Positions 1 through 64,000 of a stretch of DNA of 64,000 nt are shown in pieces. This DNA comes from Mobula hypostoma. Lineage: Eukaryota. A program made the position numbers and the translations under genes. Under the pieces are notes generated by a model. It was not told the origin of the DNA and ran no database searches. It was given only the letters and a program-made list of their open reading frames with translations. Each line of letters opens with the position of its first letter. The stretch's first letter is position 1. The DNA lies in the NCBI RefSeq assembly GCF_963921235.1, contig NC_086097.1:115880001-115944000 (forward strand), given 5' to 3'.

Positions 1-256
1 CGATTTCCAGCATCTGCAGATTTTCTCTTGTCTGTGATTGAACATTCAACAGTTATAAAAATTATATAAAAATAAACTTAAATGTTAAAGTACAGACATG
101 GAATAAAATGTGCATAAATACATAAATACCAGCATGTATTTACAATGTAAACAGTATTATAACAACAGGAATTCTGCAGATGCTGGAAATTCAAGCAACA
201 CACATAAAAGTTGCTGGTGAACGCAGCAGGCCAGGCAGCATCTCTAGGAAGAGGTG

Positions 257-293
257 CAGTCGACGTTTCAGGCTGAGGCCCTTCGTCAGGACT
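257..293 (-). ncRNA. Minimal type-I hammerhead ribozyme motif (PLE-associated)
   Basis: Minus strand reads AGUC CUGACGA A GGGC-CUCA-GCCU GAA ACGU C GACUG: core, stem II, palindromic ACGU stem III, GUC site, stem I AGUC/GACU. Confidence 0.7.
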
Positions 294-373
294 AACTGAA
301 GGAAGATTGAGTAAGGGAGACTAACTGAAGGAAGAGTGAGTAAGGGAGACTAACTGAAGGAAGAGTGAGTAAG
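290..373. repeat. Tandem 29-bp repeat, about 3 units
   Basis: GACTAACTGAAGGAAGAGTGAGTAAGGGA units at 290-318 (one mismatch), 319-347, 348-373 (partial); no spacers. Confidence 0.9.
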
Positions 374-411
374 TGAGTGAGTCAAATTCCTTACTCACTC
401 TTCCTTCAGTT

Positions 412-448
412 AGTCCTGATGAAGTGTCTCGGCCTGAAACGTCGACTG
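412..448 (+). ncRNA. Hammerhead motif copy with mutated stem II
   Basis: AGUC CUGAUGA A GUGUC-UC-GGCCU GAA ACGU C GACUG; core intact, stem II has a mismatch. Confidence 0.55.
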
Positions 449-984
449 CACCTCTTCCTAGAGATGCTGCCTGGTCTGCTGTGTTCACCAGCAACTTTTA
501 TGTGTGTTACAGTATTATAACAAGTGGTTTAAAGTGTTTACAGTGCAGTGCCATGATGGAGGTAATGTATAGAGGGTGGTAGGGTTGGCTAACCAGAATG
601 GTTGATCAGATTAACTGCCAGAGGGAAGAAACTTCTAAGTTGACATGTTTTGTTTTTGTTCTAATAGCCCTATGGCACTTTCTAGGAGGGAGCTTTAGGA
701 AACGGCAGCTTGCAGAGTGGGTAGGGTCGGCAATGATTTTTCTGGCCTGTTTCTTTCTTTGTCCGGGACGCATACAATTCCTGCAATGTTTGGTAAACCT
801 GCAGCTTATGACCTTTGCAGCTGATCTAACCATTCCTTGGGGTCACCAGGTCTGTAAATGATCATACCTACTGATGTTTGCTTCAGAAATGACAAAGCCA
901 CATTTTATTCTTGTAGCCATCCCTGCTGGAAATGGAGGTACTAAAAAGATTTTTTATACATTCTACAATAAATATTAATGACGG

Positions 985-1335
985 TAAGACCATAAGATAT
1001 AGGAGCAGAATTAGGCCATTTGGCCCATCGAGTCTGCTGATCCATTTCCCTCTCAGCCCTAATCTCTTGCCTTCTCCCCGTATCCCTTCCTGCCCTGACT
1101 AATCAAAGATCTATCAACCTCTGCCCTAAATACACCCAATCACTTGGCCTCCACAGATATCTATGGGAACAAATTCCACAGATTCACCACTTTCTGGTTA
1201 AAGAAATTCCTCTTCATCTCCATTCTAAATGGACGTCCCTCTATTCTGAGCCTGTGTCCTCTGGTCCTAGACTCCTCCACGATTCTCTCCACATGCAGTC
1301 TATTGAGGCCTTTCAACATTTAGAAGGTTTCAATG
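985..1335 (-). mobile_element. CR1 LINE 3' end fragment
   Basis: Minus strand encodes remnant ..GRPFRMEMKRNFFNQKVVNLWNL.. and ends in the GGCCAAATGGCC tail plus TCTTATGG-type repeats. Confidence 0.75.
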
Positions 1336-1599
1336 ACCTTCTAAATCTGTAAAAAACATGAAAACCTTCAGCACACAAAGAAGATTGAATTTGTTTTGCT
1401 GATGCTATTGATATACTGGGCTAAATATCAGATATGCACAGTCTGATAGTAGTTGAAACCAAGCCTGATATAAAGGTCATGGTCACTGCTATATTTCACT
1501 TTACACCGTAATCTACCTGTGCTACTATTGTTGATGAAATACTCGTGTCATTTCATTTTTCATACATCTTTCGAGGTGCTCATTGCTTATTTGCCTTCA

Positions 1600-1925
1600 A
1601 GAGGACCACAATCATGTTGTAAGGTTTTGAAGGCTGGCGTGCTTCAATGACACAGAGAGCGATAATGGCTGGAGTGAGGGCCTTGTGCTTTGTCTCTAGG
1701 TCAGGTCACCCATACCAAAAAGGTCAAAAGTTAGAGGGCAGACTAAGAGTGGTCATCCAGTCCACCAAGTTTGGGTGCTCAGTTCGGGGCAAGCAAACCT
1801 GATTGGTCAAAAAAATTGTTAAGGAATATCAATGAAGAATCCTTCTTTATCTGTGTGTGACAGAATGGACAGACAGTGATGGGAGAGCTTTGTTGCTGCC
1901 CTAAACGCCTGCAGAATAATCGGCA
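1600..1925 (+). mobile_element. Internally deleted RTE-clade (Expander-like) derivative, 5' UTR joined to 3' end
   Basis: GGACCAC..GGCTGGCGTGCTTCAATGA..GGTCACCCATACCAAA..CAGACTAAGAGTGGTC resembles RTE/Expander 5' UTRs (recognised from memory); ends in an RTE-like FVAALNA coding remnant. Confidence 0.5.
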
Positions 1926-2519
1926 AGCCCCACTCCCCCTGTACCCTTGCTTACTTGGTTCCTTCTGGGTATTACGTTTGGCAGCCAGCTGAACGTTCCC
2001 AATAGTACCTGGCAGGTTCAAATGGAACTGTGGTGTTCAGCCACTTAACCAGAAATAAGCGGATCCATTCCAAATTTTGTGTGTGATAGATGTTGCTCCA
2101 TATCTCATAATGCACCATTTCTGGACTCCACATGACGCCCTTTCAGACACCTGTTTATTTCAATAGGAATTCTTACCCTGCAGAATAGGGCAAATACAGT
2201 ACATACTTACTGTTAAATTACTCAGCTGATATTTAGTTATTGCTCATTTCTACATAACTTTTCTTTATTTTTGAAAGATTTTATAAATAATTACATTAAT
2301 TTTAATATAAAAAGCTTCACAGCCATGATGGAAGGTAAAGTTCCATCCCTAACCATCACCACTGACAAAATCCATTAGTGCCCACACTGAGACAACAGAA
2401 TGTAGGTGGGTGGTCAGTGATACCGGGAGGAGGGACAGAACTGGTACAGTAGGAGATGATGCCACAACATCTTTAGCTATCATAACAAACCTAAAATCAA
2501 TAACTAAATAACATGATAA

Positions 2520-2655
2520 GCATAAGAGGTTCTGCAGATGCTGGAAATCCAGAGTAACGCACACAAAATGCTAGAGGAACTCGCCAGGTCAGGCAACATC
2601 AATGGAAATGAATAAAGAGCTGAGTTTCAGGCTGAGACCCTCCATCAGGACAAAA
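2520..2655 (-). mobile_element. Degraded PLE terminal fragment
   Basis: TCTGCAGATGCTGGAAATCC..CACAAAATGCT..GGAACTC terminus plus decayed hammerhead. Confidence 0.7.
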
Positions 2656-4539
2656 CTAAGCTTTGCCATTATTTTCTAGCATAGCATTTTACTCTTCTCC
2701 AACTCTTCCCTCATTAGTATGAGAATGCATTACTTCAGTAGCCCTTTGTTCACGTGACACTTGATGCATATTTATTTGATTTGAGGCTGCAGTGCCAGTG
2801 AGTGATTGGCAGCAAGCCATGGACATGGCCTTCTGGTATTTTCATTGCTGGTGCAGCAAGAACCTTCAAGGACCATTCTCTAATTTCCAAACTATCTGTC
2901 TTCAATAAGTACCAATGGGGTGGTCAAAGAGGACAGAAAAGGATCCAAGAAATAAGGCAGGGAGGATACAAATCAGTATATAACAGGCATATCTCTATTT
3001 TCACTTCAAGTTCTCAGTTTTCAATTGAAGTCTCTCCTGCAAGGTGATCCTTTTCTTCTCAGCAATCTGGTCTTGTCGCGTGCATCCTTGGTTACAGTGC
3101 TGGAACAATTTGATTTGAGAATTTCTGATGATCTATTGTTTGGCACCAAAGCTTTGTTGCCACTAATCCCCTGGCATTCTTTCACATATGACTTTGTTAA
3201 TAAATGCACATTTCAAAGGTTAATAGGGATAATACATTTCTGAAGATTAAGTCTCCATAACTCACAAACATTTTGGAAGGTCCTGGCACTTACAAATTTT
3301 TCATTTGCACACTAGGATTATTCATGGTCATTCAGAGGATAGCATTATTCATAATATGTTATTGTATTAAACGTTAAACATCTTGATTGTCCTTTCATGA
3401 TTGGTCTTAAGTAATTGCCTTGGACTACATCTAATTTATTGGGAAGCTCTTAAAGACTTCATAAGCAATAAGAGAAAATCTGCAAAACTAATTGTCGAGC
3501 AGAATTATACCCTGAGAGCTTATAGAATCAAATAATAATTATGATTCAGAAAGAGGCAATTCAGTGTATCATCTCCATGCTAATTGTAACATAGTTACCC
3601 AGCCTTACCCACCTCCCAGCACTAGTTCCCTAGTCCTCAGGGCTATGGTTCTGCAGTGCACATCCAAATATTGTTTAAACATGTTGAAGTTTTCTTTGTC
3701 TACCACCCTTTCAGGCAGAATCAGATTCAGCTTCCGATTTATTTTTTCATATGTACATTGAAAGCTGCAGTAATATTGGGTATCTGTGTTAACAACCAAT
3801 ACACCTAAGGTTGTGCTGCTAGGAGCAGACTGCAAGCGATGTCACATATTCTATAGCATGCCCACAAGGTTCAGCAGAACATCACAAGCAGCAATGCCAA
3901 TGAAAACAATAAAGTAAGAGAACAACAGAAAATGATGCCCAAACACACAGACAGGCCTCCAGTTGCACGTCAGCCCACCACCAGGCATCCAGTCCTTGGC
4001 CCCAGACTCTCAGAATTACAGACATTCAGCCTCAAATCTCCAGTCCCTGGCCCATACTCAGAGACATCAACTCTCTGATCTCTTGACAAGCAATCCAGGG
4101 ACTTGGACTTCAGGCTTCTATCTCCAGACTCACTGTGCATTGGACTTTGACCTTCCATGTTGCCCTCCAAACGTCACCAACCTTTGGATGTCAACCCCAG
4201 GACTCTCCGATCATGGGTTTGGCTTCTGGGTCTCAAACTTCCAGATTTGTATGGAGTTCCAACCCTGGTAAATGGGGTCAATGGTCCTTGTTACTCTCAG
4301 CTGTGTGGACCTCTGACTGGGTGCCGCTCTGGGGCTCACAGATCTCATCAGTGCCTGCTGACTCAACCTCAGGATCAATGACATACAAAAGTGTCATGCT
4401 CCAACCTGGACTCTGAACACCAGCTCCTGCTCCTGACTCTTCATTTACTGCCCCAATCTCTAACTCAACCAAGTCCCTAATCTGACCCTTAACCCTCACA
4501 CTGTCCTAAAACCATCACAATGAACCTAAAACACTGGAA

Positions 4540-5180
4540 GATCCAGTTTCTTACTACCTTCTGGATGAAGAGAAATTTCCTAATCTCATCTCTAATCTTT
4601 CTAGCAATCATCTTAAATCTAATTCATCTGCATTTAACCCTTCTACTGAGGAAAGGCCCATCTTTTTTATTCTAGGCCCTAATTTAAGTCCCTTGGAATG
4701 CAGGACAACTGTGTAAATCATCTCTTCCCCTCTACAGAGCAATTTAATTTATACTTAATGACCAGACATGTACACAAGAATCAAGCTCTCACTAGTGTTG
4801 TATACAGTTCTTGTATAACCCGTTTTCCTTTATGTTCTACACGCCAGCTAATAAAAGAAAACATCCTAAATGCCATTTATCTGTCCTGCTACCTTGAAAG
4901 ATCAATGGACACACATCCAAACGTCTTTTTGCTTCCTGAACCGCTCAACATCCTCGCCTTTATTGTGAATCATCTTGCCCTGTTCCACCTCTCTAAATGT
5001 ATTACCTCATGCTCATTTCACCAAATTCCATTTGCCAATTTTCTGCCCGACTGACCAGACTACCCAGACCCTTCCATTGTCTAAAGCTTTCTTCCTCATT
5101 TTTAAATCCACTGCCAATTTTGGTATCATCTGTAACCATTTTTATGGAGCCCATCCAGTTGTATCGTTGACATACATTAC
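4540..5180 (-). mobile_element. Old CR1 RT/3' remnant
   Basis: Minus ORF 5002-5184 DDTKIG..AENWQMEF. Confidence 0.65.
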
Positions 5181-5184
5181 GCAT

Positions 5185-5520
5185 AATATGATGTATTGGA
5201 CTTCATGAGTCACGGGATTTGAGTTCAACAGCTGTGAGGTAATAGCGCAGCTCTCTAAAGCCCTGGTTAGGTCACATTTAGAATATTGTGTTCAGTTCTA
5301 GTCACCTCATTATAGGAAGGATGTAGAAGCTTTAGAGAAGATGTAACAGAGATTTAACAAGATGCTGCCTGGATTAGAGAAGTTGTCTTATGAGGATAGA
5401 TTGAACAAGCTTGGGATTTTCTCTTTGGAGGGAAGGACAATGAGACGGGACTTGATAATGGTGTACAAGATGTTAAGAAGCACAGATCGAGTAGATAGCC
5501 ACGGACGTTTCCCTATGGAC
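5185..5520 (+). mobile_element. CR1 ORF2 C-terminal remnant
   Basis: ORF 5362-5562 MLPGLEKLSYEDRLNKLGIFSLE. Confidence 0.75.
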
Positions 5521-5699
5521 TTTTCAAATGTTTCGCCAGTCTGCCATGTAGGACCTCAATAAAGTCAGCATAGGTAATATCAAATACACTACTCTCATTC
5601 ACTTTGCCTTTTATCCCCTCAAAAATTCAGTCAAGTTAGCCAGACATAAGTAACCTTAAACCTAACCCTAAACCTTACTAAAGGTTTGCTGCAATGGAT

Positions 5700-6900
5700 T
5701 AAACATGGATTTAACTGAAGGACTATGCTCACTGAGTCTTGCCGCCTCCCTCTGTAACTAGATCCTGGACTTCTGAACAGAAAGGTCACAGTCAGTCCAT
5801 GTGGGTAGCAATGTCTGTAGTCCCATGATGCTGAGCACTGGTGCCCCACGGGGCTGTGTGCTCTGCCCACTGCCGTTCACGCTGAGGGTACATGACTCCG
5901 TTGCAGGATTCAGCTCAAACTGTGTCATCAAGTTTGCGGATGACAAAACAGTGGTTGGCCTCATCAACAAATATGTTGAGTCAGAGTATAGAGAGGAAGG
6001 AGAGCAGCTGGTGGACTGGAGTGAGATCAACAACCTAGGTCTCATTGTGGACTTTCGGAAAGTTCAGATGAGCCATCCCCCTCTGCGCATACGTGGCTCC
6101 TCCATAGAGAGAGTTAAATACACCAAGTTCCTGAGAGTTCACACCATGAATATCCTCACCTGGTCCCTGAATATCACCACCCTGAATAAGAAGACACAGC
6201 AGTGCCTCCAGTTCCTGAAGAAATTGAGTCAAGTGAGGCTGCCCTAACCCCCATTTGAACTGAAATTTACAGGAGCATCATTGAGAGAATCCTGATAAAC
6301 TGCACCTCCATCTGGTATGGGAGCAGCTGAGATTCAGACCACAAAGGCACCCGTTAGTCTTGCGAGACCATGGATCTGTGCCTGGAAAGTCTTCATTCTC
6401 CAGGGCGCAGGCCTGGGCAAGATTGTTTGGAAGACCGGCAGTTGCCCATTCTGCAAGTCTCCCCTCTCCACGACACCGATGTTGTCCAAGGGAAGGGCTA
6501 GGGTCGATACAGCTTGGCACCAATGTTGTCGCAGAGCACTGTGTGGTTAAGTGCCTTGCTCAAGGACACAACAGCTTGCCTCGGTTGGGGCTCAAACTCA
6601 TGACCTTCAGGTCACTAGTCGTATGCCTTAACCACTTGGCCATGTGCCCATACAAAGGATTGTGAGAATGGTCAAGAGGATCACAAAGGTCACCCAACCA
6701 TCCATCGGGGACATTTATCAGGAGCACTGCGTACATAGGATCCCACACAACCATTCAGCATCCTCTTTGACTTTCTGCCATCAGGCAGGAGACTGTGATG
6801 CATAAAGTCAAGACTGGTCAGGATGGGAAACAGCTTCTTCCCTCAGGCCACTTGGCTTCTGAACTCCCTGCCGCATCACATTCGAAGTGTCACTGGATAA
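5700..6900 (+). mobile_element. Rex1/Babar LINE RT fragment, interrupted by a SINE
   Basis: ORF 5801-6247 STGAPRGCVLCPL..IKFADDKTVVGLI.. Confidence 0.8.
6348..6651 (-). mobile_element. tRNA-headed SINE inserted in the Rex1 copy
   Basis: Minus strand starts GGGCACATGGCCAAGTGGTTAAGGC (A box) .. GAGTTTGAGCC (degenerate B box); ACAAAGG direct repeat at 6341-6347 and 6652-6658. Confidence 0.75.
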
Positions 6901-6947
6901 TTTGTACCATACCCTTCAATACTTAATTTATGCACTTTACTTTATTT

Positions 6948-8370
6948 AGAAACATAGAAACATAGAAAAACCTACAGCACAATACAGGCCCTTCGGGCCA
7001 CAAAGTTGTGCCAAACATATCCCTACCTTAGAAACTACTAGGCTTACACATAGCCCTCTTTTTTCTAAGCTTCATGTACTTATCCAGAAGTCTCTTAAAA
7101 GGCCCTATCATATCCGCCTCCACCCCCATTGCTGGCAGCCCGTTCCACGCACTCACCAATCTCTGAGGAAAAAACTTACCCCTGACATCTCCTCTGTACC
7201 TGCTCCCCAGCGCCTTAAACCTGTGTCCTCTTGTGGCAACTATTTCAGCCCTGGGAAAAAGCCTCTGACTATCCACATGATCAATGTTTCTCATCATCTT
7301 ATATACCTTTATCAGGCCACCTCTCATCCTCCGTCGCTCCAGGGAGAAAAGGCCAAGTTCACTCAACCTGTTTTCATAAGGCATGCTCCCCAATCCAGGC
7401 AACATCCTTGTAAATATCCTCTGCACCCTTTCTATGGTTTCCACATCCTTCCTGTAGTGAGGCCACCAGAACTGAGCACAGTACTCCAAGTGGGCTCTGA
7501 AGGGCGTGCTATATAACTGCAACATCACCTCTCGGCTCCTAAATTCAAATCCACAGTTAATGAAGGCCAATACACCGTATGCCTTCTTAACCACAGCGTC
7601 AACCTGCGCAGCTGCTTTGCACGTCCTATGGACTCGGACCCTAAGATTCCTCTGATCCTCCACACTGCCAAGGGTCTTACCATTAATACTATATTCTGCC
7701 ATCATATTTGACCTCCCAAAATGTACCACTTCACACATGTGAGTCCTCACGAAGGGTCTCGGGTCCAAAACGTTGACTGTACTCTTCCTAGAGATGCTGC
7801 CTGGCCTGTTGCATTCACTAGCAACTTTTACGTGTGTTGCTTGAAATTCCAGCATCTGCAGATTTCCTCGTGTTTGCACTTCACACTTATCTGGGTTGAA
7901 CTCTATCTGCCACTTCTCAGCCCAGTTTTGCATCCTATCAATGTCCCACTGTAACCTCTGACAGCCCTCCACACTATCCACAACACCTCCAACCTTTGTG
8001 TCATCAGCAAACTTACTAACCCATCCCTCTACTTCATTATCCAGGTCATTTATAAAAATCACAAAGTGTATGGGTCCCAGAACAGATCCCTGAGGCACAC
8101 CACTGGTCACTGACTTCCATGCAGAATATGACCCGTCCACAACCATTCTTTGCCTTCTGTAGGCAAGCCAGTTCTGGATCCACAAAGCAATGTCCCCATG
8201 GATCCCATGCCTCCTTACTTTCTCAATAAGCCTTGCATGGGGTACCTTATCAAATGCCTTGCTGAAATCCATAAACACTATATCTACTGCTCTCCCTTCA
8301 TCAATGTGTTTCGTCGCATCCTCAAAAATTTCAATCAGTCTCGTGAGGCACGATCTGCCCTTGACAAAAC
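6948..8370 (-). mobile_element. 5'-truncated CR1 LINE (RT to 3' tail) carrying an in-frame PLE-end insertion
   Basis: ORF 7028-8278 DFSKAFDKVPH, QGSVLGP, FADD; (TTCTATGT)n tail at about 6948-6966. Confidence 0.9.
7737..7876 (+). mobile_element. 140-bp PLE terminal fragment with 10-bp TSD
   Basis: CACTTCACAC at 7727-7736 and 7877-7886; runs from a decayed hammerhead to the PLE terminus ATTTCCTCGTGTTTG. Confidence 0.85.
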
Positions 8371-9004
8371 CTTGAGATTTGTTTATGTGTAATTCATATA
8401 TAGATTTAATTTGTACTTTCCTAAGTTATTGTGTGCTACATGTGTGTCATGCATTCTACTGTGCTTTACACCCTGTCCAGGGAAACATTATCTCATTTGG
8501 TGGTATGTAGTACATGTATATAATTAAATGACAATAAACTTGATTTGACTTGAGTATATGTCCTTCAGAATGGATTTCACTAATCTGTCTAATACTGAAG
8601 TTTAGCTACCTAGCCTCCTAGCTACAACTTATAAACCTCGTACAGTTTATCCTAGTGTTCTTTTTTAAACAAGTAAGCCCCAAAATCAATTGAAGGCCAA
8701 TTGTTCCAGTACATCTGTGTTGAAGGGAAAAGCTCTGAAGCAACAATAATTATTTTCATTCAGATATATCTACAGAGAGTCTTTTGGTCCTTTGGGTTGG
8801 CAGTCTACATCCTGGCTCCTTCTTAGGGGTAAGCATGTTCTTCATTTGTTGATCCATAGATGCTGTTTGACCTGCTGTTCCTCCAGAGATTTGTTACTCT
8901 GGATCTTCGCCATCTACAGAATCTCTTCTACTCTTCATTGGTTCTTTACATTTTTTTTTGTTCAATTTGAAGCTTTGAAGGGTTGCTGATGAGATCTGTG
9001 TTTA

Positions 9005-9288
9005 GTATTTATTTACTGAGATGCAGCACAGAGTAGGCCCTTCTGGGCCTTCGAGGCACGCCGCTCAGCAATCCCTGATGTAATGCCAGCCTAATCACGG
9101 GACAGTTTTTACAATGAACCTACCAACCGCTATGTCTTTAGGCTGTGGGAGGAAATCGGAGCACCCAGAGGAAACCCACGTGGTCACGGGGAGAACAAAG
9201 AAATTCCTTATGGGCAGTGGTGGGAATTCAACCCGGGTCACTGGTACTGTAAAGCATTGTGCTGACCACTACACTACCCTGCTACCCC
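9005..9288 (-). mobile_element. HE1-like V-SINE
   Basis: Minus strand has a tRNA-like head, V-domain core GTGGGTTTCCTCTGGGTGCTCCGATTTCCTCCCACA and a CR1-like AAGGGCCT tail. Confidence 0.8.
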
Positions 9289-9454
9289 GACATATTCTGG
9301 TCTCAAGTGTATCAGAAGTTCTGAATATGCCATAAAGAATATTCAAGTGATTTTATTGCAATGTTGCTCTGTAATGCTATCAGTAATGTTACCCTATGCC
9401 TTTCACTTCTAGCCTCCAAGACTGTTATCGTTCAATGCTGGTCTCTCCAGAAAG

Positions 9455-9706
9455 AAAGTGTAGCGGCTAGCATGACACTATTACAGCTCAAGGTATCCTG
9501 GAGTTCAGAATTCAACTCAGGCATCGTCTTAAGAAGTTTGAACCGCATGGGTTTCCTCTCACTGTCTAAAGACAAACTGGTTAGTAGGTTAATTAGTCAT
9601 TTTAAATTGTCCTGTGATTAGGGTAGTGTTCAATAGGTGGGTTGCTGGACAGTGCAGCTCGAGGGGCCTGTTTTACACTGTACCTCTAAAAATAAAAATA
9701 AAAATA
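9455..9706 (+). mobile_element. Degraded HE1-like V-SINE
   Basis: GTAGCGGCTAGC..GAGTTCAGAATTCAACTC..GGGTTTCCTC..GGGCCTGTT, ending in AAAAAT repeats. Confidence 0.65.
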
Positions 9707-10339
9707 AAGCAAGAACTTGCTGGTAATGCAAAAGTTAATGACATTATCTTAACACTAACTAAATATATAAACTAGACTGGGTTTCTTCAGACAAATCTCA
9801 GAGAGAATGCAAACTTTGCACTGACCTTTTTAGGAAGAGACATTCCACAGAGGAGTAAAAAAACTCAGCTGCGAGAAAGAATACAGAAATTTCTACGAGT
9901 CCTTTTGGTCCTTAAACATGTATAAATTAACTAACTAAGATTACAGATAGAATTATTATTATGTTAAGTGTATATTCGTCTTCTTAAAGGAATAATTTAA
10001 ATGAAATGAGGTATTAAAGTAACAAAATTAAATGAGTCATCTGTATTGTTCTTACAAAAGATTATTTAAAATAATTACTTCTATTTAAAAAGAAAGAAAT
10101 GCTGGGCATTGTAGAGTGTCTGGGAATTCATATGTAGTTAAGCAGTCATTGACATAGCTAACTCAAATTAAACTCAGTGGAACATCCTGAGGTTTGGAAC
10201 TACCTATAGGAAAGGTAGCCAATCTACAGCAAAATTACATGATATTTGAACTGTTGGGGAGCTGATTAAGACAAATGGAAAATTGTGCTGCATCTGGAAA
10301 TGAGATATATTACAAAATTTCATGATATTTTGCCAGTTT

Positions 10340-12577
10340 ATAATTGATCTGCTATTAGAGAATGAGACAAAGCAGGTGACAGAAGTCTGTGCAGGGGAAC
10401 AGCTTGCATCTAGTGATCACAATGCCATTAGTTTCAAAGTAAGTATGCATAAAGATAGATCTGGTCTTCAGTTGAGATTCTAAATTGGAGAAAGGCCAAT
10501 TTTGATGGTATCAGAAATGATCTGGCAAGTGTGGACTGGGGCAGGCTGTTTTCCAGCAAAGTTGCAATAGGTAAGTGGGAAGCCTTCAAAACGGAAATTT
10601 TGAGAGCACACAGTTTGTATGAGCCTGTCAGAATAAAAGGTAAAGATAACAAGTGTAGGGAACCTTGGTTTTCAAGAGATATTGAGGTCTTTGTTAAAAA
10701 AAAAGAGGTGCCGAGCAGGTACAAGCAGGTAGGAACAAATGAGGTGCTGATGGAGTATAAAAATGCAAGAGAACACAAGAAAGAAATCAGGAGGGTTAAA
10801 AGAAGGCATGAGATTGTTCTCGCAGACAAGGTGAAGGAGAATCTTGAGGAATCCTGAGGAATTGTGCAGATATGTTTAGAGCAAAAGGATTGCATGGGAC
10901 AAAACTGGTCCTCTGGAAGATCAGAATGATAATCTATGTGTGGATCCAAAAGAGATGGGGGAGATATTAAATGTAATTTTTGTCGCTGTATTTACTCGGG
11001 AGATGGACACAGAGTCTATAGATCCAGAGTCTATAGAGGTGAGGCAAAACAGCATCAACTTCATGGATCCTGTACAGATTACAGAGGAGGATGTGTTTGC
11101 TGTCCTGATGCAAATCAGTTTGGATAAATCCCCAGGATTTGACAAGTGCAGAAACTGCTAGGGCTCAAGCAGAGACATTTAGATCATCTTTAGTGACAGG
11201 AGCCGTACATGCACTAAAGGATTAGAGGATAGACAATGTTGTTCCATTGTTTAAGAAAGGCTCTAAAGATAAACCATGAAATTATAGGCTGATGAGTCTG
11301 ACATCAGTTGTGGGAAAATTATTGGAAGGTATTCTATTGGACCAGATTTATAAATCAACATAGCTTTGTGCTTGGTAGGTCATATTTAACCAACATTACA
11401 GAATTTTTTGAGGAAGTTACGAGGAAAGTGGATGGAGTTAAGGCAGTGGATGTTGTCTACATGGACTATAGCCAGGCATTTGACAAGTCCTGCATGGGAG
11501 GTTGATCAAGAAGGTTCTGTCATTTGAGATGAGGTAGTAAATTGGATTGGACATTGGCTTTGAGGGAGAAGCCAGAGAGTGGTAGTAGATGGTTGACTTT
11601 GGACTGGAGGCCTGTGACTAGTGGAGTACCACAGGTATCACTGTTGTTCATCTCTATATCAAAGATGATGACGATTATGTGGTTAAATGGATCAGAAAGT
11701 TTCAGACGACACTAAGATTTGGGGTACAGTGGCGGCAAAGAAGGCCTTCATGGCTTGCAGAGGGATCTTCATCAGCTGAAAAATGGCAGATAGAATTTAA
11801 TGCAGACATGTGCGAGGTATTGCACTTTGTTAGGACCAACCAAGGTTGGTCATATAGAGTAAACAGTAGGGCACTGAGGAGTGTGAAAGAAGAAAGGAAT
11901 CTGGGAATACAGGTCCACAATTCATTGAAAGTGGCATCACTGGTGGATAGGGCTGTAAAGAAAGCTTTTGGCACATTGGCTTTCATAAATTAATATATTG
12001 TGTACAGGAGATGGGATGTTATGTTGAAGTTGTATAAGATGCTGGTGCGGCCTAATTTGGAGTATTGTGTGCAGTTTTGATCACCTACCTACAGGAAATA
12101 TGTAAATAAGGTTGAAGGAGTACAGAGAAAATTTACAAGTATGTTGCTCAGATTGGAGGAGCTGAATTATAAAGAAAGATTGAATAAGTTAGGACTTTAT
12201 TGCTTAGAATGTAGAAGATTGAAATGAGGTTTGATAAAGATACACACTATTATGAAGGGTATAGACGGGTAAAAGCTGGACGGGATTTTCCACTGAGGTT
12301 GGGTGGGACGACAACCAGAGGTCATGGGTTAAGGGTGAAAGGTGAAAAGTTTAAGGGGAATCTGAGGGGAGGCTTCTTCACTGAGAGTGTGGAACTAGCT
12401 GCGAGCACAAGCTCGATTTCAACATTTAAGAGAAGTTTGGATGGGTACATGGATGTTAAAGGTATGAAAAGCTATGGTCCTGCAGCAGGTCAGTGGGAGT
12501 AGCCAGTTTAAATGATTTTGGCATAGACTAGATGCGCTGAAGGTCCTATTTCTGTGCTGTTCTTCTCTATGACTCCA
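10340..12577 (+). mobile_element. Degraded CR1 ORF2 (end of EN, linker, RT, 3' end)
   Basis: ORFs 10531-10857, 10940-11161, 11308-11505, 11679-11993 and 12224-12502 are collinear CR1 ORF2 pieces. Confidence 0.85.
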
Positions 12578-12579
12578 TA

Positions 12580-12790
12580 GTGGGTGGCATGGTAGTTTAG
12601 TGGTTAGCGTAACACTTACAAAACCAGCAACGTGGCTTCAATTCCCACCGCTGCCTGTAAGGGCTTTGTATGTTCTTGTCACATTCAAGTTTCCCCCAAA
12701 ATTCTCACGACGTATAGATTGGTAGGTTAATTGTGAAATTTGGCAGAGCGGGCTCATTGGGACAGAAAGGCCTGTAACCATGCTGAATTT
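12580..12790 (+). mobile_element. HE1-like SINE, degraded
   Basis: GGGTGGCATGGTAGTTTAGTGGTTAGC..TTCAATTCCCACCGCTG..AAGGGCCTGT. Confidence 0.65.
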
Positions 12791-12899
12791 AGAAATTTAA
12801 AAATAATTGAATGCAAAAGTTAATTTATTTTAATTCATTTTGACTTAAAAATGTCAAGTGTGAATTTCAAAATACTCAGATTACTGACCAATTCAATCT

Positions 12900-13177
12900 A
12901 TTTTTATTTTTTGAGATTCAGTGCAGAATGGGCTCTTCCAGCCCCAGAGCTGCACGTCCTGCAATCTCCTAATTTAATCCTAACCTAATCATGGGACAAT
13001 TTGCAATGGCCAATTAACGTACCAACCACTATGCCTTTGGGCTGTGGGAAGAAACCGGAGTGCCCAGAGGAAACCCACATGATCACATGGAGAATGTACA
13101 AACTCCTTATATGCAGCAGCTGGAATTGAACCCTGTCACTAGTACTGTTAAGCACTGTGCTAACCACTACGCTACCA
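12900..13177 (-). mobile_element. HE1-like V-SINE
   Basis: Plus strand GAAACCGGAGTGCCCAGAGGAAACCCAC (V core) and GCTAACCACTACGCTACC head. Confidence 0.8.
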
Positions 13178-13869
13178 TTAGTGATTTGCTCCAGTCAGTT
13201 GCTTGTTGCTGGTAAAATGGGCCAGAAGATCAAATGGAGAGATTGAGCAAAGTACTGTTACAGGCAGTATATAGAGTCAGAGAGAAAAGCAGTTTGTTGA
13301 TACAGGACCTCCGCCAACCATTGTGCCCACCCATCTGGTCCTAATCTCCTACATCCTTCGCATATCCCTCAAAGCTCCACCCTTGCATTCATCTATCCCA
13401 GTGCTTCCCAAATGATACTATACCATTTTTCTAGCAGCTCATTCCATATACCCACCAACCTCTGCGTGAAAAAGCTCCCCCCTCAGGCACCTTTTGGATC
13501 TTCTCCCCCTCACCCTAAATCTATACCTCTAATTTTGAGCTCAGATCAACTGAGGAAGTTGTTTCCATCCACCTTGTCTACGTCTTCCACAGTTTAAAAT
13601 ATTTCTCTAAGGTCATCCTCATTCTCCTACTCTCCAAGGAATGAACACCGAGATTGGCCAGCCTCTTCCTATAAATGTTTAGAATTGGAATTGGTTAAAT
13701 ATTGTGTTGAGGTACAGTGAAAAGCCTGTCTTGCATACTGTTCATAGAGATCAACCCATTTCATGGTGCATCGAGGTAGTACAAGGTAAAAAAAAAACAG
13801 AATGCAAAATAAAGTATAACAGCTGCAGAGAAGGTGCCGTACAGGTAGGCAATCAGGTGCAAGATCAAC

Positions 13870-14140
13870 GCACACAAAATGATAGAGGAACTTCGCCGGT
13901 CAGTCAGCATCTATGGACATGAAAAATCAGTCAACATTTCAGGCCGAGACACTTCTTCAGGACTGAAAAGGAAGGGAGGGGAGACACCAGAATAAAAAAG
14001 TGGGTGGTGGGGTAAGAGGCAGGCTAAAAGGTGATAGGTGAAGCCAGATAGGTGAAAGCTTGGAGAAGAAGGAATCTGATAGGAGAGTGAAACACAGGAG
14101 AAAGGGAAGAAGGAGGTCACCCAGGGGGAAGTGATAGGCA
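13870..14140 (-). mobile_element. PLE 3' UTR/terminal fragment
   Basis: Decayed hammerhead at about 13928-13964 plus purine-rich UTR matching other PLE copies. Confidence 0.65.
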
Positions 14141-14195
14141 CACATACACACACACACACACACACACAGACACACACACACACACACACACACAC
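14140..14195. repeat. (CA)n microsatellite
   Basis: Seen directly. Confidence 0.95.
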
Positions 14196-14204
14196 AATTT
14201 CAAA

Positions 14205-14702
14205 AGAAAAAAATGCGAGACTCACAACAAGCTGGAGGAACTCAGCAGGTCGGGCAGCATCCATGGAAACGATCAGTCAACGTTTCGGGCCAGAACCCTT
14301 CATCATGACTGTAGAGGGAAGGGGCAGAGGCCCTATAAAGAAGGTGGGGGAGGGTGGGAAGGAGAAGGCTGGTAGGTTCCAGGTGAAAAACCAGTAAGGG
14401 GAAAGATAAAGGGGTGGGGGAGGGGAAGCAGGGAGGTGATAGGCAGGAAAGGTGAAGAAGGAGTAGGGGAAAACATAATGGGTAGTAGAGGGAGGCGGAA
14501 CCATGAGGGAGGTGATAGGCAGCTGGGGGAGGGGGCAGAGTGAAATAGGAATAGGGGAAGGGAGAGGGAGGGAGTTACCAGAAGTTGGAGAATTCTATAA
14601 TCATACCAAGGGGCTGGAGACTACCTAGACGGTACATGAGGTGTTGCTCCTCCAATCTGAGTTCAGCCTCATCATGGCAGTAGAGGAGGCCATGTATGGA
14701 CA
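14205..14702 (-). mobile_element. PLE 3' fragment (GIY-YIG C-terminus, UTR, terminus)
   Basis: Minus ORF ends MSIHGLLYCHDEAELRLEEQHLMYRLGSLQPLGMIIEFSNFW; hammerhead with mutated core at about 14274-14310. Confidence 0.85.
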
Positions 14703-15069
14703 TAAATGCTTTGCAGGTCAAGAAGCATCTATAGTGAGAGAAAAAGAGTTTATCAAGTTGATGATCTTTCAAGGGAACTTTTGGTTTGTTTGTTACATTT
14801 ACTGACAATGTGTCAATGTGTAACAACAATCAGGTGAACACACTAATGAGGGAAAGTGACTAAGTAGGCAGGAGGAAGCAAGCATTGTGGAGTAGTCAGA
14901 ATTATGATATTTGTGTCTTCAAATATGACTGAAAGATCTGGAGTGCCTGGCGATGCACAGTTAAAATAGAACACATTCTGAGGGGCCCACAGCAGTGATT
15001 AGAATTGACATTTTCACCCTTCCCACAAAAGGTCTGAGCACCACTGATCTTATTTAGTGAACTTTGATT

Positions 15070-15535
15070 TATCTAACATTCAGTAATTCCACCACCCTCC
15101 TCTTTTCTCTTCTTCAGTTCTCCATTCTGACTTCCCTCTTAGCCGTTTTCCCCACCTGCCTATCACATCCCTCTGGCAATCCTCCTCCTTCCCTTTCTCC
15201 CATGGTTCACTCTCCTCTCCTATCAGATCCCACCACTGCTCAGCCCTTGACCTCTTCCACCTATCACCTCCCAGCTTCTCACTTCATACTCACTTCCCAC
15301 CCACCTACCTTCACCCTCACCTGGCTTCACCTGTCCCCTGCCAGCTCGCACTCCTTCCAATCCCCTGACCTTCTTATTCTGGCTTCTTCCCCCTTCCTTT
15401 CCAGTCCAGAAGAAGGGTCTTGTTTTGAAATGTCAGTTCTTGATTTTCCTGCATAGATGCTACCTGACCTGTAGAGTTGCAGCACTTTGTGTGTGTTACT
15501 CTGGATTTTCATCATCTGCAGAATTTGGTGTGTTT
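15070..15535 (+). mobile_element. Degraded PLE 3' UTR/terminus
   Basis: Pyrimidine-rich UTR, decayed hammerhead near 15403, terminus CATCTGCAGAATTT. Confidence 0.7.
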
Positions 15536-16093
15536 ATAGTGTTATTTAGTTATTGAATTAGAAGTTACAGATATTTTCCCTGTTTCAAAGTTACACTTTG
15601 ACCAAAGTTGATTGGGGCTCACTAATGGGCTGTTTTCTGCCATCAGGCAGAGAACTAGTCCATGCTTTGTGCATTGCTGCTTCTACGGAGGGACCAACTG
15701 AGGTGCTGTCACCATAAGGCGGATAATTTGGCATTTGGTAATTGTTTTTTTGTTGTCACATGTACTGAGACAGAGTGAAAAAGTTTCTGTTTGTCAGCTC
15801 CAGACAGATCATTCCGTACATAAGCACATTAAGGCTGTGCAAAGGAAAAGCAAACCAGAATGCAGAATATAGAGTTATAGAGAAGTTATTATGTTATAGT
15901 TATGGAGAAGGAGCAGCGCAGGCAGAGTGCAGGGGTCAAGAAGAGGTTGATTAAGAGATCGAGAGTTGATTGTATAAAAGGTACATTCAACATTAGAAGC
16001 TGTTCTTAAGTTCACTGGTGCTTGTTCTCCAGCTTCTGTATCTTCTACCCGATGGAAGTGGGTGGAAGCAAGAATGACCAGGCTGTGAGGGGT

Positions 16094-19000
16094 TAGAACC
16101 ATAGAACCATAGAAACTACAGCACAGAAACAGGCCTTTTGGCCCTTCTTGGCTGTGCCGAACCATTTTCTCCCTAGTCCCACTGACCTGCACACGGACCA
16201 TATCCCTCCATACACCTCCCATCCATGTATCTGTCCAATTTATTCTTAAATGTTAAAAAAGAACCCGCATTTACCACCTCGTCTGGCAGCTCATTCCATA
16301 CTCCCACCACTCTCTGTGTGAAGAAGCCCCCCCTAATGTTCCCTTTAAACTTTTCCCCCCTCACCCTTAACCCATGTCCTCTGTTTTTTTTTCTCCCCTT
16401 GCCTCAGTGGAAAAAGCCTGCTTGCATTCACTCTATCTATACCCATCATAATTTTATATACCTCTATCAAATCTCCCCTCATTCTTCCACGCTCCAGGGA
16501 ATAAAGTCCTAACCTATTCAACCTTTCTCAGTAACTGAGTTTCTCAAGTCCTGGCAACATCCTTGTAAACCTTCTCTGCACTCTTTCAACCTTATTTATA
16601 TCCTTCCTGTAATTTGGTGACCAAAACTGAACACAATGCTCCAGATTCGGCCTCACCAATGCCTTATACAACTTCATCATAACATTCCAGCTCTTATACT
16701 CAATACTTTGATTAATAAAGGCCAATGTACCAAAAGCTCTCTTTACGACCCTATCTACCTGTGATGCCACTTTTAGGGAATTTTGTATCTGTACTCCCAG
16801 ATCCCTCTGTTCTACTGCACTCCTCAGTGACTTATCATTAACCCTGTATGTTCTACCTTGGTTTGTCCTTCCAACGTGCAATACCTCACACTTGTCCGTA
16901 TTAAACTCCATCTGCCATTTTTCAGCCCATTTTTCCAGCTGGTCCAAGTCCCTCTGCAGGCTCTGAAAACCTTCCTCACTGTCTACTACACCTCCAATCT
17001 TTGTATCATCAGCAAACTTGCTGATCCAACTTACCACATTATCATCCAGATCATTGATATAGATGACAAATAACAATGGACCCAGCACTGATCCCTGTGG
17101 CACACCACTAGTTACAGACCTCCACACTCGGAGAAGCAATTCTCTACTACCACTCTTTGGCTTCTTCCATTGAGCCAATGTCTAATTCAATTTACCACCT
17201 CTCCATGTATACCTAACGACTGAATTTTCCTAACTAACCTCCCATGCGGGACCTTGTCAAAGGCCTTACTGAAATCCATGTGGACAATATCCACTGCCTT
17301 CCCTTCATCCACATTCCTGGTAACCTCCTCGAAAAACTCCAATAGATTGGTCAAACATGACCTACCACACACAAAGCCATGTTGACTCTCCCTAATAAGA
17401 CCCTGTCTATCCAAATGCTTGTAGATTCTGTCTCTTAGTACTCCCTCCAATAACTTACCTACTACCGACGTTAAACTTACTGGCCTATAATTTCCCGGAT
17501 TACTTTTCGATCCTTTTTTAAACAATGGAACAACATGAGCCACTCTCCAATCCTTCGGCACCTCACCCGTAGAGAGTGACATTTTAAATATTTCTGCCAG
17601 GGCCCCCACAATTTCAACACCAGTCTCCTTCAAGGTCTGAGGGAACACCCTGTTAGGTCCCGGGGATTTATCCACTTTAATTTTCCTCAAGACAGCAAGC
17701 ACCTCCTCCTTTTCAATTTGTACAGTTTCCATGATCTCACTATTTGATTCCCTTAACTCCATAGACTTCATGCCAGTTTCCTTAGTAAATACAGATGCAA
17801 AAAACCTATTTAAGATCTTCCCCATTTCCTTTGGTTCCGCACATAGCTGACCACTCTGATCTTCAAGAGAACCAATGTTATCCCTTACAATCCTTTTGCT
17901 CTTAATATACCTGTAAAAGCTCTTTGGATCATCCTTCACTTTGACTGCCAAGGCAACCTCATGTCTTCTTTTAGCCCTCCTGATTTCTTTCTTAAGTATT
18001 TTCTTGCACTTCTTATACTCCTCAAGCACCTGATTTACTCCCTGTTTCCTATACATTTCATACAACTCCCTGTTCTTCTTTATCAGAGTTGCAATATCCC
18101 TTGAGAACCAAGGTTCCTTATTCCTATTCACTTTGCCTTTAATCCTGACAGGAACACACAAACTCTGCACTCTCAGAATTTCTCCTTTGAAGGCTTCCCA
18201 CCTACCGAACACATCTTTGCCAGAGAACAACCTGTCACAATCCACGCTTTCTAGATCCTTTCTCATTTCTTTAAATTTGGCCTTCTTCCAGTTCAGAACC
18301 TCAACCCTAGGACCAGATCTATCCTTGTCCATGATCAAGTTGAAACTAATGGTTTTATAATCACTGGAACCAAAGTGCTCCCCTACACAGACTTCCGTCA
18401 CTTGTCCTAACTCGTTTTCTAACAGGAGATCAATATTGCATCCCCTCTAGTTGGTCCCTCTGTAGATTGATCTAGAAAACTTTCCTGAACACATTTTACA
18501 AACTCTAAACCATCTAGACCCCTAACAGTATGGGAGTCCCAATCAATATATGGAAAATTAAAACCCCCTACCACCACAACTTTATGTTTCCTGCAGTTGC
18601 CTGCTATCTCTCTGCAGATTTGCTCTTCCAAGTCTCGTTGACTATTGGGTGGTCTGTAATACAATCCCACTAATGTGGCTATACCTTTCCTGTTTTTCAG
18701 CTCCACCCATAAGGACTCAGTAGACAAGCCCTCTAATCTGTCCTGCCTGAGCACTGCTGTAATATTTTCCCTAACAAGCAATGCTACTCCCCCACCTTTC
18801 ATTCCTCTGCCTCGATCGCATCTGAAACATCGGAACCCTGGAATATTAAGCTGCCAGTCCTGCACCTCCTGTAGCCAAGTTTCACTAATTGCTATAACGT
18901 CATAATTCCACGTGTCAATCCACGCCTTCAACTCATCTGCCTTCCCCGCAATACTCCTAGCATTGAAATATATGCACCTCAGAAGATTTTTACCACCACT

Positions 19001-19570
19001 CACAACCTTTCTATTAGTGGATTTGCTTGAACTTTTAACATCATTTATTTTCACCCCAGCCACACTGTTAGCTCTGGCACTCTGGTTCCCATCCCCCTGC
19101 AAACCTAGTTTAAAACCTCCCCAATAGCACTAACAAACCTCCCTGAAAGGATATTGGTCCCCCTGTAGTTCAGGTGTAACTCGTCTCTCTTGTACAGGTC
19201 CCACCTGCCCCGGAAGAGGTCCCAATGATCTTGAAATCTGAAACCCTGCCCCCTACATCAGTTCCTCAGCCACTTGTTCATCCTCCAGAGCATCCTATTC
19301 CTACCCTCACTGGCACGTAGCACAGGTAGCAATCCTGAGATTACCACCCTTGAGGTCCTGCTTTTCAACTTCCTACCAAGCTCTCTATACTCACTCTCCA
19401 GGACCTCCTCACTCTTCCTTGCTATGTCATTGGTACCAATGTGCACCACGACATCTGGCTGATCACCCTCCCACTTCAGAATGTCATGCAATCGATCAGA
19501 GACATCCTTGACCTTGGCACCCGGGAGGCAACAAACCATCCTGGATTCTCCGTCACGACCACAGAACCTC
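16094..19570 (-). mobile_element. CR1 LINE: 3' part of esterase ORF1 plus full-span but frameshifted ORF2
   Basis: ORF1 LPGAKV..HIGTNDI; ORF2 pieces 18419-19102 (EN: NARS, ETW, GGGVALLV), 17187-18401, 16528-17178 (QGSVLGP, FADD); (TTCTATGG)n tail. Confidence 0.95.
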
Positions 19571-20151
19571 TTAATGATGTTGTCTGTTACTTGAGCCAGT
19601 GGGAATTGTGATCTCTGCAGACTAGCAGCTGAAACGTCCTTGGAGGCCGTAATCTGAAACAACAGGGTGATGGTCGATTGTCAGTAGATCACGATTTCAC
19701 TGCCTTCCTAATATGCAAGTTTAGAAGAAGTTAGTGCTTTTCCACAGTCGGTCTTGGTGCAGGCTTTGGTGAGGAAAGGTGAGTGCATATTCCTTTATTA
19801 TCCTAAATTGGAGGTTGATAACTGGTAATAATTATTAATTAAAATTACTTAAATTTATATAATCAATATTAATATGATAGTATTGTCAATTAAATTTTAC
19901 TAATTAAATATAATAATTAATAATATTGAATAATAAAACTACTGGGTTTGCAAATCAGTGAGACAAGAGTTTGAGGCCAAGTGTCCGAGGTCCCATCATT
20001 GATCAATGGCTCAGGTTGTCAATGCTGAGGATCAGGCCCGAAGTTTGATTTGGAGCTCTAGAAGATGAGACCCATTGGCTGGAGCCATGGGTCTGTGAAT
20101 TTCTGGCAGTCCACTGGTGTCGCCAAAGACCTGTAGCCTCTGTGTACATGT

Positions 20152-20689
20152 TAGGCTTGCCAAATGTCTCACATTAGCCGAGACATCCCGTATATTGGGC
20201 TAAATTGGTTTGTCCTATGCGGGACTACCTTTGTCCCGTATTTCCCCCCCTAAGGTACAGCGTTCCTATGAAACCTTTCGTGCCAAAATGGCGTAAAGTG
20301 AAGAAGCAATTACCATTAATTTATATGGGAAAAATTTTTGAGCGTTCCCAGATCCAAAAAATAACCTACCAAATCATACCAAATATCACATAAAACCGAA
20401 AATAACACCAACATATAGTAAAAACAGGAATGATATGATAAATACACAGCCTATATAGAGATAATGTATGTACAGTGTAGTTGGGAAGAATAAACCAAAA
20501 CCAATTTGTAGAAAAGAATTGGCACATACATGTGTGCACACGTCATGTATGCGCACGTCATGCAAGCGCACACAGGTGCCCGTGTAAGGCTTCATGGTCG
20601 TGGTAGTCTTTCTCGGGGTAAACACAAGTGTCCCGTATTTGACTGCTACTTTTGTCGATTTTTTGGGAATGAGAAAGCTGACAACCCTA
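20152..20689. mobile_element. Non-autonomous hAT element (MITE-like)
   Basis: Imperfect TIRs TAGGCTTGCCAA / CTGACAACCCTA; perfect 8-bp TSD GTACATGT at 20144-20151 and 20690-20697. Confidence 0.85.
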
Positions 20690-20885
20690 GTACATGTCCA
20701 CGTTGGAGACGGAATCTGGGTGGGCTGGAGGACAAAAAATACAAACTGGCTTGGGGTTAGACTGTGTGAGCGGGAGGGAGGAAAGCGCAAACACGAGGAA
20801 ATCTGCAGATGCTGGAATTTCAACCAACATACATAAAAAATGCTGGTGAACGCAGCAGGCCAGGCAGCATCTATAGGAAGAGGTA

Positions 20886-20922
20886 CAGTCGATGTTTCGG
20901 GCCGAGACCCTTCGTCAGGACT
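20886..20922 (-). ncRNA. Hammerhead motif with AUC triplet (stem III palindrome lost)
   Basis: AGUC CUGACGA A GGGUC-UC-GGCCC GAA ACAU C GACUG. Confidence 0.6.
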
Positions 20923-21315
20923 AACTGAAAGAAGAGCTAGTAAGAGATTTGAAAGTGGGAGGGGGAGGGGGAGATCCAAAATGATAGGAGAAGACAGGAG
21001 GGGGAGAGATGGAGCTTAGAGCTGGAAAATTGATTGGCAAAAGGGATATGAGAGAATAATGGGATGGGAGGCCTAGGGAGAAAGAAAGAGGGAGGGGGAA
21101 GCCCAGAAGATGGGCAAGGAGTATAGTGAGAGAGACAGAGGGAGAAAAAGAGAGAGAAAAAAATATATGATAATAATAATAAATGAATAACGGATGGGGT
21201 ACGAAGGGGAGGTGGGGCATTAACGGAAGTTAGAGAAGTCAATATTCATGCCATCAAGTTGGAGGCTACCCAGACGGAATATAAGGTGTTGTTCCTCAAA
21301 CCTGAGTGTGGCTTC

Positions 21316-21749
21316 CCACCGATCTCCCTCCCGGCACTTATCCTTGTAAGTGGAACAAGCGCTACACATGCCCTTACACTTCCTCCCTCACCACCATTCA
21401 GGGCCCCAGAAAGTCCTTCCAGGTGAGGCGACACTTCGCCTGTGAGCCAGCTGGGGTGATATACTGTGTCCGGCGCTCCCGATGCGGCCTTCTATATATT
21501 GGCGAGACCTGACGCACGCTGGGAGACCATTTCGCTGAACACCTACGCTCTGTCCGCCAGAGAAAGCAGGATCTCCCAGTGGCCACACATTTTAATTCCA
21601 CATCTCATTCCCATTCTGATATGTCTATCCACGGCCTCCTCTACTGTCAAGATGAAGCAACACTCAGGTTGGAGGAACAACACCTTATATTCAGTCTGGG
21701 TAGCCTCCAACCTGATGGCATGAACATTGACTTCTCTAACTTCTGTTAA
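21316..21749 (+). pseudogene. PLE Cys-rich linker plus GIY-YIG endonuclease remnant with internal stop
   Basis: PGTYPC..YTCPY..VIYCVRRSRCGLLYIGET*RTLGDHFAEH..VATHFN..LEEQHLIFSLGSLQPDGMNIDFSNFC*; stop at 21510-21512. Confidence 0.85.
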
Positions 21750-22047
21750 TGCCCCACCTCCCCTTCGTACCCCCTCCGTTATTTGTTTATTATTATTATT
21801 ATTTTTTTTTTCCTCTCTCTTTTTCTCCCTCTGTCCCTCTCACTATACTCCTTGCACATCCTCCAGGCTTCCCCCCTCCCCCTTTCTTTCTCTCTAGGCC
21901 TCCCATCCCATGATCCTCTCATATCCCTTTTGCCAATCGACTTTCCAGCTCTTAGCCTCATCCCTCCCCCTCCTGTCTTCTCCTATCATTTTGGATCTCC
22001 CCCTCCCCCTCCCACTTTCAAATTTCTTACTATCTCTTCTTTCAGTT

Positions 22048-22084
22048 AGTCCTGACGAAGGGTCTCGGCCCGAAACGTCGACTG
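22048..22084 (+). ncRNA. Minimal type-I hammerhead ribozyme motif, best-preserved copy
   Basis: AGUC CUGACGA A GGGU-CUCG-GCCC GAA ACGU C^GACUG, about 300 nt after the GIY-YIG stop on the same strand. Confidence 0.75.
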
Positions 22085-22184
22085 TGCCTCTTCCTATAGA
22101 TGCTGCCTGGCCTGTTGCGTTCACCAGCAATTTTTATGTGTGTTGGGAGGAAAGGGACTTGGTTTGCTGTTGTTGTTTTGTTAC

Positions 22185-22480
22185 TAACATCTCTCACTTT
22201 TCCTACCTGTGTCATTGTTGCCAATATATACCAAGACACCTGCTGCTCACCCTCCCCCTTAAGAATGGCGTGGACCTGAACTGAGACATCCCTGACCCTG
22301 GCACCTGGGAGGAAACATACCATCTGGGTGTCTCTCTTGCGCCCCTAGAATCTCATCTCTATTCCTCTGACAATGGAATCCGCAGTCACCTCTGTAAACC
22401 TCTTCACCTCTCTTCTCTTCTGAGCCCAGAGACCCACCCAGTCACTGCCCCCCAAAAGAGAATCCAATGTGGTATACTTT
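22185..22480 (-). mobile_element. CR1 ORF1 esterase remnant
   Basis: DSIVRG..MVCFLPGARVRDVS..ILKGEGEQ. Confidence 0.75.
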
Positions 22481-23099
22481 AAATTGATCTTGATCTTGAG
22501 CCTAAAGCCGGTTAAATCCTTGCAGGTTGTATTTAAGCTGATGTTTGTAGTTTCAAGTGATGCAGCAACAAGGTACATTGAGTGAGTCCCCTTTGTAATT
22601 TTAATTATGACCTTTCAATTAAAGATGATCAATTTCAGCTGAGTGAGATCGAGCTCCATGAGCCATTTAAAAGAGAGGCACAGAAGCAACACAATGGTGC
22701 AGAACAATGGGTGCTAGAATGTAGTTGTCTCGGGGGGGGGGGAATTCTGCGGCATCCTCTTAGCATTGGTCTATGCTCAATACATAGAGAAGTCCAGCAT
22801 CCAGCACAGTATGGATTTCGGCCCATGATATTGTGCTGACATTTTAATCTATTTTACAATCAATTTCACCCTTTCCTTCTATAGAGCCCATATACCTCAT
22901 TTTTTTGTTCATCTATCAGCCTATCTAAGAGCCTCTAAAATGTCCCTATTATGTCAAACTGTAACACTATCCTGGCAACCCCAAGATTAATCTAACCCTT
23001 CTCTCTCATGTAGCCTCCAGTTTTCCTAATGCAGTAACTGCCTTTACATCGAGGCATCACTAAACCTGCCAGCCTTACTCTTCAACCTATCAGGAATAT

Positions 23100-23577
23100 G
23101 CAGGCTATTTACAAGGATGTTGCAGGCACTTGAGAAGCTGAATGAACGAAAAAAGCTGAATAGGTTTGGACTTTATTCTCTGGAGCATAGGAGAGTGAGA
23201 GGAGATTTGATAGAGGTATACAAAATTACGAGGGGCATAGAAAGGGTAAATACAAGGAAACTTTTCCACTGAGGGTCGGTGAGGCTACAACTAGAGGTCA
23301 TACATTAAGGGTGAAAGGTGAAAAGTTTAAAGGGACATGAGGGGGACTGCTTCACTCAGAGGGTGGTGAGAATGTGAAATGAGTTGCCAGCAAAAGTGGT
23401 GGATGTGGGTTTGATTTTAACATTTAAGAGAAATTTGGATAGGTACATGGACGGGAGGGGTTTGGAGGGGTATGGTCCCTGTGAGGGTTGATGGAACTAT
23501 GGAGAATAATAGTTTTGAATGGACTAGGTAGGCTGAACAGTCTGTTTCTGTGCGGTGGTGCTCTATGAATCTATGAC
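23100..23577 (+). mobile_element. CR1 3' end fragment
   Basis: Degenerate RFTRML..GLYSLE..RGDLIEVYKI..TRGH, with TCTATGA tail. Confidence 0.8.
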
Positions 23578-23997
23578 TTCCTATCCCCTTCTGTTTCTAA
23601 ATTCTACCCATGTGGCTCTACCGGACGATCCCCCGAGACTATCCTCTCGAAGGACAACTGTTCTGTCCTCTGTCATCAAGAAGGCAACTGTCCCTCCTCT
23701 CTTACCTGCACTTTCGTCAAACCTGTAGCATTTGTATCCTGGAGCACTGAGCCACCAGTCCTCCCTCACCAATGTATCTGTTATCCCCGTCCCCAATCCA
23801 TGCCCCTGCTTCTCCATCTTGCTGTCATGCCTATTGCATAGAAATACATGCAATTTAAAGCCAATGGTCTTTCCTCTCCCTTTACTGAGCTCTCATCTAT
23901 CCTGACAACTAAATTTACTCTCATTATCCCCTGATTTTGTATCATCTCAGTGCCCTATATCCCCCACCGCTCTAGTTTAAAACCCCTTGAACAGTAT

Positions 23998-25086
23998 ATT
24001 AGATTAGATTAGATTCAACTTTATTGTCATTGTGCCGAGTAGATACAAAGCCAATGAAATGCATTTAGCATCTGACCAGAAATGCAAAGAATAGTGTTAT
24101 TTACAAAATAACTGAGAATTAAAAAAAGTGCTACAGCACACAAATATAAAAGTACTGAGACAGTACAATACCGACGCAATACTGCTTAGTGCTGTGATGA
24201 GAGGTTCAGCAGTGTCACAGCCTCAGGGAAGAAGCTCTTCCTGTGCCTGCTGGTGCGGGAGCGGAGGCTCCTGTAGCGCCTACCGGATGGGAGGAGAGTA
24301 AAAAGTCCATGGTTAGGGTGAGATGCATCCCTGATAATGTTCCTCGCCCTGCCCAGGCAGCGTTTATGGTAGATGTTCTCAATGGTGGGCAATTGGGTGT
24401 CGATAATCCACTGGGCAGTTTTCACCACACGCACGCTGGAGTGCTTTGCAGTCCAATATGGGACAATTGCCATACCACACTGAGATGCAGTTGGTGAGTA
24501 TGCTCTCAATGGTACAGCGGTAAAAGACCATCAGTATTCTGGGACAGAGGTGAGCTTTCTTCATGCTCCACAGGAAATAAAGGAGCTGTTGCACCTTTTT
24601 GATCAGGATGGAGGAGGTCAGGGACCAGGTGAGATCCTCGGAAATATGGACACCAAGGAACTTGAAGTTTGATACACGCTCCACTACAGTTCCATTGATG
24701 TAGATGAGGATGTGAGTATGACTCCTAGCATGCCTGAAGTCCACAATGATCTCCTTGGTCTTCTGGGTGTTAAGGGCCAGGTTGTTGTCAGCATACCACG
24801 TGGCCAGGTGCTGGACCTCATCCCTGTAGGCCGTCTCGTCATCCCCTCTGATCAGACCAACCACCGTGGTGTCGTCTGCGAACTTGATTATGGAGTTAGA
24901 ACCATGTACAGGAACACAGTCATAGGTGAAAAGGGAGTACAGAAGAGGGCTCAGCACACAGCCTTGAGGTACGCCGGTGTTCAGGGTGAGAGTGGAGGAG
25001 GAGAGATTGTCTAACTTAACTGATTGGGGTCTGTTAGGCAGAAAGTCCAAGGTCCAATTGCAGAGGGATACGCTGATAACATGCAG
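23998..25086 (-). mobile_element. Rex1/Babar LINE, 5'-truncated
   Basis: [31 protein letters not shown]-terminal LLPSGRRYRS; (TCTAA)n tail. Confidence 0.9.
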
Positions 25087-25402
25087 GCATACAAATCTTC
25101 TCGCCAGGACAATGATTACCCTCCAGTTCAAGTGCAGCCCGTCTCTTGTACAGGTTATCTCAACTCTAGAAGAGATCCCAATGATCCAAGAACTTGAATC
25201 CCTGTGTTCCCGCACCCCCCCCCGCCACACTGCACCATCTCTTCAGCCACACTTTCATCTAAGCTACCTTTCCATTTATACCATCACTAGCATGTGGCAC
25301 TGGGAAGAATCCAGGGTTTACTACCTTTGAGGTCCTGCTGTATAGATTCTCTTCAACTCACTATATTCAACACAAAAGACTTCATCCCTCTTTCTACCTA
25401 TG

Positions 25403-25613
25403 TGTTAGGTACATGGCTTATGACCAAATAAAACACTGGCTGGAGTTGCTTTGAATTTTCGTGCAAGGATGTTTATTAAGTGCGTCAAAAATCAAACTGA
25501 TAAAAATGAGTGAAAGTAGCGAAAAGAAAACTGCCAATATTTACAAAAAGATATCTACCAGAAAACACATTTATAGCCACATGCTACATCTAGTGGGAAC
25601 TCCCGCAGTGCGT

Positions 25614-25673
<60 letters not shown>

Positions 25674-26350
25674 CCCCTCCCCCTCTCCCCCTCTCTCTCC
25701 CTCTCCCTCCTCTCTCCCCCTCTCTCTCTCCACCTTCTCTCTCTCTCTCCCCCATCCCCCTCTCTCACTCACTCTCCCACTCTCCCCCCTCCCCCTCTCT
25801 CTCACCCCCCTCCCCCTCCCTCTCACTCTCCCTCCTCTCTACCCCTCTCTCTCTCTCCCTCCCTCTCTCTCCTTATCTCTCCCCCGTCCCACTCTCTCAC
25901 TCACTCTCCCACTCTCCCCCTCTCCACCTCTCTTCCTCTCTTCCTCCCCCTCCTCCCTCCCCCCACTGAAAGCAATCAGCCCCATTTTTTAGGCACCAGG
26001 ACATACCATATTTAATTACTCACAAAGTTAACTTCACTCTATGCATGAATCAGAATATGATGCACCCCACAATGTAGATACAATCATATTACTAAATAAA
26101 CAGAAGCATCTACCTTAAAAACAGTATGCAAACAATATATACACATGTCATTTAATAAGGAAAAAATATTCCATGGTGTATGATGGTAAAGGCACCATAA
26201 AGCCGAACCCTTTAGAACCCATTATGAAGATATACCGGGGGAAGTCATTGAAGTCCACACTCACCACAATGACAGCAGAATGACAAGGCAGGTTGTGTGT
26301 GTGTGTGAGAGTGAATGCGTGGGTACGTTTACCAGGCACTCTCCATCACA
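25403..26350 (-). mobile_element. Solo LTR, 948 bp
   Basis: TGT..ACA termini; 5-bp TSD CTATG at 25398-25402 and 26351-26355; host CR1 sequence resumes exactly; minus-strand TATAAA (25570-25575) followed by AATAAA (25472-25477). Confidence 0.75.
25618..25965. repeat. (CT)n microsatellite grading into C/T low complexity
   Basis: Seen directly. Confidence 0.95.
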
Positions 26351-26429
26351 CTATGTCATTGGTAACAATATAGACCAATACCTCTGGCTATTCACGTTCC
26401 ACATCGAGAAAGTTCAGCAACAGCAGAAA

Positions 26430-28881
26430 CTGGAAAGGTGTAATAAAAACAGGGTTGTTCTGGTGGGAGATTTCAATTTCCCAAATATTGATTGGCATAT
26501 CCCTAGAGCGAGGGTTTAGATGGGGTAGAGTTTGTTAAGTCTGTTCAAGAAGGTTTTTTTGACACAAAATGTAGATAAGCCTACAAGAGGAGAGGCTGTA
26601 CTTGATCTGGTACTAGGAAATGAACCTGGTCAGATCTCTCAGTGGAAGAGCATTTTGGAGATAGTGATCACAATTCTATCTCCTTTACCATAGCATTGGA
26701 GAGAGATAGGAACAGACAAGTTAGGAAAACGTTTAATTGGGGTAAAGGGAAATATGAGGCTATCAGGCAAGAACTTGGAAGCATAAATTTGGAACAGATG
26801 TTCTCAGGGAAATGTATGGAAGAAATGTGGCAAATGTTCTGGGGATATTTGTGTGGAATGTTGCACAGGTACGTTCCATTGAGACAGGGAAAGGTGGTAG
26901 GGTACACGGACCATGGTGTACAAAGGCTGTTGTAAATTTAGTCAAGAAGAGAAGAAGAGCTTACAAAAGGTTCAAATAACTAGGTAAGGACAAAGATCTA
27001 GAAGATTACAAGGATAGCAGGAAGGAGCTTAAGAAATGAATTAGGAGAGCCAGAAGGGTCCTTGAGAAGGCATTGGTGGACAGAATTAAGAAAAACCAAG
27101 GCATTCTACAAGTCTGTGAAGAGCAAGATGTGAGAGAATAGGACCAATCAAGTGTGACAGTGGAAAAGTGTGTATGAAACTGGAGGAGATAGCAGAGGTA
27201 CTTAATGAGCACTTTGCTTCAGTATTCACGACGGAAAATGATCTTGGCGATTGTAGGGATGACTTACAGTGGACTGAAAAGCTTGAGCATGTAGATATTA
27301 AGAAAGAAGATGTACTGGAGCTTTTGGAAAACATCAAGTTGGAAAAGTCACAGGGACCGGACGAGATATACTCTAGTCTACTGTGGGAAGCGAGGGAGGA
27401 GATTACTGAGCCTCTGGTTATGATCTTTGCAGCATCAATGGGGAGAAGAGTGGTGTTGGAGGATTGGAGGGTTGCGCATGTTCCATTATCAAGAAAGGGA
27501 GTAGAGATAGATCAGGAAATTATAGACCACTGATGGAGAAGATCCTGAGAGGCAGGATTTATGAATATTCGGAGAGGTATAATATGATTAGGAATAGTCC
27601 GCATGGTTTTGTGAAAGGCAGGTTGTGCTTTATGAGCCTGACTGAACTTTTTGAGGATGTGACTAAACACACTGATGAAGGTAGAGCAGTTGATGTAGTG
27701 TATATGGATTTCATCAAGGCATTTGATAAGGTACCCCATGCAAGGTTTATTGAGAAAGTAAGGAGGCATGGGATCCAAGGGGACATTGCTTTGTGGATCC
27801 AGAAATGGCCTGCCCATAGAAGGCAAGGAGTGGTTGTAGACGGGTCATATTCTGCATGTAGGTCGGTGACCAGTGGTGTGCCTCAAGGATCTGTTCTGGG
27901 ATCCCTACTCTTCGTAGTTTTTATAAATGACCTGGATGAGGAAGTGGAGGGATGGTTTAGTAAATTTGCTGCTGACACAAAGGTTGGGGGTGTTGTGGAT
28001 AGTGTGGAGGGCTGTCAGAGGTTACAGCCGGGCATTGATAGAATACAAAACTGGGCTGAGGAATGACAGATGGAGGTCAACCCAGATAAGTGTGAGGTGG
28101 TTCATTTTGGTAGGTCAAATATGATGGCAGAATATAGTATTAATGGTAAAATTCATGGCAGTGTGGAGGATCAGAAGGATCTTGGGGTCCAAGTCCATAG
28201 GACACTCAAAGCTGCTACGCAGGTTGACTCTGTGGTTAAGAAGGCATACGGTGCATTGGTCTTCATCAATCGTGGAATTGAGTTTAGGAGCCGAGAAGTA
28301 ATGTTACAGGTATATAGGACCCTGGTCAGGCCCCACTTGGAGTACTATGCTCAGTTCTGGTTGCCTCACTATAGGAAGGACATAGAAACCATAGAAAGGG
28401 TGCAGAGGAGATTTACAAAGATGTTGCCTGGATAACGGAGCATGCCTTATGAGAATATGTTGAGTGAACTTGGCCTTTTCTCCTTGGAGCGACGAAAGAT
28501 GAGAGGTGACCTGATAGAGGTGTATAAGATGATGAGAGACATTCATCGTGGGGATAGACAGAGGCATTTATCCCAGGGCTGAAATGGCTAGCACGAGAGG
28601 GAATTGTTTTAAGATGCTTGGAAGTAGGTACAGAGGAGATGTCAGGGGTAAATTTTTATGCAGTGAGTGGTGAATGTGTGGAATGGGCTGCCGGCGATGG
28701 TGGTGGAGGCACGGATACGATAAGGTCTTTTAAGAGATTCCTGGTTAGGTACATGGAGCTCAGAAAAATAGAGGGCTATGGGTAACCCTAGGTAATTTCT
28801 AAGGTAAGGACATTTTTGGCACGGCTTTGTGGGCTGAAGGGCCTGCATTGTGCTGTAGGTTTTCTATGTTTCTATGTTTCT
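26430..28881 (+). mobile_element. CR1 ORF2, 5'-truncated in EN, with many frameshifts
   Basis: GDFNFP, SDH, DFIKAFDKVPH, QGSVLG; (TTCTATGT)n tail at 28861-28881. Confidence 0.9.
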
Positions 28882-29481
28882 AACTCCAAAACATCCCTGA
28901 CCTTGGCACCCAGGAGTCGACACACTATCCTCACACCTCTATTGTGGCCACAGAATCTCCTGTCTGCCCCCTTTACTAAATCCCCAACTCTCAAGCACTG
29001 TGCTTTTTTTTCTCAGAAGCCTTCAGATTACCCATAATTGTTTGAATATTCAAATGTAAGTTGTTCAGTGAGATGTGCTCGTTGTAAATGTGTAATTCTA
29101 TAAAATGTTGAAGTAAATTGTGTAATCAGAACTATGGAAATTTATTTTCAGCAGCATCCCAGGCACACAACATTATACGTAGAAAACAGAAAATAGAACA
29201 CTACAAGTAATATCCACATGAAAAACACACTAATCTTAAATTTTACATGATTTTCACAATTAATAACAAAATCAGGAAAAGAAATATTAGTGCAAGTGCC
29301 TGAATTCGTCAGGGACTTTTGTGATAAGAATCATGCTGAATGGTGCAAGAACCAAAGGGTTGAAGGGAAGTCGCGATTCTTGAACCTAGTGATTTGGGAA
29401 TTTAAGTTTCTGTCTCTTCTGCCCAATGGTAGCTGTGAATAAATAGCATGGCCCAGATGGGGGGTTACCTTTGATGGGTGT

Positions 29482-32400
29482 TTCCTTCTGTTGCCTCCCT
29501 GGTGCCAGGGTCCGTGATATCTCTGATGGAGTTCTCAGTATTCTCAAGAGGGAGGGTGAGCAGCCAGATGTCGTGGTCCATGTAGGAAGAAGGAAGAAGT
29601 CCTGCAAAGGGAATTTAGAGAGTTAGGTGCAAAGTTGAAGGACAGGTTCTCCAGGGTTGCAGTCTCAGGATTGCTACCGGTGCCACGTGCTAGTGAGGCT
29701 ACAAATATGAAGACAATGCAGCTAAATACATGGCTAAGGAGTTGGTGCAGGACTGAGGGCTTCATGTTTATGGACAATTGGGCCTTGTTCCAGGGAAGGT
29801 GGGACCTGTTCCGACGGGATGGGTTGCACCTGAACTGGAGGGGGACTAATATCCTTGCTGGAAGGTTTGCTAATGCTGCTCTGGGGATTTAAACTAGATT
29901 TGCAGGGGGAGGGGAACCAGAGTGTTAGAGCAGATAGTGAGGTGGAGGAGGATAAATATCATGTGAGAAGTGCAAGTATAGTGCATGGAGTAAAGCCAGA
30001 TGTAAAATATGAAAAGGCTTTGATGAAAGAGAAACAGAAAAAAGGGTGTAAAGTTAGTAAGGTAGAAGGGCTAATGTGCGTGTACTTCAATACAAGAAGC
30101 ATCAGGAACAATGGTGATGAACTGAGAGCTTGGATACATTCATGGAATTATGATGTAGTGGCCATTACAGAGACTTGGCTGGCACCAGGGCAGGAATGGA
30201 TTCTCAATATTCCTCGACTTCAGTGCTTTAAAAGGGATGGTGGGGCGGGGAGGGGAGGAGGGGTGGCATTACTGGTCAGGGATACTATTACAGCTACAGA
30301 AAGGGTGAGTAGTGTAGTAGGATCCTATTTTGAGTCAATATGGGTGGAAGTCAGGAACAGGAAGGAAGCAGTTACTCTATTGGGGGTATTCTAAAGGCCT
30401 CCTGGTAGCAGCAGATATACAGAGGAGCAGATTGGGAGGCAGATTTTGGAAAGGTGCAAAAATAACATGGTTGTTATCATGGGTGACTTTAACTTCCCTA
30501 ATATTGATTGGCACCTGATTCATTCCATTGGTTTAAAGGGGGAAGAGTTTGTTTAGTGTATCCAGGACAAATTCCTTTCACAGTATGTTGACAGGCCAAC
30601 TAGGGGAAATGCCATACGGGATCTAGTATTAGATAACCAACTGGGTCAGGTCACAGATCTCTCAGTGGGTGAGCATCTGGGGGACAGTGACCATCGCTCC
30701 CTGGCCTTTAGCATTATCATGAGAAAGGATAGAATCAGAGAGGACAGGAAAGTTTTTAATTGGGGAAGGGCAAATTATGAGGCTATAAGGCTAGAACTTG
30801 CGGGTGTGAACTGGGATGAAGTTTTTGCAGGGAAATGTAGTTTGGACATGTGGTCGACGTTTAGGGATCTCTTGCAGGATGTTACGGATAAATTTGTCCC
30901 GGTGAGGAAGATAAAGAATGGCAGGGTGAAGGAACCATGGGTGACAAGTGAGGTGGAGAATCTAGTCAGGTGGAAGAAGGCAGCATACATGAGGTTTAGG
31001 AAGCAAGGATCAGATGGGTCTATTGAGGAATATAGGGTAGCAAGAAAGGAGCTTAAGAAGGGGCTGAGAAGAGCAAGATGGGAGCATGAGAAGGCCTTGG
31101 CGAGTAGGGTAAAGGAAAACACCAAGGCATTCTTCAATTATGTGAAGAACAAAATGATGACAGGAGTGAAGACAGGACCAATTAGAGATAAAGATGGGAA
31201 GATGTGCCTCGAGGTGGTGGAAGTAAGCAAGGTCTTCAATGAGTACTTCTCTTCGGTATTCACCAATGAGAGGGAACTTGATGATGGTGAGGACAATATG
31301 TGTGAGGTTGATGTTCTGGAGCATGCTGATATTAAGGGAGAGGAGGTGTTGGAGCTGTTAAAATACATTAGGATGGATAAATCCCCGGGGCCTGACGGAA
31401 TATTCCCCAGGCTGCTCCATGAGGCGAGGGAAGAGATTGCTGAGCCTCTGGCTATGATCTTTATGTCCTCATTTTCCACAGGAATGGTACTGGAAGATTG
31501 AAGGGAGGCAAATGTTGTCCCCTTGTTCAAGAAAGGTAGAAGGGATAGTCTGGGTAATTATAGACCGGTGAGTCTTACTTCTGTGGTGGGAAAGCTGTTA
31601 GAAAAGATTCTTAGAGATAGGATCTATGGGCATTTAGAGAATCATGGTCTGATCAGAGACAGTCAGCATGGCTTTGTGAAGGGCAGATCGTGTCTAACAA
31701 GCCTGATAGAGTTCCTGAGGAGGTTACCAGGCACATAGATGAGGGTAGTGCAGTGGACGTGATCTATATGGATTTTAGTAAGGCATTTGATAAGGTTCCA
31801 CACGGTAGGCTTATTCAGAAAGTCAGAAGGCATGGGATCCAGGGAAGTTTGGCCAGGTGGATTCAGAATTGGCTTGCCTACAGAAGGCAGAGGGTGGCGG
31901 TGGAGGGAGTACATTCGGATTGGAGGGTTGTGACTAGTGGTGTCCCACAAGCATCAGTTCTGGGACCTTTATTTTTTCTGGTTTTTATTAATGACCTGGA
32001 TGTAGGGGTAGAAGGGTGGGTTGGCAGGTTTGCAGACGTCACAAAAGTTGGTGGTGTTGTGGATAGTGCAGAGGATTGTCAAAGATTGCAGAGAGACATT
32101 TCTAGGTTGCAGAAGTGGGCTGAGAAGTGGCAGATGGAGTTCAACCCGGAGAAGTGTAAGGTGATACACTTTGGAAGGACAAACTCTAAGGCAGAGGACA
32201 AAGTGAATGGCAGGATACTTGGTAGTGTGGAGGAGCAGAGGGATCTGGGGGTCCATGTCCACAGATCCCTGAAAGTTGCCTCACAGGTAGATCGGGTAGT
32301 TAAGACAGCTTATGGAGTGTTAGTTTTCATAAGTCAAGGGATAGAGTTTAAGAGTCACGATGTAATGATGCAGCTCTATAAAACTCCGGTTAGGCCACAC

Positions 32401-32931
32401 CTGGAGTACTGCGTCCAGTTCTGGTCACCTCACTATAGGAAGGATGTGGAAGCACTGGAAAGGGTTAAGAGGAGAATTACCAGGATGCTGCCTGGCTTAG
32501 AGCCTATGCATTATGATCAGAGATTAAGGGAGCTAGGGCTTTACTCTTTGGAGAGAAGGAGGATGAGAGGAGACATGATAGAGTTGTACAAGATAATAAG
32601 AGGAATAGATAGAGTGGATAGCCAGCACCTCTTCCCCAGGGCACCACTGCTCAATACAAGAGGACATGGCTTTAAGGTAAGTGGTGGGAAGTTCAAGGGG
32701 GATATTAGAGGAAGGTTTTTTACTCAGAGAGTGGTTGGTGCGTGGAATGCACTGCCTGAGTCATGGTGGAGGCAGATGCACTAGTGAAGTTTAAGAGACT
32801 ATTAGACAGGTATATGGAGGAACTTAAGGTTGGGGGTTATGTGGGTGCTGGGGTTTAAGGGTCAGCACAATGTTGTGGGCCGAAGGGCCTGTAGTGTAAT
32901 GTACTGTTCTATGTTCTATGTTCTATGTTCT
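29482..32931 (+). mobile_element. CR1 LINE: esterase ORF1 3' part plus disrupted ORF2
   Basis: ORFs 29635-29892 (DGLHLN), 29855-30394 (EN), 30665-31501, 31690-32784 (RT); (TTCTATG)n tail. Confidence 0.95.
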
Positions 32932-32989
32932 CAAGGTAAAGCCTCCATTAGATATTGGGATGTACATCTGTTGTTCTGAACGGAGCTAA

Positions 32990-33610
32990 TTTCAAAGTTC
33001 AAAAGAAATTTACTATCACAGTATGTATGTATATGTCACCCAATATTATCAACAGATTTATTTTTTGCAGGCATTTACAGGAAAGTAAACAAATAAAATT
33101 AAAAATATAAATAAATTTAATGAAGAAATTTTAAAAATAAAAAAATAAATTTTAAAAATCTATAAATAACAAAGACTGACACACCACCAATTTGCAAAAG
33201 GAGTCAAATCTTGCATATAAATAAAAAAATAAATAAATAACACTGAGAACATGAGTAGTAGATTTATTGAAAGTGAGTCTGTATGTTCAGCGTTGTGTTT
33301 AGTGAAGGTATCATGCTGGTTCAGGAATCTAATTGATTATGAGTAGTAACTGTTCCTAAACCTGGTAGAATGTGACCCTAGACTCCTGTAGCTCCTGCCC
33401 AGTGCTAGTCGTGAGAAGAGAGCATAGCCTGCATGGTGGGGGTCCTTGATGATGGATGCTGCTTTCTTGTGGCAGCACTCCTTGTAGATGTGCTCAATAA
33501 TGGGGAGGGCTTTGCCTATGGTGAACTGGGCTGCATCCACCACAATTAATTTCTTGTATTTGTGTACATTTGAATTTCTGTACCAGACCATGATGCAACC
33601 AGTCAGTGTG
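32990..33610 (-). mobile_element. Rex1/Babar 3' fragment
   Basis: ORF 33337-33591 KAASIIKDPHHAGYALFS..FRNSY. Confidence 0.8.
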
Positions 33611-33949
33611 TGACTGGTGATGTCATTAAATCTGCACCTGGTACTGAAGAAAGGTCAGATGTAACAACCTGCCCTCATGCACAGAGTGTCTGGTTCACTT
33701 TCGATCTTTGACTCCACATACAAATAACTGCTAATGTTATTTTCCTCTTTAATGTGAGAAAACAAATTGCTTATAGTAATTAGGCATACGTATTTAATTT
33801 AAAATTCTCTCAAGGAACCAACATGACATTAAATGAATCTTCAAAATGAGCAGACTGAATGAAGTACGGAACAGAATTGTCTCGTCAGGTAAGGAATGAG
33901 GCACAGACAGGATTGATTGGCCTTGTGAATGTTCCTTGTGGCTGATGAT

Positions 33950-34230
33950 ACTTCCTGTACCTAATAAAATGGCCATTGACATAATGGCTGTGGTTTTCTT
34001 CTGCTGTAGCCTATCCATTTCAAAGTTTGAAGTGTTAAGCATTCAGTGATGTGCTTCTACTCAAACCACCCCATCTGGCACATAGATCACATGTTTTCCC
34101 ATTCTGATGTTTGGTCTGAACAACAACTAAACCTCTTGATCATGTCTGCAAGCTTTTATGTACTGAGTCGCTGCCGCATATTTGTATTAACAAGTAGTTG
34201 TTCAGGTGTACCTAAAATAAAGTGACCTGG
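33950..34230. mobile_element. Degraded non-autonomous DNA-transposon-like repeat, possibly Tc1/mariner-derived
   Basis: Repeated GTACCTAA(T/A)AAA..TG(G/A)CC motif at 33957 and 34208; interior similar to 60190-60657. Confidence 0.45.
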
Positions 34231-34249
34231 CTGTTGAACATTTATGGTC

Positions 34250-35620
34250 AGCCTGTTAATAAGATTCCCAAAGAAAGACATCAGGGAAGTCAACCCAATC
34301 TGAACTAAAATCACATGCTGAAGATCTGTGCCGAACAATTGGCTGGTGTGTTCATTAAGGTCTTTAATCTCTCCCTTTGGCAGTGTGTGGCACCCACCTG
34401 CTTCGAGCAGGTTCAATTATACTGGTGTCCAGGAGGAGCATGGTGACCTGCCTCAATGACTATTGTCCTGTAGCACTTACATCCACAGTGATGAAGAGTT
34501 TTGTGAGGTTAGTGATAAAACACATCAAACTCCTGCCTGAGAAGCAACTTGGATCTGCTCCCATTTGCTTATCTACAGCAGAAGCCATTGCATTGGTTCT
34601 TCACTCAATCTTGGAATATCTAGACACCAAAGATGCATGCATCAGCATGCTCTTTTCTGGCTTTGCACAGCTCCAATGTCACGTTCGAGTTTGCTGACAA
34701 GACCACTGTCATAGGCTGAATCAATGGTGCTGAAGAATCAGCATATAGGAGGGAGATAGAAAAGCTGTCTGAGTGGTGCCATAACAACAACCTCTCACTC
34801 AATGTCAGCAAGACCAAGATTATACACTCCAGGAGAAGGAAACCAGACATCCATGAGACAGCACTCATTGTAAGACCAGAGGAGGAGAGAGTCAGCAACT
34901 TTAAATTCCCAGTGTTACTATTTCAGAGGACCTGTTCTGTGCCCAGCACGCAAGTGCAATTATGAAGAAAGCGCGGCAATGCCTCTACTTCCTTTGGAGT
35001 TTGTGGAGATTCAGCGTGACATTTAAAACTGTGAAAAACTTCTGCAGATGTGTGGTATTGAGTATATTGACTGGCTGCATCACACCAATGCCCTTGAATG
35101 GAAAATCCTACAAACAGTAATGGATACAGCCCAGTCCATCATGGGTAGAGCCCACCCAACAACTGAGCACATCTACATGAAATGCTGTTTCAGGAAAGCA
35201 GCATCCATCATCAGGGACTCCCACCTCCCAGGACATGCTCACTTCCTGTTGCTGCCATCAGGAAGAAGGAACGAGAGCCTCAGGACTTGCACCACCAGTT
35301 TCAGGAGCAATCACTACCTCTCAACCATCAGGCTCCTGAACATCGGTTGCGCCATCAAAGAAATGTTCCCATAACCAATGGACTTACTTTTAAGGACTTT
35401 TCATCTCATGTTCTCAATATTTATTACTTATTAATGTTCCTTCTTTTTGTAGTTGCACAGTTTGTTGTCTTTTATGCTCTGGTTGAATGTCCTAGTTGGG
35501 TGGTCTGTTACAATTACTATTCTATAGATTTGTTTAGTATGCCCACAAGAAAATGAATCTCATGATTGCATATGATGACATACAAATACGTTGAGAATAA
35601 AATTTACTTTGAACTTTGAA
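34250..35620 (+). mobile_element. Degraded Rex1/Babar LINE
   Basis: CLNDYCPVALTSTVMKSF; KAASIIRDSHLPGH..LLPSGRR; ACTTTGA-type tail. Confidence 0.85.
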
Positions 35621-35867
35621 TCTGTTCAGTAATCTTTTTGGAAATGTCAGGGTTGGTGTTTGAGTGAAATCCATTTAAAAGCTCCTTGAAATCTTATTGA
35701 GGCTAAATGTTTTAAGAATTAGCCCCATCATAGGATCAGATGTAGGGGGACTCTCTGATTTCGCAATGTTCAGCTTCATTCTCATCTCCATAAACAGTCC
35801 AGCCCTGCATGCAGTCTGAATCAGACATTCAGATTTGGGCAAATGAGGGTTAAATGAGAGATACAAT

Positions 35868-36200
35868 TGGGTAAATGCAAACAGATTTTTTCCACTGAGG
35901 GCATGAGGCTAGAACTAGAGGTCATGGGTCAAGGGTGAAAGGTGGAATGTTTAAGAGTAACATGAGGGGGAGCCTCTCTACTCAGAGGGTGGTGAGAGTG
36001 TGGATTGAGCTACCAGCAGAAGTGGTGGATGCAAGTTTGATTTCAACTTTTAAGAAAGATTTGGACAAGTAGGTGGATGGGAAGGGAAAGGAGGGCTTTG
36101 GTCCGAGTGCTGGTTGATGGGACTCAGAAGAATAATAGCTTGGCATGTACTAGATGGGCCAAAGGGCCTGTTTCTGTACTGTAGCATTCTATACCTCTAT
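35868..36200 (+). mobile_element. CR1 3' end fragment
   Basis: TRGHG..TQRVVRVW remnant and GGGCCAAAGGGCCTG tail. Confidence 0.75.
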
Positions 36201-36649
36201 AACCCTAAATGATTTTCATCCCACTATACTGGAGTTGAAGACCATCATCAGTGAGAGAGGTTTGTAACTTATATTGGACGTTCAATGGTCTTACCTTAGC
36301 CAAGATCCCCACCACCAATAGTGTGGGGGTTGCTATTAACCAGCAACTCAGTTGGACCAACCACATAAAGATTCTGGTTACAAAAAGAGGTCAAAGGCTA
36401 GGAACCTTTATGGTGAGTGACTTGCCTTCTGACAACCTAAAACCTTTTATTGTGAACAGGTCAGAAATGTCATGGAATACTCTCTACTTGCTTTTATATC
36501 AATCTCTACACGATCTGGGGTTGGAAGCCTCATCCAGCATCCGAGGCATTCATTCCTTCTATTACAATCACAGTCACTGCACTATGGTTGCTTATCTGAG
36601 CTATTCTGATAATATTTCCCGAAAACTTTACATGGTAGTGAAAATGAAA

Positions 36650-36920
36650 ACATGGCACAGTAGTGCAGTGGTTATCAAAACACTTTACAGTGCCATTGAT
36701 CTGGGTTCAATATGCTGCCGCTGTAGGTCTGTGAGGAGTTTGTACGTTCTCTCCGTAAGCAAGTGTATTTCCTCTGGGTGCTGGGTTTCCTTCCACATTC
36801 AAAAGATGTACATTTTAGAGTTAGTACATTGTAAACTGGCACTGGAAGCATGGTGATACTGAAAGCATACCCTCAGATTGTATTGGTTGTTCACACAAAC
36901 ATCCCATCCCACTGTATATT
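36650..36920 (+). mobile_element. HE1-like V-SINE, degraded
   Basis: GGCACAGTAGTGCAGTGGTTA..GGGTTCAAT..TTTCCTCTGGGTGCTGGGTTTCCTTCCACATTC. Confidence 0.65.
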
Positions 36921-37279
36921 TTGATGTTTCAAAGTACATGTGACAATTGGAGCAAATCTTCAATCTCTAACTATTAGTTGCACCCAGCCTTGGTGGAAAG
37001 AGCCTGCTTGAAAGATAAACAATGAGAGCAGGCCACCTGAATTCACAAATCATCTTTACTTGGATTGTACTGTGATTGTTGCTGGATCTCATTCCTGGCA
37101 CTAAGGAGCATCAAGTGAAAACCTTTACCAGAACTGTAGCAGTTCAAGTCGGCAATTTGTCACTATCTTCTCAAGAGCAGTTAGGTATGGGGAATAGGTG
37201 CTGGTCTTCTCAGTGATGCCTGCATTCTGAAACAAAGAAATAAGTAGGTAAATGGGAAGGACAAACAGAATATGAATTA

Positions 37280-37412
37280 TAAACACAAGGAAATCTGCAG
37301 ATGCTGGAAATCCAAAGCACCACACACAAAATGCTTGAAGTACTCAGTAGGTCAGGAGCGTTTATGGAAATGAGTAAACAGTTGACGTTTTGGGCCGAGA
37401 CCGTAATTCAGG
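37280..37412 (-). mobile_element. PLE terminal fragment
   Basis: AAACACAAGGAAATCTGCAGATGCTGGAAATCC terminus plus decayed hammerhead. Confidence 0.7.
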
Positions 37413-37599
37413 AGAGAAGAAGGATTATTTATTGCCTTGGGAGTCAAAGGTCAATCAAATCAACTACTTTGTCGATTTGCAAATGCAGGGACTTAATCCA
37501 GCTAGGCAAGATTAAAACAGTTGCTAAGAAGAATTTGCAATTAATTGTCAATGATTCACAATGATTTGCATCACGCACTGGGGTTCCCTCTTCAGTTAC

Positions 37600-38990
37600 C
37601 TGATGAGGTAACCATAGTCTTTGGCTAGGATCAGATGTCGTCTGGAGCTGCCCAACCTTCATAGAGTGTTTCAACCTTTAACCACTACACTCTCCATTTG
37701 GCAGGTCAGCAGTGGTGGCCATGTCACTGACTTCCAGCTCAACTCTACTCGCCTGCTGTACATCCAGCAAGAGGCTCTTTCTGCTTCCTCCCCCATCCTG
37801 TGAGCTGTTTGATTATTGCTCTTTTCATCAAGGCCAGGCGCAGACAGCAACCTCCAAGCCTACCTTGCTGGGAACCCTCTACAATCGATCTCCACAGGGA
37901 ATAGCCATGTCTGCCATCCTTTGTCCCTGCACTCCTAGACTAAGGACTGGAACTTCAGGGCCTTCCTCTCATGAGCCTCCTCACACCCTTCCTCCCGTGG
38001 TGCTGTGAGCTCCACCAGGATGATTCTCTTGTCTTTGGTGGACCACAGTATGATGTCTGGTCGAAGTGTGGTTAGCATCACCTCCGGGAACTGCAGTTTC
38101 CTCCCCACATCAACCCTCATCTCCATGATTTGGCAGCTTACAGCAGATTGGATTCAGGTCTGTTTAATATGACTGGTGTGGTTCTCTCTTTGATGAAAAT
38201 GGCTGCCCTATTTGGCTCTCTGCCAGCCGGTCATTTTTTACACCTCTCCTTCTCCAGTGTGTCAGCAAGGGACAGATGACCTTGTCGTGGTGCCACCTAT
38301 ACCATCCTTGAGTTAAAGCTGTTTTGTACCCTGACAGTATGTGTGCTAGTGAACCCCACCGACCACAAAGCTTGCAGTTAGAGTCCTCTCTCAGGAAAGA
38401 AATGTAGAAGGACTGCAGTCTCCAAACCTCTGTCCAAATGATCTTACACTTGGGAAGATCCCACTTCATCCAGGTGCGCTGTGACCCCAGCTCCAATGCC
38501 TCTGATAACCACCTTTCATCCTTGCAGTTTCATACCTCTGCCTGGACCATGTCACGCCTATCCCTTACACTTGCATCACTCCCCTCCCCCACCATCGTTG
38601 GAAGTGTGCAGAGCCGAGGCATTGCCGTCCCAGTCATGGGTTGCTGATGATGTCCTCAACTGCATGGAGATCACTACCCAGTCTATGGCCGAGTTGGTGG
38701 CCCATTTTTGGTCGGATCTTGTTTATTAGCTTGTCATTGGAGCCCCTCAGTGTTAACACAATTCTACATTTTGGCACCTTGAACTCCTGCATTACCAATG
38801 ACAATGGGAGCTGTAGATAACCTGATCTTACGTCGAGCCTTTGACATCTTATGTAGAGTTCTTATTACAGAAAAGATGTGTTTTTAATGGTTATTTCCTT
38901 AGTAACTTGCAAGGCAGCCCTGGATAAGCTGGTTTCCTGTATCAGTAAAGACAAACCACTCTAAGTGGTTGATGCTTGATGTAATGAATG
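37600..38990 (-). mobile_element. HERO-like non-LTR element 3' part (Zn knuckle plus restriction-like endonuclease), degraded
   Basis: CKLCGRWGSLAHILSG..YRWHHDKV (CCHC knuckle and RHD-like motif); LRPDIILWS..ILVELTAPREEG.EEAHERKALK (PD-(D/E)xK). Confidence 0.8.
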
Positions 38991-39100
38991 TATAATTGCG
39001 TGTGTGTGTGTATATATATATGTGTTATCTGTATCAGGGTCAGGGATCAAAGAGCATCATAGATCAACTATATTCACTATATTCACCATGATACATTCAG

Positions 39101-40039
39101 ATAGTCATAGTCATAGTCATAGTCATACTTTATTGATCCCGAAGGAAATTGGTTTTTGATACAGTTGTACCATAAATAATTAAATGGTAATATGTAAATT
39201 ATGCAGGAAATAAGTCCAGGACCAGCCTATTGGCTCAGGGTGTCTGACCCTCCAAGGGAGGAGTTGTAAAGTTTGATGGCCACAGGCAGGAATGACTTCC
39301 TATGACACTCTGTGTTGCACCTTGGTGGAATGAGTCTCTGGCTGAATGTACTCCTGTGCCCACCCAGTACATTATGTAGTGGATGGGAAACATTGTCCAA
39401 GATAGCATGCAACTTGGACAGCATCCTCTTTTCAGACACCACCGTCAGAGAGTCCAGTTCCATCCCCACAACATCACTGGCCTTATGAATGAGTTTGTTG
39501 ATTCTGTTGGTATCTGCTACCCTCAGCCTGCTGCCCCCGCACACAACTGCAAACATGATAGCACTGGCCACCACAGACTTGTAGAACATCCTCAGCATCG
39601 TCCGACAGATGTTAAAGGACCTCAGTCTCCTCAGGAAATAGAGACGGCTCTGACCCTTCTTGTAGATAGCCTCAGTGTTCTTTGACCAGTCCAGTTTATT
39701 GTCAATTCGTATCCCCAGGTATTTGTAATCCTCCACCGTGTCCACACTGACCCCCTGGATGGAAACAGGGGTCACCGGTGCCTTAGAGCTCCTCAGGTCT
39801 ACCACCAGCTCCTTAGTCTTTTTCACATTAAGCTGCAGATAATTCTGTTCACACCATGTGACAAAGTTTCCTACCGTAGCCCTGTACTCAGCCTCATCTC
39901 CCTTGCTGATGCATCCAACTATGGCAGTGTCATCAAAAAACTTCCAAAGATGACAAGACTCTGTGCAGTAGTTGAAGTTCAAGGTGTAAATGGTGAAGAG
40001 AAAGGGAGACAAGACAGTCCCCTGTGGAGCCCCAGTGCT
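39101..40039 (-). mobile_element. Rex1/Babar LINE, 5'-truncated, with open C-terminal frame
   Basis: GAPQGTVLSPFLFT; ORF 39227-40012 of 261 aa; (GACTAT)n tail. Confidence 0.9.
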
Positions 40040-40626
40040 CCACAGATATATTAGGAATTTGGTATGTTGGCACTAAATACAACAAAAACAAAACTAAAAT
40101 ACTACAATAAACAGTTTAACAAATACTGATTTGTCAGAAATTGTGTACCCATTGTACAAAATGGGATTGAGCCAACTTCGAGAATTAATATATATGAGGG
40201 AGGCTGTGGATTTGCATACCAATGTAACACAGCATGATTCAAATTCCAGATTGAGATTACACAAAAAGTTATGAAGACATTGTCAAAGGATAGATAATAA
40301 TTAAGGCTTAATTAATGAAATCGTAACTTATCCAGTTCTGATTTAGCTACACTTCTTTGCAAAAGTGCATGTTGATAGCAAAAGTTATATTATATTGCTG
40401 AACATTCTTTGTAAAATATCCCCATACTGAATCAAAAATTAAATCTTCAGCCTCCAAGTACGGTAGACTCTTCATTTTCATGTAAGGTGTTAAGAAAGAG
40501 CAAACAGGCAAATGAGAAGAGAAGTGATAATGGGCAGTGAGGTGCAGCTCCATGGACCTGCCTTGAGCACTGCAAGGTATAATCAATTTAAGTTTATTAA
40601 GAAAATGATGGTAGTAAGCAACTATT

Positions 40627-41454
40627 CTCAGGGACCGTGTTACGGAACTGGAGCTGCAGCTCGATGACCTTCGTCTGGTCAGGGAGAGCGAGGAGGTGAT
40701 AGAGAGGAGTGGAAGGCAGGTGGTCACGCCGGGGCCACGGTAGGCAGACAAGTGGGTCACGGTTAGGAGGGGGAAGGGGAAAAGGCAGGTGATGGGGAGT
40801 ACCCCGGCGGCTGTGCCCCTTAACAACAGGTACTCCTGTTTGAGTACTGTTGGAGGGGACAGCTTACCCGGGGGAAGCGACAGTGGCCCTGCCTCCGGCA
40901 CAGAGTCTGGCCCTGTAGCTCAGAAGGGTAGGGCAAGGAAGAGGAGGGCAGTTGTGATAGGGGACTCGATAGTAAGGGGGTCAGATAGGCGATTCTGTGG
41001 ACGCAGTCCAGAGACTCGGATGGTAGTTTGCCTCCCTGGTGCCAGGGTCCGGGATATTTCTGATCGTGTCCAAGATATCCTGAAGTGGGAGGGTGAAGAG
41101 CCAGAGGTCCTGGTACATATAGGTACCAATGACATAGGTAGGAAAAGGGATGAGGTCCTGAAAGAAGAATATAGGGAGCTAGGAAGGGAGTTGAGAAAAA
41201 GGACCGCAAAGGTAGTAATCTCGGGATTACTGCCTGTGCCACGCGACAGTGAGAGTAGGAATGCGATGAGGTGGAGGATAAATGCGTGGCTGAGGGATTG
41301 GAGCAGGGGGCAGGGATTCAAGTTTTTGGATCATTGGGACCTCTTTTGGCGCAGGTGTGACCTGTACAAAAAGGACGGGTTACACTTAAATCCTAGGGGG
41401 ACCAATATCCTGGCAGGGAGATTAGCGGGGGCTACTGAGGTGACTTTAAACTAG
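40627..41454 (+). pseudogene. CR1 ORF1p (coiled coil plus SGNH/GDSL esterase), N-terminally truncated, one internal stop
   Basis: LRDRVTELELQLDDLRL..GPR* (TAG 40741-40743)..IGDSIVRG..HIGTND..DGLHLN..TLN*. Confidence 0.9.
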
Positions 41455-44400
41455 AATGGTTGGGGGGTGGGAATCAAATTAAAGAGGCTAGGTGTGAGGA
41501 GGTTAGTTCACAACAGAGGGATGGGAACCAGTGCAGAGAGACAGAGGGGTGTAAAGTGAGCGTAGAAGCAAAAAGTACAAAGGGGAAAAGTAAAAGTGGC
41601 AGGCTGACAAATCCAGGGCAAGCATTAAAAAGGACTAAGAGAGTTGTAAAAGAGCGCCTGAAGGCTTTATGTGTCAATGCAAGGAGCATTCGTAATAAGG
41701 TGGATGAATTGAAAGTGCAGATTGTTATTAATGATTATGATATAGTTGGGATCACAGAGACATGGCTCCAGGGTGACCAGGGATGGGAGCTCAACGTTCA
41801 GGGATATTCAATATTCAGGAGGGATAGACATGAAGGAAGGGGAGGTGGGGTGGCGTTGCTGGTTAAAAAAGAGATTAACGCAATAGAAAGGAAGGACATA
41901 AGCCGGGAAGATGTGGAATCGATATGGGTAGAGCTGCGTAACACTAAGGGGCAGAAGACGCTGGTGGGAGTTGTGTACAGGCCACCTAACAGTAGTAGTG
42001 AGGTCGGAGATGGTATTAAACAGGAAATTAGAAATGTGTGCAATAAAGGAACAGCAGTTATAATGGGTGACTTCAATCTACATGTAGACTGGGTGAACCA
42101 AATTGGTAAAGGTGCTGAGGAAGAGGATTTCTTGGAATGTATGCGGGATGGTTTTTTGAACCAACATGTCGAGGAACCAACTAGAGAGCAGGCTATTCTG
42201 GACTGGGTTTTGAGCAATGAGGAAGGGTTAATTAGCGATCTTGTCGTGAGAGGCCCCTTGGGTAAGAGTGACCATAATATGGTGGAATTCTTCATTAATA
42301 TGGAGAGTGACACAGTTAATTCAGAAACAAAGGTTCTGAACTTAAAGAGGGGTAACTTTGAAGGTATGAGTCGTGAATTAGCTAAGATAGACTGGCATAT
42401 GACACTTAAAGGATTGACGGTGGATATGCAATGGCAAGCATTTAAAGGTTGCATGGATGAACTACAACAATTGTTCATCCCAGTGTGGCAAAAGAATAAA
42501 TCAAGGAAGGTAGTGCACCCGTGGCTGACAAGAGAAATTAGGGATTGTATCAATTCCAAAGAAGTAGCATACAAATTAGCCAGAGAAAGTGGCTCACCTG
42601 AGGACTGGGAGAAATTCAGAGTTCAGCAGAGGAGGACAAAGGGCTTAATTAGGAAGGGGAAAAAAGATTATGAGAGAAAACTGGCAGAGAACATAAAAAC
42701 GGACTGTAAAAGCTTTTATAGATATGTAAAAAGGAAAAGACTGATAAAGACAAATGTAGGTCCCCTGCAAACTGAAACAGGTGAATTGATTATGGGGAGC
42801 AAGGACATGGCAGACCAATTGAATAATTACTTTGGTTCTGTCTTCACTAAGGAGGACATAAATAATCTTCCAGAAATAGTAAGGGACAGAGGGTCCAGTG
42901 AGATGGAGGAACTGAGCGAAATACATGTTAGTAGGGAAGTGGTGTTAGGTAAATTGAAGGGATTGAAGGCAGATAAATCCCCAGGGCCAGATGGTCTGCA
43001 TCCCAGAGTGCTTAAGGAAGTGGCCCAAGAAATAGTGGATGCATTAGTGATAATTGTTCAAAACTCGTTAGATTCTGGACTAGTTCCTGAGGATTGGAGG
43101 GTGGCTAATGTAACCCCACTTTTTAAAAAAGGAGGGAGAGAGAAACCGGGGAATTATAGGCCGGTTAGCCTAACGTCGGTGGTGGGGAAACTGCTGGAGT
43201 CAGTTATCAAGGATGTGATAACAGCACATTTGGAAAGCGGTGAAATGATCGGACAAAGTCAGCATGGATTTGTGAAAGGAAAATCATGTCTGACGAATCT
43301 CATAGAATTTTTTGAGGATGTAACTAGTAGAGTGGATAGGGGAGAACCAGTGGATGTGGTATATTTGGATTTTCAAAAGGCTTTTGACAAGGTCCCACAC
43401 AGGAGATTAGTGTGCAAGCTTAAAGCACACGGTATTGGGGGTAAGGTATTGGTGTGGGTGGAGAATTGGTTAGCAGACAGGAAGCAAAGAGTGGGAATAA
43501 ACGGGACCTTTTCAGAATGGCAGGCGGTGACTAGTGGGGTACCGCAAGGCTCAGTGCTGGGACCCCAGTTGTTTACAATATATATTAATGACTTGGATGA
43601 GGGAATTAAATGCAGCATCTCCAAGTTTGCGGATGACACGAAGCTGGGTGGCAGTGTTAGCAGTGAGGAGGATGCTAAGAGGATGCAGGGTGACTTGGAT
43701 AGGTTGGGTGAGTGGGCAAACTCATGGCAGATGCAATTTAATGTGGATAAATGTGAAGTTATCCACTTTGGTGGCAAAAATAGGAAAACAGATTATTATC
43801 TGAATGGTGGCCGATTAGGAAAAGGGGAGGTGCAACGAGACCTGGGTGTCATTATACACCAGTCATTGAAAGTGGGCATGCAGGTACAGCAGGCGGTGAA
43901 AAAGGCGAACGGTATGCTGGCATTTATAGCGAGAGGATTCGAGTACAGGAGCAGGGAGGTACTACTGCAGTTGTACAAGGCCTTGGTGAGACCACACCTG
44001 GAGTATTGTGTGCAGTTTTGGTCCCCTAATCTGAGGAAAGACATCTTTGCCATAGAGGGAGTACAAAGAAGGTTCACCAGATTGATTCCTGGGATGGCAG
44101 GTCTTTCATATGAAGAAAGACTGGATGAACTGGGCTTGTACTCGTTGGAATTTAGAAGATTGAGGGGGGATCTGATTGAAACGTATAAGATCCTAAAGGG
44201 ATTGGACAGGCTAGATGCGGGAAGATTGTTCCCGATGTTGGGGAGGTCCAGAATGAGGGGTCACAGTTTGAGGATAGAGGAGAAGCCTTTTAGGACCGAG
44301 ATTAGGAAAAACTTCTTCACACGGAGAGTGGTGAATCTGTGGAATTCTCTGCCACAGCAAACTGTTGAGGCCAGTTCATTAGCTATGTTTAAAAGGAAGT

Positions 44401-44465
44401 TAGATATGGCCCTTGTGGCTACAGGGGTCAGGGGGTATGGAGGGAAGGCTGGGGCGGGGTTCTGA
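41445..44465 (+). CDS. CR1 ORF2p: APE endonuclease plus reverse transcriptase (no AUG start; frame open from 41439)
   Basis: NARSIRNK, ITETWL, GGGVALLV, MGDFN, SDH; KSPGPDG, NYRPVSLTS, QHGF, DFQKAFDKVPH, QGSVLGP, FADD; no stops. Confidence 0.93.
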   Translation, partial: FKLEWLGGGNQIKEARCEEVSSQQRDGNQCRETEGCKVSVEAKSTKGKSKSGRLTNPGQALKRTKRVVKERLKALCVNARSIRNKVDELKVQIVINDYDIVGITETWLQGDQGWELNVQGYSIFRRDRHEGRGGGVALLVKKEINAIERKDISREDVESIWVELRNTKGQKTLVGVVYRPPNSSSEVGDGIKQEIRNVCNKGTAVIMGDFNLHVDWVNQIGKGAEEEDFLECMRDGFLNQHVEEPTREQAILDWVLSNEEGLISDLVVRGPLGKSDHNMVEFFINMESDTVNSETKVLNLKRGNFEGMSRELAKIDWHMTLKGLTVDMQWQAFKGCMDELQQLFIPVWQKNKSRKVVHPWLTREIRDCINSKEVAYKLARESGSPEDWEKFRVQQRRTKGLIRKGKKDYERKLAENIKTDCKSFYRYVKRKRLIKTNVGPLQTETGELIMGSKDMADQLNNYFGSVFTKEDINNLPEIVRDRGSSEMEELSEIHVSREVVLGKLKGLKADKSPGPDGLHPRVLKEVAQEIVDALVIIVQNSLDSGLVPEDWRVANVTPLFKKGGREKPGNYRPVSLTSVVGKLLESVIKDVITAHLESGEMIGQSQHGFVKGKSCLTNLIEFFEDVTSRVDRGEPVDVVYLDFQKAFDKVPHRRLVCKLKAHGIGGKVLVWVENWLADRKQRVGINGTFSEWQAVTSGVPQGSVLGPQLFTIYINDLDEGIKCSISKFADDTKLGGSVSSEEDAKRMQGDLDRLGEWANSWQMQFNVDKCEVIHFGGKNRKTDYYLNGGRLGKGEVQRDLGVIIHQSLKVGMQVQQAVKKANGMLAFIARGFEYRSREVLLQLYKALVRPHLEYCVQFWSPNLRKDIFAIEGVQRRFTRLIPGMAGLSYEERLDELGLYSLEFRRLRGDLIETYKILKGLDRLDAGRLFPMLGRSRMRGHSLRIEEKPFRTEIRKNFFTRRVVNLWNSLPQQTVEASSLAMFKRKLDMALVATGVRGYGGKAGAGF

Positions 44466-45784
44466 GTTGGATGATCAGCCATGATCATAATAAGTGGCGG
44501 TGCAGGCTCGAAGGGCCGAATGGCCTACTCCTGCACCTATTTTCTATGTTTCTATGTTTCTTTTATTTTTAAATTTTACTATTGACTGAATCTAGTTATT
44601 AGAGAGTAATAAAGCAAAATTGGGTATAAGCCTAATCTAAGTGACCTACACTAGTTATTTTATATGAAGAAACTATGTTGTATTGGTCATGGAATCATCT
44701 TTGGGACATTTTCTCCATGGGAATTCCATAAGAAGCATGTTCTGCACTAACAATCAAATAAATCAGAGTCTGAAAGAAGCAAGCATTAATTTTACGTCGG
44801 AACAATTGTGGGGATTATTGATCCTACGGAGGACATGCTCCATGGATTAACCAAGGTCAAAGAAGCCATAGCTATTTCGGAATCCAATTTTTTCGAGGTA
44901 GTGAGGAAAAATAAATGAAAAGGCCTGTTTCTCTAGTTGGTGATTGAAGAACAACTTTTACGGTTCATGAGATCTCCAGAATACAATTCTTTAAAATTTA
45001 CTGGTGATTAGAATGTACTAGTAATCTATTAAGGACTGTTCTTCGATAAGTTAATGAAATTCAATATTATCTGATTGGTTTCAATATTTCTAGGAAATAA
45101 TTTATGTTTGGGTCAGGAGTCAGATGGCTCAGTTATTACTTGGTTGGAGAGCTGTACAGAAGTACAATGTGCAGCAGAGTTTCTCGGGAGAAGCAATTGC
45201 CAGTCACTTAGTTTGAGAAGTGCCCAGAGTTAAAGGTAACATATTACGTTTCCCCCTCCTTGATGCAGGGCACTTTAGAGTCATCAGAATACTCACTGCT
45301 CAGTGTTATCAGAGTCTTGTAAAGGACAGTGAAGCTGTGCTGGAATGCTGCTCCTTTGTGTGATATTTGAGTGTGTTTGAACAGATTGTTTTCTCATTTT
45401 TCAGCCATTGGGTACTTAGTGAAAAAACAAATGAATATGCGATAATCAAAATCCAGAAATATTAATGTATTTTGATCAATATCTATTTATACTTTTCATG
45501 ACTGATTTATCAACATTGCACCAGAGCGGAAAACGCAAGATAGTATATGAATTCAAAGATGAATATGAGTGATAAAGGAAGTGCACTGAATGATAACATG
45601 TTTTCATTGTGTGAAACAAGCTGTATGTAATAGATATGTAGAGCTCGATTACACTGAGATATTACTGAAAATCATTCAGATGAGGATATGTTACAGCAAC
45701 ATAACGTGCTACGTCCTTATTGGCTTCATGTCAATCTACTGTTAAGGGTCATTTCAGGTTCCTCCCTTGGAATCTCATTTTAAA

Positions 45785-46800
45785 ACATGGAACACTGCAG
45801 CAGAGTAGAGGCCCTTCGGCCCATGATGTTGTGCTGACCTTTTAACCTATTCTAAGACCAATCAAACCCTTCCCTTTTACATTGCCCTCCATTTTTCTCT
45901 CATACATGTGCCTATCTAAGAGTTTCTTAAATCTCCCTAATGTATCTGCCTCTACCCCCATTCCACACACCCACCACTCTCTGTGTAATAAACCTACTTC
46001 TGATATCCCCACTAAACTTTCCTCTAATCACCTTAAATTTGTGTCCCCTGGTATTAGCCATTTCTGCCCTGGGGAAAAAAAAATAGATTAGATTATGAGG
46101 ACACTCAGTCCTCGTTTATTGTCATTTAGAAATGCTTTTACATTAAAAAAATGATACAATGTTCTTCCAGAGAGATATCACAGAAAGACAGGACAAACCA
46201 AGACTAAAACTGACAAAACCACAGAATTATAACATATAGTTACAACAGTGCAAAGCAATACCGTAATTTGATAAAGAGCAGATCATGGGCATGGTAAAAA
46301 AAGTCTCAAAGTCCCGATAGCCCCATCATCTCACACAGATGGTAGAAGGGAGAAACTCTCCCTGCCATGGACTTCCAAGCACTGCAAACTTGCCGATGCA
46401 TTGGAAGCACCTAACCGTAGCCGAATCTGAGTCCGTCCGAAAACTTCAAGCCTCTGACCAGCCCTCTGACACTGAGCACCCAGCGCCATCCTCTGCCAAG
46501 CGCTTTGACCCCAACCTGGCTGCTGAACAACAAGCAAAGCTGAGGATTCGGGGCCTTCCCCTCCGGAGATTGCGGATCACACAGTAGCAGCGGCAGTGAA
46601 GCAGGCATTTCAGAAGTTTCACCAGATGTTCCTCCGTGCTCTCACATCCGTCTCCATCAAATCAGGATTGTGCACAGCATCCTACTTGACAGATAACAGA
46701 CATCATCATCACTGGTGTGGCCGCAGCAAGCTGCATTGCACCGCCATCTTCTCCTCCTTGTTTATCCACTCGATCTATGCCTCTCATCATGTTGTGCACA
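45785..46800 (-). mobile_element. CR1 3' fragment interrupted at 46084-46757
   Basis: CR1 tail at 45785-46080; CR1 sequence resumes at 46758 (TTATCCACTCGATCTATGCCTCTCATCAT). Confidence 0.7.
46084..46757 (-). mobile_element. Non-coding retroposon with AAGATGGCGG head and Rex1-type (TCTAA)n tail
   Basis: Minus strand starts GGAGGAGAAGATGGCGG and ends TGACAATAAA..ATAATCTAATCTA, like the Rex1 tail at 23998; no RT motifs. Confidence 0.6.
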
Positions 46801-48134
46801 TTATTGGATTTTTAAAAAAAGATGATATGGCGGTCGCAGCATGAAACCATAATATGTTAGGAATTATTGCAAGGGGGAAGGAATTCCCTCAAGAGCAGGG
46901 CAATGGTATTTCAATTTTGAATTCAAGTGCAGCAGTGAGCTGTGTTGAGGTGTTCCTCCTTCATCCTTCTGTTCCATTGTGTTGGAAGCTAAAATGAGAA
47001 AACACTATTATTTTTAACTGTGGTAGATTGAAGAAGGGGCTCTTTGAGCATTAAGATATAAATTAATGGGGCACCTTCAGGACAGCTCCAGCAGCTTGAA
47101 AGCAAATGAATAGACTGGGCTTGATCTAGATCTTAGTGGAGACCATGAGATGGTAGAACCGGACATTGCATTCTGATTAAATTTGGTATTGCACTGGGGT
47201 TGGAGCAACTGGTAATAAAATCAAAACAGCAGATTAGGGGAGCTGATTGCTCAAAACCTTGAAGGCAAAACTTTGTATGTAAATTGACAAATATAACTGG
47301 TTTTAAAGAAACTATATATACAGTAAAGGCATTGCTTATAATACAAGCAGTACAAGTAAAGATAATGAAGTATGTATACTATTCTCCAGATTTTCTTTCA
47401 GTGCCTCAGGTTACACTGATGTTAAGCCACCTATCTCTTACTGCAAAAGTGAACATATCAGACTTACAAACTGGAGAAAATAATGCAATGTTGATATTCT
47501 AAAAGCAGAAGGCACCAGACAAAAATATGCCTGGTAAGAAACAAACTACGAACCTTACAGCACTGATAAAGGCTATTTGGCCCATTAATCTGCTGTTGGC
47601 CCATTGATAGAAGAAGAAAATTAGAAAGTAGAGCAGTGCAACATAGAAATATGGTGTCAATTTAAACTAACCCCATTTCTCCAGTACCTGACTTTCAATT
47701 GCTTGTATAAGTGTCTCTTAATGAGTGGATAATTTCACCCAAGTTCCAGATCTATCCCTTTGAGGTTGAAATTAGTCCACTCAATTTCATTTAACTGCAT
47801 TGTATAAATTATCACAGAATCTTGGGCTGAGCATTGCTGGTAAATATTGCTTGTTCCACATCAATAACAAAATCAGCATTTATAGCCATAAGCACAGAAA
47901 AAAATTAAAGCTGCATTCTCAAACACAGAGGTCCCAAACCTGTTGACGCATTCATCCCAGCGATCAAACAATGATTCATCAAACTTAATTTTAATTTTAT
48001 TTTATTTTGAGATACAGCATGATAACTAGTCCTTGCATGTTAACGAGCCCACGCCACTCAGCTTAACAACATTAAAGGAACTCACCTTCAATGTAATACA
48101 TTATAGCTTCCACAACCGGTCAAGTTAGAGACAG

Positions 48135-48930
48135 AGTCATAGAAAAGGGCAGCACAGAAACAGGCCCCTTGGCTGATCCAGTCTGTGCCCAAAACAAGTA
48201 AACTGCCTGCTCTCATCGACCTGCACTTGACCAAAGGCCTCCATACCCCGACTGTTCACGTACCTATCCAAACTAATCTTAAACGTTGAAATCGAGCTCG
48301 CATGTACCACTTGTGCGGGCAGCTCATTCCACACTCTCACGACCCTTTGAGTGAAGAAGTTTCCCTTCAGGTTCCCTTAAACTTCTCACATTTCACCCTT
48401 AACCCATGACCTCTGGATGTAGTCCAACCCAATTTCACTGAATAAAATCTGCTTACATTTACCCTATCTATACCCCTCATAATTTTGTATACTTCTATCA
48501 AATCTCCTCTCAATCTTCCACGTTCTAAAGAATACAGTCCTAACCTATTCAGTCTTTCCTCAGAACTCAGGTCCTCCAGACCCAGCAGCATCCTTGCAAA
48601 TTTTCTCTGTACTCTTTCAACCTTATTTACATCTTTCCTGTAGGTAAGTGACCAAAACAGCTCACAATACTTCAAATTAGTCCTCTCCAATATCTTATGC
48701 AATTTCCACATAACATCATATTTTCTGTACTCAATACTTTAATTTATGAAGGACAAAATGCCAAAAGTTTCTTTACGACCCTCTCTACAATACCTGTAAC
48801 ACTACTCTCAATGAAATATGGGCCTGTCTTCCCAGATGTCTTTGTTCTACCACACTCCTCAGTGCTCTATCATTCAACCTACCCTGGTTGGTTCTACTGA
48901 TGTGCAGGACCTCACGATTGTCTACATTGG
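48135..48930 (-). mobile_element. CR1 3' fragment
   Basis: ORF 48367-48711 YRKDVNKVERVQRKF..RGDLIEVYKIMRG. Confidence 0.85.
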
Positions 48931-49239
48931 CCCATACTGTGCTGTTATTTTCTATGTTCTGTGATATTCAGAGCAGGAAGAGGCTGGGGGAGGATCTGCA
49001 TTTCTTGTGCATAAAACATAGTAAGGCAACAGCATGTTGAGCATCTGCTCCTCAATAACCCAAAATGTTTCTTTTGTTGCAGCCATAACTGAAACGCAAA
49101 AAGAACTTCTAGATCACCTTGTGTAGAAGCTTTAATTCATGGCATTTTCAAATGTTTGCATTGTATGTTTGAGTGATATTCAAATATTAATGAGTTGGGG
49201 GCAGGGTAAAGCTGGATAAATTGGTGAATGACAAGTGTT

Positions 49240-51471
49240 TTACAAGTGTCCCACAACCTCACTTCGGAAAATTGGACCATCAGGCCGTACTCCTCCTCCA
49301 GGCTTACAAACAGAAACTGAAACGGGAAGTCACGGTGTCAAAAGTGGTGTCATGTTGGACGGAGGAAATGGATGAGGTCCTCTGTGACTGCTTTGAATCG
49401 GTGGACTCAGCGGCAGACCTCGGTGAGTATGCCTCAGCTGTCACTGACTTTATTTGGAAATGCACGGAGGAATGTGTGTCTCGCAAGACGATCCAGGTGT
49501 TCCCTAACCGGAAACCTTGGATGAATTATGAGGTCAAGTCCCTTTTAAAGGCTAGAGCTGCGGCTTTTAGGTCCGGGGATACCAGTCGCTACACGGAATC
49601 CAGGCGTGAACTCAGGAAAGCCATTAAGGGCGCCAAGAGGCAATATCGAGGCAAGTTGGAAGCCCAGGATAACCAGAGGGATGCCGGTAGACTATGGCAG
49701 GGTCTAAATGAGATCACTGGGTGCAAAGAAAAAGCTGGGAATATCAATAACTGTGGCACTTCTCTTCCTGACGAACTTAACGTATTCTATGCAAGATTGA
49801 AACAGAAGAGGAGCATCCTGCTCCCTCCGGATGAACCGGACCTGGTGGCATCGAGATTCATCGTCACCAAGGAGGATGTTAGAAGGGCCTTCCTGAAGAT
49901 AAATCCAAGGAAGGCAACGGGCCCAGATGGTGTCCCGGGACGGTTTCTCTGGGTCTGTGCAATCGAGCTAGCTGGAGTGTTTGCTGACATCTTCAACTGC
50001 TCCTTACTTCAGTCTAATATCCCCTCATGTTTTAAGAAGGCAACAATAATCCCGGTGCCAAAGAAGAGCAAGGTGGCATGCCTGAATGACTATCGACCTG
50101 TGGCTCTGACATCAACTGCTATGAAGTGCTTTGAGAGATTGGTTATGGCACACATCAACCACAGCCTACCAGTCAACCTCGACGCTTTGCAATTCGCCTA
50201 CTGGAAAAACAGGTCAACGGCAGATCCCATTTCTCTGGCCCTACATTCCTCTTTAGAACACCTGGAGAATAAAGACGCATATGTAAGGCTCCTTTTCATT
50301 GACTACAGCTCTGCCTTTAATACCATCATTCCAAATAAACAGATTCCTAAGCTCTGGAACCTGGGCCTTAGCACTCAGATCTGCAGCTGGATCTTCAACT
50401 TCCTCACAGACAGGATCCAGGCTGTAAAAATAGGGGACAAGCTCTCTTCTGCAATCATTCTGAGCACCGGTGCCCCACAAGGCTGTGTACTCAGCCCCCT
50501 GCTGTACTCACTGTATACCCATGATTGTGTAGCCAGGTTTCCATCAAACTCAATATATAAGTTTGCTGATGACACCACAATTGTAGACCGTATCTCGGGT
50601 AATGATGAGTTTGAGTACAGAGAGGAAATTAAGAACCTGGCGGCATGGTGCGAAGACAATAATCTATCCCTCAATGTCAGCAAGACTAAGGAATTGGTTT
50701 TTTGACTTCAGAAGGAGTAGCGGATCACACGATCCCATTTACATTGGTGGTGCGCAAGTGGAACAGGACAAAAGCTTTAAGTTCCTCGGGGTCAATATCA
50801 CAAGTGACCTGATTTGGTCCAACCCAGCAGAGTCCACTGCCAAGAAGGCCCACCAGCGCCTTTACTTCCTGAGAAAGTTCAAGAAATTTGGCCTGTCCCC
50901 TAAAACCCTCACTAATTTTTATAGATGCACCGTAGAAAGCATTCTTCTAGGGTGCATCACAACCTGGTACGGAAGTTTCCTGTCCAAGACCGGAAGAAGC
51001 TGCAGAAGATCGTGAACACAGCGCAGCACATCACACAAACCAACGTTCCATCCTTGGACTCACTTTACACCACACGCTGTCAGAGCAGTGCTGCCAGGAT
51101 AATCAAGGACACGACCCACCCAGCCTACACACTTTTCATCCCTCTTCCCTCCGGGAGAAGGCTCAGGAGCTTGAAGACTCATACGGCCAGATTTGGGGAC
51201 AGCTGCTTTCCAACTGTGATAAGACTGCTGAACGGATCCTGACCCGGATCTGAGCCATACCCTCCAAATATCCAGACCTGCCTCTCAGTTTTTTTGCACT
51301 ACCTTACTTTCCATTTTCTATTTTCTATTTATGATTTATAATTTAAATTTTTAATATTTACTATCAATTTGTATTCCAGGGAGCGGGAAGCGCAGAATCA
51401 AATATCGCTGTGATGATTGTACATTCTAGTATCAATTGTTTGGCGACAATAAGGTATAAAGAATAAAGTAT
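49240..51471 (+). mobile_element. Rex1/Babar LINE (end of EN, RT, C-terminus) with two frameshifts
   Basis: ORF 49221-50705 [41 protein letters not shown]; continues in 50602-51015 and 50925-51242. Confidence 0.93.
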
Positions 51472-51663
51472 TTGTCATAATCTTCAGCATCAGATTCAGT
51501 GCATCTTAGAAGCAATTAATATCTCATCAAATCCTGTGCTGATTAACTGTTTTTAAATGAACTCTACTACTGCAAAAATAGTTCAGGTGTGAGGTGCAAT
51601 GGTCAGATATAAATCTGAGTTAAAGCTACCGCATGACCCTGGAAGAATAATTTAGTCACAACA

Positions 51664-51923
51664 CAAACAAGAGAAATTCTGCAGATGCTGAAAATCTGAG
51701 CAACACATACAAAATGCAGGAGGAACTCAGCAGGCCAGGCAGCATCTATGGGAAAAAAAACACAGTCGACATTTCGGGTTGGACTCCTCCACTCATCTTT
51801 AAAATCTACTTCTCAGCTTTTTTCTCCACCAGTCCTGAGAAGGGTTTTGGCCTGTAACATCGACTGTGCTTTTTTCCATAGGTGCTGCCTGGCCTGCTGA
51901 GTTCCTCCAGCATTCTGTGTGTG
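51664..51923. mobile_element. Short fold-back PLE end, older copy
   Basis: Inverted PLE termini; TTAGTCACAACA (51652-51663) and TTAGTCTCAACA (51924-51935), 11/12 match. Confidence 0.75.
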
Positions 51924-54589
51924 TTAGTCTCAACATAGTTCAGGATAATAGCGTAGATTTGATTTAGTTTTTAATTCCTAATGTTTAGGATATTTGCTTC
52001 AGTTGCTTAGGCTTGATTTAATATAACTATTCCTTAAGCTTCAGTAGTTGTGTTATAATGCATAAAATAAAGGCAGTCAGTCCAGATTTGCTGAACCTGC
52101 TAGACTTTAAAATACTTCAATGCCAATTCCTGAAGAAAAACTGCTAATTAGCTCTTATCACGAAAAAAAATGCTACATTTTTAAATTAACACAGTGGCCT
52201 ACTAGTTTGCCAACATTTTCATTTCTTTTAAATTGGCTTGGGATTGTATGTCAACACTAGAACAAATTGTGTTTGATACAGATGAAGCAAATATGAGTGA
52301 ACCTAAATTAGTTTTGATGCAAGAGTCACTAACAATCTCCCTTTCACTTTACCTGTACAACTATTCTGGGGTGCTAGTGAAGAGCCCTGTTCAAAAAGTG
52401 AGCTCATGTTTATTCGAATATTTATGCAGAAAGGATGTCAAATGGAACAATCAGAATTTCTGAAAGAAATGGAACCATGAGAATTCTAAAAAAATACAAA
52501 TTGATTCCATTGGCAGACGATTTTATGAATGCTAGAGTAATTATCTAATGAATGTCTGAATTAGAGCATTTGATCTTTTCATTCAGCAGATATAAACCGA
52601 TCATGATAAGCAAATTACTAGAAAAATATGTGTTACTTAATCCATTATTTTGAAATGAATAATACAAACAATGATAGTCAGTCTATCAGGGAAAGGTTGT
52701 TACTGAAGTGGGTAGTGAGGACAGAAATCTACATCTGATGTGAATTTCAGCAAGATTCTTGATAATGCCTCTTCCAGATGACAGATCATAAATATAATAA
52801 TTGGTACCAAAGCTGGGTCGGTGAGAAGTAGCAAAGGGTAAACGTTAGTAATGTTTCTTGTGTACGGGGAGGCTGTGCACAACGGAGTTCCACCCAGCTT
52901 ACTACTAATGCCTTTGTGTTGTAGGGTATGCATTAAATGATGTGTCTTGATTAAAAAGTTACCAACTAATGCAAAAATTGGCTTTATATTTGATGGTGAG
53001 GAAGAAAGGTGAATAGCACAGGAAAACGTCAAAGGTTTATATGTCAGGTTCTTACAAAACCAGCAAACAGATTTCAGGAAAGAGGTAGGACGAGCATCAG
53101 AAATTGCAGAGCAGTAGTAACTTTATGAAGGTAAGCAGACAGTTAGGGAGGGATAGTAATAAGGGGACATCAGTGGCAAACATGCATTTGCCCTCTTTAA
53201 GTGGTTCCATGGACAATAAGTTTTTATGTCTTTGGAGGTCAGCTTGTCTCTTTCACATTAAAATACAAATGCCAGAGATGCCTTCATATCCGGTTTGTTC
53301 AATTGATTCTCTTCTGAGCCCAGGAGCTAAGCACAAAGCCACTGGGCCTACTAAAAGATCACTGACCATGGCTGAAACAGCAAGAAGTGATTTGTTTTTT
53401 TGCTTATTTCACCATATCTTTATGTTTTTATATTAAGTTTGTTGCTTTAGAATAGTGGTTCCCAAAGTGGGTGATGTAGCCCTCCAGGGGCTGTATTACT
53501 GCAGTGGGGGCAGCAGACATTTCTAAGGGTGTGACAAAAATAAAGGGGGTGGCGGGGGTGGGGTTGGTAGCAAGGGGAGCAGCTGAGGGATTACAGATTT
53601 TAATGAAGAAATGAATTACTTATTATAAGCATTTGATCCTCAGTGCCTCATAGTTGATTACAATGACCACATAGTCACCTCATTTCTTGCTAAACTACAC
53701 TTCACTTGGTCAGCACTTCGCAACAAAACAGCAATGGTTTTCATGCTTCATACATTTCTCATTGTTGGATCTGGAGAGCCCCATACAATTAGAGAAGAAC
53801 TGATTCCGTCAGTAGTAAAAGGAGGCACTGAGTATGGTTTTGCAAAAATTACCAGACCAAGTAATTAAAGTGATTCCACTCAGCAGCAACTCTGTTCAAA
53901 GATGAGTAGAGGAAATGTCTGAGAATGTGGAAGAAAAATTGTGCATCATACTTAAGAAAGCAGAATTTGCTCTGCAGCTGGATGAGTCAACTTTGCCAGG
54001 CAACAGAACTTTGCTTCTTGGTTATGTCTGCTTCAAAAAGGGTGAAAGCATTGTTCAAGATTTGCTATTTACAAGGATATTAGAAGCAGATAGTTAGGGG
54101 GGGGTCAATATTTTGGGTTATTGAGCAATTATTCAAACAAAGGACAGACCACTCACCAATATTCTTTCTTGAACAACAGATGGGGCACTATCAAAAACAG
54201 AATGCCACCATAGGGTTATTACCTTCTGGAAAAAATGCTGAACCTGACATATTTACCATTCACTGTGTAATTCACAAACATCTTGTTGCTAAGAACTATG
54301 TGATTGGCTGCACAAATCATTAAATATTGTCATCACAGCGGTAAATAAAATCAACTCCTCTATTTTCAATTCTCAACTATTTTGAAAGAGTTGTATTGAG
54401 AATGATGAAGAGTTTGAATCCTTGTAGTTGCACACAGAAGTCAGATGGCTCTCAAAAGGAAACTGCCTGCAGTCCTTTTACATGCTTCTTGAAGACTCAA
54501 ATGCTGCATTCAGTAATCAACTCAATATTGCTTATTTGTCAGAATTATTTGCAATCCTTAATGAAGGAAATGTTGATCTGCAAGAAATG

Positions 54590-57500
54590 AACGTAGGTTT
54601 GCTAGAGCTGTTAGGGAGGGTTTAAACTAGTTTGGCAGGGGGGTGGGAATCAGAATGTGAGTCCAGAGATTAGGATAGAAGGACGAGGGCATGATGCTAT
54701 GTGTTCTGAGTTGGTGAGGAAGGACAGACAAGGGACAAAGCATAAATGTAGCCAATTAGAAGGGTTGAAACGTGTCTACTTCAACGCTAGGAGTATAAGG
54801 AATAAAGGGGATGAACTTAGAGCATGGATCAGTGGGTGGAACTATGATGTTGTGGCCATTACTGAAACTTGGCTGGAAGAAGGGCAGGATTGGCTGATGC
54901 AGGTACCGGGGTTTTGGTGTTTTAAAAGGAATAGGATGAGAGGTAGAAAAGGTGTGTGTGGGGGGGTGTGGGGTAGCATTACTGGTCAAGGATAGTACCA
55001 TGGCTATAGAAAGGGAGGATGCTACGGAGGGAGTGTCCACTGAGTCGGTGTGAGTGGAAGTCAGAAATAGGAAGGGATCAATAACTGTGCTGGGAGTAGT
55101 CTATAGGCCCCCAAATAGCTCTTGGGACACCGAGGAGCAGATAAGCAGGCAGATTTTAGAATGGTGCAGGAAATACAGGGTTGTAGTTATGGGTGATTTC
55201 AACTTCCCTCATATTGACTGGCTCCTCCTGACTGCAATGAGGATAGATGGGGCTGAATTTGTCAGGTGTGTTCAAGAAGGATTCCAGACACGGTATGTGG
55301 ACCAGTCGACGAGAGGAGAGGCCATACTGGATCTAGTTCTGGGTAATGAACCTGGTCAGGTGGCAGACCTCTTGGTGGGGGACCATTTTAGTGAGAGTGA
55401 CCACAACCCCCTTAGCTTCAGCATAACTATGGAAAAAGATAAAAACAGACAAAATAGGAAAGTGCTTAACTGGGGAAGTGCTAACTATGAAGGGATGAGG
55501 CAGGAACTAGCGAGAGTACATTGGAAACAGATGTTCAAGGGTGAAAGCACAGAAGTAATGTGGAGGAAGTTTAGGGACCACTTGTGCTGGGTTCAGGATA
55601 GGTTTGTCCCACTGAGACAAGGAAAAAATGTTAAGAAAAGGGAACTGTAGCTGATGAAACATGTGAGGCAGCTCATCAAGAGGAAGAAGGAAGCCTATGT
55701 TAGATATAAGAAGCAAGAAACAGGAGGGGCTCATGAGAAATATAGGGTAGCCAGGAAGGAGATTAAGAAAGGACTTAGGAGAGCTTAAAGGGAGCATGAG
55801 AAGGCCTTGGCATGTAGAATTAAGGAGCACACCAAGGCATTCTATGCGTTTGTGAAGAACAGAAGGATGACAAGAATGAAGGTGGGGCCTGGAGGTGGAG
55901 GAGGTTAGGGAGGTCCTAAGTGAATACTTTGCTTCAGTATTCACAAGTGAAAAGGACCTTTATCAGGGTGAGGTTGAAATAGAACAGGCCTGTGTGCTGG
56001 ACAATGTGGAGATTAAGGAAGAAGAAGTGTTGGATCTTCTTAAAAACATCAAAATTGGTAAGTCCCCAGGGCCGGATACACAAGGTTGCTGTGGGAAGTG
56101 GGAAGCTGGAGCAGGAGCTATGACCTTTGAATCCTCTTTGGCTGCAGGGCAGGTGCAAGAGGATTGAATAATAGCAAATGTAGTTCCCTTGCTTCAAAAA
56201 AGTAATAGGGAGAATCCTGGGAACTATAGACCGGTGAGTCTTACGTCGGTGGTCTGCAAGCTATTGAAAAGAATTCTTAGGAATAGGATCTATGAGCACT
56301 TGGAGAAGTACAGTCTACTCAAGGATAGTTGACATGGCTTTGTGAAGGGAAGATCGTGCCTCATGAGCCTAATTGAGTTTTTTGAGGAGGTAACAAAAGA
56401 AATTGATGAGGGTAGTGTGGTAGATATGGTCTACATGGATTTTAGTAAGGCATTTGACAAGGTCCCACACGAGAGAGACATCCAGAAAGTCATGAGGCAT
56501 GGGATCAGTGGAACCTTGGCTGTTCAGATAAAAGAATTGGCTTAAAGGAAGAAAGCAGAGGGTAGTAGTGGAAAGAAAGTATTCTGCCTGGAGGTCAGTG
56601 ACTAGTGGAGTGCCGCAAGGATCTGTCCTGGGACCCCTGCTCTTTGTGATTTTTATAAGTGACCTGGATGAAGAGGCGGAAGGATTGGTGAGTAAGTTTG
56701 CGGATGACGCAAATTTTGGAGGAGTTGTGGATTGAGCTGTAGGTTGTCGAAGGTTACAAGAGGATATAGACAGGATGCAAAGTTAGACAGAAAAGTGGCA
56801 GATGGAGTTCAATCTGGATAAGTGTGAGGTGATGCATTTTGGAAGGACAAACCAGAAGGCTAAGTACAGGGTTAATGGTTGGTTACTTAAGAGTGTGAAT
56901 GAACAGAGGGACCTTGGAGTTCAAATCCATACATCCCTCAAGGTTGCTGCACAGGTTGATAGGATATTTATGAAGCCCTATGGGGTGCTAGGCTTCATTA
57001 ATAGGGGGATTGAGTTCAAGAGTAGAGAGGTCATGTTGCAACTCTACAAATCTCTGGTGAGACCACACTTGGAGTATTGTGTTCAGTTCTGGTCATCTCA
57101 TTATAAGAAGGATGTGGAAGCTATGGAGGGGGTGCAGTGGAGATTTACCAGGATGTTGCCTGGATTGGAAAACAAATTTTATGAGGCAAGGTTAGCGGAG
57201 CTGGGACTTTTCTCTTTGGAGCGTAAAAGGATGAGAGGGGACTTGATAGAGGTCTACAAGATTATGAGAGGCACAGATAGGGTGGATAGCCAGTACCTGT
57301 TTCCCAGGGCACGAATAGCAAACACCAGAGGGCATATGTACAAAGTTAATGGAGGGAAGTTTAGGGGAGACATCAAGGGTGAGTTTTTTACACAGAGGAT
57401 TGTGAGTGCCTGGAATTACTTGCCAGGAATGGTGGTGGAGGCTAAAACATTAGGGGTATTTAAGAGCCTCTTGGACAGGCACATGGATGAAAGAAAAATA

Positions 57501-57617
57501 GAGGGTTACGGGGTAGTGTGAATTTAGTACTTTTTTTAAGGAATATATGGGTCGGCACAACATTGAGGGCAGAAGGGCCTGTACTGTGCTGTAGTATTCT
57601 AGTGTCTAGTGTCTAGT
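54590..57617 (+). mobile_element. CR1 LINE (ORF1 end plus disrupted ORF2) inside the hAT element
   Basis: RFARAVREGLN*; EN pieces 54657-54995 and 55054-55650; RT pieces to 57521; (TCTAGTG)n tail. Confidence 0.93.
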
Positions 57618-57840
57618 ATCATATCACAGTCAAACCATTTGTTACATTTCTAAACAAGTTAACCCAACTTAAGTGCAACATTAGCTGCTGTGATTTTCTC
57701 CAATTTCCCAGCCTCTCTAAGTTGGAAGAGAAAGAAGCAATACCAGGTGATGAACTTCAGGTATATTGTGTTCACCTCAGTGAGCTGCAGAGACGTATCA
57801 GAGAGATTTCAGGATCTTCTCTCAATCTAAATTCTACTTT

Positions 57841-59070
57841 GGACAATAGACAATAGACAATAGGTGCAGGAGTAGGCCATTCGGCCTTTCGAGCCAGCAA
57901 GCTCCGTTCACTGTGATCATACCTGATCATCCACAATCAGCACCCTGCTCCTGCCTTCTTCCCATATCCCTTGACTCCACTATCTTTAAGAGCTCTATCT
58001 AACTCTTTCTTGAAAGCATCCAGAGAATTGGCCTCCACTGTCTTCTGAGGCAGAGAATTCCACAGAACCACAACTCTCTGGGTGAAAAAGTTTTTCCTCA
58101 ACTCTGTTCTAAATGGCCTACCCCTTACTCTTAAACTGTGGACTCTGGTTCTGGACTCACCCAACATCGGGAACGTGTTTCCTGCCTCTAGCATGTCCAA
58201 TCCCTTAATAATCTTATAAGTTTCAATCAGATCCCCTCTCATCCTTCTAAATTCCAGTGGATACAAGCCCAGTCGCTCCAATCTTTCAACATGCCACAGT
58301 CCCGCCATCCCAGGAATTAACCTCGTTAATCTACGCTGCACTCCCTCAATAGCAAGAATGTCCTTCCTCAAATTTGGAGACCAAAATTGCACACAATACT
58401 CCAGGTGGGGTCTCACCAGGGCCCTGTACAGCTGCAGAAGGACCTCTTTGCTCCTATACTCAATTCCCCTTGTTATGAAGGCCAACATGCCATTAGCTTC
58501 TTCACTGCCTGCTGTACCTGCATGTTTACTTTCAGTGACTGATGAACAAGGACGCCCAAATCTTGTTGTACTTCCCCTTTTCCTAACTTGACACCATTCA
58601 CATAGTAATCTGCCTTCCTGTCCTTGCCTCCAAAGTGGATAACCTCACATTTATCCACATTAAACTGCATCTGCCATGCATCTGCCTACTCACCCAGCCT
58701 GTCCAAGTCACCCTGAATTCTCATAACATCCTCCTCACTTTTCACACTGCCACTCAGCTTTGTGTCATCTGCAAATTTGCTAATGTTACTTTTAATCCCT
58801 TCATCTAAATTATTAATGTATCTTGTAAATAGCTGCGGTCCCAGAACCGAGCCTTGTGGTACCACACTAGTCACTGCCTGCCATTCTGAAAGGGACCTGT
58901 TAATCCCTACTCTTTGTTTCCTGTCTACCAACCAATTTTCTATCCATGTCAGTACCCTATCCCAATACACGTACTCCAATTTTGCCCACTAATCTCCTAT
59001 GTGGGACCTTAACAAAGGCTTTCTGAAAATCCAGGTACACTACATCCACTGGATCTCCCTTGTCCATTTT
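57841..59070 (-). mobile_element. CR1 LINE RT/3' fragment inside the hAT element
   Basis: ORFs 58686-58979 (QGSVLGP, FADD) and 57937-58488; (TATTGTC)n tail. Confidence 0.9.
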
Positions 59071-60189
59071 CTTTTTGGGTAGTAAATCAATTCCTGAACA
59101 CTTGTAATGAGGAATTAATGGGAGGATGGAGGAAGAACTGATCTCTCTACAAAACTGACTGAGTTGAAACTGAGGTTCAGAAGATCATATCAAGACATTT
59201 GGTTGTATTTGGTTCTTCCTGCACTTTAGAAGAAGTTCAATGTATTATTTATGGCCTTTTCAACATATTTAGTGGAGAGTATTTTCAGTGCAGCCACCTA
59301 ATTTCTTACAAAGCAATGAAACACACTTGCAAATTACTGAACATGGGAATCTGAGACTCCTTCTGAGTGACATTCAGCCTGATGTTGAGAAGCTGAGATC
59401 ACTGCACCAAGCCCATCCATCTCATTGAAAGGTGAAAAATCAGTGAAGTAGTTGGACTACTAATGTAATGTACACTCTGAAATTGTTGACAAATTACTTT
59501 TAACTATAATTAAATAAAGAATGTTTTTATTTGTAGCTTTAAATCGATTTTAATGCACGTACAATACATGACAAATGATGTATTGTATTATACATGCATA
59601 CTTTGACAATAAAATGAATCTTTGAACCTTGAAATATTTTTTGCAATTATTTGTCACTGCTTTCAACTTTCAGTTCCTATTTCCTTTCACTATTCATCTT
59701 AAGTAAAACTTCTTTCTAGCTTTTACGTAATGGCTGGAAAAGGAAAGGTGAGCACTGAGGTTGTGGTTTCAGAGCCAAGGGGGCAGTAACCCAAAAAAGA
59801 TTGGGTACCACTGCTTTAGAGTATCTGAAGTAAATTTAGCATTACTAATACTTTAATTATTGTTTTCAATTAAGTATCTTAAATCTTTGGTTAGAACACA
59901 TTTAATTCATCTTCCACCTGAGTAGACTACAACCCGATAGTATGAACACTGAATTTTTCAACTTCACTTAACAGCATTCCCTGAGCTCCCTTCTCTCTCC
60001 TGTTCTCCATACCACCCACTTCCAACTCACCAGTCCCCGTTATCCAATTTCATTCTCTTCCCCCACCCGGTTCTACCTGTCATCACCCGCACACTGGAAT
60101 TTTTGGTTCTCCTGTCACCTCCTTCAAATAATTTTATCACTCCCTTATTCATAGGGTGACAGAGTCACAGAGCAATGCAATCTACATAT

Positions 60190-60657
60190 GCACTCAATGG
60201 CCATGTTATTGGATATCTCTTATATCTAGTAAAGTTGCCACTGTGAGTATGTTCACGGTCTTCTGCAGTTGTAACTCATCCTCATTGTGCTTTCAGAGAT
60301 AAGCTGTACACTGCTGTTGTAACACATCGTCATCTGAGCACCTGTCAGCTTGAACCAGTCTGGCCATTCTCCTCTGACCATTCTCGTTAGCAAGACATTT
60401 TTGCCCGCAAAACTGTTGCGTACTGGATGTTTTTTTTTATTTTTGCACCATTCTGTGTAAACTCTTGGGAACATTGTGATTGAGAATGCAAAAGATCAGC
60501 AGTTTCAGAGATACTCAAACCACCTCATCTGGCACCAATACGGATTCCACTGAGATCATATTTCTTCCCCATCCTGATGTTTGTTCTGTGCAAGAATTTA
60601 ATCACTTGACCATGTCTATATGCTTTTATACATCGAGTTGCTGCCACCTGATTGGCT
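60190..60657. mobile_element. Non-autonomous Tc1-like repeat remnant
   Basis: CACTCAATGGCCA..TTATT terminus; minus remnant RVYTEWC..KHPVR..RGEWPDWF; similar to 33950-34230. Confidence 0.5.
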
Positions 60658-60659
60658 CA

Positions 60660-61910
60660 AAGATCAAAGTTCAAAGTAAATTTTATTATAAAGTACATAT
60701 ATGTCACCATATACAATCCTGAGATTCATTTTCTTGTGGGCATACTTAATAAATCTATCAAAAAATAACCATAACAGAATCAATAAAAGACTGTCCAACT
60801 AGGTCATTCAACCAGAATGCAGAATTCAAAAAAACTGTGCAAATACAAAAAAAAGGAAATAATAATAAATAAATAATCAATAAATATTGAGAACATGAAA
60901 TGAAAAGTCTTTGAAAGTGAGTCCATTGGTTGTGGGAATATTTTAACGATGGGGCAAGAGAAGTTGAGTGAAGCTATCCCTTTTGGTTCACCAGCCAGAT
61001 TACTGAGGTTTAGTAACTGTTCCTGCACCTGCTTGTGGACATCCTGAAGCTCTTGCATCTTCTTCCTGATGGCAGCAGTGAGAAGAAAACATGTCCTGGG
61101 TGATAGAGATTCTTGAATGATGGATGCTGCTTTCCTATGACAGCGTATCGTGTAGATGTGCTCAATGGTTTGGAGGGCTTTATCCATGATGGAGTGAGCC
61201 ATGTCCAGTACTTTTTGTAGGATTTTCCATTGAAGGGCATTGGTGTTTCCATACCAGTCTGTGATGCTGCCAGTTAATATACTTTCCACTACAGATCTAC
61301 AGAAATTTGTCGAGGTTTTAGATGTTACGCTGAATCTCTGCAAACTCCTAAGGAAGTAAAGGCACTGTAGTGCTTTCTTCATAATTATACTTATTGGCTA
61401 GACCCAGGACATGTCCTCTGAAATAGTAACACTTTGGAATTTAAAGTTGAAACCCTGCCCACTTCTGATTCTCCGATTAAGACTAACTCATGGATCTCTG
61501 GCTTCTTTCTCCTGAAGTCTATAATCAGCTCCTTGGTCTTGCTGATATTGAGTAAGAGGTGGCTGATACGGCACTACTCTGCCAGATTTTGAATCTCCCT
61601 CCTATATGCTGATTCATCACCTCATTTGATTCAGCCAATGACAGTGGTGTCGGCACCAAACTTGAATATGGCATCGGAGCTGTGATTAACCTCACAGTCA
61701 CAAGTGTAAAGTGAGTAGAGCAGGGGGCTAAGCACACAGCCTTATGGTGTCCCTGTGCTGATAGAGATTGTGAAGGAGATGTTGTTGCCTAACAAAACCG
61801 AATGCAGTGTGGAACTCCAGGATCCACTTGCACAAGGAAGTTTTGACTCCAAGGACTTGGGGCTTATTGATTAGTTTTGAGGGGATGATGGTATCAAATG
61901 CCAAGCTGAT
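60660..61910 (-). mobile_element. Degraded Rex1/Babar LINE
   Basis: ORFs 60804-61382 (LYFLRSL..ESILTGSIT.WYG) and 61010-61252 (LLPSGRR). Confidence 0.85.
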
Positions 61911-62249
61911 TAGTTATTTGAATTAAGGAGTCTGGCCAACCTCTCCCTGTAACTCAGGCCCTCTAATCCTGGTGACACCCTCATAAATATTTTGTGCACT
62001 CTTTTCATCTTAACCATGTCTTTCCTGTATCTGCGTGAATAAAGCTGTAGACTGTTGGAGCTGTAGACTCCAAGAGCCACTTCAGCAACAACTGGTACAA
62101 CTGCAACATATTGTCCCAACTTCTATATTCAATGCACTGACTAATTAAACCTAGCATGCTAAACATCTTTTACACCACCTTGTCTACCTGTGATACTGCC
62201 TTCAATGTACTTCCACTCCTCGGTCCCTCTCTTCCATTACACTACCTAG

Positions 62250-62775
62250 TCGAGTTCAAAGTTATATCCATTCAACTGTATACATATATACTGCCTGATG
62301 AAGCAACATTCCTCCGGACCAAGATATGTAACATATAACTCACACTGAACAGGCAGGTAATATTACCACAAATAATACATTACATCTACGACACAAGTCA
62401 AAATATAAGCAGTATTCGCTGCTGGTGCTGCATACGTGATGAGATCTGGGACGTAGCTGGGTTGTTCCGTAGTCTCACTGCTGGGGGAAGCAGTTGATTC
62501 CCATCCTAACAGTCCTTGTCCTAATGCTATGGTACCTCCTCCCTTATGGTAGGGTGTGAAAGGGATTGTTAGATGTATGGGAGAGATCATTGATAATGCT
62601 AAAGGCCCTGTGCATGCAGCACTCCTGACAAATATCTCTGATGGGTGGAAGAGAGACCCTGATAATCTTCTGAGCTGTCCGTGCAGTCATTTTTAGGGTC
62701 CTATAGTCAGATGTCTTGCAATTCATGTGCCAGACAATGATGCGGCAGGTCAGGGCATTCTCAAGGGTACCCATT
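62250..62775 (-). mobile_element. Rex1/Babar 3' remnant
   Basis: TLENALTCRIIVW..RTAQKII..SII. Confidence 0.65.
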
Positions 62776-63089
62776 GCCCTACCATTCATAGTTTAGGTCT
62801 TTCACTGGTTTGACTTTCCAAAATGCTTCAGCTCACAATTATCTGTAATGAGGTCCCAACACTGATCCTTGCAGCATGCCATTCAGTACCAGCCTCCATT
62901 TTATGAGACAACCTAAAACCACAACACTCTGCTTTCTGTGTCTGAGTCCATTTTGAATCCACCAAAAGAGAACCATTTTCCCTGATTGATCTGATTCCAG
63001 CATTTTCAGGCTCTTGTGTTCAAATCATCATTCAGCCTCTTTCACTCTCTCCATCTTCCCCACTTCCATCTAGGTCTATCAGTCCATCA

Positions 63090-64000
63090 TTTGTGTCTAA
63101 CCAAACTTACAAAGCTTTTCGAGGAGGTTACCAGAAAAATCAATGAAGGAATGATAGTGGGTGTTATCTACATGGATTATAGCAAGACCTTTGATAAGGT
63201 CCCAGATTGGAGGGTCACTTGAATCGCTTGGCATTCAGGATGAGGTAGAAAATTGTATTCAACACTGTCTTCACTGAAGAAGCCAGAGAGTTGGAGTAAA
63301 TGTTTGCGTCTCTGACTGGAGACTAGTGGTGAGCCAAAGGGATCGGTGCTGCATCCATTGCTGTTTGTCAATATTATATATCAATAATTCGGATGATAAT
63401 GTGTTAAGCTAGATCAGAAAATTGGCAGATGACTCCAATATTTGTAGCATAATGGACAATGAGGTAGACTATCAAAGATTGCATCAGGATACACACAAAC
63501 TGGAAAAATGGGCTGCAAAATGGCGGATGGAATTTAATGCAGATAGGTGTGAGTGGCTGCACTTTGGGAGGACAGCCCAGGGTAGGACTTACACCCTGAA
63601 CTGTAGCTCTCTAAGGAGTGCAATGCAACAAATGGATCTGGGCATACAGATCTACTGTATAGTTCCTTGAAGGTGGTCTCACAGGTAGATGGGTCATAAA
63701 AAGATTGTTTGGCACATTGGCCTTCCAAAATCAGAGTACTGAGTACAGGTGTTGGGATGTTATGTTGATGTTGTATAAAACATTAGTGAGGCTAAATTTG
63801 GAGTATTGATTGCAGTCTGGTCACCTACGTACAGGAGAGATATCTATAAGATTGAACAAGTTCAGAAAAAAGTTTAGAAGGATGTTGCCATAATTTGAGG
63901 ACCTGAGTTATTAGGGAAAGATTGAATAGATTAAGACTTTATTCCCTGGAGCATAGCAGAATGAGGGAAGTTTTGAGAGAGTTACACAGAATTGGGAGTA
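63090..64000 (+). mobile_element. Degraded CR1 RT fragment running off the window
   Basis: FEEVT..MDYSKTFDKVP; ADD..WAAKWRMEFNADRCE.LHFGR. Confidence 0.85.

Follow-up and report, generated by a model that had tools for sequence, protein, structure and literature searches.

A conserved slippery heptamer at the ORF1-ORF2 junction of CR1 LINEs in Mobula hypostoma, a candidate site of −1 ribosomal frameshifting

The young 41k element and its ORF1-ORF2 junction

The window, that is, the whole 64,000-nt stretch of Mobula hypostoma DNA analysed here (NC_086097.1, positions 115,880,001 to 115,944,000), contains on its forward strand a very young, 5'-truncated CR1-type LINE (40631..44561; hereafter the 41k copy), whose identity to the full-length relative L001 begins at about 40631. 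Relatives of this copy reach 99-100% identity (40 scored of 1560 candidates) and full-length ones are present elsewhere. The ORF1 remnant (40744..41454, forward strand; 236 codons stop-to-stop) is of the GDSL/SGNH esterase type, with a Lipase_GDSL_2 domain in Pfam (PF13472, E 1.4e-15) and a match to the “ORF1-encoded protein” of PDB entry 4c1b (E 1.7e-27). The full ORF1 of relatives is 311 aa long counted from Met; the 41k ORF1 lacks its start and about 46 codons, because homology starts only at about 40631 and a nonsense codon, TAG, occupies 40741-40743, where L001 has a Glu codon. The initial annotation took the 41k copy to be intact, which is true of ORF2 and not of ORF1. The ORF2 frame (41439..44465, forward strand) extends over 1008 codons stop-to-stop and encodes an endonuclease (Exo_endo_phos, PF03372, residues 91-277) and a reverse transcriptase (RVT_1, PF00078, residues 564-781).

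CR1 LINEs end in a short hairpin and an octamer microsatellite in place of poly(A). The 3' end of the 41k copy (44514-44561) consists of a hairpin-like ggccgaatggcc followed by (TTCTATGT)x2.5, with no poly(A). The elements of the window, with their esterase ORF1 and endonuclease/reverse-transcriptase ORF2, are assigned to the CR1 clade, a label given by a visual resemblance between the 3' part of their ORF1 and LINE/CR1 rows of PMC13343379 Supplementary Table 2 (e.g. HypSab_CR1-13), a set represented by the first 400 letters of each consensus.

ORF1 of the 41k copy terminates in ACT TTA AAC TAG, in which the slippery heptamer U_UUA_AAC (41445..41451, forward strand) stands in ORF1 phase and the ORF1 stop UAG (41452..41454) follows it immediately, the sequence of 41445-41454 being TTTAAACTAG. 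In a scan covering 236 + 1006 codons of ORF1 and ORF2, this was the sole in-phase X_XXY_YYZ of the copy. ORF2 lies in the −1 frame, which is closed upstream by a TGA (41436..41438, forward strand) two codons ahead of the heptamer, so that the two frames overlap by just 16 nt; the two open codons before TTT are found in 30/30 family members. The −1 linker from CUA to the endonuclease motif (41451..41666, forward strand) is purine-rich, without an ATG, and has no stop in the ORF2 frame, whereas the remaining frames contain 7 and 8. The LCVNARS endonuclease motif is codon 74 counted from TTT and the first in-frame ATG past the heptamer is codon 206, at MGDFN. The terminus, the −1 frame open only from 41439 and the late first ATG, about 200 codons in, were all correctly read in the initial annotation. 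Another ATG, at 41456-41458, was considered as a restart codon and rejected, being in the third frame and followed by a stop after 8 codons.

Conservation of the heptamer and of the start-less ORF2 frame

TTTAAACTAG occurs five times in the window, versus 0.20 occurrences expected, and at least five occurrences were seen in 0/100 shuffles. The four further sites, which had been listed at 19k, 23k, 29k and 54k, are present as reported: 19108..19114 on the reverse strand (GTT TTA AAC TAG in this copy, family-typical GCT TTA AAC TAG), 23975..23981 on the reverse strand, 29888..29894 on the forward strand and 54621..54627 on the forward strand (the last two family-typically GGT TTA AAC TAG). The 23k copy is decayed and its −1 frame ends after 8 codons. 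Since the 23k and 54k copies are both 5'-truncated just upstream of the motif, their ORF1 phase is unreadable in the window. In the 19k, 29k and 54k copies TTT AAA CTA continues in frame to the endonuclease motif with 0 stops, in line with the frame originally assigned to TTT. In an alignment of three diverged copies (3598 columns, 41.7% of them invariant) TTTAAACTAG ties for the second-longest invariant run, at 10 nt.

Relatives retrieved from the Mobula hypostoma genome place U_UUA_AAC in ORF1 phase in five families. In the 41k family the ORF1 terminus is xxT TTA AAC plus a stop in 30/30 loci; a mini-intron or editing event joining the frames, which was also considered, has no support, the two-frame layout being common to 30/30 young copies. 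In the 19k family 25/30 loci read GCT TTA AAC TAG. The 29k copy has lost one base upstream of the heptamer; this loss is private to the copy, as had been suspected when its ORF1 phase shift was ascribed to an indel. TTAAACTAG (the heptamer less its first T, plus the stop) is near the expected place in 18/20 fetched relatives, and in 16/18 of those, translation with T_TTA_AAC in phase yields the ORF1 C-terminus ...GTNILAGRFASAA.GGLN*. In the 54k family TTTAAAC is kept in 10/10 relatives, with TAG after it in 8/10, and the in-phase frame terminates in ...GRFA.AVG.GLN in 10/10. The per-position majority of an old family, 22k, is also TTTAAAC, with the heptamer intact in 3/7 copies. Low mutability does not account for retention of the heptamer, because the dead copies of this old family lose the motif like their flanks. 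No variants were seen at 41445-41465 in the contigs of four runs aligned to 41330-41600, where just near-identical contigs reach the site and about one variant is expected, so that we give this absence no weight.

Codon choice at the site is equally constrained. ORF1 of the 41k copy uses TTA for 6 of its 20 Leu codons, AAC for 3 of 8 Asn codons and T at the third position of 52 of 236 codons, and all three are fixed at the heptamer. The constancy of heptamer, phase and codons (Leu TTA, Asn AAC, preceding third base T) was proposed for checking in the initial annotation, and it holds in the five families as well as in consensi of 12 vertebrate species taken from the 400-letter set.

ORF2 is always in the −1 frame and opens 2 (41k) or 5 (19k) codons ahead of TTT, giving frame overlaps of 16-25 nt. 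Between the heptamer and the endonuclease motif, a distance of 47-74 codons in four families, the ORF2 frame has 0 stops versus 4-9 in each other frame. At the junction itself no window family offers an AUG to the ORF2 frame, and in two families ORF2 is without an AUG for 104-206 codons. The first Met is codon 206 in 26/30 members of the 41k family, an in-frame linker ATG is found in 1/28 evaluable copies of the 19k family, and 16/18 relatives of the 29k family have no in-frame ATG within 63 codons. The 54k family differs, with an in-frame ATG at linker codon 26 that is family-typical (9/10 relatives). The initial annotation noted a linker ATG in the more decayed 29k and 54k copies; those of the 29k copy are its private mutations. 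A conserved in-frame AUG upstream of the endonuclease is absent in 3/4 families and present in the 54k family.

The heptamer extends well beyond this genome. In the first 400 letters per consensus of PMC13343379 Supplementary Table 2, 20 consensi labelled CR1 or Crack, drawn from 12 species, have it in an ORF1-end context, the hosts being chimaera, sharks, rays, bowfin, halosaur, coelacanth, bullfrog, bearded dragon, alligator and crocodile. It is invariant across these consensi while its neighbours vary: the codon after it is TAG in 11, TAA in 6, TGA in 1 and no stop in 2 (HypSab_CR1-13 and ScyCan_CR1-13, which keep the heptamer without an adjacent stop), and the codon before it is ATT, GCT, CTT, GAT, GGT, AGT or TGT. 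Most of these rows were retrieved by the heptamer itself, and the unbiased samples are those anchored on the downstream G-run box (see below) and on the endonuclease start. With the former anchor the heptamer is present in 9/9 CR1 rows, one of them cut at the row start; with the latter it is present in 3/5, the exceptions being EubMac_CR1-1, with a decayed gcttTaac, and CalMil_CR1-4, with no heptamer within 130 nt. By hand reading, the heptamer is in phase in six consensi (HypSab_CR1-6b, SquAca_CR1-17a, AllMis_CR1-6a, PogVit_CR1-2, ScyCan_CR1-1a and CroPor_CR1-7b), and in five others the phase is off by one base shortly before it, always beside low-confidence letters. Three shark consensi, ScyCan_CR1-1a, SquAca_CR1-17a and SquAca_CR1-6c (catshark and dogfish), read TTTAAACTAATG, a UAAUG stop-start overlap. 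GGTTTAAACTAR is present also in the 5'UTR of two dogfish consensi of the same set.

The sequence downstream of the heptamer

No unusually stable RNA fold was found in the 130 nt past the heptamer (MFE z-scores +0.32, −1.14, +0.23, −2.42 and −1.05), and RNAalifold on the five copies returned 0 shared pairs. Neither a significant nor a shared stem-loop or pseudoknot was found 5-9 nt 3' of the heptamer, in a pseudoknot search that was non-exhaustive. What is conserved there is a G-run box, GGGGGGTGGG (41462..41471, forward strand), a candidate stimulatory element that begins 10 nt past the heptamer in the 41k copy, keeps its position in 5/5 aligned window copies at a spacing of 9-10 nt, and also in the 9/9 CR1 consensi retrieved by the box itself, and lies downstream, not upstream, of the ORF1 stop. 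Both of its Gly codons are always GGG, although GGG makes up 29 of the 92 Gly codons of ORF2. The 41k copy has a second G-box, GAGGGATGGGAACCAG (41516..41531, forward strand), within a stretch of about 60 nt that has been inserted or duplicated in this family, recognised from the sequence and from contigs; the loose ends of other-family contigs connect TTTAAACTAATGTGG to the point of this second box.

Three further candidates for this region were rejected. A G-quadruplex as a general stimulator was dismissed, the two-tetrad form over the G-box being predicted in just 2/5 copies. A small hairpin closing the box (GGUU..AACC) matches the 19k and 41k copies and is mismatched, by hand reading, in 29k, 54k and alligator. 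A TURBS-like UGGGA within the box is missing, again by hand reading, from the 29k family and from the crocodilian and Pogona consensi of the 400-letter set.

In arteriviruses (PRRSV), frameshifting is stimulated by protein: a viral protein and PCBP bind a linear, C-rich motif located 3' of the shift site at a distance of about 10 nt. By analogy, an element that acts through its sequence instead of an RNA structure, at a similar spacing, may offer a lead to a role of the CR1 G-run box, although the motif is C-rich there and a G-run in CR1.

A proposed route to ORF2 and its alternatives

We propose that in CR1 LINEs gag-pol-style −1 frameshifting at U_UUA_AAC joins ORF1 to ORF2, a reading to which we give a probability of roughly 0.6 and which draws on what is described above: the heptamer and the phase in which it stands, the relation of the two frames, a linker that is open and start-less, and the depth to which all this is conserved. 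ORF2 would have no start of its own and would be reached at the two sense codons with which ORF1 closes. The majority of ribosomes would decode ..xxU UUA AAC and terminate at the adjoining stop, producing ORF1p, which measures 311 aa in the young family. A smaller share of them would slip one base backwards on U_UUA_AAC, either by tandem slippage of tRNA-Leu and tRNA-Asn or by P-site slippage of tRNA-Asn with the stop codon waiting in the A site. After the slip CUA would be read next, then a flexible linker of 47-74 codons, then the endonuclease and reverse transcriptase, the predicted product being a fusion of ORF1p to ORF2p, about 1315 aa long, with the junction ..L-N-L... We infer the slippage, whatever its efficiency, and the fusion protein, together with any stimulatory role of the G-run box or the adjacent stop, from sequence comparison. 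The frameshift interpretation of the initial annotation is partly supported. The conservation of heptamer, phase and codons and the absence of a family-level in-frame ATG in 3/4 families favour it; the lack of a conserved 3' stimulatory structure, the AUGs of the 54k family and of some shark consensi, the five out-of-phase consensi, the two endonuclease-anchored rows without an intact heptamer and the existence of ORF1-less CR1 lineages count against it.

The same heptamer in the same phase serves coronavirus ORF1a/1b and deltaretrovirus pro-pol, where the downstream polymerase ORF is likewise in the −1 frame without its own start; BLV reads U UUA AAC UAG, with the stop adjacent to the heptamer. 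In both viral systems a minority of the upstream protein is fused to the polymerase, following retroviral Gag-Pol logic, and the same may be expected in CR1 by analogy. CR1 differs in having no pseudoknot or stem-loop 5-9 nt downstream and instead the G-run box at 9-10 nt, and in the element that carries the site: a non-LTR retrotransposon whose ORF1 encodes an esterase and which has no protease by which a fusion could be cleaved. A literature search covering work other than the early CR1 reports of Kapitonov and Jurka (2003), Kajikawa (1997) and Haas (1997) found no earlier description of CR1 ORF1-ORF2 frameshifting. The only non-LTR retrotransposon case mentioned in the accessible part of a 2016 recoding review (PMC5009743) is the gag frameshift of HeT-A, a Drosophila telomeric element; that shift is within gag, does not join ORF1 to the reverse transcriptase, and belongs to a different clade and a different site.

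How ORF2 is translated from a bicistronic LINE RNA is a long-standing question, answered to our knowledge for L1 and SART1 alone, in both cases by reinitiation. Human LINE-1 has a bicistronic RNA with a very low ORF2p output, and translation of its ORF2 depends on ribosomes coming from ORF1 by an unconventional termination-reinitiation. In L1 a 63-nt spacer separates the ORFs, ORF2 begins at an AUG of its own and the frames do not overlap; CR1, in contrast, has frames overlapping by 16-25 nt and, in the two families mentioned, a long AUG-less start of ORF2. According to the accessible part of PMC3894237, which calls ORF2 initiation in LINEs an open question, the silkworm R1-clade LINE SART1 has, like CR1, an ORF2 in the −1 frame, with an ORF1 stop/ORF2 frame overlap of one base; it uses UAAUG and a downstream structure, and a slippery heptamer is not reported there.

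Coupled termination-reinitiation, a route described for these other LINEs, is the strongest alternative for CR1 too, though we consider it rather unlikely. Some post-termination ribosomes would restart a few bases up- or downstream in the −1 frame, at an AUG where present (UAAUG) and otherwise at a non-AUG codon; ORF2p would be a separate protein and the TTTAAAC-stop-G-box block would be the signal. The UAAUG of the three published shark consensi, which recalls SART1, the linker AUG of some lineages and the failure of MFE and RNAalifold to find a PRF-type structure all agree with it, and it too predicts what is seen of the ORF2 frame, which becomes open at the stop itself and from there on seems to be translated. 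The window families differ from SART1, however, in having no AUG at the junction, and AUG is absent at or near the stop in families of the Mobula hypostoma genome. Reinitiation also leaves an exact X_XXY_YYZ in ORF1 phase unexplained and gives no reason for the fixed third base of a variable preceding codon, for TTA among six Leu codons or for AAC over AAT, and the two published consensi with the heptamer and no adjacent stop speak against it.

Independent internal initiation of ORF2, by IRES-like entry or from a transcript that is internal or shorter, starting within the linker at an AUG or non-AUG codon and with the heptamer conserved for some other cause, seems improbable to us. It is compatible with the family-typical linker AUG of the 54k family and with two window copies and two published consensi whose starts lie at the heptamer or shortly ahead of it, as might result from a shorter RNA; CR1 lineages without ORF1 exist (PMC13343379, section 15, in the part available), which implies that ORF2 can be expressed without ORF1 in relatives. 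However, 3/4 families have no AUG ahead of the catalytic N-terminal endonuclease motifs, and the linker is open back to the heptamer and no further, an openness that initiation farther downstream does not need. Least probable of all is conservation for a non-translational reason (e.g. an RNA/DNA signal for packaging or reverse-transcript processing) with a coincidental slippery match: a possible hot spot of 5' ends adjoins the heptamer and GGTTTAAACTAR recurs in two dogfish 5'UTRs, but by our count only about 24 of the 16384 heptamers are canonical eukaryotic shift sites, the conserved one is among them, and it stands in the right phase exactly where a start-less −1 ORF opens.

If frameshifting at U_UUA_AAC is the route to ORF2, the slip rate would set the ORF1p:ORF2p stoichiometry, the physical link of ORF2p to ORF1p would account simply for cis-preference and RNP assembly, and the reverse transcriptase would be accompanied by the esterase. 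Annotation would also be mended, CR1 ORF2 “starts” being now set at arbitrary internal Mets or left undefined. A wider version, which we offer tentatively and at somewhat under even odds, is that all esterase-bearing CR1 LINEs of jawed vertebrates, which dominate among the retrotransposons of sharks, reptiles and birds, make their reverse transcriptase as an ORF1p-ORF2p fusion via a U_UUA_AAC −1 frameshift kept for >400 million years. The shift would be driven by the adjacent stop and, 10 nt downstream, by a linear G-run element that may bind protein or form a weak quadruplex, and not by an RNA pseudoknot. Were this so, non-LTR retrotransposons would gain their first example of a Gag-Pol-style frameshift and eukaryotes a new type of frameshift stimulator, the G-run box possibly representing a new class of stimulatory element.

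The ORF1/ORF2 junction in the CR1 elements of Mobula hypostoma

In the CR1 copy at 41 kb of the window (41k, forward strand), an upstream ORF (40744-41454, stop to stop) ending ACT TTA AAC TAG meets a downstream ORF of 1008 codons in the -1 frame (41439-44465) at the sequence TTTAAACTAG (41445-41454), which holds the slippery heptamer U_UUA_AAC. The upstream protein is a GDSL esterase by Pfam (PF13472, E 1.4e-15) and matches PDB chain 4c1b, "ORF1-encoded protein" (E 1.7e-27), Exo_endo_phos (residues 91-277) and RVT_1 (residues 564-781) domains are present in the downstream protein, and the 3' end reads ggccgaatggcc followed by (TTCTATGT)n, without poly(A); the element is therefore a CR1-type LINE. 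Similarity to full-length relatives starts near 40631, indicating a 5' truncation, and an in-frame TAG occupies 40741-40743, where the full-length relative L001 has Glu, so that the Met of ORF1 and some 46 of its codons are missing. The initial annotation took this copy to be intact; its ORF2 is, while the copy as sequenced is unable to make ORF1p. The 41k family is very young; 40 scored matches out of 1560 candidates are at 99-100% identity, and among 30 fetched loci an ORF1 frame of the full 341 codons (311 aa counted from its Met) is present in 12 and the ORF2 frame is open to the locus end in 21.

The window holds five occurrences of TTTAAACTAG, against an expectation of 0.20 (five were reached in 0 of 100 shuffles), and each of them lies at the junction of a CR1 ORF1 and ORF2, which bears out the claim of the initial annotation that the heptamer is conserved at this junction in five copies. 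The heptamer is the sole in-phase X_XXY_YYZ within ORF1 or ORF2 of the 41k copy. When three diverged copies are aligned (3598 columns, 41.7% of them invariant), the junction 10-mer ties for the second-longest invariant run, the longest being 11 nt, within the reverse transcriptase.

The last ORF1 codons are ACT TTA AAC TAG in 30/30 members of the 41k family and GCT TTA AAC TAG in 25/30 of the 19k family. The 29k family typically ends GGT TTA AAC TAG, with TTAAACTAG in 18/20 fetched relatives, 16 of these 18 reading ...GTNILAGRFASAA.GGLN* in phase; the phase anomaly of the window copy is thus private, in line with its earlier attribution to an indel of that copy. In the 54k family, GGT TTA AAC is followed by TAG in 8/10, and the ORF1 tail is in phase in 10/10. 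An older CR1 family (22k; window 22189-22494, reverse strand, and loci L091-L100), with approximately 82% identity among copies, is a useful neutral baseline: its per-position majority is TTTAAAC plus TAA, with the heptamer intact in just 3/7 and TAA in 4/7, which shows that dead copies lose the junction motif as freely as any other sequence.

In two of the five window copies a 5' truncation falls 10-35 nt ahead of the heptamer, at 23981-23995 (reverse strand) and 54590-54620 (forward strand), and the published consensi ScyCan_CR1-1b and ScyCan_CR1-14 start at or inside it (PMC13343379, Supplementary Table 2); these may reflect a preferred site of 5' ends or the existence of a shorter RNA. At 25066-25410 (reverse strand) the 3' part of ORF1 is joined directly to a reverse-transcriptase fragment; the loss of the junction marks this copy as chimeric or nested.

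The ORF2 frame and constraint on nucleotides

The -1 frame opens just two (41k) or five (19k) codons upstream of the TTT, and the TGA found at 41436-41438, which closes it two codons upstream of the heptamer in 41k, agrees with the earlier reading that ORF2 is open only from 41439. Between the heptamer and the first endonuclease motif ([LIV]x[FV]NARS, codon 47-74) none of four families has a stop in the ORF2 frame, against 4-9 in each of the two other frames, so that this linker is kept translatable as far up as the heptamer but not upstream of it. The first in-frame Met of the 41k family is codon 206 (26/30), inside the endonuclease, and an ATG precedes the endonuclease motif in just 1/28 evaluable copies of the 19k family; the initial annotation, which placed the first ATG about 200 codons in and saw no Met ahead of the motifs in the 19k copy, holds for most members of these two families. 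Its caveat that the decayed 29k and 54k copies have linker ATGs stands in part: the two in 29k are private, 16/18 relatives having Arg and Lys there, whereas that in 54k (codon 26) is typical of its family (9/10 relatives).

A tandem slip would yield a protein ..Leu-Asn-Leu(CUA).., so that the "FK" of the -1 frame would never be translated, and protein-level constraint on the heptamer bases comes solely from the Leu-Asn of ORF1. From codon use in ORF1 (TTA in 6/20 Leu, AAC in 3/8 Asn, T in 52/236 third positions), such constraint alone is expected to give xxT TTA AAC in about 2.5% per saturated lineage. Conservation of the heptamer and its codon choice had been put forward as a check, and TTA, AAC and the preceding T are indeed fixed across relatives that vary in stop and preceding codon. 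That these bases are fixed in lineages with different stop codons and different preceding amino acids indicates that selection acts on the RNA sequence, and the pattern apparently selected is a canonical shift site, in phase, exactly where a start-less -1 ORF opens.

Published CR1 consensus sequences

A 2026 survey of CR1-group elements provides approximately 1000 consensus sequences (PMC13343379, Supplementary Table 2), of which the first 400 letters each were compared; the rows examined comprised all 44 TTTAAACT places and one TTTAAACG row. The heptamer ends an esterase-ORF1-like stretch in 20 consensi, labelled CR1 or Crack, that represent 12 species (elephant shark, catshark, dogfish, sawfish, stingray, bowfin, halosaur, coelacanth, bullfrog, bearded dragon, alligator and crocodile). 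It is followed by TAG in 11, by TAA in six, by TGA in one and by a non-stop codon in two, the codon supplying the first T is ATT, GCT, CTT, GAT, GGT, AGT or TGT, and a G-run box follows in many of these rows. As the 20 rows were selected via the heptamer itself, two heptamer-independent samples were drawn: it is present in 9/9 CR1 rows anchored on the G-box (one cut at the row start) and in 3/5 anchored on the endonuclease start, the other two being a decayed gcttTaac and a row without the heptamer within 130 nt. When consensi were translated by hand, six had the heptamer in ORF1 phase, and in five it was shifted by one base, in every case next to low-confidence (lower-case) letters. The -1 frame of ScyCan_CR1-1a is open from the TTT for 37 codons into LNCIYFNARG.

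Between 20 and 61% of the words sampled from 41200-41700 of the window are present in contig sets of at least 12 organisms, which indicates that closely related CR1 families are common to several species; loose contig ends of other organisms read ..TTTAAA(C).. preceded by G, C or A. AldAff_Crack-2 has a TTTAAACTAG junction resembling an ORF1 end, ORF1 not being reliably detected in vertebrate Crack elements according to the same survey (PMC13343379). The 12-mer GGTTTAAACTAR lies in the 5'UTR of the dogfish consensi SquAca_CR1-3 and SquAca_CR1-18, upstream of the ORF1 ATG (PMC13343379).

Translation of ORF2

The observation is real and far broader than could be seen initially. By comparison of sequences, we propose with a probability of roughly 0.6 that -1 programmed frameshifting joins ORF1 and ORF2; this reading, already that of the initial annotation, has passed the comparative tests that were run, and lacks a recognisable stimulator. 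A full-text literature search, its scope leaving room for a comment on how the two frames relate in the first CR1 papers or Repbase notes, returned no description of ORF1-ORF2 frameshifting in CR1 or any LINE. "Frameshift" is absent from the retrieved portions of a review of protein biogenesis in non-LTR elements (PMC3894237), the 2026 survey (PMC13343379), a Jockey-superfamily ORF1 study (PMC4120745), the paper on the esterase structure (PMC3905857), a study of CR1 in amniotes (PMC4316615), a general review of non-LTR elements (PMC2881922) and a ZfL2 paper (PMC4176376), and HeT-A and TART are the sole non-LTR elements named in the passages of a 2016 recoding review on non-LTR, LINE or retrotransposon terms (PMC5009743).

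Termination-reinitiation at the ORF1 stop, which L1 also uses, seems rather unlikely here. It is the documented LINE solution, operating in SART1 through UAAUG and a downstream structure, ORF2 initiation being otherwise termed an open question (PMC3894237), and UAAUG lies at the junction in three shark consensi (PMC13343379). In contrast to SART1, the Mobula families have no junction AUG, two consensi retain the heptamer without an adjacent stop, and the heptamer pattern and its phase would be left unexplained. Independent internal initiation of ORF2 is possible in the 54k family, given its typical linker ATG, and must be used by ORF1-less CR1 lineages (PMC13343379, section 15), yet it gives no reason for an open linker that reaches exactly to the heptamer. 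Even jointly with a non-translational role of the motif, at which the copies and consensi starting there and the 12-mer of the two dogfish 5'UTRs weakly hint, it is improbable.

For the proposed frameshifting, a classical stimulator was sought in the 130 nt that follow the heptamer in each of the five window copies and was not found; folding of this stretch was no better than that of shuffles in 4/5 (z = +0.32, -1.14, +0.23, -2.42 and -1.05), and RNAalifold gave no pair common to the five. The conserved 3' element is the G-run box (GGGGG, one or two bases, GGG or GGGG), which begins 9-10 nt 3' of the heptamer in the window families, with the same spacing in alligator, crocodile, Pogona, sawfish, stingray, catshark and elephant-shark consensi (PMC13343379). 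In the -1 frame it encodes Gly-x-Gly with both codons always GGG, against GGG in 29/92 Gly codons across ORF2, which suggests a role at the level of RNA; over the box, a two-tetrad quadruplex is predicted in just 2/5 copies. A linker insertion or duplication of about 60 nt, specific to the 41k family (41455-41515 and 41516-41531), holds a second G-box, the one that directly follows the heptamer in contigs of other families, and this rearrangement retains a G-box 10 nt after the heptamer. The neighbouring 0-frame stop could in its own right promote slippage. As LINEs probably require only small amounts of ORF2p, a low, structure-independent slip rate may suffice.
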